Of a stretch of DNA of 64,000 nt, positions 1 to 64,000 are shown piece by piece. How positions within the stretch are numbered: the stretch's first letter is position 1; every line of letters begins with the position of its first letter. Source of the stretch: a virus (taxonomy: Duplodnaviria; Caudoviricetes). The notes beneath the pieces were generated by a model. That model was not told the DNA's origin, did not search any database, and saw only the letters and a list, made by a program, of their open reading frames with translations. A program made the translations under genes and the position numbers. The DNA is taken from IMG/VR virus record IMGVR_UViG_3300013947_000021, positions 128,001 to 192,000 of that record. The stretch is one strand, 5' to 3'.

Positions 1-1
1 T

Positions 2-1255
2 ATTCTTTAAAACTTCTTCATGATCAAGGTCTCCATCCCATTTAGAATCACTAGAAACTACTTCATCATAATCAAGATAATTAGTTCCAGATCTTATATA
101 ATCATTAAGATCATCTTCAAGAGGAAGTTTAAGAAATTTAAGAGTATATTCTTTTTCAAGATCTTCATTTCCATCTTCATCGGTAGCAGTGACATATTCT
201 CCAGTAGTCAGATCAATATTTCTATCTCTAAGTAGATAATACTTAAAGATCTTTATATTATTAAATCCAAATAAAGAGCATATGTCTACCATACATTTTG
301 ATGTAGATTTATACTTCAATAAAGTATGAAGATTCTTTACCATACTTATTTGATATTTAAGAGGAATCCTTTCAAAGAAAGGAATTCCATTCGATCTAAA
401 TATATATTCAACTGATCGTATATCAAATATTTCTTTTCTAGCAATAAATTCTTGTACTCTAGATATAATATCAATCATAGTTATAAGTACAATAAATATT
501 GCTATAAAATTATCATAATAAGCAGAATCATACTTATAAGCTTCTGAATAAACAGTTCTAAGTACATAAAATTTATTCTCATCAAGTCTATCCTTATACA
601 TCTTTTCTATAGCATCAGAATCTACACTAGGTACATATAAAGGATCAAATCTTTGAGATTTTCTGGCAAGATAATAATCTATTTTCTTTTTTCCAAGAAA
701 TCTCATATATTGTCTATTCTTAGGATCTTCTTTCATCATTCTATCAAGAACACCATATCTATCAAGAAGTAATACCTCGGAATTATCCATTTCATGAATA
801 GGCTTAGTTAAGTCAATATTGATTCCATCCGGTGGAATCCAATCTGTAACATAATCTTCTTTTCCTAAAGCAGGTAATCCATGCAGCATTCTATAATAAG
901 AATTCATTTCAACATATTTTGATATAAATTCTTCATTCATAGCTTTAACTACAAGAGCTTTCTTATCTTCAGGAAGTTTATTAGGATAAGATAAATAATA
1001 ATTAACACTAACAGAATCCACTATACCAGCAGAAGCTAATGCTGATATAGATATACCTGGATATAAATCAATAGTTGCAGTTCCTTCTATAGCAGAAATA
1101 TAAATTCCTGCTTGTTTTAAAGATTCAAGAGTTTCATTATCATCAGCTTGCTGCTGCATTTTCAATACTGTTCCCATAGCAAGAGTTTTAGTATAATATA
1201 CCATCTCATCTACATATGGATTTTCTGTATATATCTTACTAATCTCGAAAGACAA
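2..1255 (-). CDS. Large probable virion structural protein, N-terminal part (runs off left edge)
   Basis: Not in ORF track. TTG start at 1255 after GAGAAGGTG, reading MSFEISKIYTENPYVDEMVYYTK...; appears open to the window edge; CACA-N6-TA promoter variant at 1284-1295. Confidence 0.6.
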   Translation of the reverse strand, partial: MSFEISKIYTENPYVDEMVYYTKTLAMGTVLKMQQQADDNETLESLKQAGIYISAIEGTATIDLYPGISISALASAGIVDSVSVNYYLSYPNKLPEDKKALVVKAMNEEFISKYVEMNSYYRMLHGLPALGKEDYVTDWIPPDGINIDLTKPIHEMDNSEVLLLDRYGVLDRMMKEDPKNRQYMRFLGKKKIDYYLARKSQRFDPLYVPSVDSDAIEKMYKDRLDENKFYVLRTVYSEAYKYDSAYYDNFIAIFIVLITMIDIISRVQEFIARKEIFDIRSVEYIFRSNGIPFFERIPLKYQISMVKNLHTLLKYKSTSKCMVDICSLFGFNNIKIFKYYLLRDRNIDLTTGEYVTATDEDGNEDLEKEYTLKFLKLPLEDDLNDYIRSGTNYLDYDEVVSSDSKWDGDLDHEEVLKN

Positions 1256-1346
1256 TTAAACACCTTCTCTCGATAATTTAATTTATTGATATGTGAGCTT
1301 ATTAAAAATAAGATGAATAGCTCTTATAGGATATGAATATGATTTT

Positions 1347-1358
1347 AACATTTTTGTA
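1347..1358 (+). promoter_or_regulatory. Late/non-virion-RNAP-type promoter AACA-N6-TA
   Basis: AACA TTTTTG TA upstream of SD AGGAGGTG of ORF 1381; same pattern as the AR9 late promoter consensus. Confidence 0.65.
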
Positions 1359-1380
1359 ATATCATATAGGAGGTGATAAA

Positions 1381-2046
1381 ATGGGCAATTATAATCCGGT
1401 ACCAGGCATTGAATCTTATCAAGAGAATGCTAATCCGGTATTAAGTAGTCCAAATAGTGTATATGCTATAAGTTTCTATCAAACTAGAGATACTCTAATG
1501 GATATAGATACTTATAGAGTATTCCTAAAAAATTGCGAATCTAGATTTAGACATTCTGTTACATATACAAACTATAAAGGATATTTAATTGATATAGGAA
1601 TGAATAGATGCCAAGTGCATGGATATATTACATCTGATATGGAAGGTGTAAGTATCGAAATGCATCATGCTATTCTAACTTTATTTGATATATGCCTTTT
1701 AATTACAGAGCATATGCTTAATACTGTAGGATATGTAACTACATTTGATGTGGTTCAGGCTTTAAAAGAAGAGCATAAGGCTAATAATATAGCTCTTGTT
1801 ATGCTCTCTAAAACTCCTCATCAAATGTATCATGCAGAATCTTCTCAGTTTTTTATTCATCCTAGTATGTGCTTTGGAAATTGGCCTAAATTATTAGAGA
1901 AATATAAATTAGGCTTAACTCAGGACGTAGCTTTCAAAGTATTATATTATTTAAAGAAAGCTATAGAAACTGAAGGCACAACTGATAATGGATTATTAAA
2001 TTTGAGAGAAAAAATAAAAGAATGGAGTGGTTATTGCAATGCTTGA
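1381..2046 (+). CDS. HNH-like fold protein, paralogue of 11321..12037
   Basis: RCQVHG...SIEMHH...VMLSKTPHQMYH pattern; strong SD. Confidence 0.55.
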   Translation: MGNYNPVPGIESYQENANPVLSSPNSVYAISFYQTRDTLMDIDTYRVFLKNCESRFRHSVTYTNYKGYLIDIGMNRCQVHGYITSDMEGVSIEMHHAILTLFDICLLITEHMLNTVGYVTTFDVVQALKEEHKANNIALVMLSKTPHQMYHAESSQFFIHPSMCFGNWPKLLEKYKLGLTQDVAFKVLYYLKKAIETEGTTDNGLLNLREKIKEWSGYCNA

Positions 2047-2470
2047 TATGGTAATTATTGTACCATGTATTATAATTACATTGGCAGTATTATTAGCAAC
2101 AATTATTTGGGCTATTTGGCTTAATAATAGACATAATATAAAATTGGAGGAATTGGAGAAATATAAACTCCATCTTCAAACTAGAGTAAATGATATTCCT
2201 ACTATGCTTGAAGATCTTATTAATGAATCATTCATAGATTATAATGCTAAATACCTTGCATCATATACTGCATATATTACAGAAGAAAAAGAAAAAGAAA
2301 TTAGAACTGAATTAATTGATGTAATACTTGCTAGAATGTCTGATGTAGTATTGGAGAAACTTTATACATATTATAATCCAAAGGAAATTGGAAGTATTCT
2401 CGCTGATAAGATATATATTCTTGTATCTGAATATACTATACAGCATAATGAAAAGATTCTTAGTAAGTAA
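2039..2470 (+). CDS. Membrane-anchored hypothetical protein
   Basis: N-terminal hydrophobic helix; ATG at 2039 follows GGAG and overlaps the upstream gene end. Confidence 0.6.
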   Translation: MLDMVIIVPCIIITLAVLLATIIWAIWLNNRHNIKLEELEKYKLHLQTRVNDIPTMLEDLINESFIDYNAKYLASYTAYITEEKEKEIRTELIDVILARMSDVVLEKLYTYYNPKEIGSILADKIYILVSEYTIQHNEKILSK

Positions 2471-2494
2471 AAAAATAAATTGCTATAAGATTAT

Positions 2495-2527
2495 ATATCC
2501 CCATAGGTTACCAACCTATGGGGATAT
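2495..2527. terminator. Terminator hairpin between convergent genes
   Basis: ATATCCCCATAGGTT/AACCTATGGGGATAT 15-bp inverted repeat. Confidence 0.75.
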
Positions 2528-2534
2528 GTTTTCT

Positions 2535-2735
2535 TTAGTTGAAAAGTGCATCGAGTTCATCAAGAGCTTCATCAACACTCTTATTGTTCGCTTCGATCTG
2601 TTTTCCAGATTCGAAGAGCTCTTTTTCAAGCTCAGTATGTCTTTCTGCCATCATTTTTTCTCTTTTCATTATTTCTTCTATATATTGATCGTAGCTCTCT
2701 TTAAACACTTTAGGTCCATATTTCCTTTTTCTCAT
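2535..2735 (-). CDS. Small coiled-coil hypothetical protein (early operon)
   Basis: 66 aa, GAGG SD, ATGA overlap with upstream small ORF. Confidence 0.65.
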   Translation of the reverse strand: MRKRKYGPKVFKESYDQYIEEIMKREKMMAERHTELEKELFESGKQIEANNKSVDEALDELDALFN

Positions 2736-2911
2736 TTTACTATTACCTCTTTCTTCTCATTTGCTTCAGCTAATCTTCTGAAATAATCAGCTACTGCTGC
2801 TCTAAGTTCAGCATTGCTGGGAACGTTATTGCTAGTGTCGTTTCTCTGATTGGTATAGGTGAGGTTTCTTTCAACCTCATGGTTTTCGTGAATTTCTCCG
2901 AATCTTCTCAT
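2732..2911 (-). CDS. Small hypothetical early protein, 59 aa
   Basis: Not in ORF track. AAGGAG SD, MRRFGEIHENHEVERNLTYTNQRNDTSNNVPSNAELRAAVADYFRRLAEANEKKEVIVK, directly after an early promoter. Confidence 0.7.
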   Translation of the reverse strand: MRRFGEIHENHEVERNLTYTNQRNDTSNNVPSNAELRAAVADYFRRLAEANEKKEVIVK

Positions 2912-2958
2912 TGTTATTTCTCCTTAAGTTTTTGCATATATTAATATATGCTTATTTA

Positions 2959-2975
2959 TTCATAATTATAATATA
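2959..2975 (-). promoter_or_regulatory. Early-type promoter motif TATATTATAATTATGAA
   Basis: One of 12 copies of the 17-bp motif, each upstream of a non-structural gene or RNA. Confidence 0.7.
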
Positions 2976-3049
2976 CAACTATATTTAAAGAGATTTACAA
3001 ATACAAAAAAAAATAAAGAGGATGCATTTAAGCATCCTCTTTTGAATTT

Positions 3050-3868
3050 TTATTTAAAGTATATTGAAGCTAATATTCTATTGAAGAATCTCAGTATATT
3101 TTCATTATAGGATATATCCAATAGATCTTTATCACTCTCTGTTACTAAGTCGGTGTACAATGGCGTTACAATAGAAAAAGATGGATTCAACCTAAACATC
3201 GAACCTGCATTCAATTCTCTATAGTATCCAAGCTTCATATCCTTGTTAATGTATTTCCGGTGTACATTATTCAACAAGTTGATAGCCATCTGGACTCCAT
3301 TCATCTGTATAGTATAACAGAGCTCGGATACAAAGTCTAGCATATATTCTTTATGATAAATATCTGCTTCTCCTAAGCCCTTAGTGTCTAGAACTTCCTT
3401 TTTTGTAACTGGATCATAAAAGTAGAAGAAGTCTACTCCTATCCCAGCATTATTGAATAGCATATTTGGCGTGGCATAGAATGATGTATAGGTTGCAGCC
3501 AATCTAAATACAACTCGTTCAGATACAGCTTGGAATTTCGCCTCCCTTCCTATAGTAGTTATAGCATCATTGCGTATGCTCAATATATCAGAATCTAAAA
3601 ATTCATTTTTTGTAATGAAGAATTTTCGTGCTTCTTCAATACCATTCTTAAGAATTTCGGTAAGATGTGGGTTCTTAGCTCGCATCTTACCCATCATGAT
3701 ATTTCTTTCAAGTTTTGGTGCTTGATACAAATATTGATATAAATCCTCAGAAATTGCATTCTTATCTCTTAGCACATTTATATTTGCTTTAGATAAGTCG
3801 TACTCATAAATTGGTGTATCTATAAGATATTGAATGTTTGCTCTATAAAGAACTTTGTCCCAAATCAT
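3050..3868 (-). CDS. Small DNA-polymerase-palm-like protein (family-A-like motifs)
   Basis: IYEYDLSKAN (motif-A-like) and ILSIRNDAI (motif-C-like) in 272 aa. Confidence 0.45.
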   Translation of the reverse strand: MIWDKVLYRANIQYLIDTPIYEYDLSKANINVLRDKNAISEDLYQYLYQAPKLERNIMMGKMRAKNPHLTEILKNGIEEARKFFITKNEFLDSDILSIRNDAITTIGREAKFQAVSERVVFRLAATYTSFYATPNMLFNNAGIGVDFFYFYDPVTKKEVLDTKGLGEADIYHKEYMLDFVSELCYTIQMNGVQMAINLLNNVHRKYINKDMKLGYYRELNAGSMFRLNPSFSIVTPLYTDLVTESDKDLLDISYNENILRFFNRILASIYFK

Positions 3869-4392
3869 ATAGCATACTCATCCTCTGTATAATAGCCTGA
3901 ACCGTACATCATTTCTCGATATCGGTTGACATCCTGATCTATATTTTGAACTCCATTTACATTCATGAAATCTGGATCATCTATACTTAGGAAATCTTCA
4001 GGTTCATATATATAAAAGATTTCATATCCATATCTCTGTTGAATTAGTTTTGCTAATGACTCAGAGATTGCATTTCGATATGGAGAATCTTCTATAAGAA
4101 CTTGTACTAATGAGTCTGGTTCCATATAAGCTGGAATCATTATACTCATAAAATCTACAAATGCACTATTGTTGTTTAAGATATACTGATGATATGCAAT
4201 ATCAAAATCAGCAGTATCACAACTTCCATTTAGTACATCTTCAGGAATATTATCTATAGATGGAATAAGAGAGTTTAAGTTTATAACTCCATCAGAATAA
4301 TATGATGTAAGATTATATACATAAACTCTCTTAATACCTTTTCTCTCCAAATAATATTCTGGTATTCTCAAAATATTTGTGAATATTATCAT
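3865..4392 (-). CDS. Hypothetical protein
   Basis: 175 aa, coupled by overlaps to neighbours; weak resemblance to 4389..5063. Confidence 0.7.
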   Translation of the reverse strand: MIIFTNILRIPEYYLERKGIKRVYVYNLTSYYSDGVINLNSLIPSIDNIPEDVLNGSCDTADFDIAYHQYILNNNSAFVDFMSIMIPAYMEPDSLVQVLIEDSPYRNAISESLAKLIQQRYGYEIFYIYEPEDFLSIDDPDFMNVNGVQNIDQDVNRYREMMYGSGYYTEDEYAI

Positions 4393-5063
4393 ATGCTTAC
4401 TAATGGATCAATAAGAGGTTTATTAGCCTGTCTCATTGCTTCCTTTACATAATTGAAGTATTCTTCATAATGCTGATAATCCTTAACTGGTACACATGGA
4501 TTTATATCATATGCTAATTTAGGAATAATATTAGGATTAATCGGATTAATCGGATGATTAGTCATAAATGTCATATAGTCTATATATCCATAACTATATA
4601 ATCTAGCCAGCATTGGAGGTAATGCATCATTAAGAATTATACTTCCATTTTCAGTTACAATTATACCATAATTATCTTGAAGAATATTTATAAACATTGC
4701 TGGAAATTCTGTTTGCATTTCATCCTTGCCAAATGAAATTCCAATCAGATTATTTCCAAACATTGCTGCTGTTACCATAATAGCAATATATCTATCTGGT
4801 ATTTCTGTTGCAAGATATGATGCATAAATATCTCTTGCAGCATATCTATCATCATTAAAGAATGACTGCACAGCTTCAAATGGAGGAAGTAAAGCTGTAG
4901 CACTATTGATTAATGGATGATTTCTCATCTCTGGATTTATAGAATCTGATTCGGCGATAAATATAAGTTTACCGCCAGAATTCAGAAAATCTATTTGATG
5001 ATTCTCATTTACATAACAGAGATGAATGGGCCTACTATCTCTTGGTAATGGAATCATATTCAT
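4389..5063 (-). CDS. Hypothetical protein
   Basis: 224 aa ORF in operon. Confidence 0.7.
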   Translation of the reverse strand: MNMIPLPRDSRPIHLCYVNENHQIDFLNSGGKLIFIAESDSINPEMRNHPLINSATALLPPFEAVQSFFNDDRYAARDIYASYLATEIPDRYIAIMVTAAMFGNNLIGISFGKDEMQTEFPAMFINILQDNYGIIVTENGSIILNDALPPMLARLYSYGYIDYMTFMTNHPINPINPNIIPKLAYDINPCVPVKDYQHYEEYFNYVKEAMRQANKPLIDPLVSI

Positions 5064-5070
5064 AATCTAC

Positions 5071-6960
5071 TCAGTCTCCCTCTTCTTCATTAGGACGGAA
5101 CCTCTTAATATGCTTTCCTGTTCCAGACTTGATTCTATACTTAGGAATATTTTCATATTCTTCAAATTCATTATCGTAATCATTAAGATCATCTCTATGA
5201 TCAAGATCATCACGAGTTACGATATTTCCATTTGTATTAGAATAACTCATATTAGTATCCTCGCTTTCATCGTCTTTATTGTCTTCCTCAGTATCTTCTT
5301 CTGAAGTTTCATCACTATCATATTCTTCATCTTCAGACACTTCCTCAGATTCTTCATTATTGCCAGAAACTTCATCAGCATCTGCAGATTCAATTATATC
5401 AGAATTAGTATTGTCTTCTGTTTCTTCATTTTCATCAGAAGATGCAATTTCAAATGTATTATTATCAGTTACATCTTCATCAGTAGATTCATCAGATTTA
5501 CTTTCTTCTGCAAGCTGCTTAATCTTTTCAACTTCTTCGTCTTCATTTACATTTTCATCTTTGTACTTGAAGTTGAAGAGCTGCTTAATCTTAGCAATAG
5601 TTGCAACAATATCGCCCTTATTCTTATAAATGATCTCAAGAAGTTTAAGCTGATATCCTTCAGCAGCATTCGCAGGATCAAAATACTTTGCGATATCTTC
5701 AAATGTAGGAATCTTGTTTTCCTTTGTATAAGAATTCTGATTGTTATTATTGAATTTATTATTAAGCTTGGATTTCTTAATACGGTCCATTTCATTAAGA
5801 ACAACTTCCTGGCTCTTAATAGAAATTTCCTTACCGTCATCATTAGTAATGACACTAGATGCTTTATTCTTATAATCATCCATAGCTGCATTAAATTCTG
5901 CAGAATCAGAATAATTAGTTACATTATTCTGAATAGGAGTATTTCTCTTAATGATATTATTCATAGCATTAAGAACAACATCTCTTGCGCTCACAGCAGT
6001 ATTATTACCGTTCTGTGTTGCAGGAGCTCCATTATTGGTAGAAGAATTATTAATCGGAATTCTAATAAGTTCAGGCTTCATAGATTCATTTGTCTCCTTT
6101 TCGATTTTAGGTTCAGGTTTCTTCATAGTAGAAGTGGTTTCATAGTTGCTAGCAATTACCTTGTTTCCGTACATAAGTGTGATTTTCATTGTATTTTCTC
6201 CTCTTACTAATTTAATATTTTTCTGATTGGTTTGCCCTACTTCAGAAGCAGGGTATATTTTTCCACATTTATAGCATACTAGATGGTTAAAGCCTTTATC
6301 ATAATCTATTTCCCCATCACAGCATTCACCAGTATCTGTGGGCTTAGTACAATATAATTTATTGTGATCTAGTTTATAAAGATATGGATAATCGAGTAGA
6401 ACCGGCCCAAATCCTAATCGAATTCCCCAGTTCATAAAATACTTAGAACCTATATCCTCCATAATATATTCTCCAAGTATTTTATTTACTATTACTTCAT
6501 AAATATCTCCAGCTACTTCTTTGAATTCTTCCTCATTCTTAATAGGAAATACTTTCTCAGAAAAAGCAACTGTACCACATGGTGTAACTTCAAATGTCTT
6601 TGCAACAAAAGGTTTTAACAAAAATTGATTTCTGAATTCAGCAGGATTATCATTTAATGCTACTCTATCCATTGCAATCTTTGCTATAAATCTATCATCT
6701 GTTGTACATTTATATATAACTCTATTTGTTCCTGCAGAAAATCTCTTAAATCCTCTATTCTGCATTATAGCATCTATGAGTCTATATTTCTCTTTAACTT
6801 TTCCATTTAAAGATGCACTTGTTGCTATACGATTTAATTCTCCAATATCCATTGGTGATAAATAACTAGATATTGGTGGAACAGTCATCGTATCAAAATT
6901 GATTTCAGATATAGACATATTTTGAGATTGTAATATGTCGTAATCTTTTATAATCGCCAT
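5071..6960 (-). CDS. Protein-kinase-like domain plus Cys zinc-ribbon plus long acidic C-terminal region
   Basis: SAGTNRVIY (Gly loop), FIAKIA, EDIG...NWG, PVLLDYPY; C...C and CYKC; D/E-rich tail. Confidence 0.6.
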   Translation of the reverse strand: MAIIKDYDILQSQNMSISEINFDTMTVPPISSYLSPMDIGELNRIATSASLNGKVKEKYRLIDAIMQNRGFKRFSAGTNRVIYKCTTDDRFIAKIAMDRVALNDNPAEFRNQFLLKPFVAKTFEVTPCGTVAFSEKVFPIKNEEEFKEVAGDIYEVIVNKILGEYIMEDIGSKYFMNWGIRLGFGPVLLDYPYLYKLDHNKLYCTKPTDTGECCDGEIDYDKGFNHLVCYKCGKIYPASEVGQTNQKNIKLVRGENTMKITLMYGNKVIASNYETTSTMKKPEPKIEKETNESMKPELIRIPINNSSTNNGAPATQNGNNTAVSARDVVLNAMNNIIKRNTPIQNNVTNYSDSAEFNAAMDDYKNKASSVITNDDGKEISIKSQEVVLNEMDRIKKSKLNNKFNNNNQNSYTKENKIPTFEDIAKYFDPANAAEGYQLKLLEIIYKNKGDIVATIAKIKQLFNFKYKDENVNEDEEVEKIKQLAEESKSDESTDEDVTDNNTFEIASSDENEETEDNTNSDIIESADADEVSGNNEESEEVSEDEEYDSDETSEEDTEEDNKDDESEDTNMSYSNTNGNIVTRDDLDHRDDLNDYDNEFEEYENIPKYRIKSGTGKHIKRFRPNEEEGD

Positions 6961-6975
6961 ATTATTTCACCATCC

Positions 6976-9213
6976 TTATAGTGGAAGATCATTCGAGTGC
7001 AAAGATCTATAAAATTCATCTTTTGCTCGATCTTTAAATCTTGCTACAAAGTTTGGTGGAACTACTGTTGTTTGTGCTAATGCCTCCTTATTTTCTCTAT
7101 CTATTTCTTCATCTGTCTTAAAGTCATCAAAGTTCTCAGGGCAAGTCAGGAACATTTGACCACTTTGAGGATCATATGAGAATGATTTAGCTATATTTGG
7201 ATTATTACCAGGGCTTACAGGTCTTCCATCTGGCATAACTCCATAAGATCCGTAAATTCTTCCTATATGTGTTTCCCTTTCTGTATTAAAATTATAATTT
7301 GTATTATCTCGTAAATAATTCATAAACCCATCAGGATTATAGACTTTACGAATATCCCTTCGATGCAATGACCTTATTTCAGCCATTTTATACATCATTC
7401 CTATTTGGTTAAATGCATCTCCATATAGATATGCATCTCCGCCTACACCATAAAACATTCGCTCTGGAGCAGAATTTCTAATAGCTTCAAACTGCCGCTG
7501 CATCATAATCTTATTTTGCTCAAATCTCATAAGCTCATAATTATTTACACGGCCACAATATTTTCTGCGATCTGCTTCAATACGCTTTCTTCTCTTAATC
7601 GGATCTGTTTCAGGAGTAAGAGTGATTATCTTAGTCTTTTCATCCAATGTTGCATTCCATACTGGAATATAATCATAGTTCTGCTTATCTGCTGTAAATC
7701 TATTATCATTTTCCTCCTCTTTAACTTCAGGATATGGATCAGGATCAAATAAAGTCTTTTCAAGAGTCTCTATTTCTTCTTTACTCTTATCTTCATAATT
7801 GCACATCCATATGATCTGCTTGCAAAGAGCTATCTGAGTTCTTAACTGAGAAACAAAATTAACTCTATTGCGGGTATTCTTTTCAAAATATGCACATGCT
7901 TCAGGATTAATGTTGCAGATATTCCTTATAAGAGCATCCATATTTCTAATACTCTTTAAGAAATTATCTTCATCAATCATATCTTCGATAAATCCTTCAC
8001 CAGTTATAGGATTATACATTCTTCCATAAGTATAATCACCTGTATTATGGCAAGGAATATAATCTGAATCAGGTCTTGAATTAGGATTATACCAAGGGGA
8101 CATCATAACTCCACGCTCAAGTAACTGATCTTGAGTCGGAAGTCCATATGAGCCTAAAAGATGAGGAGCAATATATTCAGGCTGTCTTTCTGTACCAGGA
8201 ACTTTATATCCATATATAGGACGGCCATATATATCTACTCCAGCTAAAGAAACTTGATTAAAACTCGGACCATTATTTACAGACCCATACATACTATTAG
8301 GCTGATAATAGTATCCAGGCTGATAAATATTTTGAGGTCCATTATATCTGTATCCCTGATTTGTACCATAGACAATTTCTTCGATGCTACGATTTCTTTC
8401 AGGTCTTGTAGGAAAATTAGTATTTCCATACTGAGATTGCTGCGCATAAGTCGGCACTGTATTAATCTGCTGCTGCGGATAATATGGTTTATAAGAAAAC
8501 ATAGTATTCATCTGAGGCTGAGGAGTATATTGTGGCTGCTGAGCCTGCTGCGGATAATATGGCTGATATGAGAATGCTGGATTTTGTGGTATTACTTGCG
8601 GTTGCTGATATTGTGGAATCTGCTGATACATCTGCTGTGGTGTTGGAGCAGAATTATAATAGAAACTATTAGTAACCTGCTGCGGCTGTAGACTAGGAGC
8701 TCTTGTATTATCAAGAACTCTACCAAGAAAATCTGGTTCGGTATATGGAACTAATTTATGCTTAATTCCATATTCATAAACAGATTGTGGCTGCTGTTCA
8801 TTAGAATTAATATTAGGTGTATTTTGTGTTTCCATTTGCGTATTTTGCAGTTGCCTCATTTTATCTCTTTCATCACAGAATTGCATATAATCTTCGTATG
8901 CTTCTTCCTCTTCTTTTCGTCTTTTTTCTTCAGCTTGCTGATATTCTTCTTCAGAGAGAAGTTTTACATCAGCATCTGGGATAGCTCCTGCAGTAGCAGC
9001 ACTAATATAATTATTAATCGCTTCCTGTCCTTGAGCTTTTACCTCATCTGGTATTTTAATATCAAAATGCTCTATTTTGGCATTAGGTGATGGAATATAT
9101 CCTCCATTCATCATACCACCAAAATCAAGATTTCCTGTTCTCGGATTATTAGCAACGGAATCTAGCATTGCCTCTACTTCCGGAGATACATACTGCTTAA
9201 GTATCTCGTGCAT
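6976..9213 (-). CDS. Hypothetical protein with Q/P/Y/N-rich low-complexity region
   Basis: 745 aa; AAAGGA SD; FSYQPYYPQQ/FSYKPYYPQQ repeat. Confidence 0.75.
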   Translation of the reverse strand: MHEILKQYVSPEVEAMLDSVANNPRTGNLDFGGMMNGGYIPSPNAKIEHFDIKIPDEVKAQGQEAINNYISAATAGAIPDADVKLLSEEEYQQAEEKRRKEEEEAYEDYMQFCDERDKMRQLQNTQMETQNTPNINSNEQQPQSVYEYGIKHKLVPYTEPDFLGRVLDNTRAPSLQPQQVTNSFYYNSAPTPQQMYQQIPQYQQPQVIPQNPAFSYQPYYPQQAQQPQYTPQPQMNTMFSYKPYYPQQQINTVPTYAQQSQYGNTNFPTRPERNRSIEEIVYGTNQGYRYNGPQNIYQPGYYYQPNSMYGSVNNGPSFNQVSLAGVDIYGRPIYGYKVPGTERQPEYIAPHLLGSYGLPTQDQLLERGVMMSPWYNPNSRPDSDYIPCHNTGDYTYGRMYNPITGEGFIEDMIDEDNFLKSIRNMDALIRNICNINPEACAYFEKNTRNRVNFVSQLRTQIALCKQIIWMCNYEDKSKEEIETLEKTLFDPDPYPEVKEEENDNRFTADKQNYDYIPVWNATLDEKTKIITLTPETDPIKRRKRIEADRRKYCGRVNNYELMRFEQNKIMMQRQFEAIRNSAPERMFYGVGGDAYLYGDAFNQIGMMYKMAEIRSLHRRDIRKVYNPDGFMNYLRDNTNYNFNTERETHIGRIYGSYGVMPDGRPVSPGNNPNIAKSFSYDPQSGQMFLTCPENFDDFKTDEEIDRENKEALAQTTVVPPNFVARFKDRAKDEFYRSLHSNDLPL

Positions 9214-9244
9214 GGTTTGTATATCATCCTTTCAATTATTTAAA

Positions 9245-9697
9245 TTAACTATCAATTCTTGTAAGCATTACCGTGAGTAAATATAAATACTCATGTAATG
9301 ACTGAAGGAAATATGCATCTTGTTCACTTATAAGTTTATGCCTCTCTTTCAATTTCTCTGGGAACTCAAATATGGATTTTATTGTATATCCAGTTATATA
9401 AGTTCCATTTATTAATGCCTTTAAATACATTAATATAGTATCTACTTCAGTTTGATATTCATCATCTTCTGATAGAAGTTCTCTTATGTATGATTGAATA
9501 TCGATTCGTATTCGATTAATCATTTTCTCTCTAAAATGATTAACAACTTTAGGATCTTTATTTTTCTTAATATTTGTAGAATAAGATATGCAATATCTTA
9601 AAGTAGTATTTGCACTAAGAAAAAGTCCGACCCCTTTATCTGTAAATTTCTTGCTGCTTGTAGTAAACCGATCAAAAATTGCTCCACTTTCTAACAT
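9245..9697 (-). CDS. Hypothetical protein
   Basis: 150 aa, AAGGAG SD. Confidence 0.7.
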   Translation of the reverse strand: MLESGAIFDRFTTSSKKFTDKGVGLFLSANTTLRYCISYSTNIKKNKDPKVVNHFREKMINRIRIDIQSYIRELLSEDDEYQTEVDTILMYLKALINGTYITGYTIKSIFEFPEKLKERHKLISEQDAYFLQSLHEYLYLLTVMLTRIDS

Positions 9698-9712
9698 GAT
9701 AATTTCTCCTTT

Positions 9713-10441
9713 TTATCTACGTAATATTGTATTACGATCTATTAAATTTAAATATTTCTTAACTTTATCTGCGCGAATAAAATATGTCATAGGATCTTCT
9801 CCTATGACCGTTATATTTTCAGATGGTACTTCTATTCGTTGATTGATATAGTCATATAATACTGCTCGTGAAGTATTATCTACTAAATCATTATACTTGC
9901 ATAAATATTCCATATTTACTCCAAGATATTCTGGAGCTATACCATTCTCATGTATAAATGATCGTTTAGCATCATTTATATTGCATGTAGATCTATGATC
10001 TAATACATGTCCTCTTTGGTGATAGAATTCTACTTTCATATCATTAGAGACTATTGTATTAAATACTTGAATAAATCTTTGTTGATTTAAAACTGGATTT
10101 CCTTGTGCTGAATAAAGTATATTATTATTCATATTCTTTATCCAGCTAGGAATCCATTCTCTTAATCCAAAAATAGATATTCTTGAATCTGAAAATATTC
10201 TAAATAGAATATTCTTATCTTTTTGATATAATTCAGCCGCTTTATTTACTGCTGTGAGTATTGCTAGGATTTCTGCTGAATTATTTGTTGCATTTTTTTC
10301 AATTGTACAAATTACATCCTCATATGAATGTAAAACTTGTTGTGTCTTAAAATCTTGTACAGACATTGAGTATGCTGCGCAAGCAATCTTAAGAGGTGCA
10401 TCAATAGATGCATCACAATAAAAATTAATAATTTTGTCCAT
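9713..10441 (-). CDS. rnhA: Ribonuclease HI
   Basis: YCDAS, TNNSAEILA, IFSDS, HQRGH, NDLVD: RNase H acidic tetrad. Confidence 0.85.
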   Translation of the reverse strand: MDKIINFYCDASIDAPLKIACAAYSMSVQDFKTQQVLHSYEDVICTIEKNATNNSAEILAILTAVNKAAELYQKDKNILFRIFSDSRISIFGLREWIPSWIKNMNNNILYSAQGNPVLNQQRFIQVFNTIVSNDMKVEFYHQRGHVLDHRSTCNINDAKRSFIHENGIAPEYLGVNMEYLCKYNDLVDNTSRAVLYDYINQRIEVPSENITVIGEDPMTYFIRADKVKKYLNLIDRNTILRR

Positions 10442-10490
10442 GATAAACTCCTCATATATTTAAAATTAAGTAAGATAAATAATAATCTTA

Positions 10491-10507
10491 CTCATGAATA
10501 TAATATG
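10491..10507 (-). promoter_or_regulatory. Early-type promoter motif
   Basis: CATATTATATTCATGAG followed by hairpin AGTAAGAT/ATCTTACT. Confidence 0.6.
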
Positions 10508-10524
10508 CAACCATATTCGATAAT

Positions 10525-10619
10525 AAAAAATAAATACTAGTAGCAGAAATGCTACTAGTATTTATCAGAAAGTGAGTAAAACGAATGACAGATTTTTAAT
10601 TAGAGGGCAACTTCTAACT
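10525..10619 (-). ncRNA. Candidate small RNA with anti-SD/anti-AUG segment (about 95 nt)
   Basis: AACA-ATATAG-TA promoter 10619-10630, 5' hairpin AGUUAGA/UCUAAUU, UCUGUCAUUCGUUUUACUCACUUUCUG, terminator 10531-10564 with U tract. Confidence 0.5.
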
Positions 10620-10639
10620 ACTATATTGTTATATAGTAT

Positions 10640-11212
10640 TTAAGCCTTTACCATTGCAACCTTACCCTCAAGCTCCTTAACGGTATCAAGGGTCTTCTTA
10701 AGCTTCTTCTTACCCTTGCCCTTCTTCTTGCCACACTTGGACTCAAGAATAGCGGTCTCTGCAAGGAAAGCGCATTCAGACGAGATAACAACAGCAACCT
10801 GATCCGGCTCAACGCCATTCTTCTTAGCGATATCATCGATAACGCTAGCAGCATCCGGCTCATTAGCCTCAACGTCTGCCTCAGACGGCTTAGTATCCGG
10901 CTCATCCATCTGCTCAGCAGCCTTCTCTTCACCTTCGGCCTCCTTAATAGCAATAACATCCTCAAGCTTAACGAGGTACTTAATATTGCTATTACGGTAC
11001 TTACCATTAGCTCTCATAAGAGCAACAGACTCAGTTGTTACCGGGATACCACCATTAGTAGTCTTATCCTCAGGCTTAACTTCTTCAACATTATTCGAAA
11101 GAACATCCTCAAGCTCGTCAACAGTATCCTTTACTTCATCCGAAACCTCAGGATCAAGAAGATCAGCAGTAGCTGCTTCAGAAAGCAGTCTTCTATTAGT
11201 CTTGAAAATCAT
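10640..11212 (-). CDS. Probable internal head/scaffold-type protein
   Basis: Highly-expressed codon bias, late promoter 11285-11296, acidic body with K-rich tail, possible Glu cleavage sites (LLSE-A, TTE-S, ILE-S). Confidence 0.55.
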   Translation of the reverse strand: MIFKTNRRLLSEAATADLLDPEVSDEVKDTVDELEDVLSNNVEEVKPEDKTTNGGIPVTTESVALMRANGKYRNSNIKYLVKLEDVIAIKEAEGEEKAAEQMDEPDTKPSEADVEANEPDAASVIDDIAKKNGVEPDQVAVVISSECAFLAETAILESKCGKKKGKGKKKLKKTLDTVKELEGKVAMVKA

Positions 11213-11320
11213 AGTTTATTTCCTCCTTTAGGATTATTTATATAAATATTTTTTGATATTTATTCCAAAATATGTACTGGAATTTATCTATATGTTGTAG
11301 CTTGGGTAGTTTTAATTTAT

Positions 11321-12037
11321 TTATTTTGTATTTATAATATCATTAATTCTATCTTTTACCATGGAAATAATATCTTCTGTCTTAGGTAATTTATAAAAAC
11401 CAGATATATCTACATAAACATACTGCTTAGAAAGTATAGTCTTTACAAGATCATCATTATAAATTTCAGTAGATTTCTCAATATGCTCAAGAGTTTCTAA
11501 TTGTTCAGGAAGCATAAAATCTCTATACCTATCAACAAATTCTTTATACTTTCCTAATACAGCAGTAGTAGGAACAAAAAGATATTGTGCATGAACTAAT
11601 TCATGAACAGTTTCTGCAAGAGGAATAAGTCCAACCATAAGATTATAATGAAGATACATTACTTCTTTAGCAACCCATTCTTCTTCTATAGATTCATGAA
11701 ATGCTACTCTCTTATTATAAACTATAAGGCAAATATCATAAAGAGATAAAGGTTCATGATGAATCTCTATATGTACTTTAGGATTATCTATATTATTAAT
11801 ATTCTGATAGAATGCACATTGATTCATATCCATATATTCTCTAAGATAATTAATCATAGATTTATATTCAAATGAACCACGTACATCTCTTTCCACATTC
11901 TGTATATATTTCTTAAATTGTTTCTCATCAGCAAGATCATAGTCTTGAAAATTATATTCAGGAATATCTTTCATTTCTATAACTGCCGGAGGAGCTTCCA
12001 ATTCATATGACTTTGCTATATTATCAGGATCACGCAT
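11321..12037 (-). CDS. HNH-like fold protein, paralogue of 1381..2046
   Basis: QCAFY...HIEIHHEP...LIPLAETVHELVH; promoter AACA-TCTTGG-TA 12054-12065; GGAGGTG SD. Confidence 0.55.
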   Translation of the reverse strand: MRDPDNIAKSYELEAPPAVIEMKDIPEYNFQDYDLADEKQFKKYIQNVERDVRGSFEYKSMINYLREYMDMNQCAFYQNINNIDNPKVHIEIHHEPLSLYDICLIVYNKRVAFHESIEEEWVAKEVMYLHYNLMVGLIPLAETVHELVHAQYLFVPTTAVLGKYKEFVDRYRDFMLPEQLETLEHIEKSTEIYNDDLVKTILSKQYVYVDISGFYKLPKTEDIISMVKDRINDIINTK

Positions 12038-12175
12038 GATTACACACCTCCATTACCAAGATGTTCAATTTCAATCAATTAGAAAAAAAAATAAAATTTA
12101 ATATATTCATTATCGGTATGGTAAGATAATCCTTACCATACCGTATAAGTAATTTAAATTTTATTCAATTTTAAA

Positions 12176-12601
12176 TTATTTAAGACCAAGTTTATTTTTC
12201 ATAAACTGATATCGCCTATTATGATATATATCTGAATGAGTTGCATACCAAGTATTCATCCATTTTCCGCTTGCATCATTATTCCATGGAGTAATTACAA
12301 GATGGCCATCTGAAATATATCTATGATAGCAATCACCATCAGATGAAAGTATTGAAATATACTTGCTACATGAATGTAGATAAAATCTATATTTATATTT
12401 ATTTGAAATTATAGAATTACGAATATAATATTTTCCATAATATGTTGGTAATGTCCATTCTCCTATAGTATTAAATGTATCACGTAACTTTCCATTAACA
12501 AGACTAAGCATATACTTAATTCTTTTATATGACATAGGCTTGGATTTAATTATAGATGTTTTCATTTCTTTTTCTTGTTTCTTTGCTATTCTCTTATTCA
12601 T
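12176..12601 (-). CDS. Basic hypothetical early protein
   Basis: Start reassigned to ATG 12601 after AAAAGGAG; early motif 12664-12680. Confidence 0.65.
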   Translation of the reverse strand: MNKRIAKKQEKEMKTSIIKSKPMSYKRIKYMLSLVNGKLRDTFNTIGEWTLPTYYGKYYIRNSIISNKYKYRFYLHSCSKYISILSSDGDCYHRYISDGHLVITPWNNDASGKWMNTWYATHSDIYHNRRYQFMKNKLGLK

Positions 12602-12726
12602 TTTTATTCTCCTTTTGTTTTTTTTAATGATATAGAATTCATTATTCAAAAATATATTTATCTTTCATAATTATAATATACAAATAAAAAATAAATAGGG
12701 ATTGAATATTCAATCCCTATTTATTC

Positions 12727-13083
12727 TTAGAATATAGCATAATAGAGTTCTGCTATATTCAGCCCGAAGGTTTTTTCGAAAGCCTGGCCTTTCTTCGTAT
12801 TGATGAAATCTTCAATACGGCTCATTTCATTGGAAGCATCATCCATGCTTCCAAAATTGAACTGGAAATTATCACTTCCAGAAATTATTTCCAAATATTC
12901 ACGGGAACCAAAATCTCCACATGAGGTATTAGAATATTTGATCATTGCATAGTGATCAAATATTCTGACAATCATCCAACCCTCAGGCTGGCTATATCCG
13001 CCGCCATTACTGGCAACTTCTGAATTGGCATAGGGGTTGCTTTCATTAAACTCATACCCAATCATTTCTAATGCTTCTTTCAT
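12727..13083 (-). CDS. Hypothetical early protein
   Basis: 118 aa, AAAGGAG SD, long structured leader from early motif 13250-13266. Confidence 0.75.
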   Translation of the reverse strand: MKEALEMIGYEFNESNPYANSEVASNGGGYSQPEGWMIVRIFDHYAMIKYSNTSCGDFGSREYLEIISGSDNFQFNFGSMDDASNEMSRIEDFINTKKGQAFEKTFGLNIAELYYAIF

Positions 13084-13334
13084 AATATTTTCTCCTTTAC
13101 ATTTCCATATACCATATGTATATACATATTAATATATCTAATATTTATATATTAATATGGAATTTATTCTTATACGTACTAATGAAACTACTGTATCCAT
13201 ATATAGTCAGTATATGGAGAGATGTATTTTTATTATACATCTTCTTTATTTCATAATTATATTATATAAATAAAATAATAGAATATTGCAAAAAAAAAAT
13301 AAAAGGGTAGAATATCTTTCTACCCTTATTACTT

Positions 13335-13922
13335 TTACTCTACATTAAACTGAAACTGTATATCTCTTTCATTCTTATATTTCTCATCAATTAAAGTTTT
13401 TAATTTATTAAATGATGATATAAAATTAAATTTATCATTATCCATCATATCTACAAAAATATATACATTATCAGTTTCATTATTAATATTATATTTCCTA
13501 TAGAATATAGAAATTATAAATTGATTAGCGAATGGATCAAATACAATTTCAATTCCATAAGAATATAATTTAGTATTTGAATTATCATAAATATTCTTAG
13601 TTATAAAGATAGTTTTAGTTTTATAATAATCATCAGTTATAGATGAAATATTAATCGATTTATCTTCAACTAGTGATTTATGATGTCCTAAAGCAGTTAT
13701 TAATTTATCTATAACACCTTTTATAGAATAATTAATAGACAATCCAGTTATTTCATTTTGAGGAAATACAAGATTAAATATTGGAATAAATTTTTCGATT
13801 AAATTATCTAATTCTTTATTAGAGATATTAAAATAATAACAATTATATTCATCTGAATTTGGTATGCTATATTTATTAGATAAAGTTTTTATAAAAATAC
13901 TATTTTTTAATTGTGCTACCAT
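13335..13922 (-). CDS. Hypothetical protein, ~190-aa tandem family (divergent member)
   Basis: 195 aa; LIEKFIPIFNLVF helix. Confidence 0.6.
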   Translation of the reverse strand: MVAQLKNSIFIKTLSNKYSIPNSDEYNCYYFNISNKELDNLIEKFIPIFNLVFPQNEITGLSINYSIKGVIDKLITALGHHKSLVEDKSINISSITDDYYKTKTIFITKNIYDNSNTKLYSYGIEIVFDPFANQFIISIFYRKYNINNETDNVYIFVDMMDNDKFNFISSFNKLKTLIDEKYKNERDIQFQFNVE

Positions 13923-14478
13923 TTTTATTACCTCGTATTCTCATATATTCATTTTCATCAATCAATTCTATTTCAAGATTAGATAGAGATAGAGTTCTAT
14001 TACAAACCATAATTAAAAAATCTCTGATATTATCAATAAAGTAGTATTGTGCAATTTCAGTAATATTAAGTTTATATGAAAATTCTAAATCAATATTTTC
14101 ATATATATCAATATTTTTATTATCGCATTCATACGTATAATATCCTGAACTAATTACAATACCAGCATTATATACATTTTCACTAATTTTTGTTAAACAT
14201 ATACAGATTACATCTTTGTCATTAACCATTCTATACAGTCCAATATAGAATGATGAAATACATGATTCATCTGCACTAGTATTTGATACTAACTTGCAAT
14301 GTCTTCTTGCTGTTTCAATCATTTTTGAGGTATTATCTGAATAATATTCAAGCTTTGGAATATTTTCAGATTCATTATATAATAAATTTACAAGATCTTT
14401 AAATACTATCAGTGCATCATATAAATTATTTATATCCGATGTTTTAAATGTCTGAAGTTCTTTTTTTGCTTTAATCAT
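13900..14478 (-). CDS. Hypothetical protein, ~190-aa tandem family
   Basis: LYDALIVFKDLVNLLYNESE, close to 14481..15065. Confidence 0.7.
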   Translation of the reverse strand: MIKAKKELQTFKTSDINNLYDALIVFKDLVNLLYNESENIPKLEYYSDNTSKMIETARRHCKLVSNTSADESCISSFYIGLYRMVNDKDVICICLTKISENVYNAGIVISSGYYTYECDNKNIDIYENIDLEFSYKLNITEIAQYYFIDNIRDFLIMVCNRTLSLSNLEIELIDENEYMRIRGNKNGSTIKK

Positions 14479-14480
14479 TT

Positions 14481-15065
14481 TTAATTCTCCTTTTCATTAT
14501 TAATAACCACATCTTCTTCAGTACCAAAATAAGCAGACATAGATATTAAATACAATTTATTATTTTCGATCATTTCAAAAAATCTTATTCCATTATCTTT
14601 AAAGAATTCATATCCCATTTTTGCAAAATCACAATCATATGTAATTTTTGCAAATTCATTTCGATTACGATATTCTTCAAATGGATCAGATGCTAATTCC
14701 ATAACTGGATGTATAATTCCAATTCCAGTAGCAAATTTCTCATCATGGCCAATTATATATACTATAAAATAGTAATTTCTAACTCCCTTAGAGAAACGTA
14801 AAAATACTGTATCTTGATAATTAAATACATTAGATACTGCAGCATCATATATTTTATTACTTCCATCTTTATCTGAAAATAATATAGCATGATTTGCTGA
14901 TTCAGTGATTAATGTAGTCATATTATCTGTAGAATAATTAAGCAATTTATCAGTTTCAGATTCATCAAATAATAAATTTACAAGATCTTTATACATTAAT
15001 AAAGCATCATGTAAAGACATCTGATGACTCTTAAATACAACTGCAGCTTGAGTGTACTTAATCAT
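14481..15065 (-). CDS. Hypothetical protein, ~190-aa tandem family
   Basis: LHDALLMYKDLVNLLFDESE. Confidence 0.7.
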   Translation of the reverse strand: MIKYTQAAVVFKSHQMSLHDALLMYKDLVNLLFDESETDKLLNYSTDNMTTLITESANHAILFSDKDGSNKIYDAAVSNVFNYQDTVFLRFSKGVRNYYFIVYIIGHDEKFATGIGIIHPVMELASDPFEEYRNRNEFAKITYDCDFAKMGYEFFKDNGIRFFEMIENNKLYLISMSAYFGTEEDVVINNEKEN

Positions 15066-15066
15066 T

Positions 15067-15633
15067 TTATAATACCTCAGTTTTATTATCTATTAAACCA
15101 TTAGATTCGCATAATGATTTAAATTTAGAAAAGTAATCTCCGTATAAAGTTGCACGTAATTTAGTTCCTATCTTTGTCATAGCATTTATTTGCTCAAGAT
15201 TTACATCATCTTTATTCATATTAGATACTATAGAACTTGCATGTGCTTGAATAAACCCAATAATCCTATTATTATCAATAATAGGACTAATTGATATTGA
15301 TAAAGATTTATGTATATCATTATTATCTATTGGCTCATATTTAAAACCATAAATTTTTAATGGCTTATTCTCATTCTCTATTGGACGTATGAAAATAGTC
15401 AATGGACTCTTCTTTTTATTAAGCTTTGAATTTGCTTTAATATCAGAAGACATTTTATTTATTTTTTCATAGATTTCATTATATATACTTAATTCATCTT
15501 TAGCATAATCTATTTCAATATGATTATACTCTTTAATATCCTTAAAAGTTTCATTTAAGATATTTATAAATATCTTAAAATTAGTAATGTAATCATCTTT
15601 TTTAGATTCAAATCTATTATAAAAACTTACCAC
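15067..15633 (-). CDS. Hypothetical protein, ~190-aa tandem family
   Basis: YITNFKIFINILNETF...YNHIEID; GTG start after AAGGAG. Confidence 0.7.
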   Translation of the reverse strand: MVSFYNRFESKKDDYITNFKIFINILNETFKDIKEYNHIEIDYAKDELSIYNEIYEKINKMSSDIKANSKLNKKKSPLTIFIRPIENENKPLKIYGFKYEPIDNNDIHKSLSISISPIIDNNRIIGFIQAHASSIVSNMNKDDVNLEQINAMTKIGTKLRATLYGDYFSKFKSLCESNGLIDNKTEVL

Positions 15634-15700
15634 TTTAAATTCTCCTTATAAAAATAAAAATGCAGTGTGAATTTAATCACACTGCATTCCTTTTATTAAT

Positions 15701-16279
15701 TTATCGAATAGTAATACTAGTACGATTCAAACCGTACTTATCACAAATATTCTTAAGCTCTGCATAATTCATTCCAAGAGCCTTATCTACTCCTGCAGGA
15801 GTATTAAGGGAGCGAACGAAATATGACATAGCTTCTCCACTCTTTTCTATAGTATAGAAGTATATAAATACTACAACCTTAGCACTCATATTTCCTCTAT
15901 GTATTTCAGGAATAAGTCTAACTTCTATAGACTTATACTTTCCATCTTCACTATAGGGAGTAATATACTTATATGCACAATAAGTATAAATATTATCAAG
16001 GAAATTTTCTTTATTCTGATACTTTTTAGGAAGAGTATCTACATTAATACAGGAAGGGAGTGCACGACACATAAACATGTCATTTTCATCCATCTGCTTA
16101 ACTACTACTTCCATCTGTTCTTTAGCATCATCAAAAGTCTTTGCATCAAAATCTATATGAGTATATCCATCAGTCTTATCGAAAAGTTCATTTGTCAAAT
16201 CAGTGAACTTTTTAAGAGCTTTAATATATCCAGAAGGATTTTCCTCGATACTAGTAATAAAAACTTTACGCATTTCCAT
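15701..16279 (-). CDS. Hypothetical protein, ~190-aa tandem family
   Basis: YIKALKKFTDLTNELF...YTHIDFD. Confidence 0.7.
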   Translation of the reverse strand: MEMRKVFITSIEENPSGYIKALKKFTDLTNELFDKTDGYTHIDFDAKTFDDAKEQMEVVVKQMDENDMFMCRALPSCINVDTLPKKYQNKENFLDNIYTYCAYKYITPYSEDGKYKSIEVRLIPEIHRGNMSAKVVVFIYFYTIEKSGEAMSYFVRSLNTPAGVDKALGMNYAELKNICDKYGLNRTSITIR

Positions 16280-16299
16280 TTTATTTATCCCCTTTTTAA

Positions 16300-16869
16300 T
16301 TAAAATTTTTCAATATCAATTTCAGGTACATCAAGTCTCATATATTCGCTAAAAAGCTTCTTATATGTATTGAAATCAATTCCAAATATTTTCTTAAATT
16401 CAGTTGCATTATTAATTTTACTGATATCTTCAAAAACATCATCGGAATCAGATGTTTTACTAAAATTAACCATCATATCGAGATACAATCTCTTATGTCT
16501 ATTCTTTGTATATTTAGCATCTATAATGGTTGGGCAAAGATTTATAAATGTATTTGCATCATGTAAATTAGTAAACTTAACCACAAGATCTATCAGGTTT
16601 TCATCTTCAGAACGAGGATATGTAAAGACTTCTACAGTTCCAAGTTCATTATGATTAATATTACCAGCAAGATCTTCAATCTGCCAAATAACCTCTTTAA
16701 GAGCTCCAAGATTCTTTTTCTGTGTAATCTTTATCTCCTTATAAGTTTCATTCTTATCACGCTCAAGAATCTTATTAAAAAGATTAACAAATTTCTTGAG
16801 TGAATTCATAAATGATATAGATTCTGCATCATCGTAAAATTGTCGGAAAAGGAAGTTTGTTGAGATCAT
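16300..16869 (-). CDS. Hypothetical protein, ~190-aa tandem family
   Basis: FMNSLKKFVNLFNKIL...YKEIKI; first gene after early motif 16920-16936. Confidence 0.7.
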   Translation of the reverse strand: MISTNFLFRQFYDDAESISFMNSLKKFVNLFNKILERDKNETYKEIKITQKKNLGALKEVIWQIEDLAGNINHNELGTVEVFTYPRSEDENLIDLVVKFTNLHDANTFINLCPTIIDAKYTKNRHKRLYLDMMVNFSKTSDSDDVFEDISKINNATEFKKIFGIDFNTYKKLFSEYMRLDVPEIDIEKF

Positions 16870-16919
16870 TTTGATTTCTCCTTAAAATATATTTTATTAA
16901 AATAATCATTATTGATTAT

Positions 16920-16936
16920 TTCATATTTATAATATA
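16920..16936 (-). promoter_or_regulatory. Early-type promoter motif TATATTATAAATATGAA
   Basis: Identical to copies at 19829-19845 (+) and 53512-53528 (+). Confidence 0.75.
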
Positions 16937-16951
16937 TCTTTATATATGTAT

Positions 16952-17578
16952 TTAAATAATTACTCTAAATAAATTTTCATCACTACTTATAATATTCCTA
17001 TTACCAATATTAAAGCCAACAAGATTGAATTTCTTATTAGTTAAATAAGTATTATATTTTGCAGAATTTTCACTAAACGGTTTATTAGAACTAAATGTCT
17101 TCATAATCTCTTTAAGAAGGATATTATTAAATATTGAAGATGTATTTTTAATATTATTATCATTAGCATCGTTAGAACAGAATTCAAATGATATATTTAT
17201 TTTATATCTATCTACTGTTCCAGATATTACTTTTAATGAAATATTAGTTACTATAAGATCTCCGCAATTACTAGAATTCACATCATAACCCCAGAGATAT
17301 TTAATATGATAACCTTCATCACTAGATTCAGAAATATCAATACATTTCTTACTAGTTTTATACTTTACATTAGAATGTATTTTTCGTAATGCAGATGTAA
17401 TATAATTACTATCATATTTTGCATTCTTTACAATATCAGCATCAATTATATCAGAGCCAATATTCATTTTAATAAAATCAGAAATTATTGTAAAGAATGA
17501 TCGAGCTGCATTAGATGAATTTGTAAATATTTTATAATAGTTAATGACTATATCATTATTCCAATTTTTATTGTTCAT
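16952..17578 (-). CDS. Hypothetical protein
   Basis: Start reassigned to ATG 17578 after GAGGT SD, abutting the thyX stop. Confidence 0.6.
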   Translation of the reverse strand: MNNKNWNNDIVINYYKIFTNSSNAARSFFTIISDFIKMNIGSDIIDADIVKNAKYDSNYITSALRKIHSNVKYKTSKKCIDISESSDEGYHIKYLWGYDVNSSNCGDLIVTNISLKVISGTVDRYKINISFEFCSNDANDNNIKNTSSIFNNILLKEIMKTFSSNKPFSENSAKYNTYLTNKKFNLVGFNIGNRNIISSDENLFRVII

Positions 17579-17579
17579 C

Positions 17580-19004
17580 TCAAACCTCTTCATTATTTTT
17601 ATAATTATTTTCGGAAGATATATCTTTATAATCTTTTTCAACCTGCTTAGTATCTATTCCAAAATTATTAGCAATAATTTCTTCTACACTCTTTACAGGT
17701 TCACCGACAAATTCTTCAGTATCAATATCTTCAGCAATATATTCATCAATAGCATACTTAGGTCTAATAAGCTCATTGATAAATTCATTATGCTCTTTAC
17801 ACCAATCATATAAAGATGATGCAAAAGTTCTAATCTCTGCCTGTGCAGCAGTATCTACTCTAAGTATAAAGAACATGAAAAGATTACTAAATGTAAACGT
17901 CATAAATATCTTTCCACATTCTACATTACTAGGAAGAAATGCTCTTGCATCTTCCTTAAGAAGTGCCTGTTTAATACCTTCCTCTTCATTAAGAGATTTA
18001 TTAGTAAGATCTTTATATATTCCAATTTCTGCTTTGCCAATATCAGCTAAAGTCATAGAATATTTGTTTCCACCAAATTCAAAGTTATACTTAGTATTTG
18101 AATCGTATCTGTCTGTAAATCTATCAGGAGATGCAAATGAAGCATCACTATAATTTACATATCTCTGGCTTTCCTGTGTAATAGCATTTCTATGTCTTAC
18201 AAGCTGATGAGTACAAGTTCTACTCATATTCTTAAAAAGTATAGTAACCGACAAGAAGTCATATACATCTCTTTCATTAAATATCTTCTTAGTCTCTCCA
18301 TAAGTAAGTAATGCATTATTAAGTCTTTCAAGGAAGATATCGATATTATCAATCCAGAGTATATCAAATAACTTTGTAGATACTCTATTAATTCCTTCAG
18401 CAGGTCTTATACTCTTAGAACAATTATACATAAGAACTTTATCAGTATTTTCAAAGTCTTCTTTTTGTAATATGGAACTTAAATGTTCGTCTTTCAGAAT
18501 ATCTTCGAAAAAACAACTATGAGCACAGCTCTTAAGCTGTCTAATAATAAACTTTAATACAGTATTGCTATAGATATTATCAATATTCTTTATAAGATCA
18601 CTGTATGCTCTATAAGAACCACCAATAAGTAAATACCAAGCAGTATTATCAGTAGACTTCTTAATAGCAGTGCGAAGATATCTACAAGCAGATACAAGCT
18701 TTATAAGATCATCAGAATATTCATTGGGAATTTTAAGAAGCATAACACAATTGCTATGCTCAGTAACTGATGTATGTCCAATTCTAGATCTCTTAGCTAT
18801 ATATTCAGCCTGAGTATCATAGGAAGTTGGAATTGGTCTGTTCCAGCAACAAGCACAAGCTTCTGCTACAATTGGAACTGCATGATTTTCAGATATAATG
18901 GTTCCTTCTATAGAACCAATATATGTATTCTCTTTCTTTTTAGAATTCTTGGTAAAAATCTTTCCAAAGAAATTCTTATTATCACCAATAGGATTATTTG
19001 TCAT
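17580..19004 (-). CDS. thyX: FAD-dependent thymidylate synthase ThyX (tandem-domain form)
   Basis: GHTSVTEH, SRTCTHQLVRHR...QESQRY, EDARAFLP, AQAEIR; start reassigned to 19004 after GAAAGGA. Confidence 0.9.
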   Translation of the reverse strand: MTNNPIGDNKNFFGKIFTKNSKKKENTYIGSIEGTIISENHAVPIVAEACACCWNRPIPTSYDTQAEYIAKRSRIGHTSVTEHSNCVMLLKIPNEYSDDLIKLVSACRYLRTAIKKSTDNTAWYLLIGGSYRAYSDLIKNIDNIYSNTVLKFIIRQLKSCAHSCFFEDILKDEHLSSILQKEDFENTDKVLMYNCSKSIRPAEGINRVSTKLFDILWIDNIDIFLERLNNALLTYGETKKIFNERDVYDFLSVTILFKNMSRTCTHQLVRHRNAITQESQRYVNYSDASFASPDRFTDRYDSNTKYNFEFGGNKYSMTLADIGKAEIGIYKDLTNKSLNEEEGIKQALLKEDARAFLPSNVECGKIFMTFTFSNLFMFFILRVDTAAQAEIRTFASSLYDWCKEHNEFINELIRPKYAIDEYIAEDIDTEEFVGEPVKSVEEIIANNFGIDTKQVEKDYKDISSENNYKNNEEV

Positions 19005-19767
19005 TTTTAGATTTCCTTTCATATTTTCCATTCATTGAATTTACTACAGTAGATACTTCTTCCCATATCTCAAATGTAAGTTTGTCTCTACTTTTTATCT
19101 GTTTGTTTCTTTCATCACAATATATCCAAACTGGAGTGATTCCAGCTCGTTCAAATATCTTTCCATTTTTTATATAAGAAATCTTATCCCATACTTCTCT
19201 AAGCATATTAGTATCATTCTCATTCATATCTCTATTCTTCTTTTTCTGAAGCTCAGAGATATAAAAATCAAAATTATGATACATAAGCCATACTACAATA
19301 TCTGGGCTAGGAACTTCCATAGATTCCTCACTTCGAAAATCTTCAGGAGTGATCCTCTTATTATTATAAAGAATATTCGATACATTATATCTATCGAATA
19401 TAAATGCATGTGGATGATTTTCAGATTTATAAAGTTCTATATTAGTTGTATATCCAAATTCACGAGAGAATATTTTAGAATTCCAATATGCAACTCTATC
19501 TATTGTAAAGAATGATTTGATTACTTCAGGGCACTGCTTAAGAAGATCTCTGTCAAAATCTCCATTAAGCCACTTTTTAAGTAATGCACTAGACCAATCA
19601 TCATATCTAGGAAATGATTCATATTCTATTCTTCCAAATGGAAAAGTTGTTGCAAGCTTTTCAGCAAATGCTCTTGCATTAGTTTCTTTAAAACAATTGT
19701 CTAATCCTTCAAATGCTATAATTTTTCCTCCAGGGAAATATTCCATTGACATAAAAGTTGCCTCCAT
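18994..19767 (-). CDS. tmk: Thymidylate (dNMP) kinase
   Basis: IIAFEGLDNCFKET P-loop variant, FPRY, IFDRY, PDIV. Confidence 0.75.
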   Translation of the reverse strand: MEATFMSMEYFPGGKIIAFEGLDNCFKETNARAFAEKLATTFPFGRIEYESFPRYDDWSSALLKKWLNGDFDRDLLKQCPEVIKSFFTIDRVAYWNSKIFSREFGYTTNIELYKSENHPHAFIFDRYNVSNILYNNKRITPEDFRSEESMEVPSPDIVVWLMYHNFDFYISELQKKKNRDMNENDTNMLREVWDKISYIKNGKIFERAGITPVWIYCDERNKQIKSRDKLTFEIWEEVSTVVNSMNGKYERKSKNDK

Positions 19768-19861
19768 AAAAATTAATTTATATTAATGTGCACCTTTAAG
19801 TAATTTGATAAAAAATGGTTCATATTTATATATTATAAATATGAAATGGAGGTTATGAAAA

Positions 19862-20680
19862 ATGACACTTAGCGAATATTCAGCATATTCTAATATCACA
19901 AGAAACATATTTAATTATATGAATGGAAAAATAAACCCATATAATATATGCAAACTTAATATAGCTACTTATAGTGTAAAAGGATATAATGGCTTTATTA
20001 AATATCCTAATTTGGTTACAATTTATATTGGAACAATTTTAGATAGTTGGGATGATAAATACTTTGATCAAGGATTAAATAAAATAGATTTTTGTTGTAC
20101 TTATATTGCTTGGGTTGTAGCGCATGAATTATTTCATTCTGAGCAATCAATGAGTATGTTTAATTATTCTAATAATACCAATTATAGAACTATTTGTGAA
20201 AATGATGTTAATAGAATATCATGGAATTGGGTTAACGATCATAAAGAAGAAATATCTAGGCTATTTGATTTTAATTGTATTATTAAAGATCTTACTGTTG
20301 ATAATCTTCCTAAAGAATCAAATTATGCAAAAGTTTCATCATTAAAAGAATTTTATTTACAGAATATAATTAATATAGGGTCATCTGCATATTGTGATTT
20401 AACTAATAAAATTATTGAAGCTATGGATAAATATAAAAATATAGGATTTGAAGTAAATCTTGCTGATAAATTCTGTAGAGGAGTATGGATAAAACGAGAT
20501 AATGAATTTTTATTAGATTCATTAAAAGCATTTACAGCTATAATTAATGACTTCTGTTCTCCATATTCTACATTTAAAATACAACATAAGATTTCAGTAT
20601 TACAAAATGATGAATCAACAGCTTTTATAGAGATCAATATAGCAGATCCTATAATAGAACCAATGGAATTTTATAAATAA
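19862..20680 (+). CDS. HExxH putative zinc metalloprotease-like early protein
   Basis: VAHELFHSEQ with a downstream Glu (ICENDV); early motif 19829-19845. Confidence 0.5.
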   Translation: MTLSEYSAYSNITRNIFNYMNGKINPYNICKLNIATYSVKGYNGFIKYPNLVTIYIGTILDSWDDKYFDQGLNKIDFCCTYIAWVVAHELFHSEQSMSMFNYSNNTNYRTICENDVNRISWNWVNDHKEEISRLFDFNCIIKDLTVDNLPKESNYAKVSSLKEFYLQNIINIGSSAYCDLTNKIIEAMDKYKNIGFEVNLADKFCRGVWIKRDNEFLLDSLKAFTAIINDFCSPYSTFKIQHKISVLQNDESTAFIEINIADPIIEPMEFYK

Positions 20681-20781
20681 AACAAAAATCCCATCTACCT
20701 GAAATATGGTAGATGGGTCATTTTTATTTTTTAACTTTTTAATAAGGACTTTATTAATTTTTATATAGGGAGATGAATTAA

Positions 20782-21282
20782 TTGCATATACTTAATACTA
20801 CGATAACAAAAATACCTGAATTTAATGTATGTATATTTCATAACTTATATCAGTTATTAATTGATAACTGTATTAGTTATAAGGACTTGAGATATAAAGA
20901 TTTTATTGAATGCTCAAATTCTATGTATATTAATACTCATAATATGAAAAGTAATAATTACGTATATAATGAGATTATAGGTGTAATAGGTGTACGTTTA
21001 ATAGATTTTCATGATGCCATTTCTTCTAAGTTAGATTACTACCCTATGAGAAAAAAGCATATGTATAGAGTAGAATTTTTACATCATAAAGAAATAGCAT
21101 CGGAAGATGATATCTATTCTCTCATTCATGAAAGTATAGCTGATAAAAATAATGGATTTATTGAATTTGTTCAGAAATGTGAATTGATGGATGAAGAAAT
21201 TTCTGCATTAGAACGTAATAATTTTCATAAAGAAACTGTTGGTACAAATACTATATGGATAAGAAATCCACTTACATTATAA
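20782..21282 (+). CDS. Hypothetical protein, possibly degenerate GNAT fold
   Basis: EIIGVIGV...YRVEFLH...ALERNNF; TTG start after GGGAG. Confidence 0.45.
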   Translation: MHILNTTITKIPEFNVCIFHNLYQLLIDNCISYKDLRYKDFIECSNSMYINTHNMKSNNYVYNEIIGVIGVRLIDFHDAISSKLDYYPMRKKHMYRVEFLHHKEIASEDDIYSLIHESIADKNNGFIEFVQKCELMDEEISALERNNFHKETVGTNTIWIRNPLTL

Positions 21283-21331
21283 AAAAAAGAAAGACCAAAG
21301 GTACAAATAGTACCTTTGGTTTATTTTTTAT

Positions 21332-21865
21332 TTACTTAACCCAAACAGGGCACGGAGCAATTACTCGAACACTCTCATGTGCCGGAACAGTAGTAGGAGT
21401 CTTAGAATAACGATCAGTTCCATCATCATTTACACCAACCTTAGTCGGATAAAGTCTAGTAGACTCAGGAACATTCTTAAGGCTAATCGAAACATCAGAA
21501 AGCTCTCTTGCACCAAGAGGAAGCTTGCGATTAGTGTGAATATAAGTATTGATAAATTCCTTGGATACATCTACCATAGTAGTTGCATCACTCTTAGTAA
21601 CCTCATACTTATCTACAAGGCCAGTTGCCTCAGAAGCAGAAATCTTTGTAGCCTTAGAAATAATGTTTGCACACATATTTCTAAAGTCCTTAGCCGGAGT
21701 ATATACACCCTCAGCTCCATCCTTACCATAAATATTTACTTCATAAGATGTATCGTTAAGCATTGCCTGCATAACCTTAATCTCATCCTTACGAGAAGCA
21801 CTCTTCTGAGAGAGGTTGCTCTTAATATCATTTACAAGTTCAGTTACAGTAATACGATCTGCCAT
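21332..21865 (-). CDS. Abundant putative DNA-binding protein, HU/IHF-like C-terminal half
   Basis: Highly-expressed codon bias; helical region then beta-arm-like segment ending VPAHESVRV. Confidence 0.45.
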   Translation of the reverse strand: MADRITVTELVNDIKSNLSQKSASRKDEIKVMQAMLNDTSYEVNIYGKDGAEGVYTPAKDFRNMCANIISKATKISASEATGLVDKYEVTKSDATTMVDVSKEFINTYIHTNRKLPLGARELSDVSISLKNVPESTRLYPTKVGVNDDGTDRYSKTPTTVPAHESVRVIAPCPVWVK

Positions 21866-21893
21866 TTTGGTTATCTCCTTTTAATATAAAAAT

Positions 21894-22049
21894 TTAATCT
21901 TTATTGTTGAAAAATATAAATGGTTCTTGTAACTTTTTAGGTTTACCTTTTTCCAATATATATTTATCAATTTCTTCAGGTGTTGATTTTGCCAAAAAAT
22001 CTATAAAATTTTCTTTAGATATTTTTGGTTTAGATTCTTTTTTGCTCAT
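21894..22049 (-). CDS. Small hypothetical protein, 51 aa
   Basis: Not in ORF track. AGGAG SD, MSKKESKPKISKENFIDFLAKSTPEEIDKYILEKGKPKKLQEPFIFFNNKD. Confidence 0.65.
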   Translation of the reverse strand: MSKKESKPKISKENFIDFLAKSTPEEIDKYILEKGKPKKLQEPFIFFNNKD

Positions 22050-22181
22050 AATCATTCTCCTAAATTATATAATAGTGAGCACTTTGATAATTTACTATTA
22101 CACATATGTATTTGACGTTGTAAAGGTTAATTCAGAGTATTTTAATAATCTTAACTTATTTATAAAGAGGTGATCTAACTT

Positions 22182-24587
22182 ATGAAAATGATAAATGAAC
22201 TTAGACCACTATATCTATATTCTGCAGGAAAGAAGTTTTATGCACCAATAAATGTTTCGGAACGTAGAAAAGGTGCTGCTATATTATTGCTCTCTCCAAA
22301 TCTAGATACTAGTGCTAAGATGATTCAACTCCCTTACATGTATAATCCAGGATTATTTTCCTCTTTCTTTATAGATAGAAATATAACTGCATATATATCT
22401 GATCTTACTGATGAAGATGTAGACTTTGATGAAAAAGAAGAAGAATCTTTATCTGAATCTCTTGTTTCACTTGGAAATTCTAAGATTACATTTGAATATG
22501 ATAGTGATGTACCTGTTCTTGTAAAAAGGCATTGCTATAATATCTTCAATTCAAATGTAGCTAAGTATCTTGCCAATAAAATTGGACTTAAAGATCTTCC
22601 TAAGAAGCTTTTCATTAAAGTACATAATAATCTTAACGAATTATCTTCTGGAGTGGACTATAAGGATCTTAAAATTAATTTATTCTCATATACAAAAGAT
22701 AATGTAATTAATATAATTCCTAAGTCTGTGTTTAATGAAAGAGAATTCGGCGGTGAATATGATATATATCTTGCTACTGAATTACTTAATGCTATAATTT
22801 TAAATACTAATCCTAAAATAAATAAAATATTAGCTGAAGCTATTGGAGCAGCAGTATCTGGTAGAATAGAATGGGTATTTGTTTCTAAGGAAACTAAAGG
22901 ATTATTTACTGGATCTTCTTCTGACCTTATTCTTAAATATGGAAAGATATTCTATAATATCTTAAATTCAAATAGAGGGCATGATATCGGTAAATTGATT
23001 CTTACTAATGATACATCTATTCTTACAGATGAAATTAGAAATGAAACAATTAATTCATTTAAAGCTACTATATATGGATACGTTGGGCTTATTAAATCTT
23101 TTCTTCCTGAAAAGAAGGTTAATGAAGCTACAGTAATTGCTGAAAATGACCCATATAATGATATCCTTTCTATATGTAAAACACTTTCAGAAGATGAAAT
23201 GAAAAAGATTTCATTCTATCCTGAATATAGAAATTCTCAGTTTGTAATCAAGAGAATTATTCATAAAATTAATGATGAGCCTGCAGGATTCCTTGATGTG
23301 TATCAATTCCCTTCTAAACCTGAAATTGCTCAAATAACTCTTGCTGTTAATAGTAATTATAGGCATATGGGCGTTGCAGATTCTATGGTTAAAGAGATGC
23401 TTGATTCTAATCTTGAATCTGAATATGGATTTAGTACTTATTGGTGGACTGCTCATCCAGATAATATTGGTTCTCAGAAAACTGCTCTTAAGAATGGTTT
23501 TATTAATACTGATTTGATTGATAAATATGGTAGAATGGTATTTATAAAACCTGTAAAAGCAATTACAGAATCATCTGAAATTCCTACTTATACTCTTATG
23601 AAAAAATGTCCTATTCCTGAACTTGAATTTGGAGAATATGGAATACAGATTAATACTGAAAATAGAGAAACTGTTTTCAATGAAGTTAATGATGAAGCTA
23701 TGTATTCCAAGAGAATTAGAAAGTTCTTGTATATGGAACGTTTAAAGAATAAGAAGCAGGTTATGGAAGAATATGATAAAATTCGTCCAAGTATTCCTAT
23801 GATAAAAAGAATGTATCCTAAGATTGAAATGTATAAGAGATTTAATCTTTTTGTAGATACTTCATATTATCATGCTATATTCTTAAGAAAGAATAAATTT
23901 AAGAGAGATAGAGCAGTAAACTTCTATTTCAATTTCTTAAATAGACTTCTTAATAATCCTGATGTAAATGATGTGTATAAGACTCGTACTATATTTATTC
24001 CTATAGATAGTGGAATTTGGAATGAAATACCAGGATCTGATATAACAGACTGGAGAACTAATTTAAATCCGATTTCAATTTTCTTTAGGCTTGTACGTAC
24101 CAATTTACCGTTACTTAGGAAAGAGTGGGGAAATAAAACTATAGTTTTTGTAGGATCTAGAGGTTACTTTACTATAGATTTCTCTACTATCGAATTTAAG
24201 AATCTTCAGAGAATAAAAAGAAATCTTATCAAACTCAGGTCTACTACTGAAAAGATAGAGGATGAGTATGAAGTAGATGACGATGATACTCTTTCTGAAG
24301 ATGAAGATAATACAAATTCTTCTAAAGCTACAGCATTGAAAATCATAGATACAATAGAGAATAAAACTGGTATAGAAATAAATAATGCTTCTCAGATTAA
24401 TAATATTTCTAAACAGAAAGTTTCTACTGTTGGATTGGTTGATTCTCACATGAAGATATCTTCTAAAATAGTAACTATTAAAGATAGTTCTAATCCTACA
24501 CTTGTTATCTCTATAGATAATGATGTATTAACTACTAATTCACCTTTGGATATTAAGGGATTTAATAAATATTATAGTGAAGATTAA
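22182..24587 (+). CDS. Large probable virion protein with internal GNAT acetyltransferase domain
   Basis: AQITLAVNSNYRHMGVA (acetyl-CoA motif A) and WTAHPDNIGSQKTALKNGF (motif B); promoter AACT-TATTTA-TA 22153-22164. Confidence 0.65.
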   Translation: MKMINELRPLYLYSAGKKFYAPINVSERRKGAAILLLSPNLDTSAKMIQLPYMYNPGLFSSFFIDRNITAYISDLTDEDVDFDEKEEESLSESLVSLGNSKITFEYDSDVPVLVKRHCYNIFNSNVAKYLANKIGLKDLPKKLFIKVHNNLNELSSGVDYKDLKINLFSYTKDNVINIIPKSVFNEREFGGEYDIYLATELLNAIILNTNPKINKILAEAIGAAVSGRIEWVFVSKETKGLFTGSSSDLILKYGKIFYNILNSNRGHDIGKLILTNDTSILTDEIRNETINSFKATIYGYVGLIKSFLPEKKVNEATVIAENDPYNDILSICKTLSEDEMKKISFYPEYRNSQFVIKRIIHKINDEPAGFLDVYQFPSKPEIAQITLAVNSNYRHMGVADSMVKEMLDSNLESEYGFSTYWWTAHPDNIGSQKTALKNGFINTDLIDKYGRMVFIKPVKAITESSEIPTYTLMKKCPIPELEFGEYGIQINTENRETVFNEVNDEAMYSKRIRKFLYMERLKNKKQVMEEYDKIRPSIPMIKRMYPKIEMYKRFNLFVDTSYYHAIFLRKNKFKRDRAVNFYFNFLNRLLNNPDVNDVYKTRTIFIPIDSGIWNEIPGSDITDWRTNLNPISIFFRLVRTNLPLLRKEWGNKTIVFVGSRGYFTIDFSTIEFKNLQRIKRNLIKLRSTTEKIEDEYEVDDDDTLSEDEDNTNSSKATALKIIDTIENKTGIEINNASQINNISKQKVSTVGLVDSHMKISSKIVTIKDSSNPTLVISIDNDVLTTNSPLDIKGFNKYYSED

Positions 24588-24594
24588 AAGAATA

Positions 24595-24623
24595 TACCCA
24601 TCTAGGATGTACCTAGATGGGTA
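24595..24623. terminator. Bidirectional terminator
   Basis: TACCCATCTAGG/CCTAGATGGGTA between convergent genes. Confidence 0.75.
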
Positions 24624-24631
24624 ATTTATTT

Positions 24632-26389
24632 TTACTTCAGAATATATACATTATTTGCAGGATTCGGAAGAATAAACTGATTGCAAGTAATCATAAGAGT
24701 AAGAATCTTAGCAACAGCATCAAGAATAGTAATATCGGACATAATAGAAGACTTTACATTATCAGTCCATATATTTTCTCTAATATTATAAGCAGTATTA
24801 TTAATAAGCTTTTTCTTAATAAGATCCATAATCTCATCAGGAGTATTATCAGCAAAGCTATTAGAATAAAGTCCACTTACAAGCTTATCATATGCATCTG
24901 CAAATGCTTCTATAATAGGCTTGGTATATTCTGTAAATGTGTAATCCTTAAAGATATCTGATTCATAATTAGTTATATTCTTATAAATACGAGTAATAGA
25001 ATCAACTGCAGAAAGGTTTGCAGCATATCCTACACCATTAGCATCTGCAGAACGAATATTAAGAACAGCATCTTCTACAAGATCTCTAATAGTATCTCTA
25101 TCAGTCTGAGTTGCTCCACCAACAAATATCTCAACCATATTAGACTTAAGAGAATTATATCTTCTCTTTACTCGTCCAATATCTCGTACATCCCCTTCGG
25201 CAGTAAGATTCTTAATTTCAGATTCAAGATAAGAAAGAAGGCTCTTATAAAGATTACTATAAGAACCATCCTCATTAAACATCTCATGAGGACGAACAAA
25301 TGTAGTCTTATCAGAATAAGCGATCACTCTATCACAAGTACCTGCCCAATCAAATACAGTATCAGGAGTAGGAGCAAGCCCATTCTTTACATCCTGCTCA
25401 AATACTCTAGGATCAAGATACTTTCTAATAAGTTTAGCTCCACACATCTTAGAAAGATCTGCAAGCTGATCAGGATCAGAAAAATCAGTGATAATACAAA
25501 TAGGAAGTCTATTGTTTATAGGCATCTTTGCCATATTAGCAACAAGGGAATCCATAATACTCGAAGAATCCTGAGTAATCTTTGGTGCAAAAATTACAGT
25601 AGGAATGATCTCATCATACTTCTGAGCATTTACAGGAGTAATAATATTATGAGAAAGAATGGAATCAAAATATACTCCAAGCTCACGAGTATCAATAGGA
25701 TGCTCAAAGAAATATACTTCAGGCTTATCAATAACAGAAGTATTCTTACTTGCATCAGTAATATAACAAGTATCTGCATAACCCGCATTAATTGTCATAC
25801 CATTATAATACTTTACGTATGTATCATTTCCTATAGCAGGAGTTACATCAATAAATACTCCTCTTCCCATAGTATTATAAACTTCCTTAAGAAGATTAGA
25901 CATTTCAACGTTTCCATTAGTAGAAATCATTGCAATATCATATGCATCATCGACGATAAATTCCTTTGCACTATTCTTAATGGTATCCTTAATAAGTTCT
26001 ACCATACTCTTAATCTGTCTAGCAAATTCTGCAGGCTCAATATAATTAAACTTTTCAGACTTATAAATAGTATCATAAAAATATGCAGAAAGAAGAACTG
26101 CAGAAGTTGTGCCATCACCAACAGTCTTTACAATATAACGAGTAATAGATTCAATATCTTCTCTAACAGAATCTTCAATAACTCCATTATATCTTACTGC
26201 TCCGATAATACTATGTCCATCCTTAGTATATCTAGGAAGATTATTATCCTGCTTAATACAAGCATTAGATCCATTTGGTCCAAAAGAAAGCTTAAGAATA
26301 TCTGCAAGCTCAAGAAGAGTATTATGATAAATTTCTCCAAGCTTTTCCTTAGGTACTACATTATTAATTGCACTACTAATAATCGCCAT
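24632..26389 (-). CDS. groEL: GroEL-like phage chaperonin
   Basis: SFGPNG, TKDG, VGDGTTSA, VGG...DLVEDAV. Confidence 0.9.
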   Translation of the reverse strand: MAIISSAINNVVPKEKLGEIYHNTLLELADILKLSFGPNGSNACIKQDNNLPRYTKDGHSIIGAVRYNGVIEDSVREDIESITRYIVKTVGDGTTSAVLLSAYFYDTIYKSEKFNYIEPAEFARQIKSMVELIKDTIKNSAKEFIVDDAYDIAMISTNGNVEMSNLLKEVYNTMGRGVFIDVTPAIGNDTYVKYYNGMTINAGYADTCYITDASKNTSVIDKPEVYFFEHPIDTRELGVYFDSILSHNIITPVNAQKYDEIIPTVIFAPKITQDSSSIMDSLVANMAKMPINNRLPICIITDFSDPDQLADLSKMCGAKLIRKYLDPRVFEQDVKNGLAPTPDTVFDWAGTCDRVIAYSDKTTFVRPHEMFNEDGSYSNLYKSLLSYLESEIKNLTAEGDVRDIGRVKRRYNSLKSNMVEIFVGGATQTDRDTIRDLVEDAVLNIRSADANGVGYAANLSAVDSITRIYKNITNYESDIFKDYTFTEYTKPIIEAFADAYDKLVSGLYSNSFADNTPDEIMDLIKKKLINNTAYNIRENIWTDNVKSSIMSDITILDAVAKILTLMITCNQFILPNPANNVYILK

Positions 26390-26409
26390 TTTAATTTATC
26401 TCCTTTTGA

Positions 26410-27069
26410 TTAATTTATATCTCTATAAGGTGATACTACTTTAATATCGCATATATCGCCTAAATTAACAATAAGTTCAGGGTCTAAAATTCTACGTTCA
26501 TCGTTAAGGAAGTTATCTGCATAAGAAAGCACAAGAATATTCTTAGGTTTATCTATTTTATATTTAAGAATAGATTTTGAATCTCCTGATATAATTCTTC
26601 CATATTTATCAGTATCAACATTTGATCTATCCAATTCAAGAATATTATCTGGATAAATTTTATATCTATTAAGAATATTTCTAGATATATTATCTCCAGG
26701 ATCTATTCTGACTGCAGTCGTTATAGTCCCATTTCCAGCTTTCTTATATGCACTAATAAGAATAGCCATAGATGTAATAAAAATATTTCCATCAGTAGAA
26801 GCATCATATATATTATCTATTATAGATAAATCATACATTTTATCAGTATCATCTATTATAAAATCTCTAAATAATCTGGATCTATGTATTCTGCCCCATT
26901 TAATTTTAGTATCATCTAATTTAGATAAATAATCCATATGATAAATATTATCTAACGAATTACGATTATTTTCTTGATTATTATAAAGATCTCTTAGAGC
27001 CCCCAATGCAGTTGCTTCTTTATCTATAATAGAATCTATATCAAATAATACAGAATTATCATTATTCAT
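26410..27069 (-). CDS. Hypothetical protein, HAD-like N-terminus
   Basis: VLFDIDSIID resembles HAD motif I. Confidence 0.4.
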   Translation of the reverse strand: MNNDNSVLFDIDSIIDKEATALGALRDLYNNQENNRNSLDNIYHMDYLSKLDDTKIKWGRIHRSRLFRDFIIDDTDKMYDLSIIDNIYDASTDGNIFITSMAILISAYKKAGNGTITTAVRIDPGDNISRNILNRYKIYPDNILELDRSNVDTDKYGRIISGDSKSILKYKIDKPKNILVLSYADNFLNDERRILDPELIVNLGDICDIKVVSPYRDIN

Positions 27070-27132
27070 ATAAATTACCTCAAAAATAAAAAAAAAGAAA
27101 GTGATGGTTAATCACTTTCTTTAAATTTTTAA

Positions 27133-27939
27133 TCAATAGATATCATCAATATCTACAGATTCATACGTTGTCTTGGTTTCGTAATTACTAGGAGAAGATG
27201 AATCAGAATTGCTATTAGCAAAATGAGAAGTACTATTATATCTAGAACCACCATTCTTCTGATAAGTAACAGAATTCTTAGTTACTTCTACACCAAGCTT
27301 ATCTGCAATAGCTTCAATCTTCCCTTCAACTCTATTAAGAGAATATTTACGCTGATCCATAACAGTAAATGCTACTGCATTTGTTACAGCCTTAATGTAT
27401 TCATCAAGAACCATTATTACCTGCTCAATTTCAAGATACTTATAATCCTCATAATCAGTATCATGATTTTCAGTACCAGTATAATTTCTTACAGAGTAAT
27501 AATAGTTGGTCTTAAACTGATATGCAAAACTTGCAGTAACAGCTCCATTCTCTCCAAGCTTTCTAATAATCAGACAAGGACTATCAGGAGAGCCAAGTTC
27601 AGAACCATTAGAAATAGTTATAATTGCAGAGCCAGAAGGAACTCCGCAACCATTATACTGCTTAGGATCTTTAATAAAGTTTGCAAGTTCATCTCTAAGA
27701 ATTCTTGCCTTAGTATGAGTAAGGAATATTGTAATTCCATTATCCATATCAAATGCAATCTCATCATTACCAGTATTTTTCTTAGGGAAGATTCCAATAC
27801 AAAGACTTGTTCTCCAATACTTAAAAGTAAGACAAGTTGCATCAATCTTAGACTCTGCATTATTCATGCGATAATTCGAATAAACACTATACTCGATTGT
27901 ATTATTATTCTTATTATTTGAGTAATTATTAAAAGCCAT
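27133..27939 (-). CDS. Putative single-stranded DNA-binding protein
   Basis: Beta-rich core, S/N-rich linker, acidic tip VDIDDIY. Confidence 0.45.
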   Translation of the reverse strand: MAFNNYSNNKNNNTIEYSVYSNYRMNNAESKIDATCLTFKYWRTSLCIGIFPKKNTGNDEIAFDMDNGITIFLTHTKARILRDELANFIKDPKQYNGCGVPSGSAIITISNGSELGSPDSPCLIIRKLGENGAVTASFAYQFKTNYYYSVRNYTGTENHDTDYEDYKYLEIEQVIMVLDEYIKAVTNAVAFTVMDQRKYSLNRVEGKIEAIADKLGVEVTKNSVTYQKNGGSRYNSTSHFANSNSDSSSPSNYETKTTYESVDIDDIY

Positions 27940-27999
27940 TTTTGTTTCTCCTTAGTTATTAAAATTACTTATACGTTAAACAGCAAGTCAAGAGTTACA

Positions 28000-28740
28000 T
28001 TACTGCTTATAAACATTATTATCAGCTAATGCCATTGCTGTTATAGAATCTATCTTGTAATAAAGTTTAGTTGAATAGGTTTTTATATCTTTATTATATA
28101 TGCTTCGTGAAGCATATATACCCGGCACTATATTTTTATTATTAGAACTACATTCAGAAATACTAATAATTTTATTTACCCATTCATATGGCTCAGGTAA
28201 TTTAATATCGAATAAATCAAAAATGGAATCATAATTTTTTCCTATTTCTTCATCATACCAACAAGATTCCATAAAGTTTGTAGATAACAGATCTTCAATT
28301 CTATAATTAACAGTGCAGAGTTCTATATGAGGATATATATTAGATGTAGCTTCAATATCCTTAATTGTTTGATCGTAGTTCTTTGTTATATACCTATATG
28401 CTGCATAGTTTTTATCTCGCTCATCAGAAGGACCAAATGCAAATCTCTTTCTAAGTTTATTATCCCAATCTTGTACGATTAAATCACTTGGATAAATTAT
28501 AATAAGGTCTGAATTAGGAACTCTTGCCATAAGTTCTTCTTGTACTTCTTTATGTGTAGATGTAAATACATAATGATCTTTTGCAAGATGTATTGCTGTA
28601 TTAGCATATACCTCTGCCCAATCTTGAACTTTACCTTTATTATTACTTAAATTAAAGCAAGATGATTCAAGATCGATAAAATGTGGGTCATTCATTGATG
28701 ACTTTCCTACTCCGGGATATCCCATAATAATTTTGTTCAT
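28000..28740 (-). CDS. P-loop NTPase/kinase-like early protein
   Basis: IIMGYPGVGKS Walker A; early motif 28798-28814. Confidence 0.65.
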   Translation of the reverse strand: MNKIIMGYPGVGKSSMNDPHFIDLESSCFNLSNNKGKVQDWAEVYANTAIHLAKDHYVFTSTHKEVQEELMARVPNSDLIIIYPSDLIVQDWDNKLRKRFAFGPSDERDKNYAAYRYITKNYDQTIKDIEATSNIYPHIELCTVNYRIEDLLSTNFMESCWYDEEIGKNYDSIFDLFDIKLPEPYEWVNKIISISECSSNNKNIVPGIYASRSIYNKDIKTYSTKLYYKIDSITAMALADNNVYKQ

Positions 28741-28885
28741 AATTATTTCTCCTTAATAAATTATAAAATTTAAATAGTAAGATTTTTATCTTACTATTTC
28801 ATATAAATAATATATCATTGTATGGTGCTTTATTTTTTTTTATTACTTTATTGAGGAAAACTTATTAATAAAAGGAAGTGATATT

Positions 28886-29446
28886 ATGAATAACACTAAT
28901 AATTTTTATGATGAACTTGAATTACACGATACAGAAATTGCTATAGCGATGGATGATATAGATAGAGCTAAGCCTGAAAATATAAAATTTATTATACCAG
29001 TACTTACTCCATATATGGATAATTCAAAAATAGCTAAAAATACTATTCATCAGAATAAAGAAAATCTTATGAATGCAGATACATCATCTGTAGAAATTAA
29101 TAATCTAGAAAATACTAATTATTTTATTACTTCTATTCCTAAAGAATTATGTGCAGTATCTGATGGTGAATTTGAAATAACTGAAGGTGAATTAGTTACT
29201 ACTAATAATATTAGTTCAACAAATGGATCAATTTCAATGAGTGGCTCAGTATCAGAAGAAACTGGAAGTGTATCTGTTTCTGGCAATATTACTATAAATA
29301 ATGCAGATACCAAGACTACAAAGATTACCGGAACATTAAAAATAAGGCCTAAAGATAGGATAATAAAAGCTCCTAGTAAATGGGCCGTTACATTTATAGG
29401 TGGAGATATATCAAAGCCTAGAATAATTTGTAGATTGTTAGATTGA
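28886..29446 (+). CDS. Putative baseplate spike/hub (gp5 OB-fold-like) protein
   Basis: C-terminal VTFIGGDISKPRII; S/G-rich beta segment; late promoter 28859-28870. Confidence 0.45.
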   Translation: MNNTNNFYDELELHDTEIAIAMDDIDRAKPENIKFIIPVLTPYMDNSKIAKNTIHQNKENLMNADTSSVEINNLENTNYFITSIPKELCAVSDGEFEITEGELVTTNNISSTNGSISMSGSVSEETGSVSVSGNITINNADTKTTKITGTLKIRPKDRIIKAPSKWAVTFIGGDISKPRIICRLLD

Positions 29447-29460
29447 AGGAGGAAAATATT

Positions 29461-30504
29461 ATGTCAGTAATTATTTGTCTTGACCCTGGTCATGTACGTA
29501 ATTATAATCATGGTGCATATGATCTTTATTATGAAGGTACCAAAATGTATGATCTTGCAGTAATGCTTAAACAAGAAATTGATAAGTATCCTGGTATGGA
29601 AGCTATCATTACCAGAAAGAATGTCGATGATAATCCTGAACTTCATATCAGAGGAAGAATTGCAAAGAATGCTGGGGCTAGATGCTTTATATCTCTTCAT
29701 ACCAATGCCGCAGTTAATCCCAATATTAATCAGGTTACTATATTTAGATCTATTAAAATGCCTGGTACTGAAGCTCTTGCATGGAAACTTGAAAATGCTA
29801 TAGCAGATCTTATCGGTAAGGATGTTCCTACCACTAAGTATCCTAGAATTGCTACTAGACTTATTTCATCTGGTCCTAAGGCTGGACAGGATTATTATGG
29901 AGTACTTAGAGGAAGTACTGATGGATCTATTAAGGAATCCATGATAATTGAGCATGTTTATCATACTAATTATAAACAGGCTGAATGGATGTATAACAAT
30001 AATAATCTTAGACAGCTTGCTATAGTAGAAGCTAAGGTTCTTGCAGATTATTATGCTGATCTTAGAGCTCAAGAAATAAATAAGCCTACTAATAATACTA
30101 ATAATAACAATACAACTACTGTTGGAAAAGCTTATATTGTAAAATCTGGAGATTCATGGTGGTCAATTGCTGCTAATCAGATGGGTTCAGGAGCTAAGAT
30201 GTATGAACTTGCTGAATATAACAATTGTACTATAAAGTCTGTACTTGCTGTTGGAAGTACTATAAAGATTCCTACTATTGCAAGCAATAATGATAAGTCC
30301 AATAATAATTCTAGCAATACTAATACTACTAAACCTGCTACTGGTTATAAATTCTATACTGTTAAAATAGGTGATTCTTGGTGGGGAATTGCTGCTAGAG
30401 AAATGGGTAATGGAGCTAAATATAAAGAACTTGCTGAATATAATGGACTTAAGACTACTAGTATTATAAAGCCTGGTCAGACTATAAAGATTCCTGTAGC
30501 ATAA
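29461..30504 (+). CDS. N-acetylmuramoyl-L-alanine amidase with two LysM domains (endolysin)
   Basis: ICLDPGH, FISLHTNA, MIIEH; two YxVKxGDSWWxIA LysM repeats; start 29461 after AAGGAGG. Confidence 0.9.
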   Translation: MSVIICLDPGHVRNYNHGAYDLYYEGTKMYDLAVMLKQEIDKYPGMEAIITRKNVDDNPELHIRGRIAKNAGARCFISLHTNAAVNPNINQVTIFRSIKMPGTEALAWKLENAIADLIGKDVPTTKYPRIATRLISSGPKAGQDYYGVLRGSTDGSIKESMIIEHVYHTNYKQAEWMYNNNNLRQLAIVEAKVLADYYADLRAQEINKPTNNTNNNNTTTVGKAYIVKSGDSWWSIAANQMGSGAKMYELAEYNNCTIKSVLAVGSTIKIPTIASNNDKSNNNSSNTNTTKPATGYKFYTVKIGDSWWGIAAREMGNGAKYKELAEYNGLKTTSIIKPGQTIKIPVA

Positions 30505-30510
30505 AAATAT

Positions 30511-30535
30511 CCCCTAGGAGAAATTCTCCTAGGGG
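30511..30535. terminator. Bidirectional terminator
   Basis: CCCCTAGGAGA/TCTCCTAGGGG between convergent genes. Confidence 0.75.
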
Positions 30536-30542
30536 TTTATAT

Positions 30543-31691
30543 TTAATATCTATTCTCAACTATATCGGGATAATTAACAAATATACCATAATTTTTATTC
30601 TTATATACGGCTGTATTGGCAAGTTTCTCTCTCATAGCTTTAAATTGTTCGAGAACTTTTATCCACTTCTGCCGCATATCTTCATCTTGTTCTTCCATCG
30701 CATAATCATCAAGAATAGATATATTGTTATTAATAACTCTCATGAGATAAAGAGCATCTGCTTCTTCTTCTACATTCTTAATCTGCATAAGAAGTTCACA
30801 GTATGTACCTTCAATCATCTTGAGATTATTAAGTCTATGTTTTCTCTTCTTTTCTGCAATTCTTTCTTTAATAGTAGATTCAAGAACCATATTATCATCA
30901 ATATGCTTAATTCTCTTAATCATATTCTCATACTCAGTCTGCTCAATTCTAGATGCAGTAAATGCTCTTGCTCTAGCAAGTGTATTAATTGCTCCAACTC
31001 TTCTTATCTTAAGATTTCTATAAATAGAGAGAGCCCATGCAAAAATAGCAAACTTACTTACCTGAGCATTTGCATAAATAGAACCGAAATTTCTATATAT
31101 AGTATCATGAGCCATTCCAAGATCATATGCAAGTCCATATGCATTAAGGAATTCATTAGAATAGAATACATCACTATCTTCTATATAGAAGAAAGAATTA
31201 ACTTTAGAAAGATAATCTCTAAGTCCAAATCCAAGAATATCTTTATAGTGAATAGAATCAGATATCTTTATATTATCTCTATTTGCATAAAGATATGCAT
31301 TAAGTGTATCTCTAGTATTCTCCATAGGAGTAGAATCATTTACAAGTCTAGAAACTTCATAAAGAAGAATAGAAATAATCTTTTCTATATCAAGATTAAG
31401 AATAGGATCAAAAAGCTTAGAATCAAATTCTATCATATAAGTATTTATTCTATAAGGATCATCATCAGAAATGAGATCATAAATACTCGATACATTGACG
31501 ATAGGCATTATTTTAATACCAAAAAACATTCTATCAATATTAGTAGTATAAAGTACCTCTTTACATTCAGAATCAGTAAAGAATTTATTAAGTTCATTCT
31601 TAATAGTTTTAAGATCAGAGGTATTTATATCGAATTTATTTTTCAGCCTACTAATAGCATCAGCTAAATTAGTAAAGTCATATTTAATCAT
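30543..31691 (-). CDS. Probable virion structural protein
   Basis: 382 aa next to capsid gene; promoter 31720-31731; AGGAGGT SD. Confidence 0.55.
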   Translation of the reverse strand: MIKYDFTNLADAISRLKNKFDINTSDLKTIKNELNKFFTDSECKEVLYTTNIDRMFFGIKIMPIVNVSSIYDLISDDDPYRINTYMIEFDSKLFDPILNLDIEKIISILLYEVSRLVNDSTPMENTRDTLNAYLYANRDNIKISDSIHYKDILGFGLRDYLSKVNSFFYIEDSDVFYSNEFLNAYGLAYDLGMAHDTIYRNFGSIYANAQVSKFAIFAWALSIYRNLKIRRVGAINTLARARAFTASRIEQTEYENMIKRIKHIDDNMVLESTIKERIAEKKRKHRLNNLKMIEGTYCELLMQIKNVEEEADALYLMRVINNNISILDDYAMEEQDEDMRQKWIKVLEQFKAMREKLANTAVYKNKNYGIFVNYPDIVENRY

Positions 31692-31833
31692 AACTAACCT
31701 CCTGCTAGCAATTATTAATTACATAATAGTTGGCCTATTTTAGCTATATATAAAAAGAATGAAGAGAGCAATTATGCTCTCTTCATCCCTGTTGTTCAAC
31801 AAATTAGAAGTTTTGTAAATAATTAATTTTTAA

Positions 31834-33651
31834 TTAGCCGTTATTCGTGATAAGGTTGAAATCCGACATATGGTTGCCAGTCTCATAATGAGTATCCTTA
31901 TCAAACGGATCGGTGTTGGGAGCAATGTTCTCAAGTCCAGTCGGATGAAGGATCTTAATACGACCCTGAACAGGCTGATACTCATAGAACTTCCAACGCT
32001 CAAATGCATGAACTGCCGGAAGTGCCGGGTTAGCAGCATTTCTGATCTCGTTCGAGACATAGAGCTGGTAATCATAAATACGGTAAACAATACGATCACT
32101 ATTTCTCGGGCAGAGAATGATAATGAGGTTAGTATTGCCACGGAGCTTATCAGACGAAATGAACTGGTAAACTCTCTTATCAGAAGTAACAACAGTCTTC
32201 GTGAAGTCAAGATCAACCGGACCGATTGCAGACGGAGTCTGATAAGTATACTCAGTAGGAGTAATCTTACGAATAAGCTCAGGAGCACCAAATACCGAGA
32301 TGGTCATGTTCGGATCGTTAAGAACCTGGAAGAGACCAGTCGAAACAGTATCAAGGTAATCCATGAACGTCTTCTGTCTCCACTCAATGTGATCAAGAGC
32401 ATAGCCCTGTCTCGGAGCGAAGTCAAAAGTGGTCTGATACTTGGAGTACTTGTCCATATGGCGGAACGAGTCATCAAGCTCATGATGGATAGCAGTATCC
32501 TTATACTCACCAAGAACGTCCTTCATAAGATCAAGAACCTTCGAGAGCTGATTTACGTTGTAAAGAGCACCAAGATCCTTAACCTCTTCCGGCGACACAG
32601 GAGTATTCATCGGAATAGCATTACCAATCTCGACAACGTCAGTCTTAACAGCCCACTGAACCGATCCCATCGGATAGTTAGCAGAAGAGCTATCGAGCTG
32701 AGCCGAGATCTTAATAGCAGTGATAACACCCTTAGCGGAAAGGACAGAAACCTTATTCTTGTCCATCTTGCCATAGAGCTCATCTTCCTTAACAGTAGTC
32801 TTAGTCTCATCAGTAGCATCAGTGCATTCAATCTGAACTCTCTGAGCCATGATACGATTAAGATCACCGTAGTTCGGAGTAAACATGTACTTTACCGGAT
32901 ACCAAACATCCTTCGTGGTAGCCTCACCAAGAACCTCACCAGACTCAGGATCGATCTCACCAGCAGCAAAGTGAACATCCTTAACCTTAATAGCAGAAAT
33001 ATAAGTATCAATTGCGAAGCTGTCATCATCAGTACCCTGAAGGTCAGTAAGAATCTCTTCAGACTGAGTCTCAGTAAGCGGAAGAGTAAACTCAAACTCC
33101 TTCATCGGACGAGTATTAAGCATAGCTCCGTAGATCTTGTTCTGCTCCTTGAACATATCGATCTTCTTGCCATCAGGAGTTACGAAGTAACGAGTCTCCA
33201 TCGAGACAGTGAACTTCGGCTCTCTAGCGACAAACTTCGGAATAGCACCCTTGTCGAAGACCGTATTCATAAGAATATTCTTATGAACCGGGAAGGTCAT
33301 ACCGATAACAGGGTTGTAGGTATTAAGAGCTGCATTCTCAAGCACAGCCTGAGCATCATTATTGAAGAGCTCCTCATACATAAGATGTGCATCCTCAGCG
33401 AGGACTGCAGCATTTGCAGGATCAACACTAGCGAACTCGTTATCATCAACACAGTTCTCAGTGTAGAAATTCTTAAGTGCTTCTCTAGAAGCTCTAACCG
33501 AAAGAGCAGTGACCGGATCTCTAAAGAGATCAACTGCACACTCAGAAAGAATATCCTTACAAGTAGAAATAAACGATTCTGTATATGCTCTATTAGCAGT
33601 AGTATAACCAGAACCAACAGTGGTCTGCTTTCTGTTACCAATTACAGGCAT
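31834..33651 (-). CDS. Major capsid protein precursor
   Basis: 605 aa with very strong expression-type codon bias; in head module; promoter AACA-TCATGA-TA 33725-33736 plus 5' hairpin; probable propeptide ending AVLE-N. Confidence 0.75.
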   Translation of the reverse strand: MPVIGNRKQTTVGSGYTTANRAYTESFISTCKDILSECAVDLFRDPVTALSVRASREALKNFYTENCVDDNEFASVDPANAAVLAEDAHLMYEELFNNDAQAVLENAALNTYNPVIGMTFPVHKNILMNTVFDKGAIPKFVAREPKFTVSMETRYFVTPDGKKIDMFKEQNKIYGAMLNTRPMKEFEFTLPLTETQSEEILTDLQGTDDDSFAIDTYISAIKVKDVHFAAGEIDPESGEVLGEATTKDVWYPVKYMFTPNYGDLNRIMAQRVQIECTDATDETKTTVKEDELYGKMDKNKVSVLSAKGVITAIKISAQLDSSSANYPMGSVQWAVKTDVVEIGNAIPMNTPVSPEEVKDLGALYNVNQLSKVLDLMKDVLGEYKDTAIHHELDDSFRHMDKYSKYQTTFDFAPRQGYALDHIEWRQKTFMDYLDTVSTGLFQVLNDPNMTISVFGAPELIRKITPTEYTYQTPSAIGPVDLDFTKTVVTSDKRVYQFISSDKLRGNTNLIIILCPRNSDRIVYRIYDYQLYVSNEIRNAANPALPAVHAFERWKFYEYQPVQGRIKILHPTGLENIAPNTDPFDKDTHYETGNHMSDFNLITNNG

Positions 33652-33773
33652 TTTATTTATCTCCTTTCAATAATTAAATTGAGAATTTTATTATTTTATT
33701 AATTACCGTATTTCGGTAATATTTTATCATGATGTTAGCAAATCATCTTTTTGCAAGACTTAAATTAACCAAA

Positions 33774-34484
33774 TTATTCAGTAGGAATATTCATTTCTTT
33801 AAGCATATTATTTATAGCGGTCAATGTAGCAAGATATCTATTATAAATTATAGAATTTTCTATATAAGATTTGGTCTTATACACATTCTCCATATAATCT
33901 ATAATCATATCTTTAAGTTTTACTAAATTATTAGAGGCAAATTCTATTATAGATACATTTTCTTCAGAAAGATTTGCTGCAGAAATTTTTTCTATAATAG
34001 CATTTATAAGCTCATATAGTGCGAGATAGTTTCTCTTTAATTCTTTATGCTTAATATCAAGCTGTTCAGGAGTAAGATTGTTATAAAGCTCTTCTTCCTG
34101 TTTCTTAATATCATCTACTTTCTCATCACTATTATCGTCTCCACCACTGGAATCGTTGCTATCTCCAGAACTGTTATTATCGTCAGAATTATCAGATCCT
34201 GAATCATCTCCAGAATCGTCTCCATCGAAATTCATATCAGTATAATCTGTATTGTCAGAATCATCTGAATTATTATCAGCATTATCATCCTGATTATTAT
34301 TTTCAGTAGTATTTTCTTCAGCGTTATTATCATTAGAATTTTGATCTGATGTATTAGCATCATTTGTATCATTAGTATCTGCTGTGTAATCAGTATTATT
34401 ATCGTTACCAGCATCAGGACTATCTTCATGTAAAGGAGATAGTCTATTGAAGTCAGATTTGCTTAATGAAAATAAAAGGCCCAT
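33774..34484 (-). CDS. Acidic D/N-rich head-associated protein
   Basis: Low-complexity acidic N half, helical C half; promoter 34509-34520. Confidence 0.6.
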   Translation of the reverse strand: MGLLFSLSKSDFNRLSPLHEDSPDAGNDNNTDYTADTNDTNDANTSDQNSNDNNAEENTTENNNQDDNADNNSDDSDNTDYTDMNFDGDDSGDDSGSDNSDDNNSSGDSNDSSGGDDNSDEKVDDIKKQEEELYNNLTPEQLDIKHKELKRNYLALYELINAIIEKISAANLSEENVSIIEFASNNLVKLKDMIIDYMENVYKTKSYIENSIIYNRYLATLTAINNMLKEMNIPTE

Positions 34485-34565
34485 TATTATACCTCCTTTT
34501 TAATTAATTATTTGTATGTTGCAGATAGAAATAATAAAGAGGCCTCATGAGGCCTCTTATTGTTT

Positions 34566-36842
34566 TTACTCAACGCCCTTTGTATCATAAACTTTCTGTC
34601 CAAGTTCAACTTTCATCTTATACTTAATTCTTTGAAGCTGTCTCTGAAGATTTCTCTGGATAGTAAGAAGCTGTTTTAATGCTTTCATATCATTCTTAGA
34701 TTCAGCAATATCAATATACTTCTTACACATTTCAAGTTCAATCTCAATGTCATCTATAATCATCTGTCTTTCTTTAGCCTTATATTTAGCACTAATGCCA
34801 AAATATCCTAAAGTACTAATAACTGCAAGTACAGGCTGGCCAATTGCAATAAGTCCAGCATTTAAAATACCAAGCTTAATAATCTTAGATGCAGAAGGGA
34901 GAATAGATCCTTTTATAATAGCTTCTCTATTATCATTTGTAAGAGACTTCTCAAAATTTTTAGTCAAATTACTCATAGAATAATCTACATTCTTAGATAT
35001 CTGCTTCTGCTTATCGTTAAGATTTGTTAAAGAATTCTTTAATTTCTGTCCAGCTAATTTTAAATTATTAAGGAAAGATACTTCATTTAAAGGATATGAT
35101 GATTTAGCATTAATAGTGTAATCATTCATGGCTTTATAATAATTACATACTGCATCAGTATAATTAATACATTCAGCCAATGTATATAATTTAACAGAAT
35201 CTATATCAATATCTTTAAATTCATTTATACTATCTGGTATATTATTTGATATAATAAAATTATCACTTATATAAATAAGATTATCATAGATTTTATTCAA
35301 TGCTTCATCAAAATTAAAATCAAAACCATCGAAATTAAAATCATCATCAGAAGAATCAGAATCATATACTCCATCTTCTATTTCCTTATTATATCTATCT
35401 TCCTGCTCCTTTTCAGTAGATACATCACCAAGATATTCATTAAGTTTATTCTTTGCATTATTAAGAGACTTTATATAAGCTTCAAGCTTCTTTTTAGTTT
35501 CTTCATCTGAAGTAGATGCAATCTTGGTTTTGGTATTTTTGATTTCATTATTAAAGCAATCAATCATTTTAATTGCATCCTGCTTTTTAATCTTCATAGA
35601 TATAGCTCTATCAGCAATCAAAGTTCCAATACTCATTATAGGACCAACTGCAGGAATAGCAGCTATACCAAGAATAAAGAATCCTCTAATAAAGCTTAAG
35701 AATTTAGGAGTTCCTTTAGTAATATTAGTTACATTATTAGAGTAAAGCTTTCTTATCATCTTTCTAAGTTTACCTTCAGGCTTGCTATTAGCATCTTTAG
35801 AAAGCTCGCTCTTTTTATATTCATTAAATAATTTATCAAAATCTATTTCTTCATCTTTAGATTCTTCTTTATTTTCAGAAGTATTATTATCAGAAGCTCC
35901 TTCTGTATAATTATCAATTCTTTTACTTATATAAGAAGAATTATCTAAATTATCAGATTCAGGTTCTTCCTCTGTAAGAATATCCACATCTTTAAGATCA
36001 TCTTTATCAAAAAGAATAGTAGATTCTAATACATTTTTACAAGTATTAATTCCATCTTCTTTAAATAAGAAATAATCATTAGCAGTATTAATTACATCAG
36101 AAATCTTATATGACGTGGAATATTTTTCCAATCCATACCAGGCAGTTTCTATAATAGTATTATACTTAATAATATCAGGAATATTATAGGTATCAATAAA
36201 ATTACATAATTCTATTACGGTATCTTGAATACCATTTATAGAAGGATTGGATGAGAATAGATTGTCTATATTAAATCTCTTTGATACTCTATTATAATTT
36301 TCAATAATAAGATCACAATATTCACATAAATAAAGTTTATCTAAAATCTTATTATAAATAAGATTTATAGTATTTTCTTTAAGAGAATCATCTGTAGTTT
36401 CTGCAGGTGTAGAACTATCAACTTTAGCTACATTAGATCCAGTAGCATTAAATGATTTTTTAATAGCATCATTTATCTGATCTTGAATATTATGAGAAAT
36501 TTTTAAAGCAGATTTATTTGTAACTCTACTCATTCTCATCTTTATAACTTTAGCAGTTTCTTTTGCATCTCTTACTTTATCAACAGCCTCATTTATAATA
36601 AGATTACCCAATTTATTTATATTTGATATATTGGACTTTTCTGTAAAAATATCAAATATCTCCATACATATAAGCAAATTAGGACTGGAAGAACTAGTAA
36701 TGCATTCTTCCATAAAAGAAAATATTTGTTTAGAACTGTAATGGGTCTTAATATTATTTAAAACTCTTTCTTGTATAATGGTTTCATTTGCGTCTAGCCC
36801 ACGAATTCTAGATCGCATATCATTGATATTAATCGCTCCCAT
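34566..36842 (-). CDS. Large probable virion/head protein
   Basis: 758 aa with two hydrophobic segments plus coiled coils; promoter 36869-36880. Confidence 0.6.
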   Translation of the reverse strand: MGAININDMRSRIRGLDANETIIQERVLNNIKTHYSSKQIFSFMEECITSSSSPNLLICMEIFDIFTEKSNISNINKLGNLIINEAVDKVRDAKETAKVIKMRMSRVTNKSALKISHNIQDQINDAIKKSFNATGSNVAKVDSSTPAETTDDSLKENTINLIYNKILDKLYLCEYCDLIIENYNRVSKRFNIDNLFSSNPSINGIQDTVIELCNFIDTYNIPDIIKYNTIIETAWYGLEKYSTSYKISDVINTANDYFLFKEDGINTCKNVLESTILFDKDDLKDVDILTEEEPESDNLDNSSYISKRIDNYTEGASDNNTSENKEESKDEEIDFDKLFNEYKKSELSKDANSKPEGKLRKMIRKLYSNNVTNITKGTPKFLSFIRGFFILGIAAIPAVGPIMSIGTLIADRAISMKIKKQDAIKMIDCFNNEIKNTKTKIASTSDEETKKKLEAYIKSLNNAKNKLNEYLGDVSTEKEQEDRYNKEIEDGVYDSDSSDDDFNFDGFDFNFDEALNKIYDNLIYISDNFIISNNIPDSINEFKDIDIDSVKLYTLAECINYTDAVCNYYKAMNDYTINAKSSYPLNEVSFLNNLKLAGQKLKNSLTNLNDKQKQISKNVDYSMSNLTKNFEKSLTNDNREAIIKGSILPSASKIIKLGILNAGLIAIGQPVLAVISTLGYFGISAKYKAKERQMIIDDIEIELEMCKKYIDIAESKNDMKALKQLLTIQRNLQRQLQRIKYKMKVELGQKVYDTKGVE

Positions 36843-36947
36843 ATTGGCCCTCCATAAATATTAAATATTATAAATAAGTTAAAATCGGTATTTATACAAA
36901 AAATAAATATAGGCAAGGTTTGCTTGTCTATATTTATTATAATTTAA

Positions 36948-37565
36948 TTACTCATCATTATCATCATTAGAAGATATAGATTCAATACAATCATCAATAT
37001 CTAAATCTCCTTCTATCATTCTTTTAAGATTACTCTTATTTATATCAAAAAGTGTTGCAGCATGAGCAACTGCACATGAATTAAGCGGAACATAAATTCC
37101 ATGAGGACCTTTAGCATTTCCTATATAGCAAGGATGATCAATTCTACCAAGATCATGAATAGTATCATCATCTTTAGTAGTACCAATATAATGGAATCCA
37201 TCATCTACAGTATTTATAATTCCAGCCAATGGGATCTTATACTGTCTATCTGCCTTACAACCAACTCTTGCATCATGAACATTTGAAACTACTGGAGCTC
37301 CAAGCATAGCTCCAGAAAAAGTTGGATCTCCAACAATTTCTACATCATGATCTTTATTAATAGCAAATCCATTTTCACTTATTGTATGCTGAAATCCTAA
37401 TGCAAAATCAGCAAACTCATCAAGCTTATCAATCTTATCTGCTATATCAAGCATATAATTATTAATCTGCTTAGCCATAGCATGTTCCGCTTCAGATTTA
37501 TCTTCTTTCTTTATAAAGTCTAAATCCTCTGCAGGAATATGAAGTACATATTTCTTAGTTTCCAT
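36948..37565 (-). CDS. Hypothetical protein
   Basis: 205 aa, AAAGGAG SD. Confidence 0.7.
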   Translation of the reverse strand: METKKYVLHIPAEDLDFIKKEDKSEAEHAMAKQINNYMLDIADKIDKLDEFADFALGFQHTISENGFAINKDHDVEIVGDPTFSGAMLGAPVVSNVHDARVGCKADRQYKIPLAGIINTVDDGFHYIGTTKDDDTIHDLGRIDHPCYIGNAKGPHGIYVPLNSCAVAHAATLFDINKSNLKRMIEGDLDIDDCIESISSNDDNDE

Positions 37566-37594
37566 TTTATTCTATCTCCTTTAAATAATTTTTA

Positions 37595-38221
37595 TTATAT
37601 TTCAGATGTATCATATTTTAAAGCATACTTCTCAAAAATCTTAAATTGTTCAAATTCTGTTTCTTCTTTTCCATAAATATTTTCAAATTCTTTATTTAAT
37701 ATAGAAGAGTCAAAATCGGGCATGGTGAAATTAAATATCATCATCATATTAATGCCATAATTATTAGCATATAATCCTAAAAGCGTTTTATACACTATAA
37801 AATTAGTATGGTCAAGATCAATATCATTAAATTCTTTCTTAGTTTTTCTACTAAGTAAATAAGAATGAACAAAATGATTTGTTAAATTACATGATGCATA
37901 AAGAATCATATCAGAAAGATAATCTATAACCTCTAATCCTTCTGGAGTAAAAAGTTGTAAGGAATTATATATTTTCTGATCTAATTCAGGAATCATACTA
38001 CCATCAGTATTTGAAACCTGATCAAGCGTAATAATATTAAATCTATCTGTAATATTTTTATAATTAGAAATACTGTGATAGACTTTATTTATTATTTCTG
38101 TGCCTAAAACGTTTTCTGGTTGTTTTGTAGCTTTAATTTTATCTTTTAGGGTCTTTTCATTTGCTACAGCAAGTTTCATAAAACTCATTTTCGATATTGG
38201 TAAATAAGTGTCTTTTTTCAT
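37595..38221 (-). CDS. Hypothetical early protein
   Basis: 208 aa, AGGAG SD, early motif 38279-38295. Confidence 0.7.
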   Translation of the reverse strand: MKKDTYLPISKMSFMKLAVANEKTLKDKIKATKQPENVLGTEIINKVYHSISNYKNITDRFNIITLDQVSNTDGSMIPELDQKIYNSLQLFTPEGLEVIDYLSDMILYASCNLTNHFVHSYLLSRKTKKEFNDIDLDHTNFIVYKTLLGLYANNYGINMMMIFNFTMPDFDSSILNKEFENIYGKEETEFEQFKIFEKYALKYDTSEI

Positions 38222-38312
38222 AATAAATTTCTCCTAAATAAAATATATTTTTTTTTGAATACATTTTAATTATTTGTATTCAAAAATATAATATCTAATT
38301 ATTTTAATAAAT

Positions 38313-38493
38313 AATAAAAAGAATTAAGGTGCAGCCATCTCAGCCGCACCTTAATCTATTTCAACAAAAGGAGAAATCATGAAACGAAAACAACAAAAAT
38401 TTACACGAACACAAAAGCAATGAGCAAAATAAATGAAAGGAAAACAATGAAAACCAAATCACGAGCAGTAGAGATTGGGACTTAATCCCTACT
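38313..38493 (-). ncRNA. Candidate multi-target anti-RBS small RNA (about 180 nt)
   Basis: AACA-TATTAT-TA promoter 38493-38504; 9-bp 5' hairpin; U/G-rich body with four CAU/anti-SD segments; 14-bp terminator 38323-38355 plus U tract; G-U pairs form only on the minus strand. Confidence 0.7.
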
Positions 38494-38523
38494 AATAATA
38501 TGTTAATATTTTTTCATAAATAT

Positions 38524-38670
38524 AAAGAAAATAATGCAAGATGAATTTCCATCTTGCATTATAATTTTCTGAAAGGACAATAATACATAATAAATTGTAA
38601 CGAAAATAAAATATATGAGGTTCCAAAATCACCAATAGCTATCCCACAAATTAGATGGTGAGTCTAATTT
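38524..38670 (-). ncRNA. Candidate anti-RBS small RNA (about 147 nt)
   Basis: AACA-CTATTA-TA promoter 38670-38681; 5' hairpin AAAUUAGA/UCUAAUUU; U-rich body with UUAUUGUCCUUUCA; terminator 38531-38562. Confidence 0.6.
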
Positions 38671-38765
38671 ATAATAGTGTTTGTAATATATTTTTAAATA
38701 CCAGCCAAATTCTATATGTCCAAACATATCGATAAATATATTTAAATACCGGAGGTGTATATAAT

Positions 38766-39581
38766 ATGGCAAATATGCCTATTGGATATATAATTCTTGA
38801 AGGTGCACCATCTGAAATTCCAGATGCCACTATAATAAAAGAATCTAATAAAAGAGTTATAGGAGAAGGAATTATTCAGACTGCAGAAGAAGAAAATAGA
38901 AATGGAAGATGTTATCTTCAGCCTGATCTTTTAAGAGAAGTTCAGTGTGCAAGAACTAAAGAACTTCTTACTACAGGAAATATGCTTTCTGAGAATGGTC
39001 ATCCTATGGATACATCTATGATTAGGCAGCAGACTATTGATCCTAATAATACTGTCGCTAGATTTCTTAAGATCTGGATGGATGGAAATAATGTAATGGC
39101 TCAATTTAAGGGAACTAATAATGCTAAGGGCGAAGAATTTGATCAGGATCTTAGGGAAGGCGTTCTTCCTAGCTGGTCTCTTAGAGCTCTTGGTTCTCTT
39201 GCAAATAAGGGTGGACGTAATGTAGTTGAAAATCTTAAGGTTATTACCTGGGATAGAGTTATTTATCCGTCTCATCCTCATGCTTATACTACTAGACTTG
39301 TAAGCGAGTCTGCTGGAATTCGTGATAATTCTATTAATACTATGAATAAAAATGGTAAACTCATTCCTATTACAAATGAGTCTGTTGTTTCATATATTAA
39401 ATCAGAATCTGGGAGAATTAAATCTCTTATTGAGCAGGTTGATTTTATGTATGAATCTACTGATATCGTAGATAATGGACGTAGAGTAAGACTTGTTGCT
39501 AAGAATGGTGATATCTTTATGATAAATCTTGAAAATCATGTTGCTAATGAAATTGAAAAATATTGTCTGACTAGAAGATAA
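38766..39581 (+). CDS. Prohead core protease (T4 gp21-like)
   Basis: NRNGRCY, ENGHP, SWSLRALGS, ITWDRVIYPS; promoter AACA-TATCGA-TA 38723-38734. Confidence 0.85.
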   Translation: MANMPIGYIILEGAPSEIPDATIIKESNKRVIGEGIIQTAEEENRNGRCYLQPDLLREVQCARTKELLTTGNMLSENGHPMDTSMIRQQTIDPNNTVARFLKIWMDGNNVMAQFKGTNNAKGEEFDQDLREGVLPSWSLRALGSLANKGGRNVVENLKVITWDRVIYPSHPHAYTTRLVSESAGIRDNSINTMNKNGKLIPITNESVVSYIKSESGRIKSLIEQVDFMYESTDIVDNGRRVRLVAKNGDIFMINLENHVANEIEKYCLTRR

Positions 39582-39684
39582 ATAATACATGAATTAGGTA
39601 GAAGGGTTGTTCCCTTCTACCTAGCTTTTATTACGTCAACTTATAAATAAATATTAGATATATTGAAAGGAGGAAAATAATATT

Positions 39685-41898
39685 ATGCCTGTAATGTATA
39701 ATAATGTAAATACTGGTGCACCGCAGCAGTTTAATATATATTATCATATGTCTACTAATAATAAGTCTTTTCTAGAAATGCATCAATTTCTAAAAGACCG
39801 TGGAATACAAAATAATAAATTTATGCTTGTTCTTCTAAACCCAGAACTTGCAAGAATAGATCCTAGGGATCCTAATCTTCCAATGCCTTATAGAGCTCTT
39901 GTATTAAGGGAATGCCTATCCAATCCTTGGTATTTCTTTAGAGAAATTATAAGGGTACCTCAGGAAGGTCAAACAGCAGGTGTACCTTTCCAATTAAATA
40001 GAGGAAACTTGGCACTTTTATTCTGTCTTATGCTCAATATGAATATATATCTTGAACTTCCTCGACAGACAGGTAAGACTATTGGAGCAGTTTGTTGGTA
40101 TCTTTATTTGTATAACTTTGGAACTCAGAATTCTCAGATGTCTTTCTTAAATAAGAAGCTTGACGATGCTAAGCTTAACTTACAGCGTCTTAAGAATATA
40201 AGAGATCTTCTTCCTTCTTATTTAAAAATGGATTCTGCTTATAGTGCAGATGGCACTAAGTTAAAGTCTAGAAGTAATGTCGAAAGTATGCAGCATGTCT
40301 TAAATAATAACAATATTAAGACCATGCCGTCTGCTAGATCTGCCAATGCAGCAGCCAGCCTTTTAAGAGGTCAGACTACGCCTATTATATACATGGATGA
40401 GTATGCCTTCATGCCATATAATAATATCGTTTACTCTAACATGATTCCTGCATTTAATACTGCAGCGCAGAATGCTAAGCAAAATGGATCTCCTTATGGA
40501 CTTCTTTTAACTTCTACCCCCGGATTCTTAACTACAGATGAAGGTAAAGCCGCATTTGATCTTAAGAATAGAGCTACTGTATTTAGTGAAAACTGGTATG
40601 ATCTTCCTGTAAATGCAATTATGGATATTATTCATACTAATACAAATTCTAATTTTGTATATATTAAATATACTTATCAGCAGCTTGGTAAATCTGAAGA
40701 ATGGTTTAGAGATCTTTGTATTACTCTTAATAAGGATTGGGAAGCAATACGTCGAGAGATTCTTCTTGAATGGGCTCTTGCTAATACCAATTCTCCATTT
40801 AGTCCTGAAGATCTTGATACTATAAAGAGTTTATTAAGACAGCCTATAAATACAGTTCTTATAAATAATAAGTATGAATTAAGAATATATGAAAAAATAG
40901 ATCTTAGATATCCGCCTATAATGGGAGTCGACGTCTCTGGTGGATATAGAAGAGACTCTTCTGCAATAACTATTATAGATTCTTATAGTACAAGGGTTAC
41001 CGCAGAAATGAATAATAACTTTATATCTACCCCTGAATTAGCAATGGTTATATATAAAATAGTAACCGAATGGATTCCTAATGCAGTAGTAAATATAGAG
41101 CGAAATGGCGGATTCGGTGCATCTGTTATTGCAAGATTACTTCAGACTTCTATAAGAAAGAATCTTTTCTATACAATAAAAGATAAAGTTGTAGAAGAAA
41201 GAGTTCTCGGATCTGCTATTCATAAAACAACACAAAAAACAAAAGTTTATGGTTCAGATTCTACTAAAACTGAAAGAGAAACTCTTATGGAGATTCTCCG
41301 AGATAGAGTAGAATATCATAAAGACAAGATAGTATCTCCTATAATATATGAAGAACTTTCTGGTCTTGAAGTTAAAAAGGACGGTAGAATTGAGCATTCT
41401 AGTAATACTCATGACGACCAGGTATTCTCATGGCTCTGGGCTCTTTATGTATATTACTATGGTGGAGATTTAATGCGGAACTGGGGTATAACAAAACATG
41501 TTCTGCGTACTGATGCCGATCTTGAAGAAGCTGTTGTAGATATTGGAGAAGAACAGGAAGATGTTGTAGGAAGTATCGATACTGCAGATAATCCTGATAT
41601 TCAATCACAGCTTGATGCTATGGATAGATCTCCTGGTAAGAAATCTTATCAAGAATTTTCTAAAGAAGAAGAAGCTAAAGATAATGCATATTTAGCAAAA
41701 ATTTTAGCAGATAAAAATATAAGAAATACATTAAATAGTAAATTTAAAGTTATGGCTTCTGAATATTCTAATAACGATGGAAGCTCTGTAACTAATATTC
41801 CTACAGATGTATTTATGAACTTTAATAAAGATGATAATGAAATAAATCAGTATTCAGTTTTACAAGGAAACTTGTCTAATTTATTTGGAGGTAAGTAA
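39685..41898 (+). CDS. terL: Terminase large subunit
   Basis: PRQTGKT Walker A, IYMDEYAF Walker B, MGVDVSGG...DSSAI nuclease, HDDQVFS. Confidence 0.92.
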   Translation: MPVMYNNVNTGAPQQFNIYYHMSTNNKSFLEMHQFLKDRGIQNNKFMLVLLNPELARIDPRDPNLPMPYRALVLRECLSNPWYFFREIIRVPQEGQTAGVPFQLNRGNLALLFCLMLNMNIYLELPRQTGKTIGAVCWYLYLYNFGTQNSQMSFLNKKLDDAKLNLQRLKNIRDLLPSYLKMDSAYSADGTKLKSRSNVESMQHVLNNNNIKTMPSARSANAAASLLRGQTTPIIYMDEYAFMPYNNIVYSNMIPAFNTAAQNAKQNGSPYGLLLTSTPGFLTTDEGKAAFDLKNRATVFSENWYDLPVNAIMDIIHTNTNSNFVYIKYTYQQLGKSEEWFRDLCITLNKDWEAIRREILLEWALANTNSPFSPEDLDTIKSLLRQPINTVLINNKYELRIYEKIDLRYPPIMGVDVSGGYRRDSSAITIIDSYSTRVTAEMNNNFISTPELAMVIYKIVTEWIPNAVVNIERNGGFGASVIARLLQTSIRKNLFYTIKDKVVEERVLGSAIHKTTQKTKVYGSDSTKTERETLMEILRDRVEYHKDKIVSPIIYEELSGLEVKKDGRIEHSSNTHDDQVFSWLWALYVYYYGGDLMRNWGITKHVLRTDADLEEAVVDIGEEQEDVVGSIDTADNPDIQSQLDAMDRSPGKKSYQEFSKEEEAKDNAYLAKILADKNIRNTLNSKFKVMASEYSNNDGSSVTNIPTDVFMNFNKDDNEINQYSVLQGNLSNLFGGK

Positions 41899-41899
41899 T

Positions 41900-42670
41900 A
41901 TGCCTATAGCAAATAAAATGAATAAATTACTTGATAAAATAGAAAGACGTCTTGGAACTAGTCAGCTTAAACTCCCAGATTATCTTTCTAAAGATAAATG
42001 GGCTAGTGTAGTTATTTCTAATGAAACTCTTGATACATTTAGCAGATATTTTCCTAATACATTAAAAATTAATCTCGATCTTTCTACTAGGCGAGTAGAT
42101 GGATGGTATGTAATAGATGAATATGTACCAGATGGAGTAGAAATACTTGGAGTTAGAGATATAGACTGGACTACATATAATGCAGATGCTTTTGCTTCTC
42201 AGCAAGCTGAAGGATATGGAGTTTATGGAATGCTTGTTAATAACTATGGATTAGATGATATTGCTCTTGCACAAATGAGAGCAGATATGCTTTCTCTTTA
42301 CAATAATAATATCTTTGTAGATTTTAAAGCTCCTAATCTTGTAAAAGTAAACTCTGTATCTAGAAATGATATGGTTAAGTTTTCTGGTTCTATACCGATT
42401 GAATTACTTATTAAGCATGCTGATAATCTTATGACAATTCCTGCAACTATGATGGAGATATTTGAAGATCTTGCTCAAGCAGATGTAGCTACATTCTTAT
42501 ATCAGGAACTTAAATATTATGATGGTCTTGAAACAGTATATGCAAATATTGATCTTAGACTCAATGATCTTGCAGATGCTGCAAGTAAGAGATCTGATAT
42601 TGTAAGTCAGCTTGAAGATTCTTATGTTTCTGCTGCTAATAAAAATCAGCCAATTATGTTTACAGTATAA
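41900..42670 (+). CDS. Probable head completion/neck protein
   Basis: Start 41900 after GGAGGT; directly follows terL. Confidence 0.5.
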   Translation: MPIANKMNKLLDKIERRLGTSQLKLPDYLSKDKWASVVISNETLDTFSRYFPNTLKINLDLSTRRVDGWYVIDEYVPDGVEILGVRDIDWTTYNADAFASQQAEGYGVYGMLVNNYGLDDIALAQMRADMLSLYNNNIFVDFKAPNLVKVNSVSRNDMVKFSGSIPIELLIKHADNLMTIPATMMEIFEDLAQADVATFLYQELKYYDGLETVYANIDLRLNDLADAASKRSDIVSQLEDSYVSAANKNQPIMFTV

Positions 42671-42678
42671 AAAATAAA

Positions 42679-42701
42679 GAGAAGAGCAAAATGCTCTTCT
42701 C
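42679..42701. terminator. Bidirectional terminator
   Basis: GAGAAGAGCA/TGCTCTTCTC flanked by A and T tracts. Confidence 0.75.
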
Positions 42702-42715
42702 CTTTTTCTTTCCTA

Positions 42716-43141
42716 TTAAAACCCCATATAATCTATATTTTTATTAAAGAAATGCTCTCTAATAATATGAGAAACAGCACATAATTTCTTTAAATAATAT
42801 TTCTGATCAAGATGAATAGCTAAATGATTTTTACCATCTTTAGATATGTCTCTAGCTACATCTATATATTTAAATATGTATTTAATGAAATATTTAAATT
42901 CTTTTTCTGTAAAACTATCATATTTATCACTAGTTTCAAATAAAGATGAAGTTTCATATCTTTGATTTATTTTTTCAACCTTTAATGAATCAAATTCAGT
43001 ATATCTTTTAAAAAGAAGTTTATTATAAACATCTTGTGGAAGATCAGTAAGGAATAAATATAATTCATTATTTTTATCTATATAAAAATAATAATTTATA
43101 TCAAAACTGTCCATTTCTTTAACAAACTGCTGAATTATCAT
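42716..43141 (-). CDS. Hypothetical protein
   Basis: 141 aa, GGGAG SD. Confidence 0.65.
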   Translation of the reverse strand: MIIQQFVKEMDSFDINYYFYIDKNNELYLFLTDLPQDVYNKLLFKRYTEFDSLKVEKINQRYETSSLFETSDKYDSFTEKEFKYFIKYIFKYIDVARDISKDGKNHLAIHLDQKYYLKKLCAVSHIIREHFFNKNIDYMGF

Positions 43142-43161
43142 AATTGATTTCTCCCTTTAAT

Positions 43162-43950
43162 TTATAAATATAATTGTAGATTATGTATAAGGTTAAATAA
43201 GTTCTCAGGGTTAGGTGATGGAAGCAATCTATAACAAATAACAATTTTCTCTTTATTTTTTATTACATCAGAAAATTCTTCTTTGCTCATTTTAAGTATA
43301 TCGCTCTTTACCATCTTTTTAATAAATTTAAGATGTTTCTTTACATCAATATTCATATATAGCCATTCGCATTTACAATTTATTATTGGATTCATTATAT
43401 TTTCTGCATTAACTTTATTATCGTGCAAAAGCATAGTTAAAAATTGATATTCACTATACCAAGCATTAGAAAATATATTTTCTACAGGTTTTCTTTTTCC
43501 AGATGCTATATCTTTTATGATCATATTCTTTATAATCTTCATATCTATAGAAATTAATTGATATGTGATATCTGGATATGGAGCGAGGGTTAAATCTAAT
43601 AGATAACTAAAAAGTTCATTACAAAAATTCTCAGTTCTTATATAATTTGCATATATAGGAATAGCAAACTGATATAGAGCATGATTCTTTTCACATTCAT
43701 CTTTTAATTCATCTTTAAAATCTCTCGTTTCAGTTTCAAGAGGTATATCTGATATATTAATATTTTGAAATTGCTCTTCAATATTATCAAATGATATTCC
43801 ATCAGGATCAAATGGTTCTGATGGTTTATTCATGCTAAAGATTTGTTTCATTATAGCATTCTTTGATATATAAAGTAATGCATCATTATACTCTTCTTTA
43901 TTCATGACAATATCTTTATCAAATAAAGGAATAAAATAATTATCATTCAT
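43162..43950 (-). CDS. Hypothetical protein
   Basis: 262 aa in operon. Confidence 0.65.
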   Translation of the reverse strand: MNDNYFIPLFDKDIVMNKEEYNDALLYISKNAIMKQIFSMNKPSEPFDPDGISFDNIEEQFQNINISDIPLETETRDFKDELKDECEKNHALYQFAIPIYANYIRTENFCNELFSYLLDLTLAPYPDITYQLISIDMKIIKNMIIKDIASGKRKPVENIFSNAWYSEYQFLTMLLHDNKVNAENIMNPIINCKCEWLYMNIDVKKHLKFIKKMVKSDILKMSKEEFSDVIKNKEKIVICYRLLPSPNPENLFNLIHNLQLYL

Positions 43951-43952
43951 TT

Positions 43953-44708
43953 TTATTTTTCAAGGTCTTCTATATTATTAGAATTACTACCTTTAATAAA
44001 CCGTCCTTCTATTGAATTTGATTTCTCTTCAGGTACTTCTTTAAATGTCCTTCCAGTTGCTAATACAACTTTATTTGTTCCAGGTTCTGGTCTCCCAACA
44101 TAATTTAGCATATTACTTGCGGATAAATACATATTAAAAGACATTATTGAATAATAGAGTCCCATAATTCTATCAAGATTCATATCACAATAATTATCAG
44201 GACTTGATAAATACATTCTTACTCCAGGTTCTTTGTCTGCATTAGCAATTCCTCTGTCTATTATATATGGAACAAACTCTATATATTTTCCCATAGGTAA
44301 TCGCTTTATTTTACATTCTGGAGTAGGAGTAGTTATTATTAATTTTCCATTATAAGTTGCAAAAAGATTGCTATACTTTGGGCTATTAAACCACTCTATT
44401 ATTTTTTCTAAATTATTCTTTATAAGAAAATATTCACTTGGACCTATTCTAATAAATGCTTTTTCTGATCCATTAGTAGGTTTAACTATATTTTCTATAG
44501 ATAAATAATAATCAAAATTTCTTCTTATTGTTGTTAATGATTTTATATTCTCTAATCCTTCTACAGGATATTCGAATTCATTATAATAAAGATTTCGTTT
44601 ACCTCCAACTACTTTGGCAAATCCTGTGTTAAATTTTAATACAGCATTATTACCAATGATATATACGATATCAGACATCTTATCTATATTATCAATTGGA
44701 TTACTCAT
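43953..44708 (-). CDS. Hypothetical protein
   Basis: 251 aa; AACT-TAAAAG-TA upstream. Confidence 0.7.
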   Translation of the reverse strand: MSNPIDNIDKMSDIVYIIGNNAVLKFNTGFAKVVGGKRNLYYNEFEYPVEGLENIKSLTTIRRNFDYYLSIENIVKPTNGSEKAFIRIGPSEYFLIKNNLEKIIEWFNSPKYSNLFATYNGKLIITTPTPECKIKRLPMGKYIEFVPYIIDRGIANADKEPGVRMYLSSPDNYCDMNLDRIMGLYYSIMSFNMYLSASNMLNYVGRPEPGTNKVVLATGRTFKEVPEEKSNSIEGRFIKGSNSNNIEDLEK

Positions 44709-44822
44709 TATTTTTTGCTATAGCCTTTCTCGATTTTTGTTACTTTTAAGTTTTCAAATTTATAAAAAATAATAAAGTAACCCAGATACCTGTAAATAGG
44801 TATCTGGGAAACTATTATCTTT

Positions 44823-46202
44823 TTACAAAGCTGTTACTTCACAAGTTCCATCAGACTTGAATTTGATGGAATATCTCTTTATAATTCCCTGATTAGGAAT
44901 TCCAAAGAAACATGTTCCATTATCCATAGTCAGATCAAATTCACGAGTTGCTGCATTAACAGAAGTTATTCTGAATCTAAATGCAGCTCCTCTATTATTG
45001 TTTAATACATCTGCAAATGTAGGTGTATTAAAATAAGCATTCTCAAGACGAGATGTTATCTCATGCTTGAGATCACTTGGGCAATTACCAATTGTAGAAA
45101 GATCTACAATTGTATTTAATTCCTTCAAACGAGAATCATACATTTCTCGTTTACGAATTGAATTTAATCCTCCTGTAAAGATAGATTCAATTAACTGTCG
45201 ATCAAGAACCTTTTTCTTACTATTAGGATCCTTGGTCTTGATCTCATATATGGGCATCATTTCATAACAAGTATTACCCATATTAATACCTGCTATAAGC
45301 TTGCGACGTCGATCAATAATGCAACCCGTATCAATCGTAAAGGATTTATCCGGAACCATTACATTGTTATTATTCAGTGTTATAATCTCTATCATACCTG
45401 TTGGTATATTAGAGTTAGGCCAGCACTGAGTTCTAACTTCTATTCTATAGCCACGAGAATTTGCTATCTTCTCAATTTCTGCTATAAAATCTAGATCGGA
45501 GTTATTTTCTGCAACCTTTGTTGCAGACTGCGTGGTTGTATTTGTACTAAAAGTAATATCACCACCCTTAGGTCCAAATGCATTCTTTACCATATTAAAA
45601 ATATCCTTTTGAGTATAATTCTTCTTTCTACCCTCAGGATTCTTTTCTATGATGCTACTGATGTTTTCCTTAATAAGATCTGTATCAGTATCACTTGTAG
45701 CCTTATCGGCTTTTGCTTTAGGATCAGGCTTCTTCTTTACAGGAGAAGTTGCTGCTGGGTCATTCTTCAGCCATCCATCACCAGCAGGATTTTCTGTAGC
45801 AGCAGTCTGAGTCTGGGCTTGCTGTTGAGTGGTTTTCGGTTCCTCTTTAACTATAGGAGCCTGGTCAGATGTAACATCATTTTCATGATGTACAGTAGTT
45901 TCATTGCTATAAATAGCAATGGTTTCAGCACTTGATTCTGTACCTTTGAAAGTAGAATCTGTATTCTCTGTCTTTACAGGTTCTACCTTAGAATCAGAAG
46001 CAACTTTAACCTCTTCATATATAGGGGTTGCTTCTTCTTTGACTTCCTCAGATGTAACATTTTCATCAGTCCGATTAGTATCATCGATGATTTTTGTATT
46101 TTCATCAGCAGATACCACCTTATCATACTCCTTCTTAATCTTACGACCATAATATGCAATCTGCATATCAAGTATCGCATCCCGAATAAGTTCTCCAATC
46201 AT
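44823..46202 (-). CDS. Hypothetical early protein with disordered N-terminal half
   Basis: 459 aa, AAAAGGAG SD, early motif 46256-46272. Confidence 0.75.
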   Translation of the reverse strand: MIGELIRDAILDMQIAYYGRKIKKEYDKVVSADENTKIIDDTNRTDENVTSEEVKEEATPIYEEVKVASDSKVEPVKTENTDSTFKGTESSAETIAIYSNETTVHHENDVTSDQAPIVKEEPKTTQQQAQTQTAATENPAGDGWLKNDPAATSPVKKKPDPKAKADKATSDTDTDLIKENISSIIEKNPEGRKKNYTQKDIFNMVKNAFGPKGGDITFSTNTTTQSATKVAENNSDLDFIAEIEKIANSRGYRIEVRTQCWPNSNIPTGMIEIITLNNNNVMVPDKSFTIDTGCIIDRRRKLIAGINMGNTCYEMMPIYEIKTKDPNSKKKVLDRQLIESIFTGGLNSIRKREMYDSRLKELNTIVDLSTIGNCPSDLKHEITSRLENAYFNTPTFADVLNNNRGAAFRFRITSVNAATREFDLTMDNGTCFFGIPNQGIIKRYSIKFKSDGTCEVTAL

Positions 46203-46275
46203 TTTTTTATTTCTCCTTTTAAATTAAATATATTTTATGAATCAAATATGTTTGATTCATAATAATAATATATAT

Positions 46276-47805
46276 TTATGAATTTATTTCATATTGATTC
46301 ATAAATATCATAGGCTGAATTAATTTAGCCCTTGCATTCTCAACTTCAGATAATTTACTATCCAATGTATTAGCATTCATATTAACCTCAACACATTTGG
46401 TTGCATATTTACTAAAGACTGGCTTTTTATATTCATAAAATTTTCTAGTATAATAGAATCCATCATCTACTATATCTTTATAAATAGTATTAACGTCTCT
46501 GGTACGGCCAAATGTTTGTTGAGCTAATACTCTACTCTTGAAGGGTTCAGCTAAATTAACTGTTTCAGTTAATCCTTTAATATCCATTGCTGCTCCAGCA
46601 GATTTAGTTGTAGTAAGAATTATCTTCTTGCTTAATTGCTCTGCTTTAAGCTCTGATGGAATTATACTTGTATAAATACCAACTTGATTTATTAACTCTG
46701 GGAAGTTTTCATAAATCCATTTCTGTACTTCAAGTATAGCTTCATTGGTTCCTATATAAAATAGACTCTTACCAGGTTTACGAATTGCTGCATCTACCAA
46801 GATATATAGAAGTTTTAAGAAATTTTCATTATGAATTAAATAATCAGTATATTTAATTCTATTCAATCCATAATTATTCTTACATTCTGTAGCTTCTACA
46901 GGACTTGGCATACTGTTAAATCTAATAGCAGCATACTTTGTATGAGGATCTTCATTTCGATTAAATAAATCTATAGATGGTACATTCTTAAAGTACAATC
47001 TATAAATATTATTTTCAGCCATATCAGATCTTCCAGGTGTTGCTGTAAGATAATAAGTCAAATAAGTATTACTATAGCAATCTATTTGAAACATATTATC
47101 AAAATTTAAATGAGCTTCATCATAGAATTTGATTCCTATATTACAATATTTAAAGAAATCAGATACTGTTTCCCAACCTTTGCTATCTCCAATACTTCTT
47201 AATGTAGAATGTGTAGAAAGAATAACTTTATATTTTGATACATCTCGATTCATTAATTTCATAAATGATGGAGCACCACTTATCAAATATATTTCATCCG
47301 CAGATATATCAGTATATTCTATAAAGAACTTCTTCCACTGTTCTAGCCATCCCACACTATCAGTAATTACAATAGGTCTTAATTGTAAAAATGCTGTTGT
47401 AGCTATAGCGCAATATGTCTTACCTTTACCAGTATTTAAATTCACACATAGCATTGGATAATGCTTATTATATGAATACTTACCAGAAGATATCATAAAC
47501 CGTATAGCTTCAGATTGTGTTTCATCTCTAGGTTTATACTTAAGATTAATTTGTCCTATAGATTTATATGGGTCTACATCATAATCGATTACCGGATCAG
47601 AGGAAAATACTCGTGAAAGAAAATCAAGATCTATACCTCTAGGAAGGTATAGAATTTTCTTTTCTTTATCATATATCATCCCTTTTGGAAATCTTTTATG
47701 ATAAGTCATATCATAAATAGAAAATGTCTTCTCAATTGTAGGTGCATCTCCTAGATTATAATCATATATTTCTATATGAGTTCGGTATGCAACTATTTTA
47801 TTCAT
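46276..47805 (-). CDS. Superfamily 2 DNA helicase (UvsW-like)
   Basis: LNTGKGKT, YDEAH, TATP, QTFGRTR. Confidence 0.85.
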   Translation of the reverse strand: MNKIVAYRTHIEIYDYNLGDAPTIEKTFSIYDMTYHKRFPKGMIYDKEKKILYLPRGIDLDFLSRVFSSDPVIDYDVDPYKSIGQINLKYKPRDETQSEAIRFMISSGKYSYNKHYPMLCVNLNTGKGKTYCAIATTAFLQLRPIVITDSVGWLEQWKKFFIEYTDISADEIYLISGAPSFMKLMNRDVSKYKVILSTHSTLRSIGDSKGWETVSDFFKYCNIGIKFYDEAHLNFDNMFQIDCYSNTYLTYYLTATPGRSDMAENNIYRLYFKNVPSIDLFNRNEDPHTKYAAIRFNSMPSPVEATECKNNYGLNRIKYTDYLIHNENFLKLLYILVDAAIRKPGKSLFYIGTNEAILEVQKWIYENFPELINQVGIYTSIIPSELKAEQLSKKIILTTTKSAGAAMDIKGLTETVNLAEPFKSRVLAQQTFGRTRDVNTIYKDIVDDGFYYTRKFYEYKKPVFSKYATKCVEVNMNANTLDSKLSEVENARAKLIQPMIFMNQYEINS

Positions 47806-47831
47806 ATTTTTATACTCCTTATATTAATTCG

Positions 47832-47992
47832 AAAAAATAAAAGCCTATATATACTCTCTATATAAGTTGACTAAGCTTATATAGAAAGGTATATATAGGG
47901 TTGGAAGAAAATCAGACCGGAGAAATATTTTAAGAAGGTCTGATTTTGTCGAAAATAAATTTGAGCAAATAATCTAATCTTTTTATTTACTC
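47832..47992 (-). ncRNA. Three-hairpin structured RNA or leader with anti-SD loop
   Basis: Early motif 47990-48006; hairpins 47963-47992, 47908-47947 (loop UUCUUAAAAUAUUUCUCC) and 47844-47899 followed by U tract. Confidence 0.55.
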
Positions 47993-48033
47993 ATACTAAT
48001 ATTATATAATCAAAATATCAATTATTTCGATTA

Positions 48034-49694
48034 TTAGAAATGAATAATATTAGTTGTATTATTTGTATCAGAACCTCGTTTAACACCAATAGATTCAATA
48101 GGAAATCCTTTTACACTATCATTAACAATTTCTGCTACTGAAACAAATGGTATTACCCATTTCGGAACAGGTTCTGCTATTGGAATTGCAATGGCATCTA
48201 TTCCATCTGAATATTGTTTAGTTTTTAATAATGCTATTGCTTTATTATATACTTCTGGAAATGTATCTCTGATCTTATCTATATTCTTAGAATTTATATC
48301 AACTTTTACAATGTCTATAGGATTTCTAGTTGTAAGATCAAGAGCTTCAGTTCCTTCTTCATGAAGCGCATTATATGCATATGATGCTACTATACCTTGA
48401 ATACGCATAGGATTCTCATATGTGGATACTGCTTTCACTTGTGCAGGTTTATAATATTTCTTTTCTCCAGCATTTATAGAATCAAATATTTCTTGTTCTA
48501 CTTTATTAATATCCTTTAATACTCTTACTATATCAATAGATTCAGAATCAAGAATATCATCATAAAGTATTTTCTTTAAATGCTCTTGTGTTGTAGGATT
48601 ACTTGTAGACTTAACAAATGCATCCATTCCTTTTATATCAAGAGACTTCTCTTCAGGAACTATATGTCCTTCCTGAAGCTCTATCTTAGATGCATAATGT
48701 TTCTTTGCATCCGTTATAAGCAATCTCTTAAATAGAAATTCTGTTTTTAAACTCATCAAACATGGATTGGTATTATTTTTATTTGTATTAGAATTAGCAC
48801 AATATACTTGCATATATGAGTTTACCAATGAACTCATACAATACGTAAATACATTGATAATAGAATATCTTAATCCATCCTGAGGAGTTATAATCATAGG
48901 ATTAATTTCTCTATCAGCTTCCATCTCTTCATCATAAGCTTCAGGATTATTAGGATCAAGTTCATTTACTTTAAGATCAGATACTTTAGATTTCATTGTG
49001 TCTACATCAGTTACCATTTTCTTTATCTTCATTGGTATACCTGCGCACATATTTCTTACGTATCTATACAATCCATCATAACAAACTATAGCACTATCAG
49101 TATCCTGAATAATACTTACTTTTCTTATAAGAGATTTCATCTTTGCTACTCTATTTACAATTTGTTTATCATAATAAACAAATTCTTTTAATAAATCCCT
49201 AAGTTCATTAATCTCCTTCTTTATCTTTTCCGGAGGTTCATTAGGATCCATAAAAGGTTCATCTAATAATTGAAGAATGTAAATAGTAATATCTTGAACA
49301 GGCTTATTATCTATAAAATTATAAAGATTATTTTTATAGAATAATCTATCAAGATCATCTTGAGGAAGTTTCTCAAGTATTTCCCAAATAATATTCATTT
49401 CCTGTTCGGATGGTACCCATCCAAATCCGGTAGAATGAAGTATCTGGAAAAATGTTTCTTCTATAGATGCATGATTTGTAATTACTTCATAATTTCTATA
49501 ATATCTCTTTTCGTTAATTACATTATAAATGAATTCTATAACTTCTTCCATAGATGACATAGGTACATTATTTGCAAGGAAATTCTCAAAGAATAATGCT
49601 GCAGATGAAATTGCAGACTGTCCTTGAGTAGTTATTGCGCTTGCAACATGTACATTATAAAACATGGAAGAATACTGACCGCAAACGCCATAAA
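48034..49694 (-). CDS. Family-B DNA polymerase subunit, exon 2
   Basis: Resumes (F)YGVCGQYSSMFYN; ITTQGQ, IQDTDS (motif C), KKHY, IKG. Confidence 0.85.
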
Positions 49695-50046
49695 CAAATA
49701 TGCGATCTGATTTTGTTCACATAGTTCGCTACTCTATGCAGTTCTTTTATGAACTTCTCTAGTATTTCTCTAGACGATCAGACTATATCTTTACCATTTT
49801 ACAGGAATGAGTACAGGACTTAGCATTTTAAGCCTCTTAGTCGTTGAACCTTCTTAGAACTTTTTCTAAGATCGGCTGCTGATTATACATTCTTATCTAC
49901 TTAGGGTTGCCCCATATAGAATCTCTTTTGTTGTTTCTGACTTTCGTCCCCATATATAATTTATGGTAAAAGAGCTTTAGCACTTCCCAGCAATTCTCAC
50001 ATTTTAATCGACATTCTTTCGAATGAAGTGGGCTCTATGGCATTTA
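49695..50046 (-). ncRNA. Group I self-splicing intron, 352 nt, no homing endonuclease ORF
   Basis: P1 UGGGU/GCCCA with U-G at the 5' splice site; P10 GCCAUAGA/UUUAUGGC; core AAUUGCUGGGAA, AAUCAGCAG, GUUCAACGACUA, AAGAUAUAGUCU; terminal G; removal restores KIDANGFYG. Confidence 0.9.
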
Positions 50047-50497
50047 ACCCATTCGCGTCAATCTTATAAAGGAGCTGCATTAGATTATACTTCTCAAAGT
50101 TTTCCGATCCTTTTGGATACTTAAACATTTCTTTTTTAGTTGCTTTTCGAGCATCTATAAAACCTTGTATAAGTTCATATATAGGATTAGGTTTATTAGT
50201 ATGGCGATTAAACATAACACCAGCAGATGTAAATATCGGTTCCCTATCTGCAAGATAATCTGTTAATCTAGTTAATGTAGTTTCTATTTTTGTTTTCTTA
50301 TAATTATTCTCTATTGTAACTGCTTGATCTTTAAAATGTTTTGTAATAGAATTATCTATTACTGCAGCTAATTCTACTTCGGTTAATAATGGAAAATTAA
50401 GATGAAGCATATTCATCATAATATTTTTATATTGCGTAATCATATCATTTTCTGGATATCTAGCTTCTCCAGTTCTAAGTTGATCTCTTAGTTTCAT
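50047..50497 (-). CDS. Family-B DNA polymerase subunit, exon 1
   Basis: RKATKKEM...QLLYKIDANG (first half of motif B); 451+1661 nt gives a 703-aa spliced product. Confidence 0.85.
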
Positions 50498-50627
50498 GAA
50501 GATCTCTCCTTAATTTATTTCATTATTCATAAGTTTTTTAGACATTGATTTTCTATATCACTTACAAAGTAATAGTATCTAATCGATCAACATTTATATA
50601 ATTTATGGCCTATTAAGGAGGATAATT

Positions 50628-51077
50628 ATGTTTTTAAACACAAGTAAAATGGAATATAAAGAAAGTGCAGTATTTGGTAAAGGCCATGCTGTACTTGAAG
50701 GTGCTCTTAAGAATCCTAATCAGTTTAGAGAAGCTGTTTTATATGAAGCTATTGCTAATCTGCCTGATGATAAGGTAGATGAATTTGTTAAGTCTGATGA
50801 AGCTAAGTATATGGTTGATAAGGGCTATATAACTGATGAGACTATCGAAAGGCTTAAGACTAATACTGACGATAAGTGTATGAATATTACTGTTTGTCAT
50901 ATGGCAAAAGAAGCTGGAGATCCACTTTGGGATGAACTTGTTGAATGTCGTCTCCAGGAACGTAGGATAATGGATGCTCTTATTGAAAAATATAAGGTTA
51001 AGGCTGCTCCTATTGCAGATAATGTAGAAACTGATTTTATTGAAAATTGTATTCCTAAGTACTTCAGAAAGAAGTAA
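50628..51077 (+). CDS. Probable internal head protein
   Basis: Promoter AACA-TTTATA-TA 50589-50600; AAGGAGG SD; VLE-G and LYE-A possible cleavage sites. Confidence 0.5.
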   Translation: MFLNTSKMEYKESAVFGKGHAVLEGALKNPNQFREAVLYEAIANLPDDKVDEFVKSDEAKYMVDKGYITDETIERLKTNTDDKCMNITVCHMAKEAGDPLWDELVECRLQERRIMDALIEKYKVKAAPIADNVETDFIENCIPKYFRKK

Positions 51078-51208
51078 AATATTATGAGATGAGCCATGCT
51101 CATCTCATTTTCTTTTTTGAGCATATAATATAATTATGAAGTACAAAGGTACTTTATTATAGCCCTGAAAACTATTTAATAAACTTTTATATTGAAAGGA
51201 ATACAATT

Positions 51209-53443
51209 ATGAATTTTGTAACCAACCAATCAACAGAGCAGCCTACTATCAATATTGAAAACCCTGAAAATTATTGGGTTTATCTTCCTATTCTTCGAGG
51301 TGAAAATATTAATCTCGAAATAGGAGCAATAAATAGAGATAACTGGCAGCATCATTATGATTCTATACTTAATATTTTAAGGGATGCAATTGAAACTGAT
51401 GAAGTTCAACATGCATTTATTTCTATTAAATTTAATGATGGAATCACTCTTGATCTCTCGGTTATGGACTATTTACTCAATCTCATAATGTGGAGTATGC
51501 TTATAAAAACAGCAGTTCCGATTCAGTCTTATCATGTATTCTTTGATGAAGAGATTAAAAAGGATTCTATCAAAGATTATATTGATAAATTTCTTATTAA
51601 TGAATCTCGAAAGAAATATAGCAATAAGGAGTTGAATAATATCATCGATGATGCTCTATATCATTTTCATGATATAGATGAATTCTCTTTATATTTATCC
51701 AATACTGTAAATCTTGAAGATAATGTAGAATTAATGAACAAGAATCCAGAATTCTATGAGTGTATGCATGCAGATCTTTCTCAGGTTCCTCTTGAAGATG
51801 TAAAGTCAGTTGGTATGTCTTATGCAAATAAGGCTATTGATTTAATGAAGCATTCTAAACAGTATCTTGGTTATGATCATTGTCTTGCAGATGCTTGTAG
51901 AGCTGGCGAAGGCATTAACCCTAAACAGTTTAAAGAGTTTACTATAAATATAGGTACTAAGCCTGATGGACGTGGTGGAGTATTTGAAAAACCTATACTT
52001 CATTCTTTCATTAATGGTGGCGTAGATAATCCTGTAGATTATTTTATCGAATCTTCTACAGGTAGAACAGCACAGATTATAAAATATAATAACGTTGGTT
52101 CTTCTGGACACTTTGCTAGGCTTTTAGGTCTTAATAATATGGATTCTCATCTTTGTCATGATTCTCATTATGATTGCGGTAGTACAAACTTTATACAGCT
52201 TACAATCAAAGATAAGAAAATGCTTAAGATGCTTGTAAATCGATATTATAGAACAAATCCTAATGGTATAGAAAATTGTATTAAGAGAACTGATACTCAT
52301 CTTATTGGACAGACTATATATTTAAGATCTCCTATTACTTGTGCATCTGCAGCAAGAGGACAAGGTATATGCTATAAGTGTTATGGCGATCTTGCTTATA
52401 CTGTTTATGATGCAGATATAAATTTTGGAGTTAATATTGGACGAGTTGCATCTGAAACTCTTTCATCTAGTTTAACTCAGAAGCTTCTTTCTGCAAAACA
52501 TCTTCTTGAAACATTTATTGAGAAGATTACTTGGAACCCAGAATTCTATAAGTATTTTGAGCTCGAAGGTAATATAATCAGAACTAATGGTGATATTGAA
52601 GATTCTGATTTAAAGGATCTTAAAATCATTATTAATCCTGATAATATTGCATTGGTAGATGAAGAAGATGATGATCTTTCTTATGATGACGATGATGAGA
52701 AAGGAACTCCACTTTATAATGAATACATTACAGAGTTTGATGTATTAAATGAAGCTAATGGAGAAGTGTCTCATATTTGTAATGATAAGAATGCAAAACT
52801 TTATATATCTTCCGAATTCAATACTGAGATTCGTCGTAAAGCAGAAGCAATAGATACTAGTGTAGCAATATCATTTAATGATATTAAAGATATTACTTTA
52901 TTCATTATGCCTATTGAAAATAATGAATTAAGTAAGACTCTTGATTATCTTAATGATCTTCTTAATAAGAAGAGTACTATTGAGAAATTTAATATTCATG
53001 ATCTTCTTCAGAATATTATAGGAGCAGTTATAGATGGTGGTCTTAATATAGCATCAACTCATCTTGAGGTTATATTGAGCAATCAGTGTAGAGATGCTTC
53101 TAATATATTGGAGAAAGCAAAGTGGTATCTGCATAATCCTGATTATCAGATACTTACTCTTGATCAAGCATTAACTTCTAATCCTTCTGTAACAGTTTCA
53201 CTCAGTTATCAGAAAGTAAAACGTATGCTGTATAATCCTCTTACATTTAAAAAGAATGGTTCATCATTTATGGATTTATTCTTTATGGAACAGCCTCAAT
53301 ATGCTATTAAAGGTATAGAAAAGGATGAGAATAAAGAACCTGAGCATAAACCTGGAGATGTAATTGAGCCTATGATATTCTTTGAGAATCCTAATGGAAT
53401 TACTACAACAGACAGTGAAGATGATGATAGTGATGAAGGTTAA
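51209..53443 (+). CDS. Multisubunit RNA polymerase beta-prime subunit, C-terminal part (probably non-virion RNAP)
   Basis: Bridge-helix-like SSGHFARLL, Zn site RSPITC...GICYKCYG, trigger-loop TQKLLSAKH, HLEVI; preceded by early motif 51124-51140. Confidence 0.85.
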   Translation: MNFVTNQSTEQPTINIENPENYWVYLPILRGENINLEIGAINRDNWQHHYDSILNILRDAIETDEVQHAFISIKFNDGITLDLSVMDYLLNLIMWSMLIKTAVPIQSYHVFFDEEIKKDSIKDYIDKFLINESRKKYSNKELNNIIDDALYHFHDIDEFSLYLSNTVNLEDNVELMNKNPEFYECMHADLSQVPLEDVKSVGMSYANKAIDLMKHSKQYLGYDHCLADACRAGEGINPKQFKEFTINIGTKPDGRGGVFEKPILHSFINGGVDNPVDYFIESSTGRTAQIIKYNNVGSSGHFARLLGLNNMDSHLCHDSHYDCGSTNFIQLTIKDKKMLKMLVNRYYRTNPNGIENCIKRTDTHLIGQTIYLRSPITCASAARGQGICYKCYGDLAYTVYDADINFGVNIGRVASETLSSSLTQKLLSAKHLLETFIEKITWNPEFYKYFELEGNIIRTNGDIEDSDLKDLKIIINPDNIALVDEEDDDLSYDDDDEKGTPLYNEYITEFDVLNEANGEVSHICNDKNAKLYISSEFNTEIRRKAEAIDTSVAISFNDIKDITLFIMPIENNELSKTLDYLNDLLNKKSTIEKFNIHDLLQNIIGAVIDGGLNIASTHLEVILSNQCRDASNILEKAKWYLHNPDYQILTLDQALTSNPSVTVSLSYQKVKRMLYNPLTFKKNGSSFMDLFFMEQPQYAIKGIEKDENKEPEHKPGDVIEPMIFFENPNGITTTDSEDDDSDEG

Positions 53444-53595
53444 GTAATTTAAAAGGGTAGACCAATAATCTACCCTTTTATTTTTTTTGAAATATTAATA
53501 GTTTTTGCATATATATTATAAATATGAATAGTATAGGTTGAATTAGATCCTAATAATTTAACCAAAATCAAATACTATTCAAAAGGAGAAAATAA

Positions 53596-55074
53596 ATGAA
53601 AAAGGACGTTTACGAAAGAGGAGAAATCCTCGAAAACAACAATAATCAGCGAATACTGATTGTTGGCAGAAGCAAGTATGGATACTCTACACTTGCTATA
53701 ACGAACTTCAACTCAAATCAGGATATTCCTGATTTGAAAACCGACTTTGGAGAAGTGCTTCTTGGAGGTATGTTCTTCAAAAACTCGACTATAAGTGAGT
53801 ATTATAGTCTTGTAGGAAGGCTGAGTAAAATTGATTATCTTAGAATAATCGATATAAACTCTGACTTTCAGAAGGGCCTTATTAATCTTGATAATAATGT
53901 TCTTCGATACGATGATTGGACTGATAATGCATCGGTTCAATCCAAATATAGGATGATTAAGACATATCAGAAACCTCTTACATCATCCGAAACCAAACAA
54001 GAAGTATATAATACTTCTAACAATGTTTCTTCTGAGGCAGAAGAATCTTACTCTAATGAAGAGAAGATTAAAAGTGAATCAGTAGAAACAAAAATAGATA
54101 CTTCTATCAAAGTATCTACCAAAATCTCTAAGGCAAATGCATCAATCAAATTGATTGATAATCTGCCGAGAGATAATACATCTGTAAAGGTGTATTATAA
54201 CGATGAGGAAACTCTTAATATTGCAGGTATGTCTGTAAGGGCAATTATGCAAAAATATGGAGTTAAAAATTTCACCGCTATGCAGATGCAAGTTAATGCA
54301 AAAGCATATTGCGGCATTAAGACAACAAGAGTCAGAAAGAATGATTTTGTATCATTCTTTAAAGCTGGCGGAGATATTGAAGATTGGTTAAATGCAAATA
54401 AAAATGCAGACCAATCTACAATATACAATGCAAAGAAATCGTATAAGAATTTTATCAAGAAAGAATCTTCAATTAAAATAGAAGGTTCTTCAATTGAGAA
54501 CGTTCTTGATAATCTTCCTTTGAAGGATATTGCCGCTCTTTGCAGTTTAATATCAGATGAGGAAGAAACCAAAGTTAGAGAAATCTATAAGTCGCAGATT
54601 CCAGCGGCTATAGATTTCAAGACTAAAGATAATATGGATTTTATAAATCAATATTATCTTTCGAAGTCAATATACTATCAGGCAGGAATCGATCCTGTAG
54701 TAGCATTTGACTCTGTCGACACGATGATTTCATATTATAACAATACGAAATCAAAACTCAACAATATCATTCAGGAATTAATTAAATTCTTGAGTGAATT
54801 ATCTCCGTACTACATTAAGTACTGGAATAGGCATATTGATATCTCCAATAAGGTATTAACAATACCAGAATTGGATGATACTCAAATGCATGCCCTCTGG
54901 TATTTAGTATCGTCGAGATATACCAATAGAATGTCCTTTGAAGGTTCATCGAAGGAGAAAGAGCTTCTTACTTGTAGTGGTACTACAATAGAAGCTGTAT
55001 TATACTTCGGTATAACTCCTGAAAAGTTTTCAAGGCGTAAAACTAGTTATGCCGCAAGATTCCTTAAGAGCTAA
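53596..55074 (+). CDS. Early protein, N-terminus resembles the PemK/MazF fold
   Basis: YERGEI...QRILIV...TLAIT...VGRLSKIDYLRI; early motif 53512-53528; own terminator 55081-55115. Confidence 0.45.
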   Translation: MKKDVYERGEILENNNNQRILIVGRSKYGYSTLAITNFNSNQDIPDLKTDFGEVLLGGMFFKNSTISEYYSLVGRLSKIDYLRIIDINSDFQKGLINLDNNVLRYDDWTDNASVQSKYRMIKTYQKPLTSSETKQEVYNTSNNVSSEAEESYSNEEKIKSESVETKIDTSIKVSTKISKANASIKLIDNLPRDNTSVKVYYNDEETLNIAGMSVRAIMQKYGVKNFTAMQMQVNAKAYCGIKTTRVRKNDFVSFFKAGGDIEDWLNANKNADQSTIYNAKKSYKNFIKKESSIKIEGSSIENVLDNLPLKDIAALCSLISDEEETKVREIYKSQIPAAIDFKTKDNMDFINQYYLSKSIYYQAGIDPVVAFDSVDTMISYYNNTKSKLNNIIQELIKFLSELSPYYIKYWNRHIDISNKVLTIPELDDTQMHALWYLVSSRYTNRMSFEGSSKEKELLTCSGTTIEAVLYFGITPEKFSRRKTSYAARFLKS

Positions 55075-55186
55075 TTAAATAATTACCCATATGGATTAAT
55101 TTCCATATGGGTAATTTCATTTTAGTCACATTTTATTTTTTGCTTAACTTTTACTTAATTAATATAATACGGAGGTATAATTTTAT

Positions 55187-56002
55187 ATGAGTAGCTTTAA
55201 TTCAAATTTTATGGCTTATAATATTGTAACTGAAAATGAACTTTCTCAGGTTTTATCTCAATATGATACTAATTATGTAATTGACGTGGTTGAAGATGCA
55301 ATGAAGAGTAGATACAATGAGGTTCCGATTGTATCTACTCGTCCTAATGTTGTATATGCATGGGAACAGAATTTCAGAGGTTATCAGGCTTATTATGGAT
55401 CTGATTCTGCTGCTCAAATTGCTGAGGTAAGAACTGAAACTTATAATGAAATTATTTCTACAATTTGTAAAGAATTTAATCTTAATTTTACTATAGATGA
55501 TACTATAGATCTTTATTCTGCAGCTTCATATCTTTATGATTTTCTTGTATGTAAGTTTAGTGATAATATGGTTTCTTTCTTTGCTAATTATATCTGTAAA
55601 GAAAAGAATACTATATTTGATGCACTTAATATGAATGAGCTTAGAAAGAATAAAGATACTTCTACTATTTATAATAAAAAGATTTATAAAGATAATAAGC
55701 TTGCCATTATTAATGCAAATATAGATATGGCTCTTAGCTATATTTCTTCTATCGATATTCCTTTCTATACTATAGTATATACTATTTTTGGTACTAATTC
55801 AGATGTAGCAAATTATATTCTTTCTATCATATCTTCTGAAGATAATGATTTTTATCATAGAGCTTATACTGATCTTCTTAATACAGATATTAGAGCTGAG
55901 ATTATTACTGCTATTAGAATTAAGATCAATGATATTGCTGTTTCTCATGAAATGATTAATAATATCGAAGATATTACTAGTAAGACATCAGATGATGAGT
56001 AA
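55187..56002 (+). CDS. Hypothetical protein (late-type promoter)
   Basis: 271 aa; AACT-TTTACT-TA 55146-55157; GGAGGT SD. Confidence 0.7.
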   Translation: MSSFNSNFMAYNIVTENELSQVLSQYDTNYVIDVVEDAMKSRYNEVPIVSTRPNVVYAWEQNFRGYQAYYGSDSAAQIAEVRTETYNEIISTICKEFNLNFTIDDTIDLYSAASYLYDFLVCKFSDNMVSFFANYICKEKNTIFDALNMNELRKNKDTSTIYNKKIYKDNKLAIINANIDMALSYISSIDIPFYTIVYTIFGTNSDVANYILSIISSEDNDFYHRAYTDLLNTDIRAEIITAIRIKINDIAVSHEMINNIEDITSKTSDDE

Positions 56003-56034
56003 TTATTAAAATTTAATGAAAGGATAATAAAGCA

Positions 56035-56478
56035 ATGAGCAATACTAAAAAATATGTAATAAATACTAAAAATATTTTTGGATTAGAAAAATTTTTGCAT
56101 ATTAGTAAAGATAAATTAGAAGTTCCAGATGATTATTATAGTGATAAAGATGCATGGGATATGATAAATGAAGCGGCACATTTTAGTAACGATCTTTGTA
56201 CACTTAAATTATTATATCCTCATGCAAATTATAAAGATATTCTTATTGCATCATTTCAGGCTAATCCCAAATTACTAGCTTATATTTTGAGCATGTTTAA
56301 AATTTGTAAATCTGAAGGAAATCCAATTGATGCAGATACAATAAATAATTGGATGGCTGAAGCTACAGTAGTAGATGGATCAGCTAATAAAGAATTACTT
56401 GCTAATTCATCAATTATCGATAATAAGTTTCCTAGCAAATCTAATAAGTCATATATACAGAAGGAGATAACAAAATGA
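56035..56478 (+). CDS. Hypothetical protein
   Basis: 147 aa; GAAAGGA SD; initiation region matched by both 38.3-38.7 kb RNAs. Confidence 0.7.
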   Translation: MSNTKKYVINTKNIFGLEKFLHISKDKLEVPDDYYSDKDAWDMINEAAHFSNDLCTLKLLYPHANYKDILIASFQANPKLLAYILSMFKICKSEGNPIDADTINNWMAEATVVDGSANKELLANSSIIDNKFPSKSNKSYIQKEITK

Positions 56479-57503
56479 GTGAAGAAAATAAGACTATTCT
56501 TACAGATGAACAGCTTGATAAAGTATGTGAAACTGCAGCAGCTTGTAGAATTCCAGATAATGATATAGAATATAGACCTGAAGATAATAATATTGCAGAA
56601 GAAATAACTGATACAAATACTGATAATATAAATAATCTTGATTCTATGTATGATAGTGAGGATTTTATCAAGATTTTTGATGTAGTTAAGCATCTAGATG
56701 ATCCTAATTATAAAGTATATAAGAATCTTCCTACATGTTTCCAGGATACTGTTAGAAATATTGCTACAGAACAGAATATTTCTATTGAGCATTGGGAAGA
56801 TGTTGCAAGAGAATTTGCATCTAAATTTAAAGATTATGCAAATGCAGATGATGAATTTGATAAACTTCAGAAAGAATTATCCGAAGCTCTTAAAGTTCCT
56901 TCTGTAATGGATATTTATAATGAGCATACTGAAGAAGTTATGAATAAGAATATTCCTGAACTTATTGAGAAGCTTAAGGATAGTGATCCTGATAAGGCTG
57001 ATCAGCTTGCTAAGGTAAAAGAAATGTATACTAAAGCATTTGATTTTTCTATAGCAAGAGAAAAGTATGATAATAATAGTAGAATTAGAAAGGCTGTAAG
57101 AAGATATAATAATGACTTTAATTCAAAGATAGATTATTATAATTCTAGAGTTCTTCATACAGATTTTAAGATGCATAACGCTATGGATGCATATAATGCA
57201 CTAGTTTCTACTCTTATAAATCATACTAATCATAATTATACTGAAGTAGATGCTAAGAAGTTTATGATCTATATTCTTGCATCTACTGAAGATCTTGATT
57301 TTACAAATATTGCAGATGAATCTTATGCATATTATCTTATAAAAAATATTGCAATGCTTAAATATCTTGGTGAAGGTTTGACTGATTTCTCCTCGCAACT
57401 TATTAGTAATATATGTGATAATATAGAATATATTACTAATAAGGAGGATGAATCTAATGCATCTCTGCAGAACAAATCAAAGTCTGGGTGCTGTAGGAAC
57501 TGA
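56475..57503 (+). CDS. Hypothetical acidic helical protein
   Basis: 342 aa; AAGGAG SD; ATGA coupling. Confidence 0.7.
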   Translation: MSEENKTILTDEQLDKVCETAAACRIPDNDIEYRPEDNNIAEEITDTNTDNINNLDSMYDSEDFIKIFDVVKHLDDPNYKVYKNLPTCFQDTVRNIATEQNISIEHWEDVAREFASKFKDYANADDEFDKLQKELSEALKVPSVMDIYNEHTEEVMNKNIPELIEKLKDSDPDKADQLAKVKEMYTKAFDFSIAREKYDNNSRIRKAVRRYNNDFNSKIDYYNSRVLHTDFKMHNAMDAYNALVSTLINHTNHNYTEVDAKKFMIYILASTEDLDFTNIADESYAYYLIKNIAMLKYLGEGLTDFSSQLISNICDNIEYITNKEDESNASLQNKSKSGCCRN

Positions 57504-58773
57504 AGTTAAATTCAATGGTGTTCAGACAGTAACTTCAGAACTTGGTGAATATCTCAAGATTTCTTTTTTTAATCCTAGTACTAATAAGACCAGTAGTATT
57601 AGTGTTTTTCCTGGTCTAGAATATATAATTGCTTATTATGATATAGGAACTAATTCAACTCGACAGATTACTGGTTTGGTTACTAAGATATATAGTGATC
57701 AGATTAGGGTTAAAGTAGCTCCTACTGATAATGATACTAAAATTACATGTAATAAAGATAATTGCTCTACTTGTAGCAATTATTCTGCTTGTCTTGAAGC
57801 TGGTAAATTTAGTAATAATACCACAAATGATACTACATCATTAGCAGCTTGTAATTGTATATTCAATCCTCCAAATATAGATAAATATGATGAACCTAAA
57901 GTTATATTCGTTCCTGTACAGAATATTATTGCAATAAATTATGTAAAAGGAAATTGTGAATGTAATAATGGTTCAAATAATAATACTAATACTGGAGAGG
58001 AGAATATTAGAGTTATGCTATTAGGTATTACTGCAGATATAGTCAAAGCTATAGTAATTAGACTTGACTTTATTGAAGAAAATCTCGATGAGGCTCTTAA
58101 ATATGTAGAACTTCATACTGGTGGTATATATGATCTTACCTATGTAACTAGAGATAATAGTTGCATGAATGGAGGAACTTGTGGATATACTACTTATCAG
58201 TCTAGAGTAAAGCTTATGGAAATACAGGAAATTGATGATGAAAGTTGTCCTTGTAATACTAAGGCAGGATATGTAAGGGAGCATGTAGGTTGTTATAATG
58301 CTGTCTATACTTCTTGTCATCATGATAAGGATGATTTTATGAAAGCTGATCCTGTAAGAAAGATTAGACTTATAGTAGATACTTCTGAAACATTTGAAGG
58401 TAGATATGAGTCTATTATGCTTGATTGTGTTAGAGATTGTACTGAAGTTGATGAAATGGGTAATCCTAAACCATTTATCGAATATGATGATATTTGTAAG
58501 TGCTGTCCTCATAAATGTGAAGGATGTAATCCTGAATCTTGTGGGCATCATGATACTCCTGGTCAGGGTGGCTCCTCAGATCCTACAGTTCCTGCACCTG
58601 GAGATTCTTCATCTTGTGGATGTGGTCCTACAAAGACTTATGAGTACAGTTATACTGATGCAGATAATTCATATAAAGCAAGTGTAACTGGTGAATCTGT
58701 TGTACTTACTATTAAGGGTGCTGATACAAAGCTTACTCTTGATGAACTTATTAAGTATTATTTAGGATTATAA
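57457..58773 (+). CDS. Cysteine-rich protein with duplicated beta domain
   Basis: Start 57457 after AAGGAGG; multiple CxxC/CxC clusters. Confidence 0.65.
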   Translation: MHLCRTNQSLGAVGTEVKFNGVQTVTSELGEYLKISFFNPSTNKTSSISVFPGLEYIIAYYDIGTNSTRQITGLVTKIYSDQIRVKVAPTDNDTKITCNKDNCSTCSNYSACLEAGKFSNNTTNDTTSLAACNCIFNPPNIDKYDEPKVIFVPVQNIIAINYVKGNCECNNGSNNNTNTGEENIRVMLLGITADIVKAIVIRLDFIEENLDEALKYVELHTGGIYDLTYVTRDNSCMNGGTCGYTTYQSRVKLMEIQEIDDESCPCNTKAGYVREHVGCYNAVYTSCHHDKDDFMKADPVRKIRLIVDTSETFEGRYESIMLDCVRDCTEVDEMGNPKPFIEYDDICKCCPHKCEGCNPESCGHHDTPGQGGSSDPTVPAPGDSSSCGCGPTKTYEYSYTDADNSYKASVTGESVVLTIKGADTKLTLDELIKYYLGL

Positions 58774-58852
58774 AATTATACCCTGTCCCTACAAGGACAG
58801 GGTTATTCTTTCGCATAACTATTTAATAAATTATTAAAATGGAGGTGTAAAT

Positions 58853-59683
58853 ATGCCTATAATTTCTGCAGAAGTTATTGATAGTAAGAATTATAGAGTG
58901 ACTGTAACATTAGGTCATGGTGCTCTTGAAAATCTTGTAATAACTCCAGATGGCTTATATTCTATATTTTATATAAGAAATGGTTGTAGTCTTAACTTTA
59001 CTGGTAAAATTCCAAATATAGTTTGTAATAGAGCTATACCCCAGAATAGTTATGTACTCTTTGATCATTCCGAAGATAATTCTAATAAGAAAGAGAGAAT
59101 TCTTTTTTCGCAGATTCAGTATATCAAAGATATTACCCCAAATGATGCATATCGAATTGCACTCGATCATGGATTTGTTGGTACTGTTGAAGATTGGCTT
59201 GAGTCAATGCGTGGCGCGCCTGGAAAAGATAATTATGAAATAGCTGTTGAGTGTGGTTATACTGGTACAAGACAGCAGTGGATTGAAGAAACCCGCGGTA
59301 TGCAGGGATTCTCTGCATATGATATTGCTGTTAAGAATGGTTTTGTTGGTACAGAGGAGCAGTGGCTTAATAGTCTTAAGGGTGCTTCTGCTTATCAGCT
59401 TGCTGTTAAGAATGGTTATACTGGTACAGAAGAAGAGTGGCTTAATAGTCTTAACGGAGCCGATGGTAAATCTGCGTTTGAAATAGCTGTAACTAATGGA
59501 TTTGAAGGGTCAGAAGAAGATTGGCTTAAATCTCTTAAGGGTAAGAGTTCATATGAGCTTGCAGTAGCTAATGGATTTACTGGATCTGAAAAAGAATGGC
59601 TTGAAGATATTGGTGATAATACTGAGCTCAGACAGCGTGTTGCTAATATTGAATCTGTCCTTAACTGGATTCCTACTATGTAA
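58853..59683 (+). CDS. Tail/baseplate-associated repeat protein
   Basis: Six repeats of SAYxxAVxNGFxGTExxWLxSL; promoter 58817-58828. Confidence 0.7.
   Translation: MPIISAEVIDSKNYRVTVTLGHGALENLVITPDGLYSIFYIRNGCSLNFTGKIPNIVCNRAIPQNSYVLFDHSEDNSNKKERILFSQIQYIKDITPNDAYRIALDHGFVGTVEDWLESMRGAPGKDNYEIAVECGYTGTRQQWIEETRGMQGFSAYDIAVKNGFVGTEEQWLNSLKGASAYQLAVKNGYTGTEEEWLNSLNGADGKSAFEIAVTNGFEGSEEDWLKSLKGKSSYELAVANGFTGSEKEWLEDIGDNTELRQRVANIESVLNWIPTM
59140..59610 (+). repeat. Intragenic tandem repeats (about 25-28 aa unit)
   Basis: GCTGTTAAGAATGGTT...GGTACAGA.GA..AGTGGCTTAATAGTCTTAA recurs at DNA level. Confidence 0.8.
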
Positions 59684-59823
59684 TTATAACTAACCCTTAT
59701 GAAAAATCATAAGGGTTAAATTTTAAGAAAATTTTTAAACACCTACTATTTTTAATGAGAACTTATTAAGTAAAGAGTTTTATATTTTAAAATTCTAAAT
59801 TTTATAATAGGAGGAATTTAACT

Positions 59824-61752
59824 ATGCTTATGCAATGGCATATAGTCACATCTGCTGTATATAAGGCTGGTACGCCGGTAGATGGTGACATGTATTTCAT
59901 TAGCGATACCCATGAAATTTATCGTGGTGCAGTACCATTCACAGAATCTGTTGTAATGTATACTGATCTCCCGGTAGATGGTATTGCAAAGAATAGACTG
60001 TATATTAATTCCACCACGCTTGAAGGTAAGATCCATGATGGCACTGAGTGGAAGACTGTAATCAGACCTATTGACGCAACTGTTACTGCTGATGGCATTA
60101 ATGCTGTTTCTGGTAAGGCAGTTGCTGCATATGTTGCTGCAGAGATTGCTAAGGTTACTGCTAGCGGAGACGTTGTTAGTAAGCTTGCATGGGATTCTGC
60201 TGAGCATATGCTTACGGTTACTAAGGGATCTAATGAGAGTGAGAATATCACTTTCACTGGTCTTGGTGTAAACCTTGACTATGAAGCTGCTACTGGTAAC
60301 CTTCAGCTTACTGATGCTGCAGGTAACAAGATTGGTGATCCGATTAAGCTCGATCTTGAGCGTTTCGTAAAGTCTGCTGAGTATATTGCAGCAGATAAAA
60401 CTATCGTTCTTTACTTCGATGATGAGAAGAAGGATTCTATCTCGATTCCTGTTGGAGATCTTGTTGATACCTATACTGCTGAAGCTGCAGATAAGTCTCT
60501 TGAGCTTTCCGTTGCTGAAGGTAATGTAATTAAGGGTAAGGTTAAGATTTCCACTAAGAATGGTAATATTCTTACTCTTAATGATGATGGTCTTTATGTA
60601 GCAGCTCCTGATATCACTGGTAAGATGGATAAGGTTACCGATGGTGTAACTGGAAACATCCTTACTCTTGGTGCAGATGGTCAGGCAGTTGACTCTGGTA
60701 AGACCTTTAGCGATCTTGCATCAAATAATAAGATTTATAAGGGTGCAACTCTTGAAGAGGCTGTAACTGGCAATACTCCTATTAAGGGTGACGTTGCTAT
60801 TATTAGCAATAAGATTGGTAGTTCAGACAAGGTTGAGCGCAAGGCATATATCCATGATGGTGAAACCTGGCTCCCGATGACCGAGTACTATAATGCCGCT
60901 AATGTCATTTTCCCTGAGAATCTTAAGACTACTTATGCAATGGGTAATATTACCCTTACTAATGGTCAGGCTGAAATTAATAGTACGGGTAAGAGCTATC
61001 TCGATACCTGGAACATGATCTGGGTTAAGGAGAAGCAGCCTACTGTTACTCAGCCGTCTGTTTCTGTAACTCTTAACCAGGCTAAGGCATATGAGGTTGG
61101 TACTTCGGTAACTCCGTCTTATTCTGCTTCGCTCAATCCTGGTAAGTATGAGTTTAACCCGAATAATGGTGCTACTGGTATTACTGCTTCCAGTTGGGAG
61201 ATTAGTGATACTGCTGGTCATACTGCTACTACTAATACTGGCACGTTTGATGCTATTACTGTAGCAGATGGCATGAATTATAGCATTACTGCTAAGGCTA
61301 ACTATGAGGATTCTCCGAATGCTCCGCTTACCAACCTTAGTAATGCAGCAGATGCTTCGAAGAAGATTCTTGCTGGTTCTAAGTCTGCAACTTCTGGTAA
61401 GATCACTGGTTTCAGAAATAGTTTCTATGGAACTATTACTGAAGCTAATGATACTCCTGCTAGTGCAGATATTCGTAAACTTACAGCTTCTGGCAAGGCA
61501 CTTGCAAAGGGTGCTAAGATTAACTTGACTATTTCTAATACTGCAAAGAGAATTATTATTGCAATTCCTGCAACTCTTGGTGGTGTAGTGGTCACATATG
61601 ATGAAGGTATGGGAGCAGATGTTACGGCATCGTTTGCAGCTACTCAGGTAGATGTTGAAGGTGCTAATGGCTATACTGCAGCTGCATATAAGGTATATGT
61701 TGCTCCTGCTGCATATTCGGGCACAGTTCATTATACTGTGGTAATTCAGTAA
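59824..61752 (+). CDS. Tail fibre / virion appendage protein
   Basis: 642 aa, T/A/G-rich, highly-expressed codon bias; N-terminus paralogous to the 63468 ORF. Confidence 0.6.
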   Translation: MLMQWHIVTSAVYKAGTPVDGDMYFISDTHEIYRGAVPFTESVVMYTDLPVDGIAKNRLYINSTTLEGKIHDGTEWKTVIRPIDATVTADGINAVSGKAVAAYVAAEIAKVTASGDVVSKLAWDSAEHMLTVTKGSNESENITFTGLGVNLDYEAATGNLQLTDAAGNKIGDPIKLDLERFVKSAEYIAADKTIVLYFDDEKKDSISIPVGDLVDTYTAEAADKSLELSVAEGNVIKGKVKISTKNGNILTLNDDGLYVAAPDITGKMDKVTDGVTGNILTLGADGQAVDSGKTFSDLASNNKIYKGATLEEAVTGNTPIKGDVAIISNKIGSSDKVERKAYIHDGETWLPMTEYYNAANVIFPENLKTTYAMGNITLTNGQAEINSTGKSYLDTWNMIWVKEKQPTVTQPSVSVTLNQAKAYEVGTSVTPSYSASLNPGKYEFNPNNGATGITASSWEISDTAGHTATTNTGTFDAITVADGMNYSITAKANYEDSPNAPLTNLSNAADASKKILAGSKSATSGKITGFRNSFYGTITEANDTPASADIRKLTASGKALAKGAKINLTISNTAKRIIIAIPATLGGVVVTYDEGMGADVTASFAATQVDVEGANGYTAAAYKVYVAPAAYSGTVHYTVVIQ

Positions 61753-61767
61753 TAGGAGGGAATAAAA

Positions 61768-63342
61768 ATGGCTAGTTATGTACCCGTAACAAATATACTC
61801 GAATTCCCTATGGCCTTTGTGCCTACTGGAGCATTCCCGATTGATGGTAGATCAATGTTTGGTTCCTATGCTGAAGCAGTTACTGCTGCAGGTACTGTAG
61901 GAACTGAAGGGTCCAAATATTATATCGGTATGGCTCTTACTGTATATGAGAATGATACTGTTAAGATGTATCAGATCGCTGCAGATAAGACGCTTCAGGA
62001 AGTTGGTTCGGTAACTCTTACTGATGGTAAGACTATTGAATATGGTGATGATGGTAAGACCATCTCCCTTAAGAATTTTGGTAAGGAGTATTATGCATAT
62101 AAGCCTGCTGATAAGATTATTGCATCTTCTGATGAGTATTCTTATCCGGATAGCATGCCTGCTGCTCCTGCTGCAAATAGTTATGTAAAGATTGCAGAAG
62201 CTTGGTATAAATACGATGGCTCTGCTTGGGCCGTTGCTGATGCTGAGCCTGCAACTGCTGCTACCTATGTTAAGACTACTGGTTGGAAGGCTGGTGTTCA
62301 GCCTAAGGCAGTTCTTAATGCTGAAGGTAATGGCTTTGAGATTGCATGGTATGAGCCGTCTACTACTACGGTTGAGGGTGTCTCTGAAACTGTAAGCTCG
62401 CTCCAGACGACTGTTGATTCTCTTGTTCAGAATGTCAATGAGACTATTCCTGGTCAGATTGAAACTGCAGTTGGTGAAGAAGAAACTAGAGCTAAGGGTG
62501 TTGAGTCTGGTCTTAGAACCGATGTAGATACTAATACTGCTGCTATTACTAAACTTAATGGTGATGCTGAAACTGATGGTTCTGTGAAGAATCAGATTGC
62601 TGCAGCAATTGCTGGTATTATGAATAACCCGGATGAAACTATGAACTCTATTCAGGAGCTCGTAGACTGGGTAAATAGTCATAATACTGAAGCTACCACT
62701 ATGTCTAATAATATCAAGAAGAATACTGATGACATTAATACTATTAATACTCTTCTTGGTACTGCTCTTCCTGAGGGCACTACTGCTACTACTGTAATTG
62801 GTTATATTGCGGAGGCTGTTAAGGCTGAGGCAGACCGTGCTAAGGATGAAGAGGGTAAGAATGCTACTGCTATTGCAAATCTCAAGACTGCAGTTGAAGC
62901 AATTGATGTTACAGCTTTTGCTACTAAGGAACAGGGTCTCAAGGCAGATAGTGCTGTGCAGACTGTTGTTAAGGGTGAAACCAATGGTCATATTGCTGTA
63001 GATGGTGTTGATGTTGAGGTTTATACTGCTCCTATAGCATCTACTACTGCGCTTGGTCAGGTTCAGCTTGATGGTACTTCTATTACTGTAACTGATAAGG
63101 GTGTAGCATCTGTTGCTGCAGTTGATGCTACCAAGATTACTGGTCTTGATGGTAAGCTTACTGATACTCGGACTGCTGCTACTGAAGCTGCTAATACTTA
63201 TACTGATGAAAATGCAGTTGCTAAGACTGCTATCGTTGAGGATAGCACTAAGGCAGCAACATCGGTTGAAGCTGCATCTTCTGCAAAGGTTGTTTCTGAA
63301 AAGCTTCTTATGCAGTATCTTGAGTGGAAGACTGAGATGTAA
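61768..63342 (+). CDS. Tail fibre / virion appendage protein
   Basis: 524 aa; AFPIDGRS...YYIGM N-terminus, EETRAK/EADRAK coiled-coil repeats. Confidence 0.6.
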   Translation: MASYVPVTNILEFPMAFVPTGAFPIDGRSMFGSYAEAVTAAGTVGTEGSKYYIGMALTVYENDTVKMYQIAADKTLQEVGSVTLTDGKTIEYGDDGKTISLKNFGKEYYAYKPADKIIASSDEYSYPDSMPAAPAANSYVKIAEAWYKYDGSAWAVADAEPATAATYVKTTGWKAGVQPKAVLNAEGNGFEIAWYEPSTTTVEGVSETVSSLQTTVDSLVQNVNETIPGQIETAVGEEETRAKGVESGLRTDVDTNTAAITKLNGDAETDGSVKNQIAAAIAGIMNNPDETMNSIQELVDWVNSHNTEATTMSNNIKKNTDDINTINTLLGTALPEGTTATTVIGYIAEAVKAEADRAKDEEGKNATAIANLKTAVEAIDVTAFATKEQGLKADSAVQTVVKGETNGHIAVDGVDVEVYTAPIASTTALGQVQLDGTSITVTDKGVASVAAVDATKITGLDGKLTDTRTAATEAANTYTDENAVAKTAIVEDSTKAATSVEAASSAKVVSEKLLMQYLEWKTEM

Positions 63343-63467
63343 AATAAAATTAGTCAAGGGTAAGGAAAATCTTACCCTTGATTTTCTTTTTCAGAACATA
63401 ATTATAAATCTATGAGAAAAATATAAATCATAGAAAAATTTTTAATTATCCAGGAGGAATTTAAGAT

Positions 63468-64000
63468 ATGCTTACTTGGCATTATATAACTAGAAAAGCT
63501 TTTGATGATGCAGCAGAAGCAACTAAGACTGCTGACAAGCTTTATTTTATTTCTGATACGCATGAAATCTATAAGGGCACTCAGCTCTTCAATGAGTCTG
63601 TTACTCTCGTAGAAGAGTTCCCGGCTGCTGGTGGTGCAGTTGGAAGACTTTATGTCGATTCTACTACGCTTGAGGGTAAGATTTGGACTGGTGCTGCTTG
63701 GACCACTGTTATTCAGCCTGTTCAGGCTACGCTTACCGCTTCTGATACTGCTAAGCCGGTTTCTGGTAAGGCAGTTGCAGACTACGTTTCTGGTGAGATT
63801 GCAAAGGTAACTGGCTCGAAGGATCTTGTTACTGGTGTTGCATATGATGCAAATGGTAATAAGCTCACTGTTACGATGGCTGATACTACCACGACAGATG
63901 TTCCGCTTACTGGCACTGCAGTAGATCTTACTTATGATTCGACTACTGGCGAACTTAAGGTTAAGAATGCTTCTGGTACTGCTCTTGGTACTGGTGTTAA
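63468..64000 (+). CDS. Tail-fibre-like protein, N-terminal part (runs off right edge)
   Basis: Not in ORF track. AGGAGG SD, promoter AACA-TAATTA-TA 63395-63406; MLTWHYIT...LYFISDTHEIYKG resembles 59824. Confidence 0.7.
   Translation, partial: MLTWHYITRKAFDDAAEATKTADKLYFISDTHEIYKGTQLFNESVTLVEEFPAAGGAVGRLYVDSTTLEGKIWTGAAWTTVIQPVQATLTASDTAKPVSGKAVADYVSGEIAKVTGSKDLVTGVAYDANGNKLTVTMADTTTTDVPLTGTAVDLTYDSTTGELKVKNASGTALGTGV

Follow-up and report, generated by a model that had tools for sequence, protein, structure and literature searches.

A minus-strand unit at 38315-38493 of the window (the whole 64,000-nucleotide stretch analyzed here, bases 128001-192000 of a single 221,227-bp contig of 29.6% G+C; positions are those of the window unless marked as genome positions) is best read as a selected non-coding RNA gene of about 175 nt, rather than as a plus-strand mRNA or a relic; from comparisons among natural variants, we put the probability of this reading at roughly 85%. 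Leading to it are hairpin pairs that vary by wobble on the minus strand only, conserved blocks set among variable linkers, and the loss of the plus-strand open reading frames (ORFs) among close relatives. Conserved blocks among variable linkers, together with ORFs that are not kept, are what one would expect of a minus-strand RNA that functions through two single-stranded sites.

The phage is a distant AR9-like jumbo phage, judging from its prohead protease (38766-39581), which shows its greatest likeness (25-31% identity) to the proteases of Bacillus phage Goe21 (taken here to be AR9/PBS1-like), Yersinia phage phiR1-37 and the large Staphylococcus phages. The stretch is present in DNA sequencing runs that include bovine-gut metagenomes (no RNA run was among those listed), and contigs nearly identical to it were obtained from gut metagenomes of human and other origin. 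A DNA search of the phage collection returned no match, and the 208-aa neighbor of the unit has no relative in that collection. No tRNA was found in the tRNA search, and the window gave no hit in Rfam 15 at the gathering threshold, the best sub-threshold scores being far below the cut-offs. An exact search of 185,579 prokaryote genomes for block B (Table 1) found no host copy. Two pattern scans of viral_contigs for strings of the unit, one of them with too short a gap limit, had no match; a looser pattern retrieved only contigs of the type of L001, a relative described below, and unrelated antisense gene starts.

Table 1 Features of the spacer and of the small-RNA unit, in window coordinates.
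Feature	Position	Strand	Description
Spacer	38222-38765		544 bp, between the minus-strand 208-aa gene and the plus-strand protease gene
Spacer order, 1st on the minus strand	38681-38670 (late promoter); 38562-38531 (terminator)	-	Late promoter of unit 2, ending at the terminator
Spacer order, 2nd on the minus strand	38504-38494 (late promoter); 38355-38323 (terminator)	-	Late promoter, small-RNA unit (unit 1), terminator
Spacer order, 3rd on the minus strand	38296-38281	-	Early promoter of the 208-aa gene
Unit 2	38524-38670	-	Late promoter, weak 5' hairpin, body, terminator
Late (nvRNAP-type) promoter AACA-TATTAT-T	38494-38504	-	Matches the AR9 late consensus (PMC5312081)
5'-terminal hairpin	38467-38493	-	GUAGGGAUU/AAUCUCUAC; 10 bp, 7-nt loop; begins at +1; -10.2 kcal/mol
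Variable linker 1	38455-38466	-	11/12 columns vary; 9-nt deletion in group B
Conserved block A, GUUUUCAUUGUUUUCCUUUC	38435-38454	-	Complement of GAAAGGAAAACAAUGAAAAC; 1/20 columns varies; mean unpaired probability 0.77
Hypervariable linker 2	38397-38434	-	30/38 columns vary; 14-19-nt deletions in group B; contains start-like strings 2 and 3 of the first-pass annotation
Conserved block B	38363-38396	-	Complement of AACAAAAGGAGAAAUCAUGAAACGAAAACAACAA; contains the anti-early-SD AUUUCUCCUUUU; 1/34 columns varies; unpaired probability ~0.62
Intrinsic terminator	38315-38355	-	~15-16-pair stem; stem-loop 38323-38355 and U tract 38315-38322 (terminator scan)
Early promoter AGATATTAT-N6-G of the downstream 208-aa gene	38281-38296	-	Directly after the terminator; matches the AR9 early consensus (PMC5312081)

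Two promoter grammars have been described for AR9, a late consensus AACA-N6-TA/G and an early consensus ATATTAT-N6-G (AAATATATATTAT-N6-G) (PMC5312081), and both hold in this genome. The late motif was scored as AACA-N6-T(A/G), with its last base as the start site. On the minus strand, the promoter of unit 1 has AACA at 38504-38501, TATTAT as N6, then T and a predicted +1 A at 38493, so that the 12-mer AACATATTATTA is a late promoter of the AR9 type. This promoter and start site had been named in the first-pass annotation, made from the letters alone, as had a 5' hairpin, a U-rich body and a terminator with a U tract, and each of them was found at the coordinates given there; the terminator has a G+C-containing minus-strand stem followed by CTTTTTATTA, as an intrinsic terminator should. 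The promoter is kept in all close variants (N6 being TATTAT or TATTAA), and its counterpart in three more distant relatives, L001, L010 and L124, reads TAACATAT. Genome-wide, AACA-N6-T(A/G) lies 23-36 nt upstream of 43 genes, and the protease promoter AACATATCGATA is identical across relatives L001, L003 and L010. The motif alone carries little weight, since intergenic DNA holds 58 copies against 44 ± 6.6 in shuffles and about one is expected in a 544-bp spacer. The early class is marked by a repeated motif, (A/G)(T/G)ATATTATA..T.TGAA, 20-180 nt upstream of about 25 genes, often with a terminator directly before it.

Some further elements of the same kinds were seen elsewhere on the minus strand. 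At 36843-36947, a terminator after a 205-aa gene is followed by AACTTATTTATA, 26 nt before the start of a 758-aa gene; this is possibly a variant late promoter in which AACT replaces AACA, and a similar string, AACTTATCTA, precedes a 691-aa gene at genome position 202256. At 2535-2911, an early promoter is followed by two small genes (59 aa and 66 aa), both with good SDs, that a simple gene caller had missed.

When the unit was folded, the minus strand was more stable than its shuffles by a z-score of -4.07, compared with -2.31 for the plus strand, and RNAalifold applied to eight variants returned the 5' hairpin and the terminator only, with the middle unpaired. All 25 pairs of the two hairpins (10 and 15) are kept in every one of the eight variants and none is broken. 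Six pairs vary, each between a Watson-Crick and a G·U pair on the minus strand, four of them in the 5' hairpin and two in the terminator stem (A-U to G·U), and two further pairs are fixed as G·U. Three columns vary in the terminator, two at unpaired loop positions and one in a stem pair that alternates between A-U and G·U. Read on the plus strand, all these G·U pairs become A·C mismatches, so that eight of eight differences favor the minus strand. Contigs of two further runs carry 38355 T>C and 38475 T>C, each giving a G·U pair on the minus strand, as well as a loop deletion. An earlier remark that certain G-U pairs form on the minus strand only is thus borne out, and it now extends to six varying and two fixed pairs; covariation in related phages had also been named as evidence to look for, and there the pairs proved to be kept through one-sided wobble changes on the minus strand, with no double compensatory change seen among the eight variants. 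An alignment of three lineages (A2) was too diverged for covariation analysis. A hairpin of this strength (-10.2 kcal/mol) in exact register with +1 is rare in this genome, a stability of -8 kcal/mol or lower being reached at only 2% of 148 motif hits within genes; a hairpin starting exactly at +1 also occurs at three of the genome's other strongest +1 hairpins, two before genes and one orphan.

Distant relatives were of little help for the body of the RNA because their spacers cannot be aligned, and close relatives were therefore fetched through the 90% cluster of the protease, which provided 17 distinct spacers in three groups and eight distinct versions of the unit for alignment (A3). Only 2 of the 54 columns of blocks A and B vary, compared with 47 of 59 in the three linkers, which also carry 9-nt and 14-19-nt deletions and a 2-nt insertion; indel columns are not independent, and counted as events the contrast is about 2 in the blocks to at least 15 in the linkers, with the blocks delimited from the same alignment that was used for their test, though coinciding with two of the start-like strings (1 and 4) recognized beforehand. 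Independent contigs from runs X5 and X8 have the same pattern of blocks and linkers. Each block is complementary to an SD-spacer-AUG string. As in the seeds of small RNAs (sRNAs), these segments are conserved, predicted to be accessible (0.62-0.77), complementary to initiation regions and less variable than the rest of the RNA. The body had been described in the first-pass annotation as a mosaic of four start-like strings: two of these, AAAAGGAGAAATCATG and GAAAGGAAAACAATG, do carry an SD and are the conserved blocks, while strings 2 and 3 are A-rich around an ATG and belong to the hypervariable linker. The match put first there, 14/14 between 38414-38427 and 56029-56042 at ORF 56035, is exact but lies in the part of the linker that is deleted from group B relatives, and is thus probably fortuitous. 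A GCUCGUGA motif shared with L001 was expected to be conserved and was dropped as a candidate, being deleted in group B.

In more distant relatives (L001, L010, L124 and L128), the corresponding position again has a late promoter, a short RNA, a terminator and an early promoter, in that order. The units of L001, L010 and L124 combine the promoter given above with a UCCUUUC motif (the core of block A), a terminator of wholly different sequence and then the early promoter, and have no block B; that of L128 keeps the architecture and has no anti-SD motif. Paired with start sites, the L001 and L010 units are not better than shuffles (z -0.5 and -1.9). By these comparisons, the anti-SD block design appears to be lineage-specific, and its conservation across the family is not supported. 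In L001 (~3590-3620), L124 and L128, the minus strand of the spacer has a conserved GUAAGG(A/U)CCCUUU(A/U)UACAGGGCC at the position of unit 2, which is absent from the window.

The surroundings of the unit have a more eventful history. In the majority of distant relatives, only about 100 nt separate an ~800-aa gene from the protease gene. In L044, a distant relative, the promoter of the ~800-aa gene is closely similar to that of unit 2, AACACTATTATAAATTAGA, and this points to the latter as the ancestral promoter of the gene. Unit 2 varies far more among close relatives than unit 1, and its pairing to start sites is weakly better than that of shuffles (z -1.55 for an 81-nt body and -2.5 for the 108-nt stretch from +1). 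In near-identical phages (L105-L123), the 208-aa early gene is replaced by genes of unrelated length, 201-202 aa (window 38222-38245, left of 38227), with spacer, SD and start region unchanged, so that the recombination breakpoint falls on the start codon; early start regions, being stereotyped, may act as linkers for recombination.

Across the genome, we identified six geneless units that run from a late promoter to a terminator. Four of the six carry a CCUUU/CUCCU motif whose first base is 14-17 nt ahead of the terminator stem; of all 108 terminators in the genome, just 7 are preceded by CCTTT at a distance of up to 28 nt. Unit 3 (genome 202350-202467, minus strand) has the same promoter 12-mer, AACATATTATTA, followed by a 5' hairpin, CCCCUUUC and a 16-bp terminator; lying about 90 nt upstream of the 691-aa gene, it could be an attenuator-like leader. 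Unit 4 (genome 47727-47860, plus strand) extends from a late promoter over about 95 nt to a terminator, ending in CAUUUUAACCUCCUUUU, and its RNA is antisense to an SD and a 16-aa ORF. That ORF is in the leader of an early-type promoter which overlaps, on the other strand, the late promoter of a 506-aa gene. At window 10520-10619 (minus strand), 53 nt that hold no gene lie between a further late motif, AACAATATAGTA, and a 13-bp terminator; this is a candidate for another small RNA, one that lacks an anti-SD motif.

The body of the RNA is predicted to pair with 208 initiation regions (TIRs) of the phage at a mean duplex energy of -16.0 kcal/mol, compared with -13.7 ± 0.47 kcal/mol for 100 dinucleotide shuffles (z -4.9; 0/100 as good) and with -10.9 kcal/mol for the same body against internal coding segments, used as a sense control. 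It has exact 12-mers in common with 13 TIRs, where shuffles have 0.59, and only 1.4% of real gene-start windows match as many TIRs. The proposed complementarity to many initiation regions holds against shuffled controls, and several individual matches listed in its support were recovered: those at ORF 53596 (12/12 and 13/13), ORF 12601 (13/13) and ORF 16869 (12/12) are exact, the gene at 9697, listed for a 15-nt match with one G-U, is among the TIRs that share an exact 12-mer, and the DNA polymerase start at 50497, listed for a bulged match, is among the best duplexes. Because SD spacing varies, the region did not stand out as a cluster when start sites were scored with a rigid position-weight matrix, and a flexible pattern of SD plus ATG was used.

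Predicted pairing is unevenly distributed over the temporal classes. Genes with early promoters reach -19.7 kcal/mol and those with late promoters -15.5 kcal/mol (p = 4e-7); with opening energies included, the values are -10.1 and -3.2 kcal/mol (p = 1.3e-5), with early genes taking 9 of the top 20 places, and for the block B half of the RNA they are -19.1 and -14.25 kcal/mol (p = 4.6e-8). No early preference was found in three other promoter-to-terminator units of this genome. The preference follows from the stereotyped initiation region of the early genes, AAAGGAGAAAUAAAAAUG, with the SD AAGGAGAAAU (for example at 12601, 16869, 46202 and 53596), which is matched by block B. Among late genes, SDs are more diverse and of the GGAGG type. 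Block B contains a perfect 9-nt complement to AGGAGAAAU, the SD of the neighboring 208-aa early gene. The SD-to-AUG spacing in block B is 5 nt, compared with 8-9 nt in most early genes, so that contiguous pairing would usually extend over about 10-13 nt and cover the SD only.

Taken together, a late RNA that silences early translation by pairing through blocks A and B is a plausible and the best available mechanism, which on the modeled duplexes we rate at somewhat under an even chance. The phage non-virion RNA polymerase would start at A38493 from the AACA-N6-TA late promoter and stop at the terminator at 38355-38323, and the 5'-terminal hairpin and the terminator would stabilize the product. 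Late in infection, the RNA would pair through both blocks with ribosome-binding regions of phage mRNAs, its main targets being the early class with its stereotyped SD AAGGAGAAAU, the adjacent 208-aa gene with AGGAGAAAU among them. This would keep 30S subunits from loading or leave the mRNAs open to decay and so help to shut off early proteins, making the RNA a counterpart of T4 RegA/RegB. A more far-reaching version, which we advance only tentatively, makes the late small RNA a class-wide switch that ends translation of many early mRNAs at once, with the RNAs at the same locus in related phages evolving seeds of their own.

Each of the other readings of the locus has some observations in its favor. 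Block B read on the plus strand is a textbook early TIR: AGGAGAAA has 42 copies in the genome, 24 at annotated gene starts and six more followed by ATG at start-like spacing. Likeness to a TIR thus cannot by itself separate an anti-TIR from a TIR, and what decides between them is the evidence on strandedness, the absence of a promoter on the plus strand and the fact that the ORFs have decayed. We consider it improbable that the plus strand is the functional one, with the blocks as real initiation sites of mini-ORFs or a small mRNA and the minus-strand RNA as their cis-antisense regulator, even though AGGAGAAA followed by ATG marks true starts almost everywhere in the genome and unit 4 (genome 47738) has an early promoter, hairpin, SD and mini-ORF on its opposite strand. 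Two SD-plus-ATG strings in 111 nt are also unusual (28 such non-start sites per 20.5 kb of intergenic DNA, both strands), and the hairpin at 38531-38562, with T6 after it in group B, can also terminate plus-strand transcripts. Upstream of 38363, however, there is no plus-strand early or late promoter motif, the sole plus-strand late motif (38392-38403) is inside the first mini-ORF and is not kept in group B, and in a plus-strand RNA both hairpins contain A·C mismatches, three of them in the 5' hairpin of group B. The mini-ORFs themselves (14 aa, 38379-38423; 21 aa, 38420-38485) were rejected as coding, as their frames are not kept among variants: the first is 14, 16, 35, 12 or 2 aa long in close variants (L110 reads ATG AAA TGA), and the second changes in sequence and length and has lost its ATG in run X8. 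L001 has no ATG near GAAAGGAA, and a search for relatives of the mini-ORF peptides found none. Other coding readings were also set aside. A hydrophobic minus-strand ORF of 33 aa, with a GUG start and no SD, has about a one-in-three chance of arising in U-rich RNA, as estimated from composition; it shares its frame with a 17-aa ORF in L001 and not in L010. A type I toxin-antitoxin pair was rejected, the plus-strand peptides being basic and not kept and this hydrophobic minus-strand ORF lacking an SD. Least probable in our estimate is a functionless by-product of cassette turnover, in which terminators insulate, the promoter is left over and the TIR-like strings are recombination scars at early start regions. 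Swaps of early-gene cassettes and differences among spacers do make the locus a turnover hot spot, and this reading builds on the short (~100 nt) interval between the ~800-aa and protease genes in most of the distant relatives, the likeness of AACACTATTATAAATTAGA to the L044 promoter, the replacement of the 208-aa gene by 201-202-aa genes at the start codon in near-identical relatives, and the generic occurrence of terminator-plus-early-promoter modules in the genome. Conservation specific to the blocks argues against it for unit 1: neutral DNA would not yield 2/54 versus 47/59 variable columns or stem differences that favor one strand in 8/8 cases, nor would it maintain the exact register between promoter and hairpin or, in four further lineages, the same architecture built on hairpins of wholly different sequence.

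It is unlikely that the RNA is real and selected but acts otherwise than by pairing in trans, its blocks binding a protein or the ribosome (an S1- or Hfq-type binder of U-rich RNA, or a decoy) or working in cis as a leader-attenuator. In the cis version, block B would mask the SD AGGAGAAAU in late read-through transcripts of the downstream early operon, to which it offers its perfect 9-nt complement; in AR9, some genes are known to carry a late as well as an early promoter (PMC5312081), unit 3 (genome 202456, minus strand) is placed like a leader before the 691-aa gene, and the arrangement of promoter, hairpin and terminator before an early promoter is kept even in L128, whose body has no anti-SD. 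Against this, read-through is not expected of so strong and strictly conserved a terminator, it is hard to see a use for a read-through mRNA that cannot be translated, the matches to many other early TIRs exceed what one cis target needs, and no protein-binding motif was recognized in the RNA, nor anything in Rfam.

The current explanation of temporal control in jumbo phages invokes two phage RNA polymerases, each with its promoters; we know of no account of how AR9-like phages switch off early proteins after the early phase. If the proposed mechanism is true, a conserved late RNA directed at the ribosome-binding site that early genes share would bring post-transcriptional regulation into this control, and it would be a rare example of RNA-based trans regulation that a virulent-type phage applies to its own genes. 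The analysis also illustrates that an RNA gene can be told from a small ORF that resembles it by comparing natural variants in metagenomes, with no need for expression data.

The RNA would be an SD-occluding sRNA, of a known kind, in an unusual setting. Trans-acting sRNAs that occlude the SD are established in Firmicutes, among them RNAIII and RsaE/RoxS of S. aureus and SR1 of B. subtilis. With these, the phage RNA shares small size and predicted stability, a terminator, pyrimidine-rich single-stranded motifs complementary to the SD, many predicted targets and the lack of a long antisense overlap. It has no relation to them in sequence or structure (no Rfam hit), and it comes from a jumbo phage of virulent type and from a late promoter for a phage polymerase. 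Unlike their C-rich loops, its motifs are U-rich (CCUUU/CUCCUUUU) and lie in unpaired linkers, and each block also covers the AUG. AR9 shares its promoter grammar with this phage and makes late antisense RNAs; those described lie opposite annotated genes, and the paper reports no independent small RNA that carries anti-SD blocks (PMC5312081). The c4 antisense RNA of phages P1 and P7, which blocks the ribosome-binding site of ant mRNA (PMC12197685), is likewise a phage-encoded RNA, and the one described here is predicted to repress phage genes in the same way, by pairing around the ribosome-binding site. However, c4 is an RNA of temperate phages that is released by processing of a longer transcript and serves immunity by acting on a specific target in its own operon, whereas the present RNA is a separate late unit with a whole temporal class as its predicted target. 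In T4, early mRNAs are inactivated at SD and initiation regions after the early phase, the endoribonuclease RegB cutting within GGAG and RegA acting as a translational repressor (PMC1702504, PMC3014915). The outcome proposed here would be the same, brought about by an RNA where T4 uses proteins, and the link to RegA/RegB is one of functional analogy only.

Follow-up and report, generated by a model that had tools for sequence, protein, structure and literature searches.

A candidate late non-coding RNA unit divergent from the prohead protease gene of a human-gut jumbo phage

Among the systems closest to the locus considered here is AR9, a jumbo phage of Bacillus whose late units are transcribed by its non-virion RNA polymerase from promoters of the consensus AACA-(6N)-TA/G, the final base being the transcription start site (TSS), and whose early promoters follow the consensus ...ATATTAT-(6N)-G (PMC5312081). 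The late units of AR9 resemble the units discussed below in both motifs, in their hairpin-plus-U terminators and in the split multisubunit RNA polymerase homologues of the phage; the AR9 paper, in the text searched, mentions only antisense and internal promoters and is without the word 'noncoding' (PMC5312081). Unlike AR9, the phage here is an uncultured virus of the human gut with no blastn match in the phage collection, which was searched with the intergenic region described below. The stretch of DNA that was analysed, hereafter the window, is 64,000 nucleotides long and corresponds to bases 128001-192000 of a single virus contig of 221,227 bp (29.6% G+C); contigs identical or near-identical to this phage originate from human gut metagenomes. 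Within the window, a gap of 544 nt without an annotated gene (38222-38765) holds two predicted small RNA units on the minus strand, RNA1 and RNA2, the second of which is the main subject here. The gap is bordered on one side by an ORF of 208 amino acids and no family (37595-38221, minus strand), and on the other by the prohead protease gene (38766-39581, plus strand), 3' of which lies the large terminase gene (39685-41898, plus strand). Metagenomes contain more than 1,200 relatives of this protease.

In Firmicutes, RsaE and RoxS are independent promoter-to-terminator small RNAs (sRNAs) in which an unpaired pyrimidine-rich motif pairs with purine-rich Shine-Dalgarno (SD) sequences. RNA2 has no sequence or Rfam similarity to these RNAs, and it displays CCUUUC rather than CCCC or UCCC, a stretch that varies even between strains. 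StxS of Shiga-toxin phages is, like RNA2, a short phage RNA that runs from a late promoter (PR') to a terminator immediately 3' of it, through early termination (PMC7547250); unlike RNA2, it belongs to a temperate phage, is transcribed by the host RNA polymerase and involves an antitermination site ahead of the late operon. RNA2, in turn, differs from StxS in being divergent from the late operon and in being followed by an early promoter. In the case of the c4 antisense RNA of phages P1 and P7, short complementary segments in loops block the ribosome binding site of the ant mRNA, and RNA2 was proposed to act alike; c4, however, is processed from the transcript of its target and its pairing is experimentally established (PMC12197685), whereas no target of RNA2 survives statistics or strain comparison. 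The likeness of RNA2 to StxS, to c4 and to the Firmicute sRNAs with C-rich seeds holds only by analogy.

For phiKZ, another jumbo phage that encodes RNA polymerases of its own, any phage sRNAs are expected by the authors to be late, and the one 75-nt sRNA that was predicted could not be detected (PMC8244752). No validated sRNA of a jumbo phage was found in the literature searched, and the regulatory RNAs of virulent phages, especially of jumbo phages with their own RNA polymerases, are almost unexplored. The RNA2 locus represents a well-delimited and testable candidate, in that its promoter class predicts timing, three strains show where it is constrained, and sister units are present in the same genome.

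Promoters, terminators and the layout of the locus

Genome-wide, the motif AACA-N6-T(A/T) shows a sharp peak 20-40 nt 5' of start codons, and the extended late consensus in this genome is AACA-WWTWWA-TAA. On both strands together, 46 of the 62 copies of AACA-N6-TAA are intergenic, in a genome of which 11.7% is intergenic DNA, and 31 copies are positioned no more than 60 nt 5' of a start codon, mostly at 20-40 nt. The genome also encodes RNA polymerase homologues, two of them beta-like (matches to Rpb2_6) and one beta'-like (match to Rpb1_2). Given this enrichment, the agreement with the AR9 consensus and the polymerase homologues, the promoter call of the first-pass annotation rests on real signal, and AACA-N6-TAA clearly qualifies, on its genomic distribution, as a promoter of this phage. 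Another motif that recurs between genes, (A)GATATTAT-N6-G, is the same as the early consensus of AR9. An early-type consensus, (T)AGATATTAT-N6-G(AA), close to the AR9 early motif, is found at 38281-38297 of the window (minus strand) and at 10 other intergenic sites; together, the early motif and AACA-N6-TAA make possible a temporal map of an uncultured phage from sequence alone.

The anatomy that the first-pass annotation had assigned to RNA2 is present as described. The promoter, AACA-CTATTA-TA followed by A (38670..38682, minus strand), has its AACA at 38681-38678 and its TA at 38671-38670, equals the AR9 late consensus, and places the predicted +1 at the A at 38670. Transcription from this position would begin with a stem-loop, AAAUUAGA-CUCACCA-UCUAAUUU (38648..38670, minus strand), with an A/U-rich stem of 8 bp and a minimum free energy of -3.9 kcal/mol; an alternative helix, UCACCA/UGGUGA, may also form in RNA2. 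The stem-loop is followed by a conserved segment, UUUGUGGGAUAGCUAU(U)GGUGAUUUUGGAAC (38617..38647, minus strand), and by a variable U-rich stretch (38563..38616, minus strand) in which the two proposed seeds lie (38609-38620 and 38570-38583), together with the sequence CCUUUC at 38576-38571, for which the predicted probability of being unpaired is 0.52, or half accessible. The body of RNA2 amounts to 85 nt with 47% U. The intrinsic terminator (38520..38562, minus strand) consists of a 14-bp stem (38562-38531) that includes 4 G-C pairs, a loop AAAU and a U tract, with the tail UUUUCUUUAUA (also written TTTCTTTATA or UUUUCUUU).

The fold of RNA2 has a z-score of -3.35, and a terminator scan of the surrounding 2-kb region yields three terminator-like sites where 0.7 are expected. 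The prohead protease gene is preceded by a late promoter, AACATATCGATA (38723..38734, plus strand), that points away from RNA2, is conserved in relatives and has its TSS 64 nt from that of RNA2. A cis-antisense role was looked for in 38222-38722, where no plus-strand ORF or promoter motif is found, the protease TSS being divergent and 64 nt away. None of the Rfam 15 covariance models reaches its gathering score in the window, permissive thresholds yielded nothing more than sub-threshold hairpin hits in 38200-38800, and RNA2 has no paralogues in the genome.

Because of the promoter statistics and the conservation of the terminator described below, a discrete late non-coding RNA that starts at 38670 and is transcribed as a unit is likely. 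The reading preferred here, at a little short of an even chance, is that of a stand-alone late unit, from 38670 to ~38524 on the minus strand, of a human-gut jumbo phage with AR9-type promoters, the RNA of which acts as a riboregulator or a protein-binding RNA. The non-virion RNA polymerase of the phage would make a discrete RNA of ~140-147 nt late in infection, in parallel to the head genes.

Downstream of RNA2 on the same strand, RNA1 (38315..38504, minus strand) has the promoter AACA-TATTAT-TA with its +1 at 38493, followed by a hairpin, a body and a terminator at 38356-38322. The description of the two as tandem units of the same architecture is borne out by the layout, with a late promoter and a terminator for each, but not by sequence, as the kinship between RNA1 and RNA2 gives P=0.07. 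That the pair is divergent from the protease-terminase operon is correct, and the late class of the predicted promoters fits expression together with the morphogenesis genes. Opposite RNA1, plus-strand mini-ORFs with perfect SDs were considered and rejected: they have no plus-strand promoter, the terminators there are one-directional, and the mini-ORFs are not conserved in relatives.

An early-type promoter, AGATATTAT-ATTTTT-G (38281..38297, minus strand), lies ahead of gene 37595-38221. As this promoter, of the GATATTAT-N6-G class, follows the second terminator, the two units cannot be regarded as a mere leader of the gene that comes after them. An extended leader or attenuator could still be envisaged, in which the promoters at 38670 and 38493 provide late expression of 37595-38221 and the genes beyond through partial or regulated read-through of the terminators; no late motif accompanies these downstream genes themselves, and the RNase H gene elsewhere in the window is preceded by the same layout of late unit, terminator and early promoter. 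However, the two terminators stand in series, with strong stems of 14 bp and 16 bp and U tracts, AR9 terminators are reported to stop transcription strongly (PMC5312081), and no alternative antiterminator structure is evident; this arrangement is distinctly improbable. Compared with L052:1359-1964, L026:1362-1967 and L057:89-697, gene 37595-38221 itself shows ~30% DNA divergence and many gaps, relative to 2-5% for the flanking genes, and has the appearance of an early gene cassette that was exchanged or that evolves fast.

Constraint among strains and relatives

Three strains were compared, with the window as strain A, L052-L055, L026 and L063-L066 as strain B, and L057-L062 as strain C. At 4-fold degenerate sites, A differs from B by 7-12% and from C by 17-18%. 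The RNA2 promoter shows no change in its 13 nt in either strain B or strain C. The 5' hairpin is unchanged in strain B; in strain C its loop is altered at one position, and a matched insertion (A...U) extends the stem to 9 bp. In the segment 38647-38617 the three strains differ by a single substitution and the loss of 1 nt; promoter, hairpin and this segment together amount to 2 substitutions in ~53 nt relative to strain C. For the terminator stems, one change in 28 positions is seen in each strain comparison (in strain B, the top G-U becomes A-U), whereas the terminator loop is different in each of the three strains. The remaining part of RNA2, 38616-38563, holds both seeds and has ~11 substitutions in ~45 aligned positions plus 17 gap columns in strain C, where three of the four variants also have CCUUC in place of CCUUUC. 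The two proposed seeds are thus located in the least conserved part of the RNA, which drifts at an approximately neutral rate. From this comparison, the promoter, the hairpin, 38647-38617 and the terminator stems are under constraint, and the conserved 5' domain would be the likeliest functional part. RNAalifold on four sequences found no covarying pairs, and a pattern scan of metagenomes for the conserved 5' segment recovered one short contig only.

That the unit encodes a small protein on either strand is barely credible. ORFs of 12-47 codons do exist in it, but all of them lack an SD and none is conserved, and from strain to strain indels of 1, 5, 8 and 4 nt put all reading frames out of register.

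At greater distance, the sequence of the unit can no longer be aligned, but the position of its promoter is kept. For L020, at 90% protease identity, the gap is no longer alignable, yet it contains two terminator-ended units, each with UUUUUCCUUUC. At 71-80% protease identity (L027, L029, L031, L068, L070 and L072), a late-type promoter is found at the same distance from the protease gene, in the form AACA, AACT or AACG followed by N6-TA/G. Across all lineages this promoter lies 85-106 nt from the protease ATG, the RNA bodies being unrelated in length and sequence, and in every related lineage examined the divergent late promoter there drives a terminated RNA without an ORF. At the promoter of this upstream RNA (L020:2400-2420, L029, L070 and L072), AACT-N6-TA occurs in four lineages and AACG-N6-TG in one; in this group of phages, substitutions at position four of the AACA box appear to be tolerated. 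In the terminase start region (39640-39687 of the window, plus strand), an extended SD, (U/A)UGAAAGGAGGAAA, is kept across lineages from 71% to 100% protease identity.

In the six lineages at 71-80% identity, the RNA at the RNA2 site is 245-355 nt long and without an ORF (L027:3046-3399, L029:2270-2513, L031:3106-3399, L068:1424-1694, L070:1376-1704 and L072:1427-1698, all minus strand). Conservation is confined to a 5' AAGAG and to a 3' hairpin, AAGGACCC-UUUAUACA-GGGCCUGG, that immediately precedes the terminator. This hairpin is kept in all six lineages, with two covarying pairs in L029, in an RNA with an otherwise highly variable body; downstream of this RNA there is usually a short unit that resembles RNA1 and contains CCUUUC. 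Neither the long RNA nor its 3' hairpin was found in RNA2 or in the whole genome of the window by blastn and pattern search, and what the long RNA shares with RNA2 is the promoter position only, and possibly a YCUUUC stretch. A search of L001 and L003 against Rfam gave no match. The long RNA appears to be a so far undescribed RNA of phages that carries a conserved handle.

These comparisons bear on a further explanation, in which the RNA arises as a by-product or as part of an insulator: what counts would be that late transcription runs divergently next to the protease promoter (for instance through local supercoiling or polymerase loading), the terminators would keep late transcription out of the same-strand early operon downstream, and the sequence of the RNA would have no specific job. 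The retention of promoter, 5' hairpin and terminator stems beside a near-neutral 3' body is in line with this explanation, as are the fixed promoter position with unrelated bodies across lineages and the early promoter found after the terminators both in the window and in relatives. Against it, the transcribed segment 38647-38617 is as conserved as the promoter, strains A and B are identical at all 110 aligned positions of the RNA1 body although their 4-fold sites differ by 7-12%, a 3' hairpin with covarying pairs persists in the long RNAs of relatives, and CCTTTC is enriched in units without an ORF. A by-product or insulator is unlikely.

Complementarity to translation start regions

The first-pass annotation proposed a specific mode of action, in which RNA2 (pairing with 56017-56030) and RNA1 (pairing with 56029-56042) together cover the SD and the AUG of ORF 56035, and in which RNA2 also represses ORF 9213 and the RNase H gene. 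The predicted pairings were scored as ungapped helices over all 208 start regions of the phage genome, with shuffled RNA2 and antisense genomic decoys of equal length as controls; ranking by RNAduplex was dropped, as its long interior loops give unrealistic duplexes. All of the pairings exist. Segment 38570-38583 can form 14 pairs with 56017-56030, one of them G-U, the leader of ORF 9213 pairs over 13 nt with two G-U, and 38609-38620 is the exact reverse complement, 12 of 12, of the RNase H leader at 10450-10461, where the identity of ORF 9713-10441 as RNase H is confirmed. The three rank among the best four of the 208 start regions. However, the best helix score of RNA2 is at the level of chance (P=0.30 relative to shuffles, P=0.23 relative to antisense genomic decoys), and exact matches of 12-14 nt to RNA2 number ~30 across the genome. 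By contrast, the high score of RNA1 and RNA2 on the same start region, that of ORF 56035, is rare in the controls (nominal P 0.002-0.01; P=0.002 with shuffles and P=0.007 with decoys, where 0 of 600 decoy pairs reach the joint threshold).

Comparison of strains argues against this coincidence. In strain B, for which the same samples yielded both the RNA locus and the homologue of ORF 56035, the leader of ORF 56035 has AAUAUCAUGGACAA where strain A has AAAGCAAUGAGCAA, with differences at 5 of the 14 positions of the RNA1 site, and the G-U of the RNA2 site becomes G-A, breaking the helix; RNA2 38570-38583 is itself unchanged, and both RNA segments are kept without a compensating change for the altered leader. 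In strain C, the RNA1 14-mer that matches 56029-56042 is deleted, and the RNase H 12-mer of RNA2 is destroyed by substitutions and an 8-nt deletion. ORF 56035, moreover, has relatives in six protein clusters only, no match in the genomes of three relatives, and is absent from the relatives at 71-77% identity. Thus, the uncompensated change in strain B and the losses in strain C leave the shared-target model unsupported, and tiling of the SD and AUG of ORF 56035 by two RNAs is very unlikely. What is left after the strain comparison is an 8-nt match to UGAAAGGA, common to eight phage start regions including that of terminase. The targets named in the first-pass annotation are probably coincidental; overall, its observation of the unit is partly confirmed and its interpretation partly supported. 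As a caution, complementarities of 12-14 nt to start regions arise by chance in a genome of 30% G+C, and a comparison of strains can reveal them as such.

The conserved 5' domain, including 38617..38647, also has no complementarity to phage start regions (P=0.93). This is what would be expected if the 5' domain, comprising the hairpin and GGGAUAGCUAUGGUGAUUUUGGAAC, or else the CU-rich stretch, bound a host or phage protein instead of an mRNA, as a protein-binding or decoy RNA. The RNAs of relatives, in addition, conserve a hairpin with an invariant loop, a pattern that would be typical of a protein handle. In RNA2, however, no covariation defines a structure, and the proposal is speculation from the pattern of conservation alone; protein binding to the exclusion of mRNA carries a low probability. 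The features of a trans-acting base-pairing sRNA that are found are an own promoter and terminator and the lack of a conserved ORF, and those that are not found are target complementarity above chance and a seed that is conserved or covaries with its target. Counting against the preferred reading, that of a stand-alone late unit with a functional RNA, are the failure of the RNA2 body to align at 90% protease identity, the absence of complementarity above chance to the phage start regions tested, for the whole body or the 5' domain, the drift of the 3' half, a CCUUUC that is half accessible, the presence of its complement GAAAGG in only 10 of the 208 start regions, and the lack of an Rfam match.

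Units without ORFs elsewhere in the genome, and the CCUUUC stretch

Five units of the genome run from a late promoter to a terminator without an ORF, namely RNA1, RNA2, a unit at 10619-10523 of the window, and two with starts at genome positions 123249 and 202456. The sequence CCTTTC is present in four of the five, mostly predicted to be unpaired, where ~0.11 copies are expected in their 693 nt. The third unit (10523-10631 of the window, minus strand) opens with the promoter AACAATATAGTA, continues with a 5' hairpin and with CUCACUUUCUG, and ends in a terminator of 17 bp, after which come an early-type promoter, GCATATTATATTCATG, and the RNase H gene, in the same layout as at RNA1. The last two units (C1:123091-123249 and C1:202344-202456, both minus strand) are outside or at the edge of the window; they too have 5' hairpins, with UUCCUUUCU and CCCUUUCU, respectively, unpaired just 5' of the terminator.

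In RNA1, two modules, CAUUGUUUUCCUUUC and CAUGAUUUCUCCUUUU, are perfect complements of an SD plus AUG. Both are kept in strain C, in which 18-19 nt and 9 nt are deleted outside the two modules, and AUUUCUCCUUUU in RNA1 is the complement of the commonest SD of the phage, AAAAGGAGAAAU. The CCUUUC stretch of RNA2, which resembles the 3' tail of Firmicute 16S rRNA, also occurs in other late units without an ORF and may mask SD sites of the UGAAAGGA type. Start regions with GAAAGG-type SDs show no bias to the early or the late class. A broader conjecture is that AR9-like gut jumbo phages make a set of late, ORF-less RNAs with their own polymerase (at least five in this genome, RNA2 included), which display a copy of the 16S rRNA 3' tail, CCUUUC, or full modules against SD plus AUG, mask ribosome binding sites and re-allocate translation among phage or host mRNAs late in infection; as a general scheme this is unlikely.

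A stable hairpin within the first 30 nt is found in 8 of 47 late transcripts, equal to controls, and is therefore not a general feature of late transcripts in this phage. Stable 5'-end hairpins (for instance 33650-33736 of the window, minus strand, and those at 11285, 63406 and 66100) cluster in late transcripts that have a long leader or no ORF, a distribution that fits a role in protecting the 5' end.
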